Assembly: GCA_010093705.1 (NCBI GenBank)
Contig: MU006093.1
Location: 1,199,301-1,263,300, forward strand
From: Patellaria atrata CBS 101060
Taxonomy: Eukaryota
Reading direction: 5' to 3'
DNA: 64,000 nucleotides
Below the pieces are notes generated by a model. It saw nothing but the letters and a program-made list of their open reading frames with translations, was not told the origin of the DNA and searched no databases. Positions 1 through 64,000 of this stretch are shown piece by piece. Numbering within the stretch: the stretch's first letter is position 1; the number at the start of each line of letters is the position of its first letter. The position numbers were made by a program, and so were the translations under genes.

Positions 1-643
1 TTGGTTCTAGTAACCGTTGATGCTGCTAATTTATGTGATAGGTCTAGGAATACGTTAAGGAAAGAGACTTGAGAATGCCCAATGGGAAGAGGTAGATTTG
101 AAATCTGAACGTATGTCTAATGTCGCATGACTTGAAGCATCAATTGGCGAGGACAAAGATCAAGGTTTAACTGGAAGGAACAAGAACACAGTACGTGGTG
201 CCAGTTTCCTAGCTTGGTGATTCATTATGCAAATGCTAAATATACAGGTACCGTTAAAAGTTTGGTCAAGGGCACCTAAACTACTTAATTAGAGAATAAT
301 GTAATGGTGAGTAGAGCCCAGGTGGAAAAGGGGTATCCGGATTTATCAATCTGCCATTTAAGTCTATATGCATAATGACATCGAGTAGATACCTGGGGCT
401 TGTTTTCCCTCATTTAAATGATTGATGTCGGAAATAAGCTATCAGTATGATTTCTGGACATGGAAGAGATTGAGGTTAGAATGAAGTTACAAAAGACGAT
501 AAAGATCTAATCGATAAGATAAGATAGGGCGGCCAGTGATCCTTGCTGATCCTTGAACAGGACGACAAATGGCCATCCCACCCCTCAACATCCGAGATGT
601 CCTATCCTACGCTCACCGTACCTGTCCTTGCGACTGTCAAGAC

Positions 644-1492
644 ATGTCTTCCCCCCAAGAGGTTCCGCCTCCCCTCTACCACGAACACTCACCACCACCC
701 TCATTTCCAAAGCAGACCATCCCGGGACAAACGCGCGCTGGAGTTGATGAAGCCTTTGTCGGACTTGAAGAGAATGACGTGGATCTTCCTCCCGCATACG
801 CATCCGTAGACACGAGGGCCTCGGTGTTCCGCGCAGACCCTCCGCTGCTATATTCTTGCGACTTCTCACATACCCCACGCTACCAGCTTCATCTGAACTT
901 GACGCAGTCGGGGAAACCCTACCAGCTTCGCATCCGGCGGCTTCGCCCCAGTGAAACCCGTCGATTGTCTCTCATCAGCGCCGTCAGTTCTGCGTCGAGC
1001 AGCGGCAGCAGAAGTCGCTGTGGCATCGACTACGAGGACGATTGCACTCTTTATGAGATCAAGAACGTAGCCGCATTCGGTGGTACCGGCATCGAGATTA
1101 GAGGATGCCGACTCAGCGCTCTCCCCGGCTACATCAAGCTGGAGAAATGCACGGGCCTGACTGGCAGGTATTGGAGATTCTGGCATATGACCCGAAACCC
1201 CAATGCCGACAGCTTAAGAGAGGAGAACGAGAGGAAGATGCAGAAGTACGGTTACCATGCGGATAATGAGTGGTATCGGGATCTGCTGTTTGATGTTAGG
1301 TTCAAGAAGAAGCAGATTGTATGGACTGATATTGCCGGGTATGTTGTTGCCCGGGCGGTATCGATTGAGCCAGGTAGTGAGATCACGGTTCAGGTTGACC
1401 TACCACCGAAGATGAAGGACGTCTTGTTAACGTGTTGGGTTGCTCATTCTTGGTCTGTTGACTTCGCACCGTGGGCGGCTTGTAGAGAATGA
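644..1492 (+). CDS. Fungal hypothetical protein (~282 aa from ATG 644; ORF is open from 569)
   Basis: Long intronless ORF with PPxY-like motifs (PPPLY, LPPAY) at the N-terminus and a C-terminal 'DVLLTCWVAHSW' helix. No family recognised with certainty. Confidence 0.7.
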   Translation: MSSPQEVPPPLYHEHSPPPSFPKQTIPGQTRAGVDEAFVGLEENDVDLPPAYASVDTRASVFRADPPLLYSCDFSHTPRYQLHLNLTQSGKPYQLRIRRLRPSETRRLSLISAVSSASSSGSRSRCGIDYEDDCTLYEIKNVAAFGGTGIEIRGCRLSALPGYIKLEKCTGLTGRYWRFWHMTRNPNADSLREENERKMQKYGYHADNEWYRDLLFDVRFKKKQIVWTDIAGYVVARAVSIEPGSEITVQVDLPPKMKDVLLTCWVAHSWSVDFAPWAACRE

Positions 1493-1758
1493 CAATCAAA
1501 TGCTTTTCAACTTGAACTCAGTGGTCTTACCGTGTTTCATTGATATTGGCCTTTCAAGCATGATGGCACAGAATAAGACAAGGTAGTAGGACTGTTCTGC
1601 AGATAAGCAGGCAAATTCTCGAAACGAGTGCTATTCATTTCTATGAAAATTCGTATTGAGCTAACAGATCCGCTCATGTCAAAACCTAAACGATAACCGG
1701 ACCATCTCGTTCACTGATTAGGCTAATTGTACACCTCCAATGCATCCAATAGCCCAGC

Positions 1759-4654
1759 TTAGTAATCTCCTAATCGCAACCGTCTCCCGATCTCGCGTCG
1801 TTGCGAGACTTTCTCTTCGGCCTGATTCTCATCCTTGAGTTTCAAGGCGTTCATCAAAAGTCCCGCGTCGAAGAAGCCGTCTAAAGCAAATAAGAAAAAT
1901 CAGCACAAATGAAAGTTCAAGAGTAGTGAAGTGTAAAGTGTAGTGTATGGGGGTATATGCTGGATAAATAACAAAAATGAAATGTGAGATTTGAGCCAGA
2001 CACGCCGCAAAGCCGTCGTATGAGTTCAGGGTAGAAAAAGAGAAGAAAGGGAATATCTCTATGAAAGGGTTTTCGCGTGCCACACTCTCGTGTGCCGTCT
2101 AATGATAGGAGGAGCTTTTCGTGTAACGGGGGGGTTGCTCAATATCGATGGTCTGAACTGCGGACTATGCGGCGGCGTGGGTAATCCACCACGGAATAGT
2201 GTAGTTGAAATAGGGGAAGGAGGGGAGGGGGTTTTCCTACATCCGCCCAATCCTTCGTCATCATCTTCTGTGCTATCCTCCTGCGGCGTTAATGTCCCCT
2301 TAGCCTCGCTCATTATGATTCTACCACGACTCTTCACTCGGTGACTCTTTGGTCTCTTCTCTTCAGCTTCACGGGCGCGGCTAGCGTGTTTGTCTGCGGA
2401 GGTGCCGCGACGTTTGATCTGGCGGAGGAGTTTTCGAACCTCAAGGAAGTAAGCTTCAATAGCATCAATGAACCTCGACGTTTGTCGATGTTTCGATGAA
2501 GCGCAAATAGAAACTGAACCGTCTTTGATAATATAACCAATACCGAAGCCATCTCCAGACGTTGGCCCGAAGCCGAATTGTCGTAGCGATGGGTTCCCGC
2601 AATTTGATGTAGAAAGAATGGTTGTATTCATGCGGTCCCAACCACTGTCAGCGAATAATGCCGGCATCGTGTGGTGATGTCCTTGAGCAGCAGGAGAGGT
2701 AGAGATTGAGTCCTCCGACATCATTGAATTTCTATTAGGCGATCCAACAATCTTTTCCGACCCATCGGGACTTGAACATTGAGCGGAATCGACGCCGTTA
2801 TTGCTTTGGAAGTCTAGGTCATCAAGGCCACGTTGCCAAATACAGTACAAGGCATAGAGATGTCGATCGTGTCCTTGCCCCTTCGCACACTCCTTCGTAA
2901 CCGTAGTGTGCTTTTGGCATGCTTTTCTTAGGGCTTCTATCTTCTGGGCTGGTGGATTTTCGCCCCAAAAGGTGCGCACAAATTCCACTGACTCAGATGT
3001 TACCGATCTGATGGCTTCGGTTCTACCGTGGTAGAAGAACTTGGTCATGGCAGGTTCGTAGACATTTTCTATACGACCATATAGACCGTAATATGCAGCT
3101 TGGAACGCCATCTGTACAAATGCATCTGGGGAGAATCCCATTGAAGTGATGAAATTTTTTCCGTACGCCATGAATTCTAGCGTCTGAAACTCATTTTGTT
3201 GGATCAGATCTGCAAGCCTTGTCTCTGCAAAACGCAAAGCGGTGCTTAATTCGGGTACCATATCCCATTCTAATTTATGCGGCGTTGTGCTCACATCGCC
3301 GAAACTGTCAGGGTCCCGTTTGGACGGATCGGGACTTTGTGAGGCCCAAAGGCTGGGTGCGCCACCGTTGATCGTCCGAGCAAAGCGGAGAATGGTATCG
3401 GTATAAAGATCGCTAGCGAATCGTAATACAGTGTGACCATCCACACCAGTATGCTCAAAGTTGATACCAGCGCTTCCATTCTTACATACAATGATCTGAA
3501 GTTTGTCATACCATCGATTGGTGCACGTGCCCACTTGAACCCCCTTTTCAACCTTACTGGAACCACATAGCATATTCATGCATAGTTCAGCGCCAGTCTG
3601 AGGCTCAGTGTAATCGAGGCAGAGTACAAAAAGAGCGGAATCAACAATACTGAGACAGTCAGAGTTATTGGATTCCTCGTCTCTGTTGAGCACATCTCGA
3701 AGTCCCGACCAAACTTTGCGGTTTTCAGTACTCAACACTCCTAGAGCTCCCTTGGCAGCTTCTTGAATGGGGATCTCGGTGGCATCGTCTATAATCACCT
3801 GGAGATTAAGTGCAACATCCTTCTCTGTCATGATAAGATCGGAGTTGTCATCCAGGACATCGAACCAATAAAATTGACCGTGGCACAGTACAACAATATG
3901 TTTTGCATTGGCGTCCTGGCCAATTTGACAACCATTTTCAGTTGGAATTCGTGCAGTACCGAAGAGTCTCGAATATTGGTACATGTCTAACGGTTGTCCG
4001 CGTACGGTGTCGGGGGGGAGCTCCTCCTGACGAACAGCTCTGACAAATGATAACGCTGAGATTACCAGGGATGCCGCTCGAGTGACTTGATTATTCCTTG
4101 CGGGGGTCGGGTCATCCTCCAATAGGAAAAAGGGGTTTAGATTGAGCACGACGGGATTATCGAAGTTCAAGTAAGAATCATACCCTTTATACTATTAGTA
4201 TGGTCCGGGAAAAGTAACAAGTTCTGAACTCACAGAATTGCTCTATGTAATTTGATCTTCCGGAGGCATATTTCTTGAGCTTCTCATGAAGTTCAACACC
4301 ATCTCCTTTAATGAAGTCCTGTACCGCCGATACGGTGTCTAGATGTTCTTTTTGTGTCTGTAATGGTTCTAAAGCATCGACATATTTCTTTAACGTAGAC
4401 TCAAGCTCGGGAATAGGGAGCTTGGGTAATTTCTCCTGGGCAGCATATGTAATACCAGGTTTTGAAGCCGGATTCTTACTAGCTTCAAGAGGTTGCTTAC
4501 TCTCCTGGGGAAAAGATTGGGTCTCCGCCTTTGCATTCTCCGAAGAACGTTGGACTCCGTCAGTCTCAACCATCTTGGCCTCTAAGGTGGGAACCCCTGG
4601 TGAGGCGAGAGAAGCGTTGAGAGATACGGGGGTAGTAAAAGTTCTAGTCGCCAT
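1759..4654 (-). CDS. facC: Carnitine O-acetyltransferase, FacC/Yat1 type; 3 exons (4654-4234, 4184-2241, 1880-1759)
   Basis: Motifs LPKLPIPELE, YIEQF|WYDSYL across a 49-nt intron, NRWYDKLQIIV, catalytic EHTGVDG, YEPAMTKFFYHGRTE and STSNCGN. The last exon restores the GGY-GFFDAG...GRRLRLGDY* end typical of this family. Confidence 0.92.
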
Positions 4655-6227
4655 GAAAGTGATGATGTGTCAGCCTAACAGCATATGGGTGATATAAAGG
4701 TAGCGATGGAGAGCAACCGCAGTGCAGTGCGGTAGAAATAGTGACAGTCGTAAAGGCAGTAAGCTGGCATTGGAAAGCGCTGAGGCTATGCTAGCAGCTG
4801 TAAGAAAGAACTACCAAGAAGCAGTATGGGAGATGGTGCTCTTATAGAGTACATCGGTAATGGACGGATGGGGGAAGTTTGGGTCAAAATGTCACCTCGC
4901 TAGCGCAGCAGTGTAGTGATTGACCCTTGCAGAGCTTGCGATAGGCTGTAAAGAATTGCGTTTCTGGAAATTCAACATCTGATAGTAACGGACCGTGCTT
5001 GCGGGAGCTGACCAGAATTATGGGGCTTAAGGTTCTAAGAAGAGACAAGGTACTTACCGGACGAGCCACTTATTAATGTCTCGGATGGATACTGAAGCGT
5101 ATGGTTTCCCTGACAAGTTTCTGGTATTTTTAGTCAGTTAGTTCTTCGTCTACCTACCTATCTTTCTTTAGCTATTCCAGATGAATGCCGGAAAAGTACT
5201 CCCGCTTGCGATGACAGCTTGAACAGTCTGTGCAAACCCAAGGGGATAAGAGCAAAATGGATTCCGGTCAACAGGATGTTACTGGAGCTCTATGTCCTCT
5301 GCACCGAGGGGGTCAGGAACCCCGGAAGATAGCGATAGACCTTAGATAGAGGGACGGGCGAGGGGAACAGATGGTTTGAGCGAGGTAACGAGGAACGAGC
5401 TCCCACTGATTGGCTACCGGGTATTTCAGGTTTGTATGAAACTGTTCTGTATAGAAATAAATGAATCACTGGACCAGTAACGGTGGTGAGCGGTCTCTGC
5501 TCCAAACTCAATCCTTTCTCATGCGACCATAAGGTAAGGTGCCAAAAAAAAGAGCACACGAATGGAAGGACGATGACGAGAAAGGGATCTTTATCGTCTG
5601 ATGAAGAGTTCAGCTTAGCAAGTGCATCACTACCTACTAACATGTCATGAGAGCACCTTGGCAGCTCATGACACGCCTAAAGTCCTTTCAGATGGTTCAA
5701 TTTCCCCGCAGGGAAAGGTGATGGGTTCGCATGTTATAAGCGCCATATGGCTGGCATATAGGCACTGAAAGCGCACCTTAGGCATCCAGAACCCTCTCGT
5801 GGCCAGTAGTGATTCCCTAATAATGCTGTCAGTCTGACAGTCTGGAGGATGACGGCGGAGGCGTCGGTTGAGCGGAGGCAAGTCAGGCAATATGAGACGA
5901 GAAACGCTAGAACCAAGATAGTTAGATTATAAACTGTCACATGCTCTTGGCACCTGTTTGCTTGTTTTGCATCCTTTAGAATCACCAGTTCACCACCTCA
6001 CTCAGCTTTGGTACCCTTGCTCCCATCAAGCAACGTGGCAAGCATCCCAAACTTTGAACAAGCGCTTCTCACTCAAATCCCTCAACCACGATACGCGAAG
6101 GTATCATAGATTTGAATTCATTTACCCCATGTTGCAGGGCCCATCTATGGCTGCTGTGGGAAAGGCTTATCCATGATAGAGCCATGCCCGCGTATTGCGT
6201 CCGCCGAGCACCCCGCCTCCTTGACTG

Positions 6228-7686
6228 ATGACCGATCTCCTGAACGTCCTACCTGATTTTGGGACTTCGCCGTTTGCACATCTTCTTCCATCGTTGGACA
6301 AGAGTCTTGTCACCGTAAGTGACATTCTTACTCTCGATGTTGTCGACGTAGCCAAGCGAGCCCAGCTGCCCTCAGCGGAGGTTCAAAAACTTGCGCATGC
6401 AATTCTTGCAGAGTTGCACTCTCAGTATGAACCTACGCGCTCAGATCATGCTAGTGACAATATTGCGTCCGTTGGTGCTGTCGCTCCGTCGTTATACAAG
6501 CTGGGATTGAACGATGCGTGGGATACAATTAGTACATTGGATGACCAGCTAGATACCGTTCTCGGTGGTGGCATATCTCCTGGTTATGTGGTCGAAATAA
6601 CTGGGGAAAGGTGAGCTTCCTGCTTGGAGACTCTGAACCGTACAGCGGCCGCTTCCATACAATGGTTCAGCTAACGTCAAGAACAGTGGTGCGGGCAAGA
6701 CTCAGTTTCTTTTAACCTTCCTCCTGTCTGTTCAGCTATCACCCCCTAATGGTCTTTCGAAGTCGGCGCTGTATATCTCTACAGAAGCAGCGCTTGCAAC
6801 CAGTCGGCTTAATCAGCTTCTATCCTCTCATCCCCGACTTTGCTCCTTGACTCCGAATGAAAAACCATCCTTGAACCGCATCCTCAGCATCCAAACTCCT
6901 GATCTTGAGTCTCAAGACCATATACTACGCTATCAAGTGCCAGTAGCTATCAAACGTCACAATGTTGGATTGCTTGTTATTGACTCGGTTGCGGCCAATT
7001 ACCGTGCTGAGTTTGAAAGACCAGGCTCTCGTGGTGTTTCTGCAATGGCTCAAAGGAGTGTTCAATTAATGCAACTAGGTGCAATTCTGCGGAGTCTCGC
7101 CCGAACGCATAATATTGCAATAGTTGTCGCCAACCAAGTTGCTGATAGGTTCAGACCACAGGAAAACACCTCAGTCGCAACGTCGAGAGCCACCTCGTTC
7201 AATAGCTACAATAGGGACATCAGTTTTAACTTTTCGGCTGATCGAGAGGAGCTTATTCCTCCTCATACCGACGCACCATTAGAAGCAGCCTCAATCCCTT
7301 TGACATCTCCTGATGCCCTGACATTGGACCACCAACAACGTTGGTTTACCGGTTGGGGGGATGTTGAAGTTCCAAGTATCATTGGCACACATAACAACCT
7401 AAAGACTCCCTCTCTTGGCCTCGTCTGGACAAATCAGCTCTCATGTCGCATTGCTCTACTGAAGTTTCCCATTTACAGCGAGGGTCAACATCTGCTCCGA
7501 CCCAGTGGGACTGAAAAGGGTTATGGTCTGAGTTTTGAACACGAGTTAGCTGGTTGGAGACGATCATTAAAGGTTGTATTCGCGCCATGGATAGGTCCTA
7601 CACATACGAAGGGAATTGACTTTGAATTATCGAGCGCTGGTGTAAGAACAATCGCGGCGGAAGAACCTAATGTAAAACCACCCTGA
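6228..7686 (+). CDS. RAD57: RecA-family Rad51 paralog Rad57/XRCC3; intron 6611-6686
   Basis: Splicing gives Walker A EITGESGAGKTQ. Walker B LLVIDSVA, VVANQV and PSLGLVWTNQ are also present. Confidence 0.88.
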
Positions 7687-8093
7687 AAAAATCAACTGTG
7701 CATCTGAAAGTAGGAAGTTATCAATACTAGCAAACTGGTAACGTTATCTATAAACTTCGGAGGCATTTTGGTGGAACGACGGTGTACTGGACCCGCGTGA
7801 TGAAAGGACTCAGATGATAATGTACTACCTATTCAGAAGGCATGTAGTTTTAAGCAAATCTCCACTGTATTAGACGCCAAGTCTAGTTACAGGATTCTAT
7901 GTTAAATACTTATTCTTCGCGAGATTGTGACGATATCTATTTTGGTAATTCTATTTTCGGATCGGTATTTTATCGGGAAATTACCAGAGGCCAAACTCAC
8001 GTCAGCCGAGCTCAACGACGACTCTCGACGTGTCGCACAGTATTCTTATCGTACCGTATGATTGTACGGTAGCCCTTCTCTATATCTCTCTCA

Positions 8094-11000
8094 ATGGGGA
8101 ATGGCGTGCATAAGTCGGAGTTTAAGAGCATCGCCGCTGCATTTGCTAAAGCAAAAGCGGAGAAGGAGAAGGAGGACGCTCAAGCGCTGAGAGGAGCAGC
8201 GCAAGATGCTAGAGCTTCGGACAAGGAGTGGGAAGTTCGTTTTAAAGCAACACATGGTTTGATAGTGGCCTTCTTTATTCTAATACTGTAAATTGATCTA
8301 ATTGATCTCAATTCTCGCATTACTCGGCCCTGACTTTTCGTCGTAGACTCTTTCATATCCTCGGCCTCTACCTCTTCACGAGCGGGTTCCTCTTGACGAG
8401 GCTGGTACTGAACAATAAATCTGAGTGTCCAGTCCCTCCAATAGAGCCACTTGGTATATTTGAACCCGGATCTTCGGATAGAGGGTGCTGGCACCCTAAA
8501 TCTTTCCAAAAAGCGATTATCGTGATCGTGGACGCCCTCCGTTACGACTTTACCGTCCCCTTCAAAGCACAGTCTGCCGAGGACAAGCCTCACCACTATC
8601 ATAATTCTTTACCGTTTCTGTATGAAACAGCCCTACAGTACCCAAACAATGCTTTCCTATTACCATTCATTGCAGACCCGCCCACGACCACTCTACAACG
8701 ATTAAAAGGTCTCACAACTGGAACATTACCTACATTTATAGATGCTGGTTCAAACTTCGCAGGAACAGCTATTGATGAAGATAATCTAGTGGCTCAGCTT
8801 CGGGATGCAAGTAGAAGGATTGTGCACTTAGGAGACGATACCTGGCATTCTCTGTTCCCGGGATACTTCGACCCCAACTTAACGCATGCTTATGATTCCT
8901 TCAATGTATGGGATCTTCATACCGTGGACAACGGAGTCAATGAGCATCTGTTCCCCCTTCTCGACAAATCTAATGCTGGTAAATGGGATGTCATCTTTGC
9001 TCATTACCTCGGGGTTGACCATGCGGGTCATAGATACGGCCCTGATCACCCAGCCATGTCTGCCAAATTGGAGCAAATGGACGGCGTACTAAAGCAAGTT
9101 GTTGATGCCTTGGATGATGAAACGCTTCTTGTTATCATGGGAGATCATGGAATGGACTCCAAAGGTGACCATGGTGGTGAATCGTATGACGAAGTCCAAG
9201 CAGCATTATGGATGTACTCCAAGAAGGGGATTTTTGGCCGTACTTCATCGTCATATATCGAACCACCACAATCTGCGAGAGAGAGACCCGTGGCGCAGAT
9301 AGATCTGGTCCCTACGTTGTCGCTTCTACTCGGCATGCCTATTCCATTCAACAACCTTGGGGCTCCGATCGAAGAAGCATTCATTGGACGTGCTGGTAAT
9401 GACTACGTGAATCTTGCTAAAGTCAGACGACTAACTGCAGCTCAAATTCATCGTTACCAAGCAGAATATGCTCTTGCGCGCAAGCTGGATGCCTCCAGCA
9501 CGGCACTGCCCTTAAAGCTCTGGGAAACTGCAACTGAAGTCTGGGCTAGCGTTAAGAAGAGAGGAAATCCAGACAAAGATTTGATAAAAAGCGCAGCTAT
9601 TGCATATTCCAAGTACCAGTTCGAAACTCTAAGCATCTGCCGTGGCTTGTGGGCAAGGTTCGATGTTAGCAGCATGGTCTGCGGAATCGTAGTCCTGACA
9701 AGTGCTCTGATTATGCTAGGTTTCTACGCACGTGGTATTGATGGCGATAGGGTTGATGTAACGCCGACTTTCCTGGTAAGGGGATTTTCGGGAATGTTCG
9801 TTGGTGCGACCATTGGCTCAGTCGTCGGAGTTTCTGTTTCGACTCTTCCACTTATCTCAACTACTATTGTTGCTACCGCGCTAGGAGGCAATCTCGGCAT
9901 GATTTCAGCATTCTGGTCCATCCGAAAACGTATCTCTTCACCGACTCCAACAACATTATGGGGCTGGGTTTCCACCGTCTTTCCGTTGTTGCTGTCGATT
10001 GGATTTGCCGCTAATTCGTTCACCATTTGGGAGGACGAGATTTTACTCTTCTTCCTTAGTACTTTTGGTGCTCTGTTGGCAATTTCCTCGTTCCGGCAGA
10101 AGAGCCTCTTAGATCGATCACTTGGAGTCTATCATTCCGTGCTGTTCATAATACTAACTAGAATTGCTTCTCTGTCACGCCTATGTCGAGAAGAGCAAAT
10201 GCCTTATTGCAAATCGACATATTATGCGTCTGCTAATTCTTCAACCTCAGCTGGCTGGCAACTGTTGATTCCATTCGGGCTAGCACTGTTTCTGCCCGGC
10301 ATCATTCAAACATACTATAATCGAACAAAAAGCCTCCAGGGTATGGCAATTCCATGGCTCAGCTTCGCTCTCCGCGCATTCTTGCTTCTCTCCGCTGTAT
10401 TCTGGCTACTCGATGCTGCGGATGATGGTGATTGGCTCAGTATCGACAATACCGTATTGAAAACGATCAAAATATCTCTTTCTCGAATCGTACTCTTCGC
10501 TACCTTCGGTGTGGGATATATTGTGTATACTCGGTCACCTTCGTTTTTGAATATCGAGACTCATACTAGCCCTACTGCCAATGGTACCTCAACACCGTCA
10601 GATCCTTCCCAACCGGTCATCGCAAGCCCTGCTCGCTCTCGTGTTAGCATTCTCGGCTATTCCAATGTTCACGGTTCTCGATACTTCATTCTTATTACCA
10701 TCTGGCTCGTTGCTGTTACCATGGTACAAAAGCCCATGGGAGGTGGCGCAATTGGAATCCTCGCGCTCCAGATCCTTGCCCTACTTGAAATTATCGATCA
10801 TAATAAACTCACGGACACAGCCGTAGGTCCTGTGGTTCTCGGTCTTCTTGGTTCTTTTCACTTCTTTAAGACAGGTCACCAAGCTACACTCGCTAGTATT
10901 CAATGGGAGTCCGCATTCATCCCGTTGCGTATCATAGTTTACCCTTGGTCCCCACTCCTCGTTGTCTTGAACACATTTGGGGCCCAAATACTTTGCGCAG

Positions 11001-11308
11001 TTGCCGTTCCAGCTACAGTGTTATGGAAACAACCACCCAAGAAGCGTGGTCTTCTAGGAAACATAGCCAAAGCAATGGCTACGCATGTACTATTTTATGC
11101 AACAATTGCGTTAGCGACAACAATGTGGGCCGGTTGGTTGAGAAGGCATCTCATGCTGTACAGAATCTTCAGTCCAAGGTTTATGGTGGGCGCAATAGTA
11201 CTGGCAGTCGTGGACGTTATTGCAGCATTCGTGGCCGTAGGTGGTGTAAGATGGGGGTTTCTAAGCGCCGCAGAGGTGTTTGGGCCTGAAGTGGGAATGT
11301 CAATATAA
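8094..11308 (+). CDS. GPI13: GPI ethanolamine phosphate transferase 3 (Gpi13/PIG-O); intron 8288-8346
   Basis: Motifs FTSGFLLTR, VDALRYDF, DPPTTTLQRLKGLTTG, LGVDHAGH and GDHGMD, followed by a multi-TM C-terminus with FFKTGHQ and RRHLMLYRIFSPRF. Confidence 0.95.
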
Positions 11309-12616
11309 ATGAAATAGTTCGTAAGCTGTTGAATAGGCCTGTAAGTAGAATCCATGTCTTATCCAAACACAGAAAACCCCAAACGAAATATATCTTTGGT
11401 GTTATGTCCTCTCAGATCTAGATATTATTAGTAGAAAAAGCATTCATCATGAATATATGCAGTAGTGTAAGTGCATTCTTTCCCTTTGTTATTGCATTCA
11501 TAGTAGTCATAGATACATCTCATTCCTATGGAAAGCACCTGCAATACGAAGAGTAAACATCCGACACCTATCCACAGGATGATAGCAGCATCCTACCATG
11601 TCTTCATCGTCGATAGAAAAGCATACATGTTCTCCTCCGTCATCTCAAGTAGTCTCTCGACTGCTTCGGTTCGAGTGCCTGCTTCTGGACCTTCAAGGTA
11701 GATCGAAAGATCCGGTTCATAGTTATCACACCAAACGGGAGGATCTTTGGGCCATCTACGGGTCTGGCCACTGTCCACGCTCTAACTTGGCGGAAAACTG
11801 ACTTGTATTTGGGTTTCTGCTGGTAATTACGAGGAAAGGTGGGTCCTGATAAGGGAAAAGGATTCAGCAGTAGTCTATAATAAAAGTGACCGGGTCAGTA
11901 GATTGTAATTGGGGCTTGATAGATAGGGGGCGCTATGCTGCCTATTTGCTGGCGTAAAAAAAATTCTAAATCAGGTGTGGAGAACATTGTTAATATGTGA
12001 GTAGGGTTCTTAGAAGAAAGGTATTGTGCAAGCCACAAGATATTTCAAAGTTGAATTCAAGAGATTAAGACTAACATGGTTTGTGAATGTAAAGGGGAAC
12101 TTATACCTTAATTGTCCAACGCGAACTGTAAGTGACAATATCCAAGTGGAGCCAACACATGCCTACGGTAAGGTAGTCACCACTAATACTACACTGACTG
12201 GTAATTTCATTTTGGGGGTAATATTGTTGACACGTAGGATGTGAGTGGCTCCTGATCACCTTAACTGTCACTTAGGGAAAGAACCTTAGTGCGTAGGCAG
12301 CCCAGTCAAAAACCCAACGCACTGTGTATAAAGGCTCTGCCATCCCTCCTTCTCTCCTACATCATACATCACAAATCACAAGATCACAATGCTTCGGAAA
12401 TTCTATCACAGGTCACAGAAGATCTAAGTCAAAATTGCTTTGACCAACATAACTTACACTAGAACTTTCTAAGTACTGTACGTCAACTTTACTATTATAC
12501 ATCTCATCATACAATCCTCGCTATCTCTTATCCTACTATCTCAAGACTCTATCTTTCTCTAAACACCTCAGACTCTACCACCTAAATTCATCAAACCTCT
12601 AACAACGCCACCAAAA

Positions 12617-12991
12617 ATGGCTCTTCCGGACTGGGCGATTAAAGCGCGTGAGCTGTACCTCGAGAAGCCACGCTCCCTCCTCGACATCGTCCGCGAACTA
12701 GAGTTCCTGTACAGAGACCCTGGTGCACTTATCCCGGGCGACTGGGCCAACGGGATATCCGAACGAGATCGTATAAAGAGAGTTAGGGAGTTCCTGCAGG
12801 ATGCGGGTCTGTTCAGGGTGAGCCTATCTAGGTTGACTCTCGTAAACTGACTTGTACTAGAGAGTTGGCGAATTTTTATGTCTCTTGTTTGCAGAAACTA
12901 ATTTGGAAAGGGTTAGGTTCCGCATTTCATTATTGTCAATGGGGAGGAGCAAGTTGAGGAAGAGATGGGGGAGGAGTCGGAGGAAGAATGA
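12617..12991 (+). CDS. Small hypothetical protein, possibly Clr5-domain-like, with an acidic tail; intron 12818-12916
   Basis: TATAAA at ~12327 and an ATG in a CCAAAATG context. W..KARELYLE..SL.DIV..L resembles the Clr5 domain start. A GTGAGC...ACTAAT...TAG intron joins in frame to VPHFIIVNGEEQVEEEMGEESEEE*. Confidence 0.5.
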
Positions 12992-13719
12992 AGTTAAGAT
13001 TCTAGTGCAGCTAGGACTTGAGTTTGTTTAATACCCCTACTCTTCAGTTGAGATATTTCAATCGAGTTCGATTGTTTCCAAGTCTACCTTAGTCCACACC
13101 AAATAAGAACTGGTACATTGAGCCCAGGAGCATCCGTTGTGTTTAGTGCGGAGACCAACCTGGACTTCGAGGATAGTGCAATGTTTGGATTTCTGGACTC
13201 AATTATGGTATTGACTTTCAATGGGGTTGGAAACTGACAGGTGTGGTTATGGGATATCTTGGTGTCTCGGCGAATTCTGTCGGCTACACTTATACCAATA
13301 GACCTGAATAAAAACTCGAGATAGGGTCAAGATTAACTTTTCCTTCTCCAAAAAATAAAAATCCCTTCTCTTCTGCTGTCAAGACTACTTCCCGCTTACT
13401 GTATGGCCACTTGCACTAAGTCGTACGTAGAGTACTAGACTGGACAGAGGACCCCAAACTGTGATATGGTCAAAATCGTACATCTACTGAAGGATTCAAC
13501 AATATTTCGTATCTGGGGTCCACTAGTCAGTGTATTGTAAGCGTAAGGTAAGGTGCCTTACCTTATAATACGATAGTAAAAGCCAGAAGTCCAACTGTGC
13601 TGTACGAGGGAGCATTTTGATTGGTCTCTTCGGTCCGGCTGAATTTGTACCGAATTTCCCAACTTCAACCTCAGATAATCAACTTCCGCGCATGAACTTG
13701 AAGTAATACACCCAGAACG

Positions 13720-14521
13720 ATGTTCGAAATACCCGAAGCAAAGCGGTATGGCCGGTCTTACCTGAATCACACCTTTTCAGAGAATCTATACTGATATCGT
13801 CAGTGTCCGCCGCGAAGACCTCTACTCCCCGCAATCCTCCCCACGCTCTTCGCCAGATCCAGAACTCACGGAGCTCTTCCACGCGCACATCCAGCAAGAA
13901 TTCGAACCGACCACCGTAGTAATAGAGGAAGCGCAACATATCCTCGCACCCATCGGCAAGCAAAAGGATGATAATAGCCCCGAATTAGAGTTCCGTCTCT
14001 TTGCGCGAACGAAAAACGATGCGCAAGTTGCGCCTCAGAAGATACGGCTCGACTCCCCTACGGCAGAGAACGGGGAACCAGGGTTCATAAACCCGGAGCG
14101 TGATAAGAGTTACTATCTCGCGGATCCTTCGTCTAGGGAGAGTTTGGAGTATGATGCTGTAGCAGTGACGGGGAATGAGGTATCGAAGTGGGCGCGGAAA
14201 CCGTGTCCTGGCTGCGTATTGCCGTGGCGTGTAACGACCATTACGATGAAGGATGTTACTGTGCATTTGGGACAACCGGAAGGTGATGCTGGGCCGAGGA
14301 AGAGGAGACGGCTGGGTAAGAAGGGTAGGATTGTGATGCGGAAGAGACGGGATGCGAGAAATGCGGAGAGGGATCTTGCCAGTAGGTTGGCGGCGGAGGA
14401 AGAGGCTGCGGAACGGGAGAAGAGAACGAGGAGGAATAGGGAGAAGAAGGTCAAGAAGAGGGAGAGGGATAAGGCGAAGAAGAACGCAGGTACTGAAGGA
14501 GAGGCTGGGGTTGAGGTATGA
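13720..14521 (+). CDS. DUF2011-family fungal protein; intron 13746-13803
   Basis: MFEIPEAKR|VRREDL start, ELEFRLF, PGCVLPWRV, PRKRRRLGKKGRI and basic tail EREKRTRRNREKKVKKR. Confidence 0.8.
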
Positions 14522-15395
14522 AGTTATGAAGTGTACGATAGACTGAGAATCAATAATATATCGATTACTATGGCTCTAGCCTCCATGATATGGCTCGTCA
14601 TATGTTTTCATTTTCAAATTACGTGCTCTCAGTTGTAGCACAAGAAAGCCTGAGGTCAAGCTCATAAATGCAATTTTTTCTACCCAAACTCTTGTCAAAC
14701 GGCGTCCTCTCGTCTTCACATTTCTCTACCACGGTCATAGGTTTATGGTACATTGGAGATTCTCTCTTAAAAATCTACATTGTTAATTCTCAACTGATCT
14801 CTCATTACTCTACTGCGTATCCGCAACTCGGGAGCCATCAGTATGTAATGCGAGAGATTATAGGTAATTCTCTAGATGCACATTACCATGAACGGAATTA
14901 AGGGGCCTAGAGGTATCAACTCACATCTAGACCTCATAGTGGTGGGCAGCTTATGACCTGTCCTCTCCAAATGGTGCCGAAGCCTTTAGTATACGGAAAT
15001 AGACTGCTATGTGAGAGAGCAATTGCTAACCCCTAGACCCGTTCGCATGAAAGGTCAACTTCTAATATCTTCATAGAGCTAGGGTTCTGGGCTTTAGGGA
15101 TTTCCGTCTGATTGCAGCTCTTGCCCCTAATGTCAGAGGTAAATCATGCGGTGTTTGATATTGGCCATGAATAAACGAGAATAGACGAATATTAGCTGAG
15201 GTGGTGCGTGACGACGACTTATACCTTATATGACAGTTGATATCCTCGGTTTTTTCGTCTGACACGCCTTCATTCTTCATCTATAACTGCTCTGAAACTC
15301 TTTACTGCTTCATTACCTCCACCCCATCACGGGAACCCCGCTGGACTAGTCGTAGACTCTTTGAGGTATGGATATGGAATTCGAAAGCTTGTTGG

Positions 15396-16465
15396 ATGCA
15401 TACTTCAATTTCACCAAATCTTGCTCGGACGAGACCCTGAAATCCGTCCGTAAACCCGCTATCACTAATACCTTTATCATCGGTGAGATCACGCAAGCGC
15501 TCGGCCTCTCCAGCTCCTGTGTCACTCATTACCAAATCACCTAATACCAGAGAAGCACTTCGACAGCTCGAATGCACAGTTTGTACGGAAGAAAAGTTGT
15601 GTCTTGACTTCCCATTCCGCAACACGATCTCATGCCGCCACGACAGCACCCCATGTCGTTCCTGTCTCTCAGTGTGGATACCACGCGCGCTGGAAACCGA
15701 GACGTGGGACAACATCCGCTGTCCTGATACCGATTGCAATGCGGTATTCCAATATGATGATTTCAGCAAACACGCAAGCGAATCAGACTTTGAACGGTAA
15801 GTAGACGGGGTTCTTCTCTGAATGTGTTGTGTTAATGAGGAAATAGCGTATCCGATCTCTCCGTGCGCTCAGCACTCAGCGAAGTTCCTAACTTTCGCTG
15901 GTGTCAAGCTATGGGTTGCAAGTCCGGTCAGAAGCATGCTTACGGCACTAATGAGCCGATATTCACTTGCACAGTATGCGGACGTAAAGATTGTGTAGTG
16001 CACAATATGACATAGCACGCAAATGAGACGTGCGAGGAGTACGATGAGAAACTGAGAAAGGACTTTCAACGAAAGGAAGAGAAACGCAGGAAAAAGAAGC
16101 AGCTGGAAGAAGAGAATAAGGCATCTGAGAAGACGGTAAAGGAATCCAGCAAGATATGCCCGGAGCCAGGATGTGGTTATCGAATTCAGAAGAACGGGGG
16201 ATGCGATCATATGGCTTGTGAGTTTGCTCCTTCCCCACTGATTTTCTCGGTCGCGGAGTGCTTACATAGAGAATGTCCAGGCCGTCGAGGTCATGAATTT
16301 TGCTGGGATTGTTTACGTCCTTACAAGTCGATTCGACACTATGGTAACCATTGGCATCTGAAAGGTTGTAAGCACTGCACGCCTCTACTTCATTTAGCTA
16401 CCGCTCGTGCAAATCGAAATTCTGCGAATCCGGCCGAGCTTCCCCTAGCGCCAGGTGGGTGTTAG
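15396..16465 (+). pseudogene. RBR (RING1-IBR-RING2) E3 ubiquitin ligase with in-frame stops (TGA 15438-15440, TAG 16013-16015); introns 15797-15846 and 16218-16280
   Basis: RING1 CTVC...CRH..CRSC...IRCPDTDC, IBR FRWCQAMGCKSGQ...CTVCG..DCVVHNMT*H.NETCEEY, RING2 CPEPGCGYRIQKNGGCDHMACRRGHEFCWDC. Family call is strong; functional status is uncertain. Confidence 0.75.
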
Positions 16466-16952
16466 ATGAAATACATCCCCACAAGAAACGAAATTGTACT
16501 TTCATCGGCTATCCCGAGAAATAGCCGCCATTAAGGTTTTAGAAGGTGAGAGCATGGGACTGAACGGGAAATTTTTGTGGGATTTATGACAGCGACTAAC
16601 AAAATGATGGGTTCGGTTTGATGCTGAGAAATATTTGCTCCTTTGGTTTGGGTTGATTATTTGAGTCGAGAGGATCCTGATTTGGAATATGCTCTTTATG
16701 GTTTACTTTCTACTCTTCTCTACTCAAAAATATCTATTCCTCAGGCTAGGCAATGCAGACTTACTATACATTTGAAAGAAGAAATAGTCTGTTCTTATTC
16801 CTAGTTCCTAACTCAGTCTAAATCTGATAGTATACCCGTATCAACTCAGTCAAGGTTAGAGAGCAGCTATCGAGAAATACTAACCATGCGGATTGGGGAT
16901 AGACCTTCTGCCGTACCTTAGACATTAATATATCGCGTTCCCCGAGTCCATT

Positions 16953-17757
16953 TCAAATGCCTGCTATGCTCCTAAAACCTTTATTCGTGATAGTTCTTCC
17001 CTCACCCTCAATCCCAGGCCCTTTCATCGCTTCCCCATTGCCCGCAGCTAAATTTACCAAAACTTCGCCAAGCTCCTTCGTTGGGCTGTTCATATTTTTA
17101 TACACCACCCTGAAAAATGCGTGGGCAGGTGGTCCAAGGTTACCCCTCCAGCCTGTCCTCCACCTTTCTGGCATATGCTCCATGACTTCCGGTTGTGCAG
17201 TTGGATCTACGCCACCTGGACGAATGCTTATGGGGCGTAGGCAAGGGTATGAGGGGTCTTTCATCAGATTGAGGAGCTCAGCTTCTGTTTCGCCTTTGAC
17301 GCGCCCGAATAGCGTTGTGAAGATGCCAGGTTTGGTCGTAGCGCCTTCACCAGAGACGTATACGAAGTTGAAGGGTTGTGGAACGTTGAGAGAAGAAAAC
17401 GTTTTCGCGGCGTTGAGGGCTTGGGTCTTCGTAATCTCAATGTAGTCCCTAGTGTTCTGTTAGCATGGTGTGCATTGAGGGTTGACCCTCACGATTCACC
17501 TACTCCTTGTTGACATCATTCTGACTCGGTCCGGAAGCCCAGACACAGCCTTTCGCGCCTTTGAGCTGGTCGAGAACCGAGTTCTCCCACTCTTTGAAAT
17601 CTTTCTTGATGATGACCTTGACCCGGTCATCGTTCTCACCCATCGTGACCGGCTTACGGCTGATGATGGAGATTCGGGATATGGTTTTGTTCGCTAGCAT
17701 CGCCGCGAGTGCGGCACTGCCCACGAGGCCGGTTGCACCGGTTAGGATCAGATGCAT
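16953..17757 (-). CDS. NAD(P)-binding Rossmann-fold protein (nucleoside-diphosphate-sugar epimerase-like); intron 17503-17449
   Basis: MHLILTGATGLVG glycine-rich motif. Spliced frame continues DYIEITK...FVYVSGEGA...FGRVKGETE. Confidence 0.85.
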
Positions 17758-19000
17758 CCTGATATCTGGATGATAGTGTATTACTGCGATAGAAAGACGC
17801 TACAAGGAATGCTACATGGCGGGAGGGACACCAGGAGAAGGATCAGCTCAATTTATCACATTCTTTCTACCTTGCTCAACCGATGTCTAGGTAGCAAGGT
17901 CGTCGTGGCAGGAGGCCTTAACCCCGTAAGCAATCTCCGGATCCATCTTCTGAGCTGAGTGCTCCAGTCCTACAGTACTTGGAATGTTACAATCTGGAGG
18001 CCCGCTACTGAAATGCATAAGAATTTGAAGTAGTGAGATAATTGTTCATTTTCTCTACATATTGTCGGTTGCAGTTAGGAAGAATACGGTACCTTAGTCT
18101 CATAGAACTAGTTCTATTCCATTTTAGTCTGTATGCACTCGGAGCTCGAATTTTTCCGGAATCCAACCTCATCTCTATTCAGAAATACAAGTTCACTGCC
18201 ACCCGTGCCACCTTTTGCACTCATGTAAATTCGAGTGACTTTCTATTCTTTGCGTACTGCTTAACCCCCTTCTACCATTCTTATTCCTCCAACAAAATTA
18301 GAACATCTTCCATTGCATCCTCATCTGTAACTCGATTTCAATAGAAACCCTTCATAGGCAAAGTTCCTATTTGATCCCCAACATCCCATTATGATCGCTC
18401 AACCCATCGTCTTTCTTCTCTTCCACAATACTCTTCATTTTCAAGGCTGCTTGTATCGTTTTGCAAATGTAAAACGGTTCTCTAATTGCTGAAAGGGATA
18501 GAGGTTCGATAGGTAGAAGCCGGTCTCAAGATGAGCGTAAACCTTCAAATGTCAGAATGTAGAGCAGCATCATGGAGAAATTCATACCGTGTTTTTGCGC
18601 AAGTCTGTACTTTACTTAACTTCCACACTCCATAAACCCATGTCGGACTCTTCTCTCTGCTGATGACCGTTCTCCCGCGCCGAGTTAAGTAGAGTCATCA
18701 AAACCACCGAGTCGGAACTGTACTGTCTGCTTTCATCATTCCCGTAGTTTCGTATCTCTTTGCCCCTTAGAATACTGCAGTCCAACAGCTTTCCTCCCTT
18801 GAGTTTCATATGGGGACTTACCTCTGAGCAAAAACTGCAAAATAAAGGAAAAAGGGAAATGAATGGTAGTAAATAGTTGTCACTCACTCCTAGTTTGTTG
18901 TCCTTTTATTTCTTTGTCTTTCTCAGCAATCGAATCGAACAATGTACCGCTATTGTTTCTGTGGTACTACAAGAGTTTGGTTAGTTCTCCATTCCGGGGA

Positions 19001-19080
19001 CCATCCTGGTAAAGGTCCATCTTGGTAAAGTTCGATCCTGGTAACGGTACCTCCTCGTGGCGGTCTGTCCTAGCAATGAT
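19001..19080. repeat. Degenerate 16-bp tandem repeat, ~5 units
   Basis: ccatcctggtaaaggt / ccatcttggtaaagtt / cgatcctggtaacggt / acctcctcgtggcggt / ctgtcctagcaatgat. Confidence 0.65.
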
Positions 19081-19281
19081 CATTCGCCGCGTGGATATCA
19101 CACCTCCCCTAATTGTTGAGAATGGGACCCGTGGACCACATCTCACCCGCCACAGAAGAAACTGGGTTTGATAGCATCAACTTTAACCGGTATAACTCAG
19201 TTCAGCCTAGGCGTTACTGCGTTACAGTATCCAGTATGTTAAGCTGTGATATCAGCAACATTCAACATCATGGTTGTATGA

Positions 19282-19766
19282 CTGGTCTGAGAGATGTTTA
19301 CCATCTTTCTTCAGACTTTGAGTAGCTTCACTATCTCAGAGAACAACATTAGGCATCGGTACTAAATATTGCTTAAGTAAGCTTCATTTAGTGCCTGGCT
19401 TAACAGCGTTGTCACGTAATCCGACAAGTGGCAGCTGCAGACTACTCGGTGAGAGCAGTGTTCTTACTTGTTCATAGCCTACTCTTAGAAGAGCAGGGTC
19501 GGTTACGGGCACCAGGGCGAGAGAAACAGAGAACCCGGATCTGACTGATTGCGCTGGTCTGGGAGATCACCACGATCTTTTCCCAGACTCTGAGTAGCAT
19601 CACTAGCTCAGAGAACAACATTAGCCATCGGTACTAAATGCTACGGCAAAGAAGCCACATTTTTAACCTTAGCTTAACAATGTTGTCAAACGGTCCGATA
19701 AGTTGCAGTTACAGACTACTTGGCCAGAGTAGTGTTCTTACTTGTTCATAGTCTACTCCTTAGAAG
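19282..19766. repeat. Diverged direct duplication of ~210 bp (copies ~19282-19491 and ~19554-19766; period ~272)
   Basis: Shared blocks in the same order: ctggtctg(a/g)gagat, ctcagagaacaacattag, catcggtactaaat, cagactact, agtgttcttacttgttcatag, cttagaag. Confidence 0.85.
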
Positions 19767-20490
19767 GAACATGGCCGGCCGTCTGCACCAGACCAATCAG
19801 AAAAACCACTTCGATTCCAGAGCAGACCCGCAATTGGGACAACAGGGCTCTCAGTGCTAATTGATATCCGCCTAGGATCCGCTATGGACGTTGTGAACCC
19901 TAAAGAGAAGAGGAAGTCGAGAAAGGAAGCCGGTTGAGAACGTTAATCTAAAGAGAAAATTCGTCAGTGAACCTATTCAAATGTTGATGTAAGAAAGAAA
20001 TTAAAAGGAAGAGGTGAGGCAGAATATATATGTGCGTGCAGCCAGGCTAAGCTTGAGGAAGAACGTGACCAGGCGCGAAGTTTAAAATGAACGTGTATGT
20101 ACACGGGCCATTAGAAACGAGCTTGATGATGTGCTAGAAAACGGTTGATCACATGCCGAAATGTAAGTACGTCTGTCACGCGAGGTTACTGCCGTCGTTT
20201 GTCTCCCGCACATTACCGTACAAGTGTCCATTACCTCGAACTTCTTATTATTTGCTTGGAATTCTTTCTATCTGGTAGCACACTCTACGAGCAATACATG
20301 TTTTGAGTTGACACGACCGCTTTTTCGACTCGTAAATATACGCTTATCTCAATACTGTCAATCAGAGACAATCGACATCGCCACAAATGTACGCTTTATT
20401 CCTCGCTGCTGCGCATTTTACCCAGAGGGTGCGCTAACTTATGATCAACTAATCTGCACAGATAATTTTTCTCCCACAGACCAGGTGATC

Positions 20491-21330
20491 ATGTCGACCA
20501 AAGAACCGCCAGATAGCGCGTATCTGAAAGATGCTCAAAACGTTGTGAAGCGTCAATGGTGCTTGAAACTGCTTAAGAACGTCTTGCCAGGAAACCTGCG
20601 TATTGTCGACGCAGGACAGGACTTGGAAGTTAAGGGCTGGACCCGGTGCCACTAGGACTTGTTGCGCAACATCTCCGGAGAATCAAAACGAACAAAGGCA
20701 ATTGAAGCCATTAGACTCTTTGCCGCAAGGGATGCTAGAAACCGAGGCTCTTTTGACAATGGGCAAGTTACAACTGACATCCTGGAAGACGGACTCACAC
20801 ACCTTAGACGTTAGCATTCGACTAGATAGCATGTCATATAAGTACAGCTCATAACTAAAACCTCTCAGTCAAATTCCCTCAGAAACCTCAGTTCGAACGC
20901 GATTCGTCTGATGAAGAAGGTTCCATTGGTTTGACAAAATGTAAGTTTCAGCTCTGTTCATTTTCGAAAATATACTTCTCTTATGTCTATTACCCGTACC
21001 AGATACCCGTGCGCCTGCAGTCCGATATAGCTTTACGATGTGCTAACATATTATATCACTATAGTCGGACCTAAGTCCAAGCGACCTTCTACAGCTCCTA
21101 AGCCCAAGCCCCGTCAGAAGCAGAACGCCCCCAAAGACACTGCAGGGTCGAATGTCCCTGAAAGTAAGGGTGAGTTGAAACGGAAAGGGAAGTCAGCAAC
21201 GGCCAAGCGCGCCGATGAGGTAGTTGAGAGTACCCCGAGCCCGGCACAAATCGGGACCGACGTTACCGATGATGAAATTGAGCCGCCACCCGTTCAAAAG
21301 TGCGCCAAGCGTACCGCCACTTTCAAATAA
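20491..21330 (+). pseudogene. Spliced hypothetical gene with an in-frame TAG at 20653-20655; introns ~20810-20868 and ~20941-21064
   Basis: Frame stays open after the TAG (DLLRNISGESKRTKAIEAIRLF...). Two phase-1 introns join in frame to a basic, low-complexity last exon. A probable 5'-UTR intron lies upstream. Confidence 0.55.
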
Positions 21331-21638
21331 CGCGGCGCGAACAAGTCGGGTACGGAAGCAGCTGGAATTGTAGATCAGTCTGAAGCCGCCTGTCCGATCA
21401 AAATAAAGTCCAGAAGTACGAATTCATGATGGGATGTTCACTTGGGCCAAGGAGTCAGATGGATTGGAGTCAGTGATGTGGATAACAGGTTTCAAAAGAC
21501 ATATGCTTCTCGTGTTGTGGAGGTTCAAAAGCAAATAATTCGATTGAGTCGTTCAAAAAGTACCAGCTCAATAGCGGCGAATATGTAGCAATAAAGCTTC
21601 ATATCCTACATAGATCTCGTTGCATGTGTCCGAACTGA

Positions 21639-23389
21639 CTAGTCCAACCCCGCCACAAACCCTTCCCTCCCCTCCCTAACCCTCAAATCCATCACAAACT
21701 CCAAAGGCCCGCCAATGACGTTGCTAGTCCACCGATCCGGATCGACGCTCACGCCCTCCCTCTCCCTCCACTCAAACCCCTGCACCAGCGCCGCGCACGC
21801 GACCAGCATCTCCGCCTCGACGAGCGGCACACCGGGACACCGCCGCCACCCGCTGCCGAACTGATGGTGCCCGTCGAGCCGCGGGTGCTCCGTCAGCGGG
21901 GCGCGGTAGGTCGGAAACGCAGGCTCGAGCCAGCGTTCCGGCAGGAAGGACTCAGCCGAGGGATACAGCGCCGGGTTCCGCGCAAGCGCGAGCTCCATGA
22001 CGTGCGCTTCCGTCCCCTTGGGGATGAAGTAGCCGGCGTAGACGTTGTCTTCGGTCACAAGGCGGGGGACGCCGAGGGGCACGGGCGGCCGCCAGCGCAT
22101 GCTTTCCTTAATGGCTGCGCGGAGGGTGGGGAGGCGGGGCGCGTCGGCGGGGGTCGCGAGGCGGGTGCCGAGGACAAGGTTGAGTTCATGAAGGAGGCGC
22201 GTCTGCCAGGACGGGTGTAGTAGTGTCGCGAGGAGGAAGGTTGTTAGGGGTCCGCTGATGGTTTCGATGGCGACGTTGCAGAGCATGCCGATTGCGTAGG
22301 TTGCTTCGTGGTCGTCGGGGGCGAAGCCGAAGCCTTTAGGTGGCGTGTCTGCGGGGCAGTCGGGAGGCGTGGAGGGGGTTTTGGAGAGGAGGTAGGATCT
22401 TGTTGCGCATTGGGGGGTGGGATGGCCTTCTTTGAGCTGGGATTTCACTTCGTTAAATTTGGTTTTGAAGAGGGCGTGTTCGACTTCGCGCCTTTCGCGG
22501 ATCTCGCGTTTTGCTGGGACGAGGAATTCGGGGAGGTGGTTGAGGAAGGGGAGGAGGTTTGTTATGGGTCCGCCTGGGGAAATGTGGGGAATGAAGATCT
22601 CGACGTTTTTGATGAACTCTTCTGCGTCGTCGGGGGAGCCGTAGCAAAGCCGACAGGAAATACGGGCGGTGTATTCTCTGATTAGGCGATAGTAACTTTC
22701 AGGGTTTCGTGAGAGCTGGAGGATGAATCTGCGGACTTCGAACGCGATGGACCCATAGAAGTCGTTTTGATGTGCTTTGGTGAGAGACATTTGGACGAAT
22801 CTGCGTTGTCTTTTCCATGGCTCTATGTGTGGTTAGCATATGATAAATATAGAGAAGCGGGAGTAGTACCTCCTAGCTCCATCAAAGGTAACCATTGGTT
22901 ATTCGTGTTGCTATCCGGAATGCCTGGTATTGCCGGCCGAGAAGAATATATCGGGGCTCGCTTTGCCTTTCAAAAGTATTAAACGGGTTTCTGCAAGCAA
23001 AAGGCGCGAAACCGTACCAATAGGTCATGAGCAATCTTGGGATCTCCAATCCACAAATGGGTAGGTCCCATCATTGTATTTGCGAAGAAACCGTTATATT
23101 GATCACTCCATTCCTTTAACTTGATCCATGGCTTTGAAGGGTCCAAATCATGAACCCGACCAATATACGGGAGTCCTACGAAGTGTTACGAGAATTCGAA
23201 AAATGATAGTATGTATAATTACTCACCCCATGGACCTGGAAGCGGTTTTGTGCCTACTGGTACGCTATTGCTTCCCCTTGACCAAATATAAAGTATAACG
23301 ATGGTTGCTACTAGGGGTATAAAACTTAATTTACCAAGTTTACATAGGAAGAGATAAGAAACGTCTAAGGGTTGCGAGAGAAATTCCAT
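21639..23389 (-). CDS. Cytochrome P450; 4 exons
   Basis: N-terminal TM anchor, PLPGPWG|LPYIGRVHDL, AHDLL|AKRAPIYSSRP, WKRQRRF, ExxR (KESMRW), PERW and heme motif FGSGWRRCPG. Confidence 0.93.
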
Positions 23390-25249
23390 CTTTTGCCAGC
23401 AGAAGAAGGATGGCAGTACAGTATGCGGAATCAGAAGAGAACACTGAAACTCTGGAGATACCCCTGGTTAAGTAGTGCCCACTGAACATCTTCCCGTCAG
23501 ACGCTTCAGGCTATGTTTGTTCTTTACTGGGAAAGTAAGGATCAACAAGCTTCCAACTTAAGCCATATCCTGACACCGAGAAGTTCGAGAACAGCTCTAG
23601 GCTCAAGTCATCGACCCATAAGCTACTGTCTCGTGCGTAAAGCCATAAAAGATTGAGGTTTCCAGTTCGCTAAAGACCAACGGTATGGTAGCGGTCCCAT
23701 GAGAATAGAAGTACTCGTGCTCCTGTACGGGAATTGCATGAGTTACATGGGTCAAAACGGGGGGCAGCAAGGATCGAATTATCCCTTACCGAGATGTTAT
23801 TGGACATTCTCTAGGTCGGAGTTTGAAGCATGTAAGCTCTACTCCATACTGGGTACTGCTCCTCTGAAGGTGTGTGGTTTGGAAACTTGCCTTCTTTCTG
23901 CCCTATTCCGAGTGGTTTTTGACATTCGTACTGTACATCAGCTTCTACACCGGTGCTAGTTCTGTAGTAAGCTCAACATAAAGCTTGTTCACATCTCGAT
24001 TGCTAGGTCCCTACGAACAAACAATATCCTTAGCGATTTCCAGTCCTCTGGATATCGGTTTCGGTTACTTGTTCAACTTTTCGAGAACTGTGAAGTTGTA
24101 GGCTTTAGCCCCCGATTTGTAAAACTGGCAAAGTTCCTGAGCCATGCAGTTCCTACGCGTCGATCGTATAAACGAGCGCTATGCTTATCCGGGCAATGCT
24201 CTTTGAGCAATGCAACGTAGTTGCCGTAGACAAATACAGGTACTGCTATAATGCGGTAAGATCTGATATGCGATTGGGGCTTGTTTTGCTGGTATCAAAC
24301 TTGTGTGTGTAAATATATCAAAATTTTCTTAAAACGAGGGATTTTGTTTGCCATGAAGACGGTTCATGCCCCCAAAGCTGGCGTGCTGATTAAGTATAAT
24401 AGGCGTGAGGCTACAGTAAGCTCGCCTGCTGATATATCAAGATCCCTGTTTTCATAGTAGATGGCTAGAACTTCAGTAGTATGACAAGGAGAGGAGTCCT
24501 TTCAATATCCCAGAATTGTATTCGAGTCTGCCACTTATATTTCATGAGACAAGTACACCACAAATACAAGACGAGGTCAAAACTAGGTTCTTCCGCCCCA
24601 TCTAGCCGATATGTTGTGATACCATGTAAGGAGAAACATCCCCCCAATTTGGGGTAGAAGGCAACAAGCCCCCTTATTCATATTCTCCGATACATGCATG
24701 TCCATATCTAACCCAGCTCAGCATCAATAACTAGGGCGCTACCTCAAGCATTTAAACGGTCAATTGAGATGTCCCACTGTTAAATCGCACATATGGTCCG
24801 TACACTTGGTATTTCTTAACTAACATCTTCCTTAGTAAACAGTTTGCTGGGCTTGCGGGAGTAGGGACTCTTCCCAACCGATGATGGGATCATCTATATC
24901 GTCAGACTGCTTTCTCTTCCCCGACTCCCAAGATTCCGGTCAGATTGGCTGGGAGTGCGTCTTCGCTAAAGGGGAAAGGCAATTTAATAGCAAAATCTGA
25001 GTCATAGTAGGAATAGGGCGAAAATTCCAGAGAGCTTTTCTTCGATTCCGGAGAAGCGATGGACCACCAGGCGAATACAAGGGTTTGCAGGACTCTCTCC
25101 GCCAATGCTCGCATTTGTCCTCCCCTAAGATTGTAACCGCAAGATGGGTCTCCTGCTCCTCTAAGTAGGAAGATCTCCAGAGGAAAGATAAATGCAGCAA
25201 TGAAGAGAAAATCAACGGCTGTCGACTTTCCGAGCTCCTAAGATTTTCT

Positions 25250-25810
25250 CTACGAAACCCCATGACCAAAGAGCGTAATGAGCCTTTTGAGGGTAGAACC
25301 GATATCATCCGCACTGAGTGCCTGGCGTTCGTGCTTGAGCCAAATAGGAGAGAGCAGCACAGTAACCATCTCATAGATATCGGACACATGTTCGTCATCA
25401 CCAGAACCTCCTCCTATACATTCAATACTGAGTCGACATGCCCCTCTAGGCTGACCGAAGGAGATCTCCAGGATCACAGACCCAAATTTCGGGGACCGGT
25501 TATCAACGAGGATGATTCTTATCGTATTTAAGTCGTCTGAATGGCAGCCCAAAGATTCAATCCAGGTCTGAGCAGCGGGATAGAACAAGGGAAGAGAACC
25601 CAAGAAAAATTTGTTGCGGTGATAATACATGGACAGGCATTCATTGCGCATCTGAGAGCAGACCTGGCTCATGACTGGTGGGTTCACACGACGCGGCCAT
25701 GTCACTGGGACTATCTGATCCACTGGCATGGATTCTTCATAAATCTGGTTCCGGATCTCCGCAGGAAGGCGAAGTAGCGACATGGGTTTGGGACAAGCTG
25801 AAGTTTCCAT
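25250..25810 (-). CDS. Fungal protein with an N-terminal F-box-like motif
   Basis: SLLRLPAEIRNQIYE...PVMSQVCSQMRNECLSMYYHRNKF is a common filamentous-ascomycete F-box-like signature. Confidence 0.65.
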   Translation of the reverse strand: METSACPKPMSLLRLPAEIRNQIYEESMPVDQIVPVTWPRRVNPPVMSQVCSQMRNECLSMYYHRNKFFLGSLPLFYPAAQTWIESLGCHSDDLNTIRIILVDNRSPKFGSVILEISFGQPRGACRLSIECIGGGSGDDEHVSDIYEMVTVLLSPIWLKHERQALSADDIGSTLKRLITLFGHGVS

Positions 25811-26509
25811 CTTTTGACCGTATACTGTGTCAAAGAAGGTATCCTTGCGTTACAATGGCGGTAATCACAATTTCAGCGAATCAGAGAAACTTTTATTGTG
25901 AGGTAGAAGAAATGGATCTCTGCTTTACACTTCACGCAAAGCTAGTTCTATAATTTATGGTATGGGAATAGAGATAAGTGATACTCAAACAAGAAAGCGA
26001 GAATGGTACTTATGATGAAGGACTGACGTTCAGGAGAATAACAAAGAAACCGTCCGCAACTGGGACACACGTCCTTAAATTTATCGCACAGTGCGCAGCT
26101 CGCGTGGCCTGAATCTATTTCCCCGTACGAATACGAGCTTGCTATCGGAGAAGATCCGCGGTGTTGAGGATCGTTCCACTCTGTCTGGCTTCCTGGCAAC
26201 ACGGTCGGAAGCTTTTGAGCTCTCTGGCTGGCTGTTCAGGCCCAAGTAAGGCTGAAAATGCAAGCGATTTGTATGCTAGGCCTTCTAGCTGACAGCAGCA
26301 AACATCATCTGCTCCACTGGCTATCGGTTATCTTTGCCCTATTCGATTGACCAAATGGCGAGACCAGTATGGGCTTTCATCCATCTTCGATTATGGTTAA
26401 GATGCTGTTGTGCGGTTATCAGTCCGAAAAAGTATCGTTAAAAACCATAACATGAAGTCAAAGACAGCTCCCGTGTATATACAATTGGATTAACAACTAT
26501 CATTTGCTT

Positions 26510-26534
26510 AAAAAAAATAAAAAAAATTGCAAAA
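26510..26534 (-). terminator. Putative Pol III oligo-T terminator
   Basis: Minus strand reads TTTTGCAATTTTTTTTATTTTTTTT just after the UUCG hairpin. Confidence 0.55.
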
Positions 26535-26680
26535 CAGTTCCCACCCCTCCGAAGAGGGTGTGGTACATCTGCTGCCCTCAACTTAAGGCCCGAGATATGG
26601 GGGCTTTTTGCCCCTAGGGGAATCGACCCCGGGGTTGTCTAGATATCCCCAGTGGTCATTACCACTAGGCTACCCCGGGA
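26535..26680 (-). ncRNA. Candidate Pol III-transcribed, tRNA-derived structured ncRNA (not a canonical tRNA)
   Basis: TTATAAG ~30 nt upstream, A box TAGCCTAGTGG (26672-26662), B-box variant GGTCGATTCC (26628-26619), several hairpins including CCAC-A-CCCTC-TTCG-GAGGG-GTGG, then TTTT and T8-A-T8 terminator runs. Confidence 0.6.
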
Positions 26681-27105
26681 GATGTTAAGTGGTTCTCGAA
26701 TTATTGCTTATAACCTTACTGATGGGAAATCTGCTCCGGTATACAGCACGAGTGCCAAGGTAGTCACGTGGAGAGTAAATAGTGACTTAACTCACGTGGT
26801 AGTCATTATATTTACACATGTTAACTGGCTAGGCTATTACTTCAAAATCTGGCTCATGCACTCTACAGATGAATTGATTCATAGCAGAATTTAGAATTGT
26901 TGACCGGCGATTCCAGGTTAGGAGAAATCAATCGGTGTCCGATTAGACGATAAGTTCCTTATCGATAAGAGGTCTCCCTTAGATACTGAGCTTGGATCAT
27001 TCCGCCCGCTAAGGTAAGGAATATATGGGATCACACTTGTAAAATGCCCCAGCAATTCCATGCCATACTGTCAGATAAGGTAAAGTCCGTCTACTGTCTA
27101 TCAGG

Positions 27106-27780
27106 ATGCGGACAAGTACAACACTTGCCGTAGCAGCGCTATCCAGTATCGCATTTCCCACGCTGTACCTACTCTACGTTCGGCGAGACTTATCACGAAA
27201 GATCCACCATGAAGCGCAACGCGGGAAGCTCTCCCCATCGATAACAGACGCAGTCAAATCCATCCCAGACGAAGCAATCGCAGAGGAATGTCCCATGGTA
27301 TATGAGTGCGCATGGAAAGCGGTATCTACATCTCTCCTCCCGGATATCGCAAGGGAGAAACTGCTCGTTCAATACCTTCAGCGAAACATGACCAAGTTCT
27401 CCGCGTCACCACAGGCATTTGCGATTAAACGTATGTGCTCACCGCAGGTTCTCAAAACATTCGAGCGAACGTATATTGAGTCTTTGGGATTTTTGGAAGC
27501 TAGCCTTGTCTGTGGAGTTTATCAGGTTCAGCTTAGGGGAGAAGATAGGATAGAGCTTTCGATGGAAACTCATATGCCGTTCAGTGGCCGCTTGGTCGTT
27601 ACTGTCGAGGAGAGGGACGGGAGGACCGTCTTCGGTAACCATGTGGTACAATGGAAGCAGCCTGGGGAAAAAGCGTCAATGCCACTGGAGGGCACTGTAG
27701 CTACATGGATCCATCAATTCTTTGTTTGGTGGCTACTGGATTCAGGGACGAAACATTTTATAAATCTCAAGAAGTCATGA
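27106..27780 (+). CDS. Fungal hypothetical protein with an N-terminal hydrophobic anchor
   Basis: Intronless 224-aa ORF with N-terminal TM segment and protein-like motifs (YLQRNMTKFS, SGRLVV, MPLE...WIHQFFVWWLLDSG). Confidence 0.75.
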   Translation: MRTSTTLAVAALSSIAFPTLYLLYVRRDLSRKIHHEAQRGKLSPSITDAVKSIPDEAIAEECPMVYECAWKAVSTSLLPDIAREKLLVQYLQRNMTKFSASPQAFAIKRMCSPQVLKTFERTYIESLGFLEASLVCGVYQVQLRGEDRIELSMETHMPFSGRLVVTVEERDGRTVFGNHVVQWKQPGEKASMPLEGTVATWIHQFFVWWLLDSGTKHFINLKKS

Positions 27781-27983
27781 CACAGCAGCTGAACAATAAA
27801 CTGGAGTGATTCAAGACTTCAATTTGTACCTAGGGTGCTTCTGACCGATAATACCGCCCTAAAACTCCGATCCATCATTGATGTGTAGCCTGGTCCACCG
27901 AAGCTCGTACATTGGGTATAAAGCTTGTACCGTTACACCCAAACCATCCCGACGCCTGCAAACATCTTAGCATAAGCATATGC

Positions 27984-28325
27984 TTAGAGGCCCTTCTTGT
28001 GCGCGATAGGCTTGTTTTGTCGTTGCGTGAGGACCGTGAAGCCGACGAAGGCAGCTGCAAGGACTCCAATGATGACGATGTTCTCTGTAAGCATACTGTT
28101 AGCCAAATCTGTGGAGTGTCGTTAAATGATATACAAATGAATACAGCGGGACATACGAAGCATGAAGTTGATCAAACCTTGGAATAGCTGAAGTACATCC
28201 TTGGCTAAGGTAGTGAAGACGGCCAAGAAGGACTGAAGGGTGCTGAGGACAGTGTTGATGATGCCACCAAAGATCTCAAAGACAGAGGCGACGAGGTTTT
28301 GAAGACCGTTTATGATGCTCGTCAT
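27984..28325 (-). CDS. Small membrane protein (~90 aa), 2 exons
   Basis: Amphipathic exon 1, a GTATGT...GCTAAC...CAG intron, then exon 2 QNIVIIGVLAAAFVGFTVLTQRQNKPIAHKKGL*. Confidence 0.75.
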
Positions 28326-28918
28326 TGTGGTGGATAGATCTCTGTTGAGAAGGTTGTCTCAGAAGGGTATTAGACTGATGGTATTAAACTCTAGTATGAA
28401 TGGCTTAGATGGTGGAGGGAAGTTGTTGATGGTGAGGTCTTTCGAAATCAGTCAAACTTATATATTCTTTGTTCAGAAATCACGGTTGCAGCCTGCGGAA
28501 TGTGGCAGGTGCGACTTTATGTGTGGCTCAGTTTCACAGTGCAAGTGATAAGGTAAAAGGCTCGCCCATGTAACTTCTGGCTACGTAGTAGTGTATCGTT
28601 TCCTTGATTTTTGTGCAATAATGACAGAACTTAGGCCGTCAATCGTCTGTAAATCGTAATGGTGTTCCCCTCCACCAGCTCAGTGACTGTGAGCATCCTT
28701 GCTATGACGTAACTGGGGTAGCTCTTTCAGATGGTCAGTTTAGCCGGGATCACGTGACTACATACAATTCTTTAAGTATCGTGAGATTGGCCAGATAAGT
28801 TTGATATTGCCAAGACCACTGTATAGAATCGATGCTGGGGAATACGGGGAAATCATGCCTTTCTATAAGCTTGCAAGAGAGGTGTGACCGAGGAGTTTAA
28901 TTCTGGATCCTATTTTTA

Positions 28919-30596
28919 CTACAACTTAGCTTTGATCTTGTCCAAAAAGCTCCTGTCTAAACCATCAGGACCATCATAAATCTCCCTCTCGACAGCTCTA
29001 CTATTAATCTACAATACTGTCAGTCGCATCGAGATTCTAAGTGCACAGTAAGTAGGAGATACTAACATGTTGCGGGCCTAGCTCATCAATCTTCTCACAG
29101 CCCAGTAGCCTGATGCACGTCTCTGTTTCTGCTTTTAAGACTAAAAATTCTTGTTAGCATAATGATTCAGGAACACAGGAAGTCTGCGTGAAGAACTGAG
29201 ACTTACTTTCAAGTACCCTTTCAACTCCTTGCTTACCACCAGCACCGAGTCCAAATAAGGCTGCTCTGCCCACACCAACGCATTTCGCACCAAGACACAG
29301 CGCTTTGACTATGTCAGTACCTCTTCTGATACCACCGTCTACCCAAACTTCGATCCGGTCAAAGACTTCAGGGCAGTACTTCCTTATTTCCAGTAATGTA
29401 TGCACAGCAGGGGGTGCTGTATCTAACGCTCTTCCGCCATGATTTGAAAGAATAACAGCTTTGATCTGCGGTGTATGGAGCGATGCTAAGTAGGCATCTT
29501 CATGCGTTTGCAAACCCTTAAGCACTATGGGAAGTTTAGTATGCTTAGCCAGCCAAGGAAGAGTCGTTTTCCATGTCAGATCGCATGCGGTGCCGGCGAA
29601 TAGAGTTTGTCCTATGCCACCCAAACTCTTTGCTTCTGGATTCGTCCCGGTATTACTCGCGCTGCCACTCTGCACGGCCGACTTTATGGGAAGGTTAGCC
29701 CCTATGTTATTCATCCTCTCATCATGCTCACGCTTTCCTGGCACCGGCGCATCGAGTGTTAGAACTATGAACTTAATCATTGGCAATGTTGCTATCCGTG
29801 CCAGCATGGCTTCCGACTTTGCCCTATCATTCTGCACGTATAATTGCCATCCGAAAATCTGCCCTTGTTTTGCGTCCGCAACAATCTGCTCAGGGGTCAT
29901 TGATGCGTTGTTCGAGATAAGTTGCATGGCACCGAATGTGGAGCAAGCCTGTGCTATGCCATGTTCGCCGTCTGTATGTGCCAACCTGGCCATCGCGGCC
30001 GGACAGACATAGAATGGGACATTGATCTTGTGGTCGAGGACTGTGGTCGACGTATCGCACCGGGTGCAGTCGACGAATATCTGAGGACGTAGTAGAATTT
30101 GTCGATATACAGTGTTATTTAAGGTTTTCGAGATTAGGTCATCCCCCGCTGAGTAGTAGTATGCCCATGCTTTCTTAGATATCTTCTTTGTGGCCACTTC
30201 CTCGATATCATCCAGATTAAGTAGAGACTGTAGGTCTACGGGTCTTTCTTCCCCGGCTGTCGCCTCCGCAGGCGCTTTCTCGACAACTGGGACGGTGGAT
30301 GGATCTATAGTACCGAGTTTCGCGGAGGATGGTAGCGACTCCTCAAGAGTCCCTGGAGGATGTACTGGGTCATACCATTCCGTCGCGTCTGTCCCGGCTA
30401 GCTGAAGGATAATCTTGGATCCACCAGGATGCTCATTGAGAAACGACGTGACATCGTATACGGCGTCGTATAATATTACCCAGCAGCTCTCAGGAGTGTT
30501 ATGTTTCGCAACTATCCATCTGATTTAGTGTCTATTTGGCCGTAAAGCTTAGAACTAAGATCATTTACCTTCTGTGTAATCATACACCTTTGACAT
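28919..30596 (-). CDS. Flavocytochrome b2-like FMN-dependent alpha-hydroxy acid dehydrogenase; 4 exons; C-terminal PTS1 (-AKL)
   Basis: Cytochrome b5 domain ([11 protein letters not shown]...[13 protein letters not shown]), YYSAGDD, WQLYV, TLDAP, SNHGGR and DGGIRRGTD. Last exon ends KIKAKL*. Confidence 0.92.
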
Positions 30597-31050
30597 TGTT
30601 GGCTCCTGAGACCTTAAAACTACTTCCAACCATGCGCGCTAAGTACCGGGACTTACAGATTATACCTGAACTAGGAATGATATGTACAATATATTTCTTG
30701 CCGCAGAAAACTTTGCGGGTCTTTTGATGACCTACATCGTGGTGTAGCTGGAGTGAGCAAATACCGGGCCAAAAGCCGATAAACGGGAAGATCACTCGAA
30801 TTCAACCAATTGAAGTAAAGATTATGTCAACGAATTTACAACTTCGAGCACCAAAAAGAATATCACCACTGAAATATTTCGAACATCAGTTCCGTTCTAG
30901 GAAAGGTGGGAAAGTTCCATCGGTGTTCAGGAAGGCAATGTTTGGACCGGGCCGATGAGTTTGTCTCCTATTAGGCCTGGGATATACTCTGAACAAATCG
31001 AACAATATACATAATATTCTGATTATTTCTCTTAGATTCTATATGCAGGA

Positions 31051-32455
31051 TCATCTATATTCTTTAAACCGTTTATATGCAAGAACCGCAAGAATCCCTA
31101 TTGAGGAGACTCTTGTCACCAGTGTAACAGCAACGGCCTTTCTTACGATATCATAATAGCCTTCTAATAGGATACCCAGACCACTTGATCTCGAATTGCG
31201 TTGGATTTGTCGTATGCGACAGTAATATGCGCCTACACTTGTACCAGCCATTCCGACTTCCCCAAGTTTCTCACTTTCAAGTGGAAGAGAGACAGAGTCC
31301 AGTCCTTGCTCAACTGCTGCGGGAGTATGATGGTCGCCATCTTTCAGCTCATTCCACTTCTGATTTCTTAGACGGTAGGACATAGCCCATAGAATGAAGC
31401 GCAAGTCCCAAGGCTTGAATGTAGGGTACATCCATAACTCCAGTGCGTTATGAGGAGGCATCAATTCCAAGAAGTCGGCCATTACACCTAGAGTGAGGCC
31501 CCATAATAGTAGAGGTTTATCAGTGGGTGTCTGAATCTTCTTCGCACCGGACCACCACCGGTTTAGCTGTGTGGGAATGGATCTCGCATTATCAATGTAC
31601 GATTTACCATCATCAACCATGAAATCGGGTATTGTACTGCAATATATACTCTGAGCGGGCACGAGACGAATTGCAGCGAAGATCATCTTCCCAAGCATGA
31701 TCCGCATGAACCATCGGCCAATGCCCATTTCGAGCTTAGCAACTCTGGCAGAGACATCTTGGTATTCTACTGTTCGTAAGGAGGCGGAAAGAAGCGCGCG
31801 GAGAGGAACCCAATGTGCGGACCCAACCTCAGTAGGTTGTAGCCTCAATGGAGGCAGACTGGGGTCGGTTATGAGAAAGACGTAAGGGCAGAGCACCATG
31901 AGCCTGGTTAGGTAAGCAATAACACTTCAACAACCGCTTGTGGACCATCTCTACTCACGGAACCTTGCCCCAGGAAGTTGTTACAAGACGTTGCGGCAGG
32001 TTTCCAACTGTTATCGAGTTCTCCTGCTTTAACTCTACTCCCACCTCTTCAAGCGCTTCTCGAACCGCGGTGACCTGATCATCTGCATCCTCGGGGTCTT
32101 TTCCTCCACCCGGCAGTGCGACATGTGTCGGCCATCTGTCCCCTTTTCTTGCGGCGCGTTTTATGAAGAGTACTTCAGGATCACCATATTTGACCCAGTC
32201 CTGTTGAAAGAACTTCTCGAGCTTTTGTTCGACGTGGGGAATGTCGCTAATAGAGCGCAGTACTTCTATGACGCTTTCGGAGGGCCAATGCGTGTAATGA
32301 GGTTGTATACGGAGTATGAGAGCGACAGAGGCTCTCTTGTTTAGGTCTGGTGGACTAGGAATATACGGGTAGGGATGAGCGGCAAGATCGAGAAGGACGG
32401 TCTGCAAATGTTGAGTTAGTTCTGAAGGAAAAGGCTCTTCGACCTTAGCGGGCAT
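31051..32455 (-). CDS. Nudix hydrolase (CoA-pyrophosphatase-like subfamily) with C-terminal TM; intron 31958-31904
   Basis: KRASVALILR, Nudix box LPGGGKDPEDADDQVTAVREALEEVG, LQPTEVGSAHWVPL and LLWGLTLGV. Confidence 0.87.
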
Positions 32456-32624
32456 CTTCGAGCACTCTTTTATTTGTTGCAACAGAAGATTCACGAATTG
32501 ATAGCTGAAAGTCTCTGAGACGCGACGACACAAACCTCGGTATTGCTGTAGGATCAAGGATGCTCCTTATCCTTGAATGATCTCTTTTCTGCGGCTCCGC
32601 ATCTGAAAACATGTCCCCCATTAG

Positions 32625-32630
32625 CACGTG
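32625..32630. promoter_or_regulatory. CACGTG E-box, candidate Pho4/NUC-1 site in the divergent Nudix-VTC promoter
   Basis: GCACGTGC ~190 bp upstream of the VTC ATG. VTC genes are established PHO-regulon targets in yeast. Confidence 0.35.
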
Positions 32631-32817
32631 CGTGATGTGATTGGTCGAAGCTCTCCAGATATCGGCGAGCACAACGCAATTCAGATGTGATTTATGATCA
32701 CATTGCTTTTCCACTTTACAAACCTTCGGTTGTCTGCAGGTAGAAATAGTGTCAGGGTTCCCTCATATACTCAATTGATCCTTTACCTTACCTCCCACAC
32801 GCGAGACACTGAGCATT

Positions 32818-35359
32818 ATGAGGTTCGGACGCCAATTACGTCGGTCCATCTACCCGCCATGGAAGGATAAGTACATAGATTATGATAAGCTGAAAAAGTT
32901 ACTCCGAGATACCAATGGCTCGGACAATGCTGAAGAGGAGAATGAATGGACTGATGAGGACGAAAGCGCTTTCGTCGACGAGCTCGTCACACAGCAGTTA
33001 GAGAAAGTCCATGGCTTTCACCAGGAGGTTTATCAAACGATATGGGATCGGACTTCACAATGCGAATCGAAACTGGATACCATCGTAAAGAGCTCTAAAG
33101 CAGCAGAAGGTGTGCAGGAAGAAGATATGGATGACGACGCTGACGGCGGAGACCGTGCTGAAGATGAGAAGGAGAAGCCTGAAATGACAGGCGAGGAGCG
33201 GGACAAGATCCTGAAAGAAGTCTTGTCCGAATTAGATGGTATAACAAAGGAGATACAAGAACTAGAGAAGTATAGTCGTATCAATTATACTGGCTTTTTG
33301 AAGGCTTGCAAAAAGCATGACCGAAGGAGGGGTGGAAAGTATAAGATTCGGCCGTTGCTTAATGTTCGCCTGGCTGCATTGCCGTTCAATAAAGAAGATT
33401 ATTCAACAGTGCTGTTCAGACTATCTACTATGTATTCCTTCGTGCGTCAGAATCTTGAGGGTGATCCTAAACGAGGACTGTCTTTTGGGGAGAACCAAAC
33501 TGGAGGGGAAACGTTCACAACGCACAAATGTAAGCGTTTTCGAACCGATCATACACAAAATGCTAATCATAAGTAGTCTGGGTACACAAGGAAAACCTAC
33601 TCGAGGTCAAGACAATAATCTTGCGTCGGTTACCAGTACTCGTGTACAATCCTCAAACTGCAAAGGTAGCCGAGGGAAATCAAAAGGATCCTACAATCAC
33701 CTCCATTTACTTTGACAACCCAAACTTTTCATTGTATACGAATAAGGTGAATCACGAGCCCGACGCGGCCTCTCTACGGCTCAGATGGTATGGTCAGTTG
33801 TATGACACGAACGAAGTCTTCCTAGAGAAGAAGATCATCAAGAACGAGGATTCTAGTGAGGAACAGAGATTTCCCATCAAGCAGAAATACATTCAACCCT
33901 TTGTCAAAGGCGAATATAACATGGAAAAGAGCGTCGCGAAGATCGAAGGATTACAGAAAGAGGGATCGAACGCGGCAGATGAGCTGAAGAAAAGCGTTGG
34001 CGATATCAGAAAGCTCATAGATGAAGAGCAGTTACAGCCAGTATTAAGAGCCAATTACTCTAGAACTGCCTTTCAGATCCCTGGAGACGACAGAGTTCGC
34101 ATCTCTCTCGACAACCATCTAGTATTCATTCGAGAAGACGCAATCGATACCGAGCGACCCTGCCGCGACCCCGAAGACTGGCACCGCAGAGATATTGATG
34201 ATAATAAAATGGAGTACCCCTTTAAACAGATCCGCAAAGGCGAGCGCGTCGAGTTCCCCTTTGCCGTCCTCGAGATCAAAATCAAAGGCAAAAAGCACTA
34301 CGAATGGATCTCCGACCTCATGGACTCGCACCTCGTCAAAGAAGCGCACCGCTTCTCTAAATTCGCTCATGGCGTCGCCATCCTCTTCGAAGACTACGTC
34401 AATAGCTTCCCCTTTTGGCTATCTCAGGTAGAGACTGACATCCGTCGCGACCCCCAACAAGCCTTCGAGGAGGAACAGGAGCGCAAAGCCAAAGCCGCAG
34501 AAGCCGAGTTCGCAGTAGGCAGTTTACTCGGTGGGAGCTTCGCCGGTCCCCGCTCCAGCCCTCATTTCAAAAAAGCTATCAGCTCCCCCGTGGGATCGCC
34601 CAACGAACCTTCCTCCCTCCAGAAACACATGTCCCACCCCAAAATCACCGCCGAACTCACGCGGAAAACCTCCATCGCGGACGGCACCCACGACACAGCC
34701 GAAGAAGCCGACTCGGACGACGACGGCCCGCAAGCTTTCCGAGACGGTGAGGTCAACACTACACTCGACTCCTTGGGCCTTCGGGGCCTCTTCACCACCT
34801 TCAGCACCTCCAAGTACGCTCGCTCGAAACGCTTCCGCGACCAAGCGGCCCAACTGCCCCCCGGCGTCCGCCATCCCGGCACCTGGATCAAGGACCAAGG
34901 CCCCGTGCGCGTCGAGGCTAAGGTCTGGCTCGCGAACCAGCGCACTTTCGTAAAGTGGCAGCACGTCGCCGTCCTCCTCGCCACGCTATCTCTAGGCCTG
35001 TACAATGCCGCCGGGGAGAAGAACAGAGTCGCAAGAACTCTGGCTGTCGTATACACGTGTGTAGCGGTGTTTGCGCTCGCGTGGGGCTGGGGCGTCTACT
35101 TGTGGAGGAGCAGGCTCATCAAGGCGAGGAGTGGACGGGACTTCGATGCCATGCTGGGCCCCTGTGTGGTTTGCATCGGGCTCGTCGTCGCGCTTTGTTT
35201 GAATTTCGGGTTCAAGGTATGTGGAGTTTCCTTTGATTACTATCTCGCATCGAGCTTTGCTAACCCAGGGTGTTGCAGTATCAGGCCATCTTGGAGGAGC
35301 AGAAACGCAGCCGAAACGAGACGACGACGACGGGTTTTGACTACCTTGAGCTCAAATAG
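32818..35359 (+). CDS. VTC2: Vacuolar transporter chaperone subunit, Vtc2/Vtc3 type (SPX + VTC + TM); introns 33530-33576 and 35217-35278
   Basis: SPX domain (MRFG...YIDYDKLKK; INYTGFLKACKKHD), HKFWVHKENLLEVK, ITSIYFDN, LRLRWYG and KVWLANQRTF plus 3 TMs. Motifs fit Vtc2/3 better than Vtc4. Confidence 0.85.
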
Positions 35360-36123
35360 GCAGCGTGTCGTTCTTGTGAGATTGGTATAGGCGTGGGAAT
35401 GAGCCAGGGATCTGCTTGTGTGGAAATGGGGGTAGTGCTTGGTATAATGTGCTACCGAGTGTATATACAAAAACCTACGTACTGGACAGTACATATCTCA
35501 TACCCTACATCCGATAGCTAGTGGTATATCACGGTACAAAGTTTTCATGTCAAACCTCCTATCACACAAATTGACGCTACTTCCAGGTTGTCCTCTCCCA
35601 TGTAACCAGTCCATATTCTCATATTTTATCTACGTAAATTAAAAGTGCTTTTACCCAATGTAAGTATGACGTACATGCTACATCCGTCCCAAAGAGTAAG
35701 TATGGAGGGTGGCCTCAGGCACAAGAACCCCGCAATGAAGGAAGCCGCGCCTTTCCGCTAAGGTAGATATGGGGGTCTCACATTCAACCATCGCATTTGC
35801 ATCCTGTTCCATTATATTCTTCTCAGTCGCAAGTTGAAAAGAGCCAACTTTTCTATTTTGTTCATCGCCGTTAAGAATAAAAGATTGAAAGCTGCTAGCA
35901 ATCTATCTATCTAGGATATCATGGTCTATCAAGCAAGCAGTGACGCGAGCGAGTCTTTTGAATATCAAAACCTCTGCGAGGAGCATGCGCAAGAGCGCGA
36001 GAACCAGCTCGGACTCGATGAGTCCAGCGATTGACGAAGAAAAGAACATCCCATAACCGTTCGAGCCGTTCAAACATGCCACTCCGGTGAAACGCCGTAA
36101 CCCCTGGGTACAAAGCTGGATCA

Positions 36124-37620
36124 TTACTCGTGGTCGCTCTCGTTTCCGACGATTATCTTCATCGCGGACTTCACTCCCTCTGACACTGTTGGCTTCTCGC
36201 CAATCTTGACTGGAGGAACACCGAGACCGTTCCTGTTCCTGAAAAAGAGAACGCCTTTCCCTTCACCCTGGGCACCTTCACTTGGTTCAACCCAGTTGCA
36301 GACGCGAGCGCTGGTCCAGAGAGCCTTGAGGAATCCCAGGGGACCACCTTTAGTATCTGATCGGTAGTGGTTACCCATTACCGGCTTGATAGCCTCGGTA
36401 GCCTCATCAGCATGGTAGAAGGGAATAGTGGAGACGTAGTGATGTAGGACGTGAGTCTCGATGATACCGTGGAGCAAAGTGCGGCCAATGAAACCGAATT
36501 CACGATCAATAGTAGCAGCGGCACCGCGAGTGTAGGTCCAGGTGTTTGCGTCGTAGTGAGGAAGAGTTCCATCAGTGTGTTGAAGGAAAGTGATCGCAAC
36601 AAGCCAATGGTTCACCCAGAGATACGGGAGAAGGTACCAGACGAGCAAGTTGGTAAAACCGAAGTTCCTCCCGATGTAGACCAAGGCAGAGATTGTGAAT
36701 GCCAACCCAAGATCGCTGAGGAGGACTAGTTTCTCCTGGTTCTTTTCATACAGAGGAGATGACGGGTTGAAATGGTTGACGCCTCCAAAGAAGCCGTTCT
36801 TCTTGCCGACGCCTTTTCCTTCCGGTTGACGGTCGTGGAAATTGTGCCCAGTCACATTGGTGCAAATATACATGGGCCATCCAGCCAGTTGTTGACCGAT
36901 TGAATGGATGATCGTAGCAATGGGGGTCTCCTCCGTCAGTTCGTTCAGCTCGTGGGCCAAGTATCCCATCCTAGAGGCATACTCTTCCCTTGTCTTTGGC
37001 ACGAAAACCATATCACGCTCCATGTGGCCAGTCGCCTTGTGATGTTTGCCATGCGAGATCTTCCAGGAGAAATACGGAACCAATAACGCGGAATGGCAGA
37101 ACCAACCAACGGTATCGTTCAGAATCTTCGAAGGAGAGAAGGACTGGTGACCACACTCATGTGCCAAGACCCACAGGCCAGTTGCGAACAATCCTTGGAT
37201 AAAGGTGTACAAGGCCCATAGACCAGCACGGACGGGAGTAGAAGGGATAGTCTCGGGCGTAACGTAGTTGTGGAAGATGTAGAATGTCGTTGCAAGGGAG
37301 ACTATATCACGAGCCACATAACCGAGACCACGGAGGCCGGATCGTTCGAAGCAATGCTTGGGGATCGCATCACGGATCTGCTTGATAGTGTAATCGGGGA
37401 TTTCGAACTCGTTGCCGTACGTGTCGAGGAGTACTCCGCGGGAGTTCTTCACGTCAACGTCGTCGACAGAGCCAAGCGAAGACAAGGATGTAGAGGACGC
37501 TGATTGAGTTGGAGAATCCGAGGGCGATGCGTTTACGGAAGTGGCATTCGACGACATGACCGATTCGGCAGTCACCGTCCTGTGAAGGAGAGCATTGCGA
37601 GGTAGAGCGGTAGTTGACAT
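36124..37620 (-). CDS. odeA: Delta-12 (oleate) fatty acid desaturase, intronless
   Basis: His boxes HECGH, HGKHH and HVLHH; YTIKQIRDAIPKHCF; WLVAITFLQH. Likely ATG at 37620 (MSTTALPR). Confidence 0.93.
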   Translation of the reverse strand: MSTTALPRNALLHRTVTAESVMSSNATSVNASPSDSPTQSASSTSLSSLGSVDDVDVKNSRGVLLDTYGNEFEIPDYTIKQIRDAIPKHCFERSGLRGLGYVARDIVSLATTFYIFHNYVTPETIPSTPVRAGLWALYTFIQGLFATGLWVLAHECGHQSFSPSKILNDTVGWFCHSALLVPYFSWKISHGKHHKATGHMERDMVFVPKTREEYASRMGYLAHELNELTEETPIATIIHSIGQQLAGWPMYICTNVTGHNFHDRQPEGKGVGKKNGFFGGVNHFNPSSPLYEKNQEKLVLLSDLGLAFTISALVYIGRNFGFTNLLVWYLLPYLWVNHWLVAITFLQHTDGTLPHYDANTWTYTRGAAATIDREFGFIGRTLLHGIIETHVLHHYVSTIPFYHADEATEAIKPVMGNHYRSDTKGGPLGFLKALWTSARVCNWVEPSEGAQGEGKGVLFFRNRNGLGVPPVKIGEKPTVSEGVKSAMKIIVGNESDHE

Positions 37621-38015
37621 GGCCAGGAACTGAGCACAAGAGATGTATACTCGAGAGAAATGCGAACAAACTGGTAGTTTGCTTATTCGAGGAACGAGGT
37701 TGTTGACCGAGGGGGAGGGCGTTATTAGGATATTATTTGTTGGGATGTGGAGGGGTCTGCGTTGGGAAAGGCGAAACGTTTTGGGAAGGATATTACTCTC
37801 CACCGCCAGACAACCTAAGTGAGCGAGTCGTAGGTCTAAGAAGGGTAGGAAAGGGAGCGAAAGTGCGATTGAGGGGGATCTCAGGCTTTTTTAAAGAGGA
37901 AGGGCAAAGGTCTTGGAGGACCTTGTGGGAGTCTGCACAGGCTGGTGTGATCCAGGGAATTATCGTGGCAGCGTGAAGCTAGAACTAAGGTACCTAGTAG
38001 AGTACTAAAGTACCG

Positions 38016-38062
38016 CTGTTGCACTGTTGCACTGTTGCGCTGTTGCGCTGTTGCGCTGTAGC
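38016..38062. repeat. 8-bp tandem repeat (CTGTTGCR) x ~6
   Basis: ctgttgca ctgttgca ctgttgcg ctgttgcg ctgttgcg ctgtagc. Confidence 0.85.
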
Positions 38063-38906
38063 TGGTCTTCTAAAGAATTCTAGCCGATGCCAAGTCCTGT
38101 GAATCTGCAGGTAATTCCCCATCTACTTGTATTTCTTTCCACCCTTGCCCCGCTGCTACTCGTTATCTATCCATCTCTCTCTTTCACCTCGTTTATATAC
38201 TTTTACCTTTTACCGTTGACATGTCCAGAGCGCTAGAATAACTTGATACACACGTCTGCTCAATCGATTTCACGAGTTGTCTTGACCTTCGAAGAATACA
38301 CGTATTCAATTCTTCTCGAGACCGTCCTGGCAACAAAGAACAGTAGCGAGATGCGATCTTCACTCATGCCTTTGCAGCACACCTTCCCCGAGATCTAGGC
38401 TCACTGTAACATACCAATTGAATCAGCTTGAAACATATTGCCTCTTGAACTCCGAATTTGGAGATGATCCCTCATGGCCCACTTTGTCCGTTGCTCTTGG
38501 CGGACTAACCTTCACAACTGACCGCCAGAATGTCTGGAAGTTGATGTCTGCTCGATGAATATCATCTGCAGCAGCATCCCTTGATCCTAGAGGTCATGCC
38601 AGATGTGCGGTGGGGTATTGGCTTCCAATTCATAATCGTCTTCGTGGCTGGCTAATCGGTATTTTTCATAGTACGTGTCGAAGGAATCTCGGTTCATTCA
38701 TGTGAATCTAGATGTACATATTATGTACCTGAGAAGGCTAGAGCCGAAAACAGCACCTTCGATGCACGATGATGATGTTCAATATTCTTCGTTTTGAGGG
38801 GAATTTCGTGAGAATGTCGAAGAGACAAGTTCAGTTACTTCTCCAATGACGAAAGCAATCAATCTGCGTTGTCAGGGTTTCTTCTGCAGGGACTGAGCTC
38901 ACTTTC

Positions 38907-38960
38907 TGCATTTTGCTGCATTTTGCTGCATTTTGCTGCGTTTTTCCGCATTTTTCTGCT
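38907..38960. repeat. 10-bp tandem repeat (TGCATTTTGC) x ~5, degenerating
   Basis: Seen directly in the sequence. Confidence 0.8.
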
Positions 38961-39456
38961 CGGCGATCAGGGCGGAATCCCGCCTCGTTGAACCCGCTTA
39001 CCGGCTCGCAAAAGGAAGTGGGGCGGGGCCGTCGTTTTGTTGGGACATGTGCAGCTTCGAGACTCTTTTTGAATATCCATGTGAAGTGCCGAGGGAACTT
39101 GTTCCACCAACAACAGAGCCCGTGATGTTCATTACCACTCATCAGTCTGAAAAAGGAACTGTGTCGTTCTCGATTCGAGCTGAAAACCAGAGAGCCGAAA
39201 GTCTCGTACAGCATACAGAAAAAAAACAAAGATGTGGTTATTAGATTCGCACTCCCGTCTCAATTGGGCTCTGCTTGCAGCATGCAGCGTCAATCGCATC
39301 CAAGCACATGGTATACCGCGTTGCCGGACCATACGGATCACATTACCTTGGTGTATGGTTCCTCTATCCATCATTCCCCCAGAATGTTTCAAGTGCTCTC
39401 TGGCCTTGTTGGACCACCAAATCGTAGAACTAAAGGATGTGGGTTGCGAGGTCTCG

Positions 39457-39521
39457 AGATGTCTTCACTCTCGATATCTTCACTCCCGATGTCTTCATTC
39501 TCGATGTCTTCACTCTCGATG
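39457..39521. repeat. 15-bp tandem repeat (GATGTCTTCACTCTC) x ~4
   Basis: Seen directly. It explains the repetitive short ORFs at 39232-39634. Confidence 0.85.
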
Positions 39522-39860
39522 CTGGAGAGACCTCCAGTAATTACATATTGCTGCATCTTAGACAGAAAGAAAAGGTTGAAGGCCTATGCATTCCTCATAT
39601 TATAATATCCCCCCGAATACTCCGTTCTTCATAACGTTCTTGAATCGCACATATTGCGAGGAATAACAGACGCGGCGGGGCAGTTACCGTCCCGAACCGT
39701 TTCCGTCCACACTTTCCGCTGACTAAGCCACCGGATCTTTCAACGCCCGATCACATGCAGTCGCGTTAAACTACTTGTACTCTGCCGTGTCTGCACAATA
39801 AGGTACAGGAAACCTCAACCGTACTCGTTACGCTCGATAGTTGGAATTGACTATGCCACA

Positions 39861-41333
39861 ATGCTTCCTGAAGAAATTCTTTTAACCGCATTGCAAGATC
39901 GATATCCGTGCCGCGAACTACTGATCCGCCAGCTCGCGGCTTTGTACGCAGTATGCCTCCTTTTTACGCGCCATTTCTCGATATTAACTCTGTTAGCCAT
40001 CACTGCCTAGTCCATCAACTCTCGTCGTCCACGGCCTACAAGCCACAGGAAAGAGCTCTATCCTTAAAGATTTTTTAACGGCAAGGCGCATCTCTCATGC
40101 AATTGTCAACTCGGGCGAATGCATCACGGGCCGCCATCTCCTTGAGCGTACCGTCAGCGCATCTCTTGATGCGATCGAAGATACTGTCGACCAACGGATC
40201 GATCGAAGTCTCTATAGCCGATGCCAAAATATTAGTGCCCTAGCTGTACACTTGCAGCGACTACTGGAGAGCTGCGACAACTTTGTACTCGTGTTCGATG
40301 GTATAGACAAGCAACGAGAAGCACCTCCAACACTGCTGGCTGCACTGGCACGATTTGGGGAAATAGTGTGCATGCCTGGTAATAGCTTACAGTAAACATA
40401 CTAATGTCAAAATAGATACCTAGCCTCAGCGTTGTCCTCATCGTAACCTACCCTCGTCCGCGCTTCCTCCATGCCGCAGGAGTCCCCCATATCCATTTTA
40501 CCCCCTACACGCGCGACCAAACTATCCAAATCCTCGCCAAATCACCTCCTGAAATCTTCCTCGTACCTCCTTCTCCTTCAATGGAATATACTGACGATCT
40601 TGCTGCGGAAGACAATCATTGGGTCTGGGTGCGATTCTTAGCCGCAGTTTGGGACTCATCAGGCAAAGGCGCGGCCAGAGACCTCGCAAGTTTCAAGGCC
40701 GTAGCAGAAAATTTATGGGACCCCTTCATCCAACCAGTCCGAGACGGCACATTCGGAACACGTGACTTCTCGCGCCTAATCGTCTCAAGGCGCGCACTTC
40801 TCCAAAGCGAAGATGCCCTCGTGGACAGCGTGATCCCAAAAGCCACAGGAGACACAGCGAGAACCGTCAAAACGGTATCGCACGACCTGTCGTACTACTC
40901 CAAATACATCCTCTGCGCCGCCTACCTCGCCTCCTATAACCCGCCCCGCCAGGACCAACTCTACTTCATGAAGTCGACCGACAAGCGCCGTCGCAAACGG
41001 GGCGGTGCCACAGCTGCCAGGAAAAACACACCTAAAAACAGGAAAATTCCTCGGCATCTCCTTCATCCCTCCCCTTTTCCACTCGACCGTCTCCTGGCTA
41101 TCCTCCATGCTATACTCCCCCATCCGCTACCGCATACTGCGGATATCGACACCCAGATCGCGACGCTCGCGTCGCTGAGACTGTTGCTGAGAGCGGGCTC
41201 GGGCGGGGGTGTCGATGTCCTGGATGCGGCGAGTAGGTGGAGGGTTAATGTTAGCTGGGAGTATGTTGCTACCGTGGGCCGGGGTCTGGGGTTTGAGGTC
41301 GAGGAGTATTTGGCTGGGGGTGGCGGGGTGTGA
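39861..41333 (+). CDS. ORC5: Origin recognition complex subunit 5; introns 39951-39996 and 40366-40415
   Basis: YPCRELLIRQL, Walker A VHGLQATGKS, ECITGRHLL, and ORC5 C-terminal motifs SKYILCAAYLASYNP and PFPLDRLLAI. Confidence 0.92.
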
Positions 41334-42057
41334 TAGGCGTGTTGGGCAATTTGATGGGTTGAGGTTCAAGGTGGGATTGGGGGTGTTCATGTTAGGAAAT
41401 ATATGGAGTATCGTGATAGCTATGTTTGTCCAATTACATATAAGAGTACCGTGATGGGGCGTGTTTGTTTACATATCTAAGAGTATCGTGATGGAGGGTA
41501 CAACACCACGCCGGTACAGTCGGGTAGGTTGGAGGTGGAGGAGGACGCGCGGGGACCACGGGTACAACGTACGGTAAATTCCCGTTCCGATGCTCGCCCT
41601 CGACGTCAGTCCCACCGAGTTTCCCCTTTAGCACACAGCGGTATGCAGTACCTTAGTTCAATTTCACTTCTGCGCCAGGGCTACCGCGTGGAAAGTACGA
41701 ATAGGGCGCGTGCCGAAGAGGGTGTTTACGTTAAGGATAGATTCTAGGGATGTCGACCGGATACGCTCGGTGTCTCGTTGGGGAAGGGTCGCTAGGTAGG
41801 AGGCGTGGGTATGGATAGTTCTTGTATTCTCAGACGCCCCAATTCAAACACGTTTTCTTTCCACGGTATGAGAAAAGACGAGTGTGCCACATGGAAATGA
41901 AGTCCAATTCATGATAACTTATAGGTTTCAGCGGGGCTGTGGGTAGAGGGTAGAAATTCCCCTGTTCCCGTACAGTCTCTTTTAACCATCGATATTCTAC
42001 ATTTTTGATATGCCTGAGAAAATGGAGGGTATAATACTCACTGACAACCGCTCTCCC

Positions 42058-44075
42058 TCACGAGCTACAGCTACACTGCATGGCACGACTGGTCTTGGGG
42101 ACATCGCCGCAGAATCTCTCTTCCTCTTCCTTGTTCCAGCTCCAGCTCTCTTCGAACGGATTCAGCGCGAGGGTCATGATGTTGTTCAAGATGTCGCGCT
42201 CGCCCTTGTGCTCGACGCGAGAGATGACCTCGTCGAGGATCCAGCCCTTGGGGATGAACTGTGAACATAAAGATAATTAGTCCGACTCCGATGTGTGATG
42301 TTTTGATTGTTGTTACTTACCTTCGGATTTGTCTTCCGCATCGCCTCCATCCTTTCAGCGTCGTGTCCCTCTTTCCAGTCACCCAGCACCCTAGTCCTCC
42401 AAGTCTCCAGCCATGCGGCCATTCGGGCACGCGCTTCATCCTCGGGAGTGAAACATGTGAGACCCTCATGGTGAAAGAACCGGCCAGCGATACTCTTCCG
42501 CTTCTCTTCCGTGTCGATCTCGGCCAGTGTGAAATTGCCCAATTTTCTGAAGGACTGGTTGAAGTCCAGTTCCAAGTCCTCCAACGTGTCTAGCCAATCC
42601 GAGTAGACTTTGTCGTCTTTCGGTTGGAAGTATTTCAACCCCAAACGTGCCGTCATGATACGCCTGTATTCCCCTTTGAAGACGGCTTGGTATTCCTCGC
42701 CGGCAGCAGTGATTATGGTTTCCGCGCGCTCGACGAGTGTGGCGGCAAAGTCCTTGTGCACGCCTTCTGTGATGAATTCCTCATCGTCGCAGCGGTCGCC
42801 TGCGCCTATCAACTCACCGAAGCTCTCTCCCAGTCGGACGAGGTTCCACCAGATGATGCTGGTTTGGTTTTTGTACGAGTAACGTAACATATGATCGTCG
42901 TGGTTAGGGGTGTATGAACGATCGAAGTTGTCCATGAAGGCGAAGGGACCGTAATCCATGGATAGGCCCATGATAGATGTGTTGTCTGTATTGAGGACGC
43001 CGTTCATGAACCCATAAGCTTGCCATGCTGCAACTGTCCTCGCGTTGCGCCGTACGATTTCACGATAGAGCCGCGCGAAGCGGTTTTCCTGCTCCTTTCC
43101 TTCGCCCTGAAGTTCGTCCTTAGGAACTGCTCGTTCAGGCGTGGCAGCAGTCACTGAGATATCGCCGGGCGGTAATTTACCGGGTAGATTTTCCCAGCCT
43201 CCTACCACCTCCTCTGCGACATACTCTGCCGTCCTTCTAAGTAACTTTCGGTCACCCCGAGCGCGTAAGATATCGAACGTCCCTATCCTAATCCAGCTTT
43301 GGGCGAATCGGGAACAGATTGCCCCTGGCTCCATAGTCTCCCTGCGCACATGCGAATTGGGCGCCAACACCAGTGATAGTGCACGCGTCGTTGGAATTCC
43401 CAGAGCATTCAAAGCTTCACTGACCACGAACTCACGTAAACTCGACCGTAGTACAGCTTTGCCGTCCGCAAATCGCGAATAGGGTGTTTTACCCGCACCT
43501 TTCAATTGTAATTCGTATCTTATTCCCGTAGTCGGACTGTTGATTTCAAACAATGATATAGCACGACCATCGCCGAGTTGTCCCGCCCACTGCCCGAATT
43601 GGTATCCGCCATAGCATTGCGCCCAAGGATATATACCTTCCTCTTTCTCTTCATCCCAGGTCAGGATCTGGTTCCCGGCAACCGTAGCGAGAAAGTCTGG
43701 ATTCGAGGGCTCGGAGGGGTCAATTCCGAGATCTTGTAGAGCCCGTGGGCTTACGGCGAGGAGTTCGGGTTGTTCGATGGGCACAGGGCGTACGAAAGTA
43801 TAGGAAGCTTCTTTGACGAGTCTCGGGCCTAGGCTATCACGAGGGGCACGATGGGAGGCGGCAGGAGTTGGGAACTTGGAGTCAGGAGGCAGCCTGGTGG
43901 TAAAGACCTTCGATTTCGGTAATGTTTTGATGGTATATGTCTGAGGTTTTTCGAAGGAGTTGTTCGGCTCGGCGGTGCCATTGCTGGTACTGAGATGCTC
44001 AGCCATTTGTGTTAGACGGGTACTCATAAGTTTAGTATTATGACGGTGGAGGAAATAGGATGCTCGACGGAGCAT
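42058..44075 (-). CDS. FMP40: Protein adenylyltransferase SelO/Fmp40; intron 42320-42259
   Basis: YGGYQFGQWAGQLGDGRA, LQLKGAGKTPYSRFADG and GVLNTDN...DYGPF. Spliced C-terminus is MQCSCSS*. Basic N-terminus resembles a mitochondrial presequence. Confidence 0.93.
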
Positions 44076-44952
44076 AGAAGAATTATATGAGTTGAGGTGA
44101 AGGTGTCGGTGAGCTCCAGGGAGAGCTTCACGGACTAATCCCCGACGCAGTGATCTGGTCCTTTGAAGTCAGGGTTTAGGGAAGTCTTGAGGTCGTAAAA
44201 TGGAGGAAAGAATTCTCATCATTTATTATTACACACAAGGAATTTAGGATGCTGAAAATGTAGGAGCAAGGTATTTAAGAAATTGTTTCCTCGGAGCAGC
44301 AGCGATGTCATAATACCGTTATAGGTCTTGGCCGAAAACGTCGGAAGCAGCAAGTGGGGCTAGTCAGACTCAAAGTTACAACGGGATACAGTGCTAGCAA
44401 TACCAATGAGGTAAGGTACTTGCCCAGCATCCTCCTTGTTATGCTGACTCCGTCATAACAGGTTCATAACACCTGACGTACTTTGTAACCTAAGGTAACA
44501 CTCAGGTCTGTGTAATCCTTATATCTCAACGATGGAATATCACTTTTGAGGTTATAGTCCTACACCACACCTCAGTCTTACCTTCACTATGTAGGACTTT
44601 AGTCCTTCACAAGTCTACTTATCTACAAAGGGGACTATGCGCTTATCGATAAAGCTTTGAATAGGTATCGCATGTTAATCCTATTTGTTCTCAGATAGAG
44701 CTCTAGGTTAAATGTTCAATCGCGTCGAAGAATACAACAAAGGTCAGGGGGATAATTAAGTAAAGTGAATGCATTCCGTACTTACTTCTTATCACCTCAG
44801 GTGACTCTGGGTAATTCCTTCTCTATTTGTTTATTTCGCCTCTCTTTCTGATTTCAACCTTCTTGTGCACCTTGCAACCTCTCCTACTTCCGCTTCCTCA
44901 AGTTCAGTTATTCCCCGAAACTGCCTCCACAAACAGTGAATCATTGACGAGA

Positions 44953-47476
44953 ATGTCTCGTGTCCCTGGGTTTGAGAGAGAGCCTGTAAGGCCAATTGAT
45001 CGCGTACAGCGCGGTGTTGATAGAGTAAGTTCTCTCACTCCAATAACAGCCCTCCTTTCCTACACTGTCCAAAAGAGAAAACCGTCTCTATTTTGTAGAC
45101 ATCGCTTCTAATTGTCCGAATCCGTCGTGAAAGCAGTGCTAACAGCTACAAGTATCCTGGGTACGAAATACATCCTGGCACATGGGACTTTTATCTGACT
45201 CATATTCAAACAGCGACACAGCGAACGAGCCTCAGATTTTGCATTGGAGATGTAACCTTGTAAGCATTCAGTACCTTCATTATATATCAGTCATCTCTGC
45301 GCAATTTCCCACCATTCATCTCCAGCGATATTTGTCGCCATACACCTCCTGTCCATATACTCAAGCAACAGTTGCTCTCATGCATCTGAACCTTGATGAT
45401 ATGTACAAATTCGTACAAGAATATCGGAGGTCTTCTGATTCAAGAGTACTATATACCAGTCGTTTTCTGTGATATAGAAATAGTGTTGTGTACACTCATA
45501 CATGCGCATAGTTGCGTTCATCTTCCTGTCTAACAAAGTCCTAGACCGCACTATCGCACGTATTCAATCTTTTCTTCGTTGCTTGCGTCGATCGCGTACA
45601 CATCTTTCAACCGACATTCCCTCACCAGAAACTCCTTGGAGACCCAGATTTGATCCTTCCAATTGCAAATTCTGGCCAAGGTAGTACTCAAGCACACATA
45701 GACCCGGTTCGACCCCACGCCGCTAATCGTGTTCTCGTTGATTTTCTTGGTCATGACGAAATCCTCCTTTTGGCCTGTGACGATGGAGATGTGATAGGTT
45801 ATAGGACAAGAGATATTCAACGAGCTATTGATCTTGGAGAAGGGTATGACCTATCTCCATTCTTCGTTAGGAATGTGCTGCGCAGCGCTTGGGGTTTAGC
45901 GGTTCACACAACAGCCCGGAAGATTGCTGTTAGTGCCAATACGCACGAGATTACTGTGTTCGCCTTCGGCTTGACCGGACAAGAAGCCGAACTGTATTCC
46001 TTGAATTCCTTCTCATTGGAAGACCGCACTACGAACACTACGACCACGCTCAGAGGCCACGAAACAAACATACCTGACATTGCATTTTGCAACACGGGCG
46101 ATGACCCTATGGGAAGATGGTTGTTAAGCTCCGACATAGGAGGTATCACGTATATATGGAACGTCGAGGGGTACGGACCCTTTACTGGCTATCAACATCG
46201 ATTCTGTAACGGTAGTTGTAACTTTTGTCAATGTAATTCGGACCAAATTATTCAACGCCACGCTTGTAAGTTCTTGATACCTAACTCTCCCTACCCTGTC
46301 TCTGCTCTACTCGCAGAAATAAATGTTACGGGGAGGAGATCACCTATTATTTTTCCGGAATTTGCAAGGTCTACACCTGATTTTTGAAAACAAACTGACA
46401 TCGGATATAGCTTGGGGCTGCATGTGGCTGGATAAGCCTTCTTTCCGTGAGACCAAGACCATCGAGGAGACCACCGGGCTGTACGGCTCAAATTACAGTT
46501 TGGATAAACATCCTCCCGAAATATGGGATATCACGGCAAGCCTAGACGTAGTACAGAATGCCGCGACAACCTATCCCCCTCCTCCGGTCGCAACGACTAC
46601 CACTGCTGTCGACAATAATGATGGCGAGGGGCATGCCGACATGCCAGAAGGGAGCCTCACTGAGCCGATGGATGCTGACGAGGAGGATGACAACGTACCG
46701 GACATAGGTGACCCAGAAGAACAGGCCAGTACAGCGGATCAAGAAGAGGGCAACATAGAGACGGCGTACGTACAATAAGCGCATAGCGGCCCAGAAGTCC
46801 CAATTACAGCAGGACACGGGATGCTTCTCACATTGAAATTCACAGCTGACACCATTCCAGGTCCGGAACCTCCGAATCCACGCTCCCAGAATACCCGGAA
46901 GACCCCCTCGCCCCGCAACCCCCCGACTCACCTATCCTCATCACCTCCGTGCGGGACGTATTCCTCACCCACCCGTACCGCCACCAGAACCATATCATCA
47001 ACTTCGCTCCCCCGCCCTTCCGCCCCCCCTGGATCCCCTTCCACGATCCCCTGCGCCAATCCGTCGGCGCAGGCGCCAGCGCCAGCTTCCACAAGCAGCA
47101 GCGCAAGGACCGGATGAGCCTGTACGCCTACATCAGGGATCTCGGCGTCGTTGTGGTGGGTTCCCCCAAGGGCCGCGCTGCCGTCTTCGTCCTGACGAAA
47201 ACGCATGTTGTGGGGAGGGCGGTGTACGCGATGCGCTTGGAGCATTTGCTCCCGTTCGCGAGCGAGGAGAGGGACCGGCAGAGGCCAGAGGAGACGCTTG
47301 TTGGTGTCGCTGCTGGGCCTGTACAAGGCTTCCTTGCGTCGGGGAGGGAGTATAACCCTCTCAGGCGCTGGAGGCTGTTTTTGTACTATAAGCACCACTC
47401 GCTGCTGGCGTATGAGCTCGGGAGGAGGGTCGGGGTGGAGGGGGATGATGTTTTTGTGGAGCAGTTGGTCGTGTGA
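44953..47476 (+). CDS. CRT10: CRT10-family WD40-like protein, multi-exon (start approximate)
   Basis: WRCNL|TALSHVFNLFFVA across intron 45260-45544, EILLLACDDGDV, SAWGLAVH, GHETNIPDIAF, AWGCMWLD, GVVVVGSPKGRAAVF and RRWRLFLYY. Confidence 0.8.
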
Positions 47477-47867
47477 GGGGTTAGGTTTGGGTTTGGAGTC
47501 TTGGGATGGGATGTGCTTTGCTGATGCTGTTGTGGAGGGGATCCTGGCGTCTGTGGTGGTGTTCTAGTCGAGGTTGCATAGGGTATTCAATATCGGGTAT
47601 CATTCTAGGTGGGGAGTTTGCTCTACATAGGGGTATGAAGCCTAAGGGCTTCTAGTCTAGTTTTACAATTCTACAAGTCCTACTACTCATACAACCGAGT
47701 CTCTCATGGGTATATTCTCCTCCAACAACCTCTATCTACCATCCTATACACAGCCAACCCCCCAACCCATCTTATTTCCCCCTGAACAAGCCCACCCGAA
47801 AACCCGCGCACACAAAATCAACCATACACCCCACCGTGGTATATGAACCGTATCAACCCCCAACCCC

Positions 47868-48990
47868 TCAAAACAACAGATCCGCAAACTCTCCCATCAC
47901 CTCCTCCTGCCCCTTTCCCGGTGCAAATTCCCCTTCCAGCCCGTCGAGTTGCGACCAGGCTTCTGCGAACTTGAGGCCGCGAAGCCGTTCCGCCTCCATG
48001 GTTTCCCAGGTCCACACGTCGGGATCGGGGTCTGTACTGGGGTCTGAAGGTGCTGGCATTGCCGGGGAGTCAGGCACAGGCGGCAACAAGCCGCAATCGC
48101 GCCAGACCTGCTCGGGGGGGATGGTCAGGCGGCCCCTTTTCACGACGTATTTGGCCACGGTGGTCGCGAAGACGGTCGGCGGGTCGGGATCCTTCTTCCC
48201 AGCCTCTACACTCCCATCCTCCGCGGCGGAAACTTGCGTGCTTCTCCACGGCTGCATCACGGAGGGCGTCTTTGCGGCGGGTGGGGACGGCGCGACGAAG
48301 AAGGTCACGGTGTAGATCCACTTGCGGTCCCAGGTCAGCACTCTCGTCCACAGCTCGTACGGTCGGTAGGGGGCGATTTCTTTCCTGAAGGAGGCGGTCA
48401 CGCCGCCGAGGATGATGTTGTGGGTCAAGCCGGATTTTTTGATGCCGGGGCGGAGGAGGGCGGTCATGAGGTGCGAGCGGGAGACGTCGGCGTCGCTGAA
48501 GTAGGTGCTGTTGGATTTGTGTAGGTTGTAGTCTGTTTCGAGAAGAGGGGCGCGCGTGGTGGTTATTATGGGGGTGAAAAGGCCGCGTGGGGGGAGCGGC
48601 GTGGGTTGGAGGTAGAGGTGGTAGAGGAAGGAGCGGAGGATGCGGAACTGGGGATGTTAGTTGGGTTTGAGGGCCTGGAAGGGCCTTAGGGGTTGGTGTA
48701 GAGCATAGAGAGTGTGTTGAAGGAGATGAAAGCGAAGGCCTAGAGGAGAAGAGGGGTTGGGATAATATTTGGGGCGGAAGAGGAGCACGCACATGCCATA
48801 CGAAGGGTAGATTTTTGAAATTGAGGATCGCGAAGAGGAGTGCGAGCATGCGCCATATTCTTTCTGACTTTGAAACTCCTAGGAATCGCGAAATGGAGTC
48901 TCGGAATCGAGGGCTGGAGGTGAGAGCGAGGAGGGATGCGCCAAAGCCTGATATGCTGGCAAGAATAGGACCTCGCTGTATGACAGACAT
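47868..48990 (-). CDS. Hot-dog-fold thioesterase-like protein (THEM6/YBR096W-like); intron 48792-48648
   Basis: NFKNLPFVWH|FRIL, LETDYNLHKSNSTYFSDADVSR and FRKEIAPY...WTRVLTWDRKWIY. Confidence 0.85.
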
Positions 48991-51900
48991 CTTGAGAATA
49001 TAGGGGCTTTATAGGATCTAATTGCGGACTTTGATGAGACGGACGATATCATTCCATGTCTGTAACCTGTGATCTTATCATCGCTAGAGCTCTTATGAGG
49101 TAGTCAGACGAGTAGAGTTAGTGATGATATATTGAGTAAGGAAGGCGTCGTAAGGGTTACTCCACATAAGATTCCGCAGATAATATTTTACATGAACATC
49201 AGCATATAAAGTAGAATTATCTGAGAAGTTGTATAGAACATTTCTGTATACGGAGTATGGAGTACCGTGTCGTGAGCATCTCAGACACCCCTGATGTCGT
49301 TGTTTCTCTTTTGTGAGCCTCGGCTCGATGAACGTTATCAGATGGGACCAAGAAAAGTCGGACAAGATGAAAGTGCACGTGAATGTGTCTTACCCGACGG
49401 GAGATGCCGTATTGATCCCTACCACTAAAGGCAGCTGCTAAGCTTAGTACGGTAAGGCAACGCACTTTATTCTGCCACTCGAGCTCCTTGGCGCAAGTCC
49501 GCAACACTCGCAAGTCCACCTCGTTTTTGGTAATACATGATATTGTTCATTAAGATATCTTACCTTCTGTTGATGCTCTAAGGTAGGTCTCGACTTTCTG
49601 TGACACCTGCCTCGACTCCTACTCAATATATATATCACACCCCGCGAAGTGAATCATGAACGATATATACCGTCAAGGATGTATCACCAGTGGTCTTTTG
49701 ATCATGAAGAACGGCATCTTCCTTCTTACCGTTGAATGGGAGTATCACGAAGTGACAAAAGCTATTGCTAGCCTTTACACGACGCAGAACAGGTTTCAGA
49801 CGATAGATCATGCATTCGGTGACCTCAACCCCGTCGAATCAACTGCCAATATATGCCTACATCGAGATGTTGGAAAGATTGGAATCATTTATTTGATGAC
49901 CCTTGGCCCAATAGATGAGGACGGCATCCGCATCGTCTCAGGAGCCGTCCTCTGCTTAGGCGCTCTCGCCGTGAACATCCTGATATAGGCTACGTTGGCA
50001 ATTCGAGCTGCAAGCTGTATCTTTCTGTTGTACGACGTCTGAATGTGACCATTCCCTGGTCAAGACAAGAGCGATGAAAGATGCACGGATCCTAAATTGG
50101 CTATTTGCACCTTTTGGGACGACTATCGTTGCGGGGGTGACAAAAAACTTCCGTTGAGAACGCTGAGCTTTTGCAAGTAGTTTGGCGAGCTTTTCTGCGA
50201 CTGATTGATAAATGGAAAAGTAAGGTGTGCCATTCTCACGGTTCTCTTGGTTATACAGTAGGGGACTGCAATGGAAGGCGTTGACGCTGTGCCTTAGCGG
50301 TGTAGTCGGCCCGGACGGCTCAAGGCGGGAGATAGCTCTATGATGAATCAGCTACCCGACTCGGACTGGCGGTATTCGATCTGGTAGGGAACTTGGGGAG
50401 TGTGCAAACGCTCCTCTCCAGTCTCCATTAGGCTTGATATTGGCCCTCTCCACGTGCATCGTCCATGGAAACTCCTCACTGCATCTTCTTAGATCCTTTT
50501 TGATCCACCAACCAATATCACCTCTAACGTAGCAACAAGGCGTTGCGTGGCTTCGTTATGCTTGCCAATTCCCCCCACCCTCAGCTGGCGGAAGTGGAAT
50601 ACGATGGAGCTGATGATACACAGCGAGTGCTTTTTCTCCCTCATATCTTGACTTTTCGCCATACTACCCGCTGATTGAGAGATGGCCTGTCCACTAGTGT
50701 GTGTTGATCTGTATTCCATCTCCCCCTCTGGGGACATGGACTTTTATATCACGTTACACAAGCTTTCTCCAGGACGATTCAGTAGTCTGCTAGACTTTCA
50801 AATCGAATTCAGCCGTTGCCGACTTTCTTCCTCTACTCCATCTTTGTCTACGCACTAGAGAAAGTCTCGAACATACACATGCCGTCACACCCTCTCAATT
50901 GGCAGAAATGATGCTGCTTAAGCGGCAAAGTCAATCTCTATCGACTCCCCCAGGCGCGTCAGGCTCCAACCTTTCGAGCAAGCCTGAGCAAGCTTGCAGA
51001 ATTCGAATCCTTCGTCCTGCAACCACCATACGGCTTGCACACAAAAATAATGCTTCCCCAGTCGCGGCACACACGGCTTGGTCGCGAAGACATCCGGATC
51101 GCTGATGATCTTCCTACTATCAGGCCCCTCGAGATATGCAACACGCAACCTAAGCTTGTTCAGATGTAGACCTTGCCCCGAGCCGCCAACTCTGGTTGAG
51201 AAATCCAGATAGGATGCGTTGTTTAGACGTATGGTCAGCAATTACAATATAATTTTGGTACACCGTATCTGACTTGAGGTTACTAATAAGTCGAGGCATC
51301 GAATATCGCATGCATGTTTACGTGCTGTCGTCGCATCCTGGCAGAGATGGTTAACCTCTCGCAACCTCGACACCTCGTGATCCTCAAGTGGTAAGCGGTC
51401 AAAATATCTTTGTTGCTGACCACAACCACCGTGTGTAACCAACTATGTCCTTGCTGAGGGATGCGTATGCGGTGCGATTGAGGAACGTATTGATTCTTTC
51501 CTTCTCGTGCCCTACGTCTACTTGTCATGTCTCTCGTTTCTTCGGTTTTAGCCGTCAACCAGAATCATTACTGCCCAAATTCGTAATTTTCTCCACGCTG
51601 ATGATGTTGTGCTACCTTTGAAATTTCTTCATCCATATCAGTAGCGCTAAAAGGCTTAATCTATACATAATAGTCCTAACGTAACACATTTCAACTTAAC
51701 CTCTTCCTTGACCAAAAAAATTCTTAATCCTTAATTTCCAATCGCTACCATCAATCAGCTTTTTACTTCGTGTATCTTGATATTCTTAATTTGGGCGGGA
51801 CAATTCTCAGCTTTCAGTTTGTATTTCTACAAGTCCATTTCTTCCTCCATCGAATATAGAAATATCCTCAATCTACCTTTCACAAGCTCATATTCGCCCA

Positions 51901-52423
51901 AGTCGAACCCCTTATTTCGCAGGCACAGTGGTTCACAAAAATAACGCGTACACCAAAATACCACGATATTCAAGGCACGATAAATTCGCAACACACACAA
52001 TATAAAATAAATATCTTTCCGGGATAACGGTAGAGTTGCTTATGCTCTATACTATCTAGCTTTCAGGCTTTGAGAGCGTTACGTGGTCGCAAACCTATCG
52101 AGACTCGAAATTACCGACTCTTGTAAAGTTGGTCTATTTTGGTGAGGGGACGGCCTTTTGGTATATCAATTATTTTGTGAACCACGTGGCAGGGAGTGGA
52201 AACCCAAAGTTATCCAGGTTATCCAGGATTTCAGATCATTTCGGTCAATCACAAAGCTACGATATCTCCGACTTTCGAAAAAAGCCAGAATTTACAGCTC
52301 CGGTTTTTGCGGAAAGGATTTTAAGCCTACTGCTGGCTTTTTCTTAAACCGCACCCCTTCTTCCTACAGGGACACGTCGTTGCAACATCACTTTGCTATA
52401 AAAACCCAATCGACCTCACAATC

Positions 52424-53086
52424 ATGATGGGGGAGCTTAAATACCGAGCCCCTACTTCATCTCACCATCACGTGACCGTTCCAGATCTCGCGATGCTCTT
52501 CCAACGGACCAATCTCAGCAAGCCGTCTTCTCCGCCCCAAGGCGTCCAATTCGCCAAATTTTCCGCCGAAGCGCTCACCGCCATTCGCAAGCTCTCCCCG
52601 GACAAGTTCTTAGTCTTGTTCACACCTTTCCTCCCCGCTTGGCCCCAGCTTAGTGGTAATCCACAATCTACCGCTCCTTCAACGAACGATCTCAGCCAGC
52701 GGAAATACATGGATCCATTCGAACCGCTGGGGAGGGCCCTCAGCTTACATCATGCAAGTGTGCGGCATGTTCCGTACGTCCCCGATGTTGGAATTCTCGA
52801 TATCCATGTCTCTTTCCTACGGAGTGCGGGGGCTGCCATAGTACTGGTCGCTGGTGACGAACTAGAAGACGAGGGCGTAATGGAACAGTGGGATTTCGCT
52901 TACGACGTCTTGGATGCGGTGGAAGGGTGCGTGGATGTACCTGTGGTCGCAGTTCAAATCGGGCACGAGTTTGGAAGTGCAAGAGAACAAGAGGCTATAT
53001 TACAAGGGTTCGATACGGTATTGAGGTGTCCATACGACGCTTTGGTGGGCGACCGTGGCGTTGCCCAGCGTATCTTTGGGGTCTGA
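52424..53086 (+). CDS. Fungal hypothetical protein (220 aa)
   Basis: TATAAAA ~27 bp upstream; intronless ORF containing LVLFTP and DPFEPLGRALSLHHASVRHVPY. Confidence 0.75.
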   Translation: MMGELKYRAPTSSHHHVTVPDLAMLFQRTNLSKPSSPPQGVQFAKFSAEALTAIRKLSPDKFLVLFTPFLPAWPQLSGNPQSTAPSTNDLSQRKYMDPFEPLGRALSLHHASVRHVPYVPDVGILDIHVSFLRSAGAAIVLVAGDELEDEGVMEQWDFAYDVLDAVEGCVDVPVVAVQIGHEFGSAREQEAILQGFDTVLRCPYDALVGDRGVAQRIFGV

Positions 53087-53441
53087 AGAAGTAATAAGGT
53101 TATAACGGCGTTTCTTCGGATGTTGATACCGGTGTTCATATTGTGTAATTATTCTCGTCTGGGTTTTTTGTGGGATCATCAGTGAATGACAGCTGAGCAG
53201 ACTGTCATGGCATGAGAAGGTAGCATATTGTTTGGTTGGTTGTCGGTATGTTCCGTCATGTAAAAATGCTATTGCGACGTCTAATCATGGTATCTCTTAC
53301 AAAGCGTCTGAGAGCATAGTCCCCTAATTATCAATTAATCCATACATTCCACTGGTTAGAACGCCATTTTCACCCAATTACGGAAACCGAAAAGTTTAAT
53401 ATACTTCCAAGATGATAGAGATCTACACCGTCCTTCCAGAA

Positions 53442-54016
53442 TTACTGTTCCATATAGGCAGCTCCGTTCGGTCTAATTTTCCCAGCATCTCCAATGGCTG
53501 TAGTAGCGCCTCGTAACGCGCTGGTCACCGTTCGTGTTACGGTGCCCAGATGTATGGTACTCGCTTGACCGTTGGTCTCGTCACCGGCGTAGTAATAAAA
53601 CGCGCGTCTTGCTATCGTCGAGATATGCTCGGGCAGATATAGAGAGGTAGCAATTATAATCATGGAAAGGAATAAGAATAGGAAGGAGTCTGTTCCTGCA
53701 TTAGCGGCCTCCTTCGTCTATGGTGAGAAGGGAGGGACCAGAACGCTGGGAGGAGCGGAAACTGGTGCACTCGGGTAGTAGAGAGGTTCCAAGGAATCAG
53801 AAGGGGAGACAAACTGAATATGACGCGCTCAATGGGTGTTAACATGTACAATGCTAGTGTGACATCGTACTGGTACTTTTTAAGCCGGAGCCAGCGGAGG
53901 AGGTTCGAGGGAAATAAGAACGTCGCGGCGAAGACTAGAATAATCGACGCGGCGATAAAAGAGTATGTCGTGGTTTCGAAGGTTCCGCTCATGATGACTG
54001 GTATTGCACTCGACAT
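53442..54016 (-). CDS. Serine palmitoyltransferase small-subunit-like protein (DUF3317/Tsc3-like); intron 53814-53690
   Basis: RWLRLKKYQYDVTLALYMLTPIERVIF|NSFLFLFLSMIIIATSLYLPEHI. Start is either 54016 or 53992. Confidence 0.8.
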
Positions 54017-54201
54017 TATTAGGACTAGAATAGTGAAGGAGAGATCGGTGTTGTGCGTGCTGTTGAACTCCTTTAACAATCCCTAATCTCCGCCCTATCC
54101 CGCCAGCAGAATTTCGTTCACCGCCAAGATTACGCTAAACAGAGCTCCGTTGACGTTCAGCGACATCCCACGAACAAACACACGGTCTGTAAGCAGCTAC
54201 T

Positions 54202-55056
54202 ATGCGTCTACCTATAGCGACGGCAGCCGCCTTTCTTGCTTTCCTTTCTTCCTCATCCGCCATTCAACTCAGTGTCCTCATAAACCCCAGCGCCCTCCTC
54301 CCCAACCCATCCGTCCTCCCAGCGTCCACGCACGCCTCGCTTCATTCTTCCGGCCCCGAAATCGATGTTCCTCTAACACGTCAAAATACTTTTGAATTCG
54401 ACAACCTCACCGCTGGGAGCTATTTACTCACGGTTTACAGCCGCGACTTCATCTTCGAGCCGCTGAGGGTCGATGTAGCGGGCGAACCGGGCAAAGAGAC
54501 GGTTGGCGTATGGCAGACTTTTAGGGGCAATGAGTGGGATAATAAGGGTGAGAAGAGGGGAGAGGGCAGAGCGGGAACGGGCGCTCCCATCGTTACGGAG
54601 GTGAGGGTTGTGGCGCCGAAAGAGTTTTATCAGGAGAGGGGTGGATGTGAGTGGATCCTTCCCCATACGTTCATGAATTGGGAATGCTAATATCACGCTA
54701 TAGTCAACTTGCTGGGCTTTTTGAAGAGTCCGATGATTTTGATGGCACTCTTTTCGATGGCAATGATCTTTGGCATGCCGTATTTGATGGAAAATAGTAA
54801 GTTGCATCAACCCACCAGTGGCCGTCCGACCCTAGGTTTCTTTTGGTAAAGAGTTTGAGGCTAATAGTTGCTTATAGTGGATCCGGAGACCAAAGCTGAG
54901 TTTGAGGAAATGCAAAAGGCTAGTCCGCTTGCGTCTGCTAATAATCCCGCGGCGCAGCTGCAAAACTTTGACCTTGCGTCCTGGATGGCTGGCAAGACGT
55001 CCGGAGCGGATAAACAACAGTCTAGTTCTTCTTCTAGGCGAAAGGCTTCAAATTAA
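54202..55056 (+). CDS. EMC7: ER membrane protein complex subunit 7 (DUF2012); introns 54647-54703 and 54797-54877
   Basis: Signal peptide, FEFDNLTAGSYLL, FEPLRVDV, FYQERGGF...KSPMILM...MPYLMENMDPE. Confidence 0.85.
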
Positions 55057-55521
55057 ATGCTAAGTATGTATAATAGAACACGTTCGTGTCCCCAAATCAT
55101 AGTCACTCGCGGTTTTCAGCCCAGTCCTTTACAGTGCATATTGAAATGATATTTCCTTTGGTACAAACACATCTGAGTTATCTCCGCCAAAGTCGTGTCT
55201 TGTGATCTTTTCTAGGACTACTATGCGGTTAATCTCTTTAAGAGAACAACCCAGCCACTGGGAGTTTTCTATGAACATCTCCTAGTGTGGATGTCCGTAC
55301 TCTTCACCGAAATTTAAGGTAAACTCATATATCACATTTCTCGATACTTCTGGTTTGTCTCCTTCTCGCTAAATGGCTAATTTTCGCACTTCCTTCCCCA
55401 TTCTAGCATTCTAGACTTTCTCCACCTTTGGGGCCAAACTCTTTCCGAGCTGACTATACAGACCGTTAGACTCTCACAAAAAGACCAAAATATGTATTTT
55501 CCCCTTGTTTGTACAGAAACC

Positions 55522-55773
55522 GTACAGGGACCGGATAGTATTTATCTTAGCAGAGGGGATAGTCCTACGGTAGGTGTACAACAGCCAGGTAGTGTTTATT
55601 TTACTGGAAGGGAGATAAATACGGCCACCGTACCACACCCAATTAATCTTAATTTCAACGGAGACCGGAGACGGAAAACAAGCGTATTGCAACCAATTAG
55701 CGTTCATCCTATAGGAGCCCAAGCTTTTGTGGACAGCGTACCGTGCCTAAATGATTCTGATACTGATAGGTGA
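55522..55773 (+). repeat. Degenerate 54-bp (18-codon) tandem repeat inside a 93-aa ORF
   Basis: GTA at 55522, 55576, 55630, 55684 and 55738. Units read VQGPDSIYLS.., VQQPGSVYFTG.., VPHPINLNFNG.., VLQPISVHPIG.. Confidence 0.6.
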
Positions 55774-56694
55774 CCTCAATAAGGTACTCGTAACCACGGA
55801 TCAAACTGGCGATCATTAGTGACTACGCAAATCATAAAATATACTTTCCAACCCTACTATCCTCGACTTTGTAATTCCTCTCCATCAACAATCTCACTAC
55901 ACAATCCCCAGTACGAACGTCTTCTTTTCTAGATTCTCGTTGTCCCTGTCGCATTCTGTAATCCCGTTTTTTGACCACAGCCTCATTGTCTGCAACTCGG
56001 GCGATACTACCGTATAGCCACCGGCACTCGTCCTCGCGCTCAAAGAGTACATCAGGCCTTGGGTGTAGGATACTTTTGGAAGGAGATTTCCTAGGGTTAC
56101 CTGCAGTACCCTTGGTTGGACTTGGAAAGCAAATAAGAGGGTAAAAGAAGGGTTCGAGAGAAACAATTTAGGGCGTTAGAAAACTCGTTAGTAGCGAGTC
56201 AACTGTAGGCATAAAGGTACCGTACCGCCTAAACTTAGAAAAATCTCTGTCCAAATGTACTATTTGGCGCATGTTCCTTTTGATGCAAGCCTTCCGGGTA
56301 GTAGCTGTAGCGTTTACCGCTCCGTTTGCTTATGACATTTTTAAAGTAGCCTAATTTTCATGATTACATGAAATGAGTTTGACGCGGAGGCGTGAAGTTG
56401 TTGATAGCGGCGACACTCGTCGCAACTGTTGTCGAAAATAAGAATAGGCCGATACCTAACTATAAGGACTATTTACAGCGCAATAGTGCGCCCTATAAGT
56501 GCCTATAAGCTGTCAGCATACTTAGTATAAGTACCTTAGTGGGGATAAACTCTTGGCACACGAACTTCAGTCGCGTAACCGCGAACCGCGCATTCAACGT
56601 TTTCAGACTAATCTTGAAGCTTTACCTCCACCTCACTTTCATGTCCGTCGTTCTACATGCTATAGAATCATGAGACTTTACTAGATTAGGGCCC

Positions 56695-59600
56695 ATGACT
56701 TCATTTGCTACAAAGTAAGTAATTCTATATAAGTCCACTGCCCTTAATAGTGTTAATACTACCTAACGTGCCATCAAATACTAATAAGCCAATAATGCTT
56801 TCTAGTTCACTTTCAACCTCTGATGTTATAGATTTAATCAGCTGTTCAACCGACTCTGAGAGTGATGTTTTATCAAACTCAAAGGAGATCCTACGGCGGC
56901 GCAAGAAGAAACGAATCTCAAATCCTCCTCCACGATCTTCGACTCAACTGAGCACAACGAATTCACAGTCTACAGGAGAAGGGGACGGGAAACGGACACT
57001 ACTTTCAAGCGTGAACCGGCCCAGACTTTCGGCCAATAATATTGCGTCCGGGTCGTCAACGTCAATAATCGACCTGGTCACAGATCCTTCCAAGAGAGGT
57101 ACTGGAAAGATTAGGGCCTCAAATGGCGTGTCGTCAGAGCCCCGGCGCTCAAGTATCCCGCTCCCTGCGAATATTGCCAATTTGAGAGACGAAAATGGAA
57201 GAAGAATATTCAACACCCCAGTTCCCCTTCCTTCCAATATCAAACCAATAGTGGTGAAGGACGAAGCTTTGGACACTGCCCACGCTTTCTCGCATGATGC
57301 GCCCAAACGGGAATTAACTGTTGGATTAAGCAAAAGCCTAAGGCAATCGTCAACGTCTAGTCTATCCGTAGACACAACTGAAAGTTCTAAACAGTCGATA
57401 TCAGGGTCACAAAAGCGATACGTCGATGGTAGATTCAAAAGGAATACCATTACTACGAACGATGCGGACATTGTTCAAATCATCGACTCTAATAATCAAA
57501 CAAAGGAGCGTCGACACAGTTCGGAACCCGATGCAAAGCATGTACGTGTGAGTGAGGTGATCTCTCGGGCAAATCTAGCGCAGCCGGAAAGGAAGCCTGC
57601 ATCGGGCAGAATTGAACAGATTGAACATGTCCAACAAGCAAACAAGGTGCATGGTATTGCAAAGAGTGAGAGACTGGCTCAGTATGAGACTTGGAAGTCT
57701 TTACCGGACGCGAAGGGACAACCATTCAGTCCAGAAGAGGACGAAAGAATTATACTTCTAAAAGAGAGTGAAGGGATGGGCTGGAAAGAATTACGGCAGT
57801 ACTTCCCGGGAAGATCTGAAGGGGCACTCTCGACTCGATATTGCAACAAGTTACATCCACGCCATAGACAACCTAGAAGTAAAACTCAATCACGAAAGGA
57901 CTTGGGCTCTAGGAAGAGCGACACAAAATTAGAGTTGCTTGGGTCCGGCGTGAATTCCCAGGCTCAAAATAGATTACGAAAACGATCCACACGCTCCTCA
58001 CTTAGTTCTGAGATAGTCCACACTCTGAAAACAAACATTCGGACTTCTGACATGCAACTACATAAGAAAGATTGTTTTTCGAGCTCACGTGGGGTTTCAC
58101 CCGCGAATGTAAATTCACCAAATTCATTTAATAGTCATCCTACACGCACTCGAGAGGCTATATTGCCTAACTTATCCTTTGGAGAGTCATTTTGGGAGGA
58201 ATCCGACGACGTCAAAGAGGAAGAGCGCGATAGGAGGGCAATGCCTATCTCTGTCACGGCTCAAGGTCCTCACCTCAATCAGGTAAGGGATGAAGTGAGC
58301 TTTAGATCAGACCCGCAGAAGGAGAACAAGACTCAACCAGAGTTTTTGGATCCTACAACGAGACCTTACCTATCATATCACGAACGCCAAGCTTTAAGGA
58401 ATGGCTTCGACCGCGCAACATGGGACCGTTCGAAACTAGTACAATGGGGTGGCACCAAAGTTCATGTAGATTTTGATGACTCTGAATTAGCACTCGTGGA
58501 AGTGAGCGCTGCAGCAATTATTCGGCCGAAGTGCCATCCAAAAGTTTATTCCGCTCTGGGACGTCTACAAAACATGCTCCGACAAGCTACTGCTGCCCAT
58601 ATTAATGGCATTGTCTGGCATTTAAGTACTGAAGCAGACCTTGGGTGTCGTAGTAGGAAGAGCATTGAGAGCTTCCTTCGCGATGTAACTGAAGGGTATG
58701 CGAACGTCTCTCCGGTCATTCACAAAATAGGGCCTCCCCGCCGTCATTTGTTCGAAGATGAATCTCACGGAGGTGGGCGCGCATCGCTCCTAAGACACCG
58801 CGAGATCGGGCAACGGGGTCGACGGTCTTGGGAGAGTACGACTAATAGACCATCCAGGGCTTTTATGAATGATGCCTATGACAGCATGGGACCAACTCTT
58901 TCTTTCACTGGCACATCCGGCGATGTAACTAGTGTTGCTTGGTCGCCTGATGGATGCGCTTTTGCCGCTGGTTCTGCGTGTCTTGTGGATACTGGTTCCA
59001 TGCAGTACAACAGGCCGAACAACCTGCTACTGGGGAATCGGCACAACAAAACTCTTATCGAGTTACCTGATCATCATGTTATCAGGGAAAGGCCAGAATC
59101 CGGAGTCAATTCGACAGAAGCCATGCACATTTCTCAAGATCCCCAGTTATTCATGACAGTCTCGATGGTGGATTTCTCTAATGATGGAAAATACATGTTC
59201 TCCGCTGGTTATGACGAAATGGTCCGAATATGGGACGTGAGTTCAGGAAATGATACCGTTTCTTGCGCCTTCACGCTCAAACATAAAGCTCCTGTAGACC
59301 TACTAGCCGTCAGTCCTGGAGGTATCCTAGCAACTGGATGTAGGAGGGTTGGGCAAAACAGTATTAAGTTAGTTCGAATCAGACCTGATAAGGCGAAACT
59401 TGTGGGATCATTCACATCACGGAAAGCGGTAGAGAAACCTCAGTATAAGTTATCCCCCTCTTGTTTGAGATGGGGTACGACTCATTACACCAGCAAATAT
59501 TTATTGGCTGGTTTCTGCTCTGATACTACGGATACGGTAAACGACATGTACGGCGAGGTCTGCCTATGGGATGCAGAGACATCACAACCACTTTCAGTAT

Positions 59601-61015
59601 TACCCAAAATGGGCAATTGTTTCGATGCGGTATGGGATCCTTATGAATTCGCCGTGCCTTCATTTGCCGTAGCGACAGTCGCAAATATACATTCGAATCG
59701 AGGGATCAAGTCCGTCATTAAGTTGTACAGCCAGCAAAGTTTGGATAAGTTCAGAGGGATGATGGAGCTCGAGTGTCCCGCTTTGGATATGAATGATGTG
59801 GTTTTCAACCCTTACGACCCTAATATTATTTCGGCAGGTTGTACTGATGGAGTGAGTTATATCTGGGATATCCGCCGCCCTGATTACATTCTGCATAAGT
59901 TACAGCATGGAGATCCTCTCATAGAACTGGAAGAATCTTCCTCTCGGGAGAATGTTGATACCGGTATCCGGTTCTTATCATGGCAAGCTGACCGAACTCG
60001 CCTCTTTTCCGGGTCCTCCGATGGAGTGGTAAAGTCGTGGGATATATATCGCTCCGCCGAAGACGTCTTAGTCAAGAATGTCGTTTCACTGAACTCGGGA
60101 GTAATGTGCGGAGCATTCAGCCCCGACTTTTCCAGCCTCTTACTCGGCGAGGTCAATGGATCTATCAACGTCCTAGAAGTGGGCCATGAGGACAAGACAC
60201 TGCACGATATGGAGGACTTCACATTCACAGCCGCCCTCCCTCCTTCAGTCGAAGACTCGCCTTCTGCGCCCTCTGATGAAGGCTCCGGCATCGCTCTAGC
60301 GGCGCAGCTCCTCGCTTCCAAACAACTTGAACTCCGACCTATGGGCGCCATCCCCATCCGCCAAGCAGTTCAAGGACCGGCGTACAACGGCCCTTACGAC
60401 GAAGCGATGGACGCCCCCGATCTCCACGACAAAGCGTACCTCTTTCAACGCAAACTCTGGAAGTCAGAGGTCCCTACCGATCCCTGTCCCCTGCCCACCT
60501 GTCGCGATAATCTGGGCAAGTTCGCGGTCGAGGACGTGGGCGACTCGGGCCGCAGCTGTGACCGCATCCCTTCGATCCTGAGATCTTCGAGACTGAAGGA
60601 TCCGAAGGATGCGAGTAGGCAGAAGAAGATGGCGGGGAGGGTCGGCGAGGCGAAATGCTCCGAGTGCGGTGCTACCGCCCGACCGCGAGATACTGGTGTC
60701 GGGGATGATGTTGCGCTGATTCTTTGCGAGAGGTGCTCGTTTGATTGTTTCCGCTGTGGGGGGAGGGCGAGTGTATCCGACGCTGTGGATGAGATTGAGT
60801 GTATGGGGTGTGAGTCCAGGTGGAGGGCGGATGTGTTGGGGTATTCTGTTGTTGAGAGACCAGGAAGGGGAAAGGAGAAGATCGAATGGGGTGTATTTGA
60901 GAAGGAAAGGGTAAGGGGGGAGTGTCTGGATACTGGTGATGGGACGGATCAAGAGGGTGGTGGGGATTTACTCGAGCTTGTGGAAGGTTATATAGATACC
61001 TTAGCTACCAACTAA
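56695..61015 (+). CDS. dim-9: WD40 protein of the DIM-9/DCAF26-Raf1 family with a Myb/SANT domain and C-terminal CxxC pairs; probable intron 56715-56805
   Basis: FSPEEDERIILLKE..GMGWKELRQYFPGRS (Myb-like), SGDVTSVAWSPDG...MQYNRPNNLLLG, IWDIRR (WDxR motif) and four CxxC pairs near the C-terminus. Confidence 0.72.
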
Positions 61016-61578
61016 GATGTACGGCTTGTGCACTGGTGTGCATGAAATTCTAATCTCAACTTGAAGGTGCTCACGTCTAGCACGGCTTTCGAATCGGTTA
61101 CAATGTGAGCACTGCTAGCATGGAATTGGGCTGGTTTGGTTGAGAATCGGGATATGAAATCCCCTATGTAATGCCATTTTAGTCTACGATACCCTCTAGT
61201 TAAGGAGACTTCTGACTTCATTGTACGTCTACTTCTACATGGAGTCCAGTCCACTTGATTACATGGACGCTATACACATATAGGAGTATCATCACCTCCG
61301 ACCCACTATGAGGTTCCCATCATCTGTACACTTAAGTCGAAGAAATCTCATCGACCAAGCCTACCGTATAGTTTTGTTCATCAGTATTCAATTGCATCCA
61401 ATCCTTGGCTCGTCTCACATGAGTTAGGTACGCTATTCTATCCACATAGAGAAAGGGGATCAGAGGATCCAGAGAACTTTGGTTAGAGCATATCAGGGAG
61501 GTTACAATATTCTGCGAGATCACGAGGTTTCAGTCTCGAGTGCTACTAGGGGAGAGTCATCCCGGGTGAGGTCAACAG

Positions 61579-62598
61579 TCATCCTGGTCTTCTTGAGACG
61601 GAGGGGGTTTGTTCGCGCTTCACTGGTGTAGACTTTTGGTCAGTTACAGATGGGTCTTCGGAAGCGGTTCCTGGTGTTTCTGCCGCTGAGGGACTATCGT
61701 CTAGCGTAGATATAGGAGTAACTTGTGTGTCGTCGATCCGCGGTATAGGATCGATACCGAGACGGCGGAGGCTCACTGACAAGTCTTAGTAGTGAGTGAG
61801 GCAAAAGGGAGCAAGTGTAAACTCACTCTCGGATCTTTAGTATATAACGAACTTGATCTCTTTTCCAGATTGGCCACGCAAAGGAGTATTCTTGTAATAC
61901 TCTCGAGGTATGTCTCTTAATCCTCCCTTGCTCGGTCCGTGTCAATTAAATCTGCTCCAAATAATCTATTACTGCAAAACGAACATAATAGAGCAATTGA
62001 TTCCTTCATTTTTATTATTATTTTTACTAATCGTTCAGTCGCCGAAATCGTAAAGCACTTTTCACCAGTCTTCCACCGTTTAGATCTTTCTAAGCGAGTT
62101 CGGTGACCTCGTTCGAAAGTGATAGTGATTCGACCGATATTTTCCACTTGAGAATATATTGTATCCTTATCCACTTCTATATTCTCATCCAAATCGAGTC
62201 AATATATGGTGTACCCCCTGGGTTAGATATATAAACATACCAATCGAAATTTTCCCAAATATCAAGGCCATATCCTCCCATCTGCCGTTGACAGCTGAGT
62301 GATATCCTCGATGAGAAGATCACCACCGTTGGAATAATTTGCAATAGTGAGGTCATAGGTCTCACTGCCCATTATGTCGCAACGCGCATCAACTAGGACA
62401 TTTGTTACGGAACGAAAGTGAAATTTCTCCTTAAGTCTTGTGACTATCTCGAATGGTTGATTTATGATGGCTTCAGTATAGCAACGCATAGACCCATCCG
62501 GCTGCTGAAAGACCTCCCTAGGTTTGGTATATTCATGGTAGCGTTGCTTGCTTTCCTTTGACCGGATGAACACCTCGATGCCCTCTTGGATTAATCAT
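61579..62598 (-). pseudogene. Decayed fungal hypothetical gene (DUF7918-like)
   Basis: YHEY...CYTEAIINQPFEI; frameshift near 62295 (AVNGRWEDMALIFGKISI lies in another frame); apparent broken acceptor (TTGG); IGRITITFER; FVIY*RS; SLRRLGI. Confidence 0.55.
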
Positions 62599-63637
62599 GA
62601 TAGGCGAAAGCAAAGAAAAGACACGAAGCGGAACGAGAGTTGTAGATGTATGAAGTCAAAAGAGAGATTAGAGACTACAAAAAGGTATATTGAATTAACT
62701 ACGTACCTGACGCCCCCATGTCACGCGAGCTACAGAACTTGGGTGACCGCAAACGCACAGCAAACGGACAACTCTCTAGATTACTTCAGATATGTTTCGA
62801 CCTGACACGGAGATCGGTTCCCCTTCATTGACCTTCACCCTCCCCTCATATACACAAACGCACCCTTTACCCTTAAACATCATTAACAACTGCCTTCCCC
62901 AAACATCCAATGCACTTTCTTCAAAACAAATAGCCGATTCGTAGTTCGGTGACAGACCACTTCTGACTTCCCTCACCACCACGCCGGGAAACCAGCCATG
63001 AAGTCCCGTATTAGGATAGTTGAAACGGTAACTCGGGATCGAGGTAGTCTGGTCGAGGTTTGACCCTAATTAACAGAACACCGAAAAACATTAATATGAC
63101 CGCCATCGTATAGACGCTCTTCGATAGTAACCTCATAGCAATCTCTCATGTGTTATATGAAATCCGCTCATCGAACTCGGGGGAAGGTTGAGGAATGTTA
63201 GCGAGGTCGTTCCATCAGTTCCATCTTCTCATGCTCGCTAAGGAAATACAGCTAATGATGGAAATTGTGCTCGACGGGTTGATCTGTATGAAGACCATAG
63301 CGGGATGACGAAATAAAAGATTGCTACGGTCATCTTCGTCTTCATATCTGCCAATATCTCTACTATTTCTTTCATTCCTAAGACAGGAAACGCCGTTCCC
63401 ACCTAACACAGTGTGTGACTATTCAAGCTACTGCTGGTGGAATCGAATTTTAGAAGACTTATAAGATGGTGTTTTGATCCATCTTCCATGATCTACTACG
63501 ATGCCCTTTCTTGCTAATCGAAACTAGATATTTTGCAAGTACTCTGGGTGAGAGGTCGTGGGATAATGATCCTGTGGTTTCAGTCGAGTTCCATACTCAA
63601 TTCCGTTAAATCCGGGTTCTTTTGAGTTTCGGGTCGC

Positions 63638-64000
63638 TATATAAAGGGTCGGATATCAACTTGGGAGCTGGGTAACAACATGTCTCTCATTTTTGAATTT
63701 TCCTTCTGTACTCTGTCTGTCCGACTGTCTACGTCTGCGATCTCGGAAAACTTCACGTAGGAATTAGATTGGAGATCCACGCCAATGATGACCAGTGGAT
63801 ATGGCGTCAAGTTACTGAACCCTTGTATAAATATGCCCTTACTCGAAATGTCCAGGTGCTCATTTCGACGACGGAAATAGAAATCATTATTCGTATATAA
63901 CCGAAGTAACGTCCTGCATAGCTTTTTGGTCTTCGCAATAGCCTTCTCGGCCCAATCGATGTTCTTGTTTCTGGAATCATTTCGCCGCGTAGATACTTGG
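63638..64000 (-). other. Open reading frame entering from the window edge (~120 codons), unidentified
   Basis: One minus-strand frame is stop-free from the window end to a TAG at ~63638. No motif recognised. Confidence 0.25.

Follow-up and report, generated by a model that had tools for sequence, protein, structure and literature searches.

A tRNA-derived repeat with a T-rich tail in Patellaria atrata, probably one copy of a dispersed SINE family

The locus and its genes

The window, that is, the whole stretch of 64,000 nucleotides (64 kb) of Patellaria atrata CBS 101060 analysed here, is gene-dense and has a G+C content of about 47%. Its long open reading frames (ORFs) match carnitine acyltransferase, SelO, VTC, fatty-acid desaturase, P450, FMN dehydrogenase and the 2EXR family, and the nearest Atlas clusters of the SelO ORF are mostly from Ascomycota. 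Judged from this coding content, the window is fungal nuclear DNA of ascomycete type.

The element discussed here lies on the minus strand between two ORFs. One neighbour is an ORF of the 2EXR family (25250-25810, minus strand); the other is an unnamed ORF of 224 amino acids (27106-27780, plus strand), which has no Pfam match and is situated about 430 nt from the 5′-end of the element. The unit itself is short and non-coding, spanning 170-194 nt (26510-26680 or 26510-26703), with no ORF of more than 47 amino acids on its own strand. No LINE adjoins it within the 64-kb window.

An earlier note on this DNA had written out the minus-strand sequence of 26510-26715, which is present exactly as given, and had proposed an undescribed RNA without a tRNA cloverleaf. 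Over the whole 64-kb window, ARAGORN finds 0 tRNA genes and Rfam gives 0 matches at gathering thresholds. The same note favoured a resident, undescribed Pol III non-coding RNA (ncRNA) gene, and offered a “SINE master locus” as its second option.

A tRNA-like head with internal promoter boxes

The 5′ part of the element is a tRNA-derived head of about 64 nt (26617..26680, minus strand), made of an outer stem of 8-9 bp around a 9-bp hairpin, and present about 5-8 times in the genome. If T 26680 is taken as position 1 of the minus strand, an A box (TAGCCTAGTGG, 26662..26672) starts at position 9 and a B-box variant (GGGTCGATTCC, 26619..26629) starts at position 52, both on the minus strand. The A box fits the consensus TRGCNNAGTGG, while the B box has a single difference from its own consensus, GGTTCGANNCC, with a G at the first T. 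In an intronless tRNA gene the starts of the two boxes are about 44 nt apart; in the element they are 43 nt apart. An A-B box pair separated by a gap of 25-45 nt occurs once in the 64 kb and in none of 100 dinucleotide shuffles. The earlier claim of A and B boxes at tRNA spacing is therefore well founded, and the tRNA-derived head, the type-2 Pol III promoter layout and the T-run that it described all hold on sequence.

Could the head simply be a tRNA gene? This candidate was rejected: there is no cloverleaf, ARAGORN calls nothing, and the Rfam tRNA model has no match at E<=10, either on 601 nt or on the 91-nt head alone. At the same cut-off (E<=10) the other Rfam matches are all chance ones, the best having E 0.53-3.5 and belonging to miRNA or bacterial families. 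The T-arm region of the head may resemble that of acidic-residue tRNAs. Outside the element, a low-scoring match to the model of the type-P3 twister ribozyme (26406-26452, plus strand; 16.3 bits vs a gathering threshold of 39.9, E 2.6) was also taken as chance.

Upstream of the head, a leader of 23 nt (26681..26703, minus strand) runs from a candidate upstream duplication to the tRNA-like start, and is common to some of the copies described below (3.8x at 26678-98, 2.9x at 26699-719). It is preceded by a TATA-like motif, TTATAAG (26707..26713, minus strand), which falls within the candidate target-site duplication, 27-33 nt upstream of 26680. The motif recurs in at least two other copies. Upstream TATA elements are used for Pol III genes in some fungi, and the role of this motif as a promoter element is putative.

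Hairpins of the body and the T-rich tail

Minimum-free-energy folding of the element gives every helix that the earlier note had drawn by eye, so that its non-cloverleaf multi-hairpin fold with a UUCG loop is recovered in full. In the head, the predicted fold pairs an outer stem (26672-79/26628-35) and, inside it, the 9-bp hairpin (26648-69). The body that follows, about 75 nt long, is made of three hairpins, all predicted on the minus strand: a GGGGC-AAAAA-GCCCC hairpin (26600..26614), which is a dispensable module; a two-tier hairpin (26565..26598), with AUAUCU/AGAUGU outside and GCCUU/AGGGC inside; and a terminal hairpin (26541..26563) with a G+C-rich stem and the UUCG loop, which is repeated more often and conserved better than any other part of the family. 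The whole element folds at -67.4 kcal/mol (z -2.61), and 2 of 200 shuffles are as stable. The head taken separately has a z of -2.22 (5/200 shuffles as stable), the UUCG hairpin a z of -2.79 (2/200), and the 3′ domain the lowest z, -3.45 (0/200). Beyond the terminal hairpin, the element ends in a T-rich tail, T4-GCAA-T8-A-T8 (26510..26534, minus strand), presumed to combine a Pol III terminator with a SINE tail.

A dispersed repeat of some tens of copies

The number of copies was estimated from the contigs of two public runs, X1 and X2, which contain 0.98 and 0.96 of the sampled words of 26300-26900. Both come from one sample, probably the source strain, and probably represent DNA; they count as one observation. 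The contigs were aligned to 26300-26900 at an identity of at least 80%, which yields 44 matching contigs in X1 and 37 in X2. In both runs the contigs of the locus itself show zero differences from the window sequence. Details of individual copies are taken from the 16 aligned pieces (of 81) and the 12 loose ends (of 39) that were listed.

Each listed contig has approximately single-copy depth (310-475, vs 431 for the flank in X1 and 314 in X2), yet the summed depth in X1 climbs from 431 (1x) in the flank to a peak of 11876 (about 27x) at 26552-72. Read from the 3′ side, the relative depth in X1 is 1.0x over 26300-26488, and passes from 1.1x below 26510 to 10x at 26510-30, 20x at 26531-51 and 27.5x at 26552-72. 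It then decreases to 18x at 26573-93, 12x at 26594-614, 7.5-8.6x at 26615-56 and 5.3x at 26657-77, continues at 3.8x (26678-98) and 2.9x (26699-719) across the leader, stays at about 2.1x over 26720-26845 and is 1.1x beyond 26867. The profile of X2 is the same, with 28x at the peak. The share of aligned records that continue into unlike sequence amounts to 0.41 in X1 and 0.51 in X2. Even the error-free contigs of the locus end at 26558 and start at 26556, inside the element, as is usual where assemblers meet a repeat. The 44 pieces of X1 fall into wide identity bands: 12 are at least 99% identical, nine lie at 95-99%, nine at 90-95%, and 14 are below 90%. Single-copy depth per contig, a summed depth of 27x and unlike flanks together show that the element belongs to a repeat family scattered through the genome in some tens of copies.

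This result bears directly on the reading that the earlier note had favoured. A single-copy Pol III ncRNA gene is ruled out by the ~27 copy-equivalents, by identities from <90% to >99% and by insertions and deletions of whole modules. A resident gene is likewise not supported, since the 3′ core has ~27 copy-equivalents and the head 5-8, set among unlike flanks: many dispersed copies, which the note had itself named as evidence against its proposal, are what the genome contains. The chance that the locus is instead the decayed pseudogene of a single tRNA gene, followed by fortuitous hairpins, is practically nil. Such a pseudogene would account for a head that is tRNA-like and does not fold as a tRNA; it is refuted by the many genome copies of head and body together, and the uniform single-copy depth of the contigs argues against their being foreign.

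Within the 64-kb window, blastn with a word size of 7 finds no further copy, the matches being chance ones of 11-21 nt. In metagenome contigs, a collection poor in fungi, there are 0 loci for the invariant 3′ core and 0 for the B box joined with a gap to the UUCG stem.

Modules and variants among the copies

In the other copies the alignment ends at 26510-26530, and each then continues with its own A-rich runs on the plus strand, which are T-rich on the strand of the element. The T-rich tail is therefore a property of the family, variable in both length and sequence. The earlier note had used the T-rich flank as an argument for a resident gene; this argument falls, as the tail belongs to the whole family and T-rich tails are known from other SINE families (PMC6007223).

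The head is also shared more widely than its alignment depth suggests. A B-box motif, GGGGTCGATTCC, lies just upstream of the body in at least six further X1 contigs, five of them clipped at 26614 and one at 26593. Since the same B-box variant is found in heads that align poorly, the tRNA-type head is common to the whole family. In at least one copy, clipped at 26593, the B box is joined directly to 26593, without the GGGGC-A5-GCCCC hairpin. Among the loose ends, those at 26577 and 26546 can be read as diverged forms of the same body, and in at least two contigs a longer loop replaces UUCG while the arms of the stem are kept. Taken together, the wide identity bands and these module-level differences fit subfamilies of a transposable element and not a conserved gene.

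At several positions the present copy carries the minority letter. The other letter makes up 92% of the depth at 26586 (11 contigs), where it turns an inner U-G pair of the two-tier hairpin into C-G; 83% at 26616 (3 contigs); 87% at both 26640 and 26647 (5 contigs each); and 60% at 26667 (3 contigs), where a G-U pair of the 9-bp head hairpin becomes G-C. Position 26667 is also part of the A box, with a T here and mostly a C in the other copies, both of which fit the consensus. In the terminal hairpin, eight contigs have a G in place of the bulged A at 26559, and five have a C inserted opposite this position (behind 26544 on the plus strand), which would extend the UUCG helix into an uninterrupted stem. 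We read this as the trace of an ancestral element with cleaner palindromes, of which the present copy would be a slightly decayed descendant.

Might these hairpins have been kept for a cellular role, with the copies serving as functional Pol III ncRNA genes across the genome, or the present copy alone exapted as one? The boxes are intact, with the TATA-like motif some 30 nt upstream, and the fold is more stable than its shuffles. Moreover, the majority variants tend to improve the pairs at 26586 and 26667, just as the change at 26559 and the insertion behind 26544 extend the UUCG helix. As evidence for selection on structure, however, better-paired majority variants are weak at best, and it is the present copy that has the less well paired ones, which looks like decay from a palindromic consensus, not selection. 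Whole modules differ between copies, and identities range from <90% to >99%. A functional role of this sort is thus very improbable.

Over 26510-26854, there are 20-21 places at which the present sequence has A or T and other copies have G or C (14 A>G and 6-7 T>C), and eight with the reverse, G or C here vs A or T elsewhere (7 G>A and 1 C>T). Repeat-induced point mutation or ordinary decay could explain why the transitions are biased towards A/T.

The edges of the element and its flanks

A 10-nt direct repeat brackets 26514-26703. Its upstream copy (26704..26713; TTGCTTATAA on the plus strand) and its downstream copy (26504..26513; TTGCTTAAAA on the plus strand), which overlaps the end of the T tail, agree in 9 of their 10 positions. 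With both copies free to lie within 80-nt flanks, 12% of random placements in the window give at least 9/10; with the 3′ copy tied to the tail end, 1.2-1.9% (0.012-0.019) do. From its sequence and position, this repeat is a reasonable candidate for a target-site duplication, though post hoc and uncertain. The earlier statement that no target-site duplication is visible was accordingly right only in part, as the unit is flanked by this imperfect repeat. If the duplication is true, the inserted unit would measure about 190 nt, and its tRNA-like part would be preceded by a 23-nt leader.

The behaviour of individual copies at the 5′ edge is mixed. Among the copies listed, one loses its likeness at 26679, exactly at the tRNA-like start, which speaks against the candidate duplication. 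Two others stay alike to 26713 and 26854, that is, through 33 nt and 175 nt of upstream flank, and share a variant at 26707. Because these two also contain 26704-13, they weaken the candidate duplication. They may be segmental duplicates, a long version of the element, or the result of 5′ transduction, from transcripts that started upstream. Nor is there a sharp 5′ edge at the tRNA-like start, where the depth descends in steps (5.3x, 3.8x, 2.9x, 2.1x). A plain Pol III-transcribed SINE does not predict a gradual 5′ edge together with shared upstream flank.

These edges are the reason to consider a longer retroelement, a LINE or a composite reaching to at least 26854, of which the locus would be the 3′ end. 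Its copies would be 5′-truncated tails, and the tRNA-like part an internal module and not a transcription start. The monotonic fall of the depth towards the 5′ side, from 27x to 2x with no sharp step at 26680, would follow from such truncation, as would the copy that is alike up to 26854. Yet the locus is single copy beyond 26854, and the 64-kb window contains neither a second copy nor a long element. Several of the apparent truncations turn out to be diverged body and head, so that the gradient is partly one of divergence, and the B box sits directly upstream of the body in the additional X1 contigs mentioned above (at least six). The locus being the tail of a longer element is for these reasons improbable.

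Two features of the flanks deserve mention in their own right. The ~135 nt upstream of the element (26720-26854) exist in about two genome copies, one contig being about 84% alike over 26630-26854, and contain two CACGTG palindromes (26793-26798 and 26765-26770). On the other side, 26438-26472 is 71% identical, ungapped over 35 nt, to 26508-26542, which is the element's own 3′ end with its tail; it lies 70 nt downstream on the same strand and is single copy at a likeness of at least 80%. Going by this resemblance, it may be what is left of an earlier, truncated insertion into the same T/A-rich site, or a chance likeness. Three short direct repeats that the element shares with its upstream flank, D2, D3 and D5, are not colinear and were treated as chance.

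Relation to known short retroposons

The closest description is that of AfuSINE2 from Aspergillus fumigatus. These tRNA-related SINEs measure 140-493 bp, are low in copy number, and have degenerate boxes, non-cloverleaf heads and target-site duplications of 4-14 bp (PMC5063351). The comparison is by description: both have an ascomycete host, A and B boxes in a non-cloverleaf head, and then a tRNA-unrelated body (PMC5063351). The tails differ, AfuSINE2-1a ending in ACT repeats, with an A/T-rich tail mentioned for AfuSINE2, whereas the Patellaria element ends in T runs (PMC5063351). So does abundance, the ~27 copy-equivalents of the 3′ core exceeding the few copies reported for AfuSINE2 (PMC5063351).

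Other filamentous ascomycetes harbour Mg-SINE, Foxy, nrs1, Egr1 and EGH24, for which the same source gives 11-160 copies per genome; these too are dispersed short retroposons of Pol III type (PMC5063351). With 470-900 bp, they are longer than the unit of 170-190 bp found here, and the head of Mg-SINE is described there as folding like a tRNA, unlike the present one (PMC5063351).

For the tail, the nearest parallels are found outside fungi. The Au-like SINEs of plants, with TTT, TTTTT or T-rich tracts, and the T-rich AfroSINEs are presented as T-tailed and RTE-related (PMC6007223). Compared again by description, they resemble the Patellaria element in being of tRNA type, with a sense strand that ends in a T stretch or T-rich repeat, and their duplications tend to begin with T, as the candidate duplication here also begins in a T run (PMC6007223). 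They differ in that their hosts are plants and mammals and that their 3′-ends are common with LINEs of the RTE clade (PMC6007223).

The Helenus TRIMs, non-autonomous LTR retrotransposons, are likewise short mobile repeats with a tRNA-like Pol III promoter, and they get mis-called as tRNA or ncRNA genes (PMC10886601). Fungal Helenus LTRs of 120-323 bp carry tRNA-like A and B boxes and are often solo, so the element might be read as a solo LTR of this kind; fungal Helenus elements are reported only from Pucciniales and a few Agaricomycetes (PMC10886601). Of the LTR architecture, 5-bp duplications and basidiomycete hosts described there (PMC10886601), none is found at the Patellaria element. A solo Helenus-type LTR is hardly credible here. 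The unit between the candidate duplications is devoid of the TG..CA termini usual for LTRs, the candidate duplication is 10 bp and not 5 bp, no second LTR exists in the 64-kb window, and the copies are edged by a T-rich tract of variable sequence, unlike LTR ends.

A SINE family and its proposed mechanism

With a probability of about four in five, the locus is a short non-coding retroposon, one copy of a family of tRNA-derived SINEs that end in a T-rich tail. This reading is founded on the multi-copy and dispersed nature of the sequence, its identity bands, the differences between modules, the T-rich tails, the A and B boxes and the candidate duplication. Of the “SINE master locus” proposed earlier as a second option, it is the SINE part that stands.

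By analogy with such elements, TFIIIC would bind the internal A and B boxes, and Pol III would start at the head or a few nucleotides upstream and stop in the T runs. A T4 terminator is probably leaky in fungi, as work in yeast indicates, and with a leaky T4 the RNA here would be about 150-165 nt long. A partner LINE would then supply the reverse transcriptase, which would recognise the conserved 3′ stem-loop and the U-rich end and reverse-transcribe the RNA at a nicked T/A-rich target, so that a short target-site duplication would flank the new copy. The 3′-ends of SINEs derive from their partner LINEs (PMC6007223), and stringent LINEs recognise a 3′ stem-loop (PMC5135761). As for the T8-A-T8 tail, it is not simply inherited from the RNA, since Pol III is expected to terminate at the first long T run, and part of it may be target sequence or the product of priming slippage. 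Despite its differences from other copies at 26586, 26616, 26640, 26647 and 26667, the present copy has kept both boxes and, to judge by them, could still be transcribable.

A bolder form of the SINE reading is unlikely, although it has arguments of its own. It would make this an uncatalogued and still active ascomycete SINE family, whose head has refolded to a long hairpin, whose UUCG stem-loop serves as a handle for reverse transcriptase, and which ends in a T-rich tail, with the present locus as the source gene. The intact boxes, the TATA-like motif at about -30 and the two copies that carry 33 and 175 nt of the upstream flank of this locus, as if from transcripts starting upstream, are what suggest a source gene. 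A full-text search with four short motifs did not find the element in print, the papers listed as matches being unrelated in subject; the family may already be catalogued in a repeat library.

The main value of the finding lies in annotation: a repeat that carries a tRNA-type promoter can readily pass for a new Pol III RNA gene or a tRNA pseudogene, and here it is copy number that settles the matter. To the known SINE-LINE partnerships, a T-tailed SINE from an ascomycete would add modestly. If the family is active, its insertions would contribute a little to the variation near genes in Patellaria atrata.
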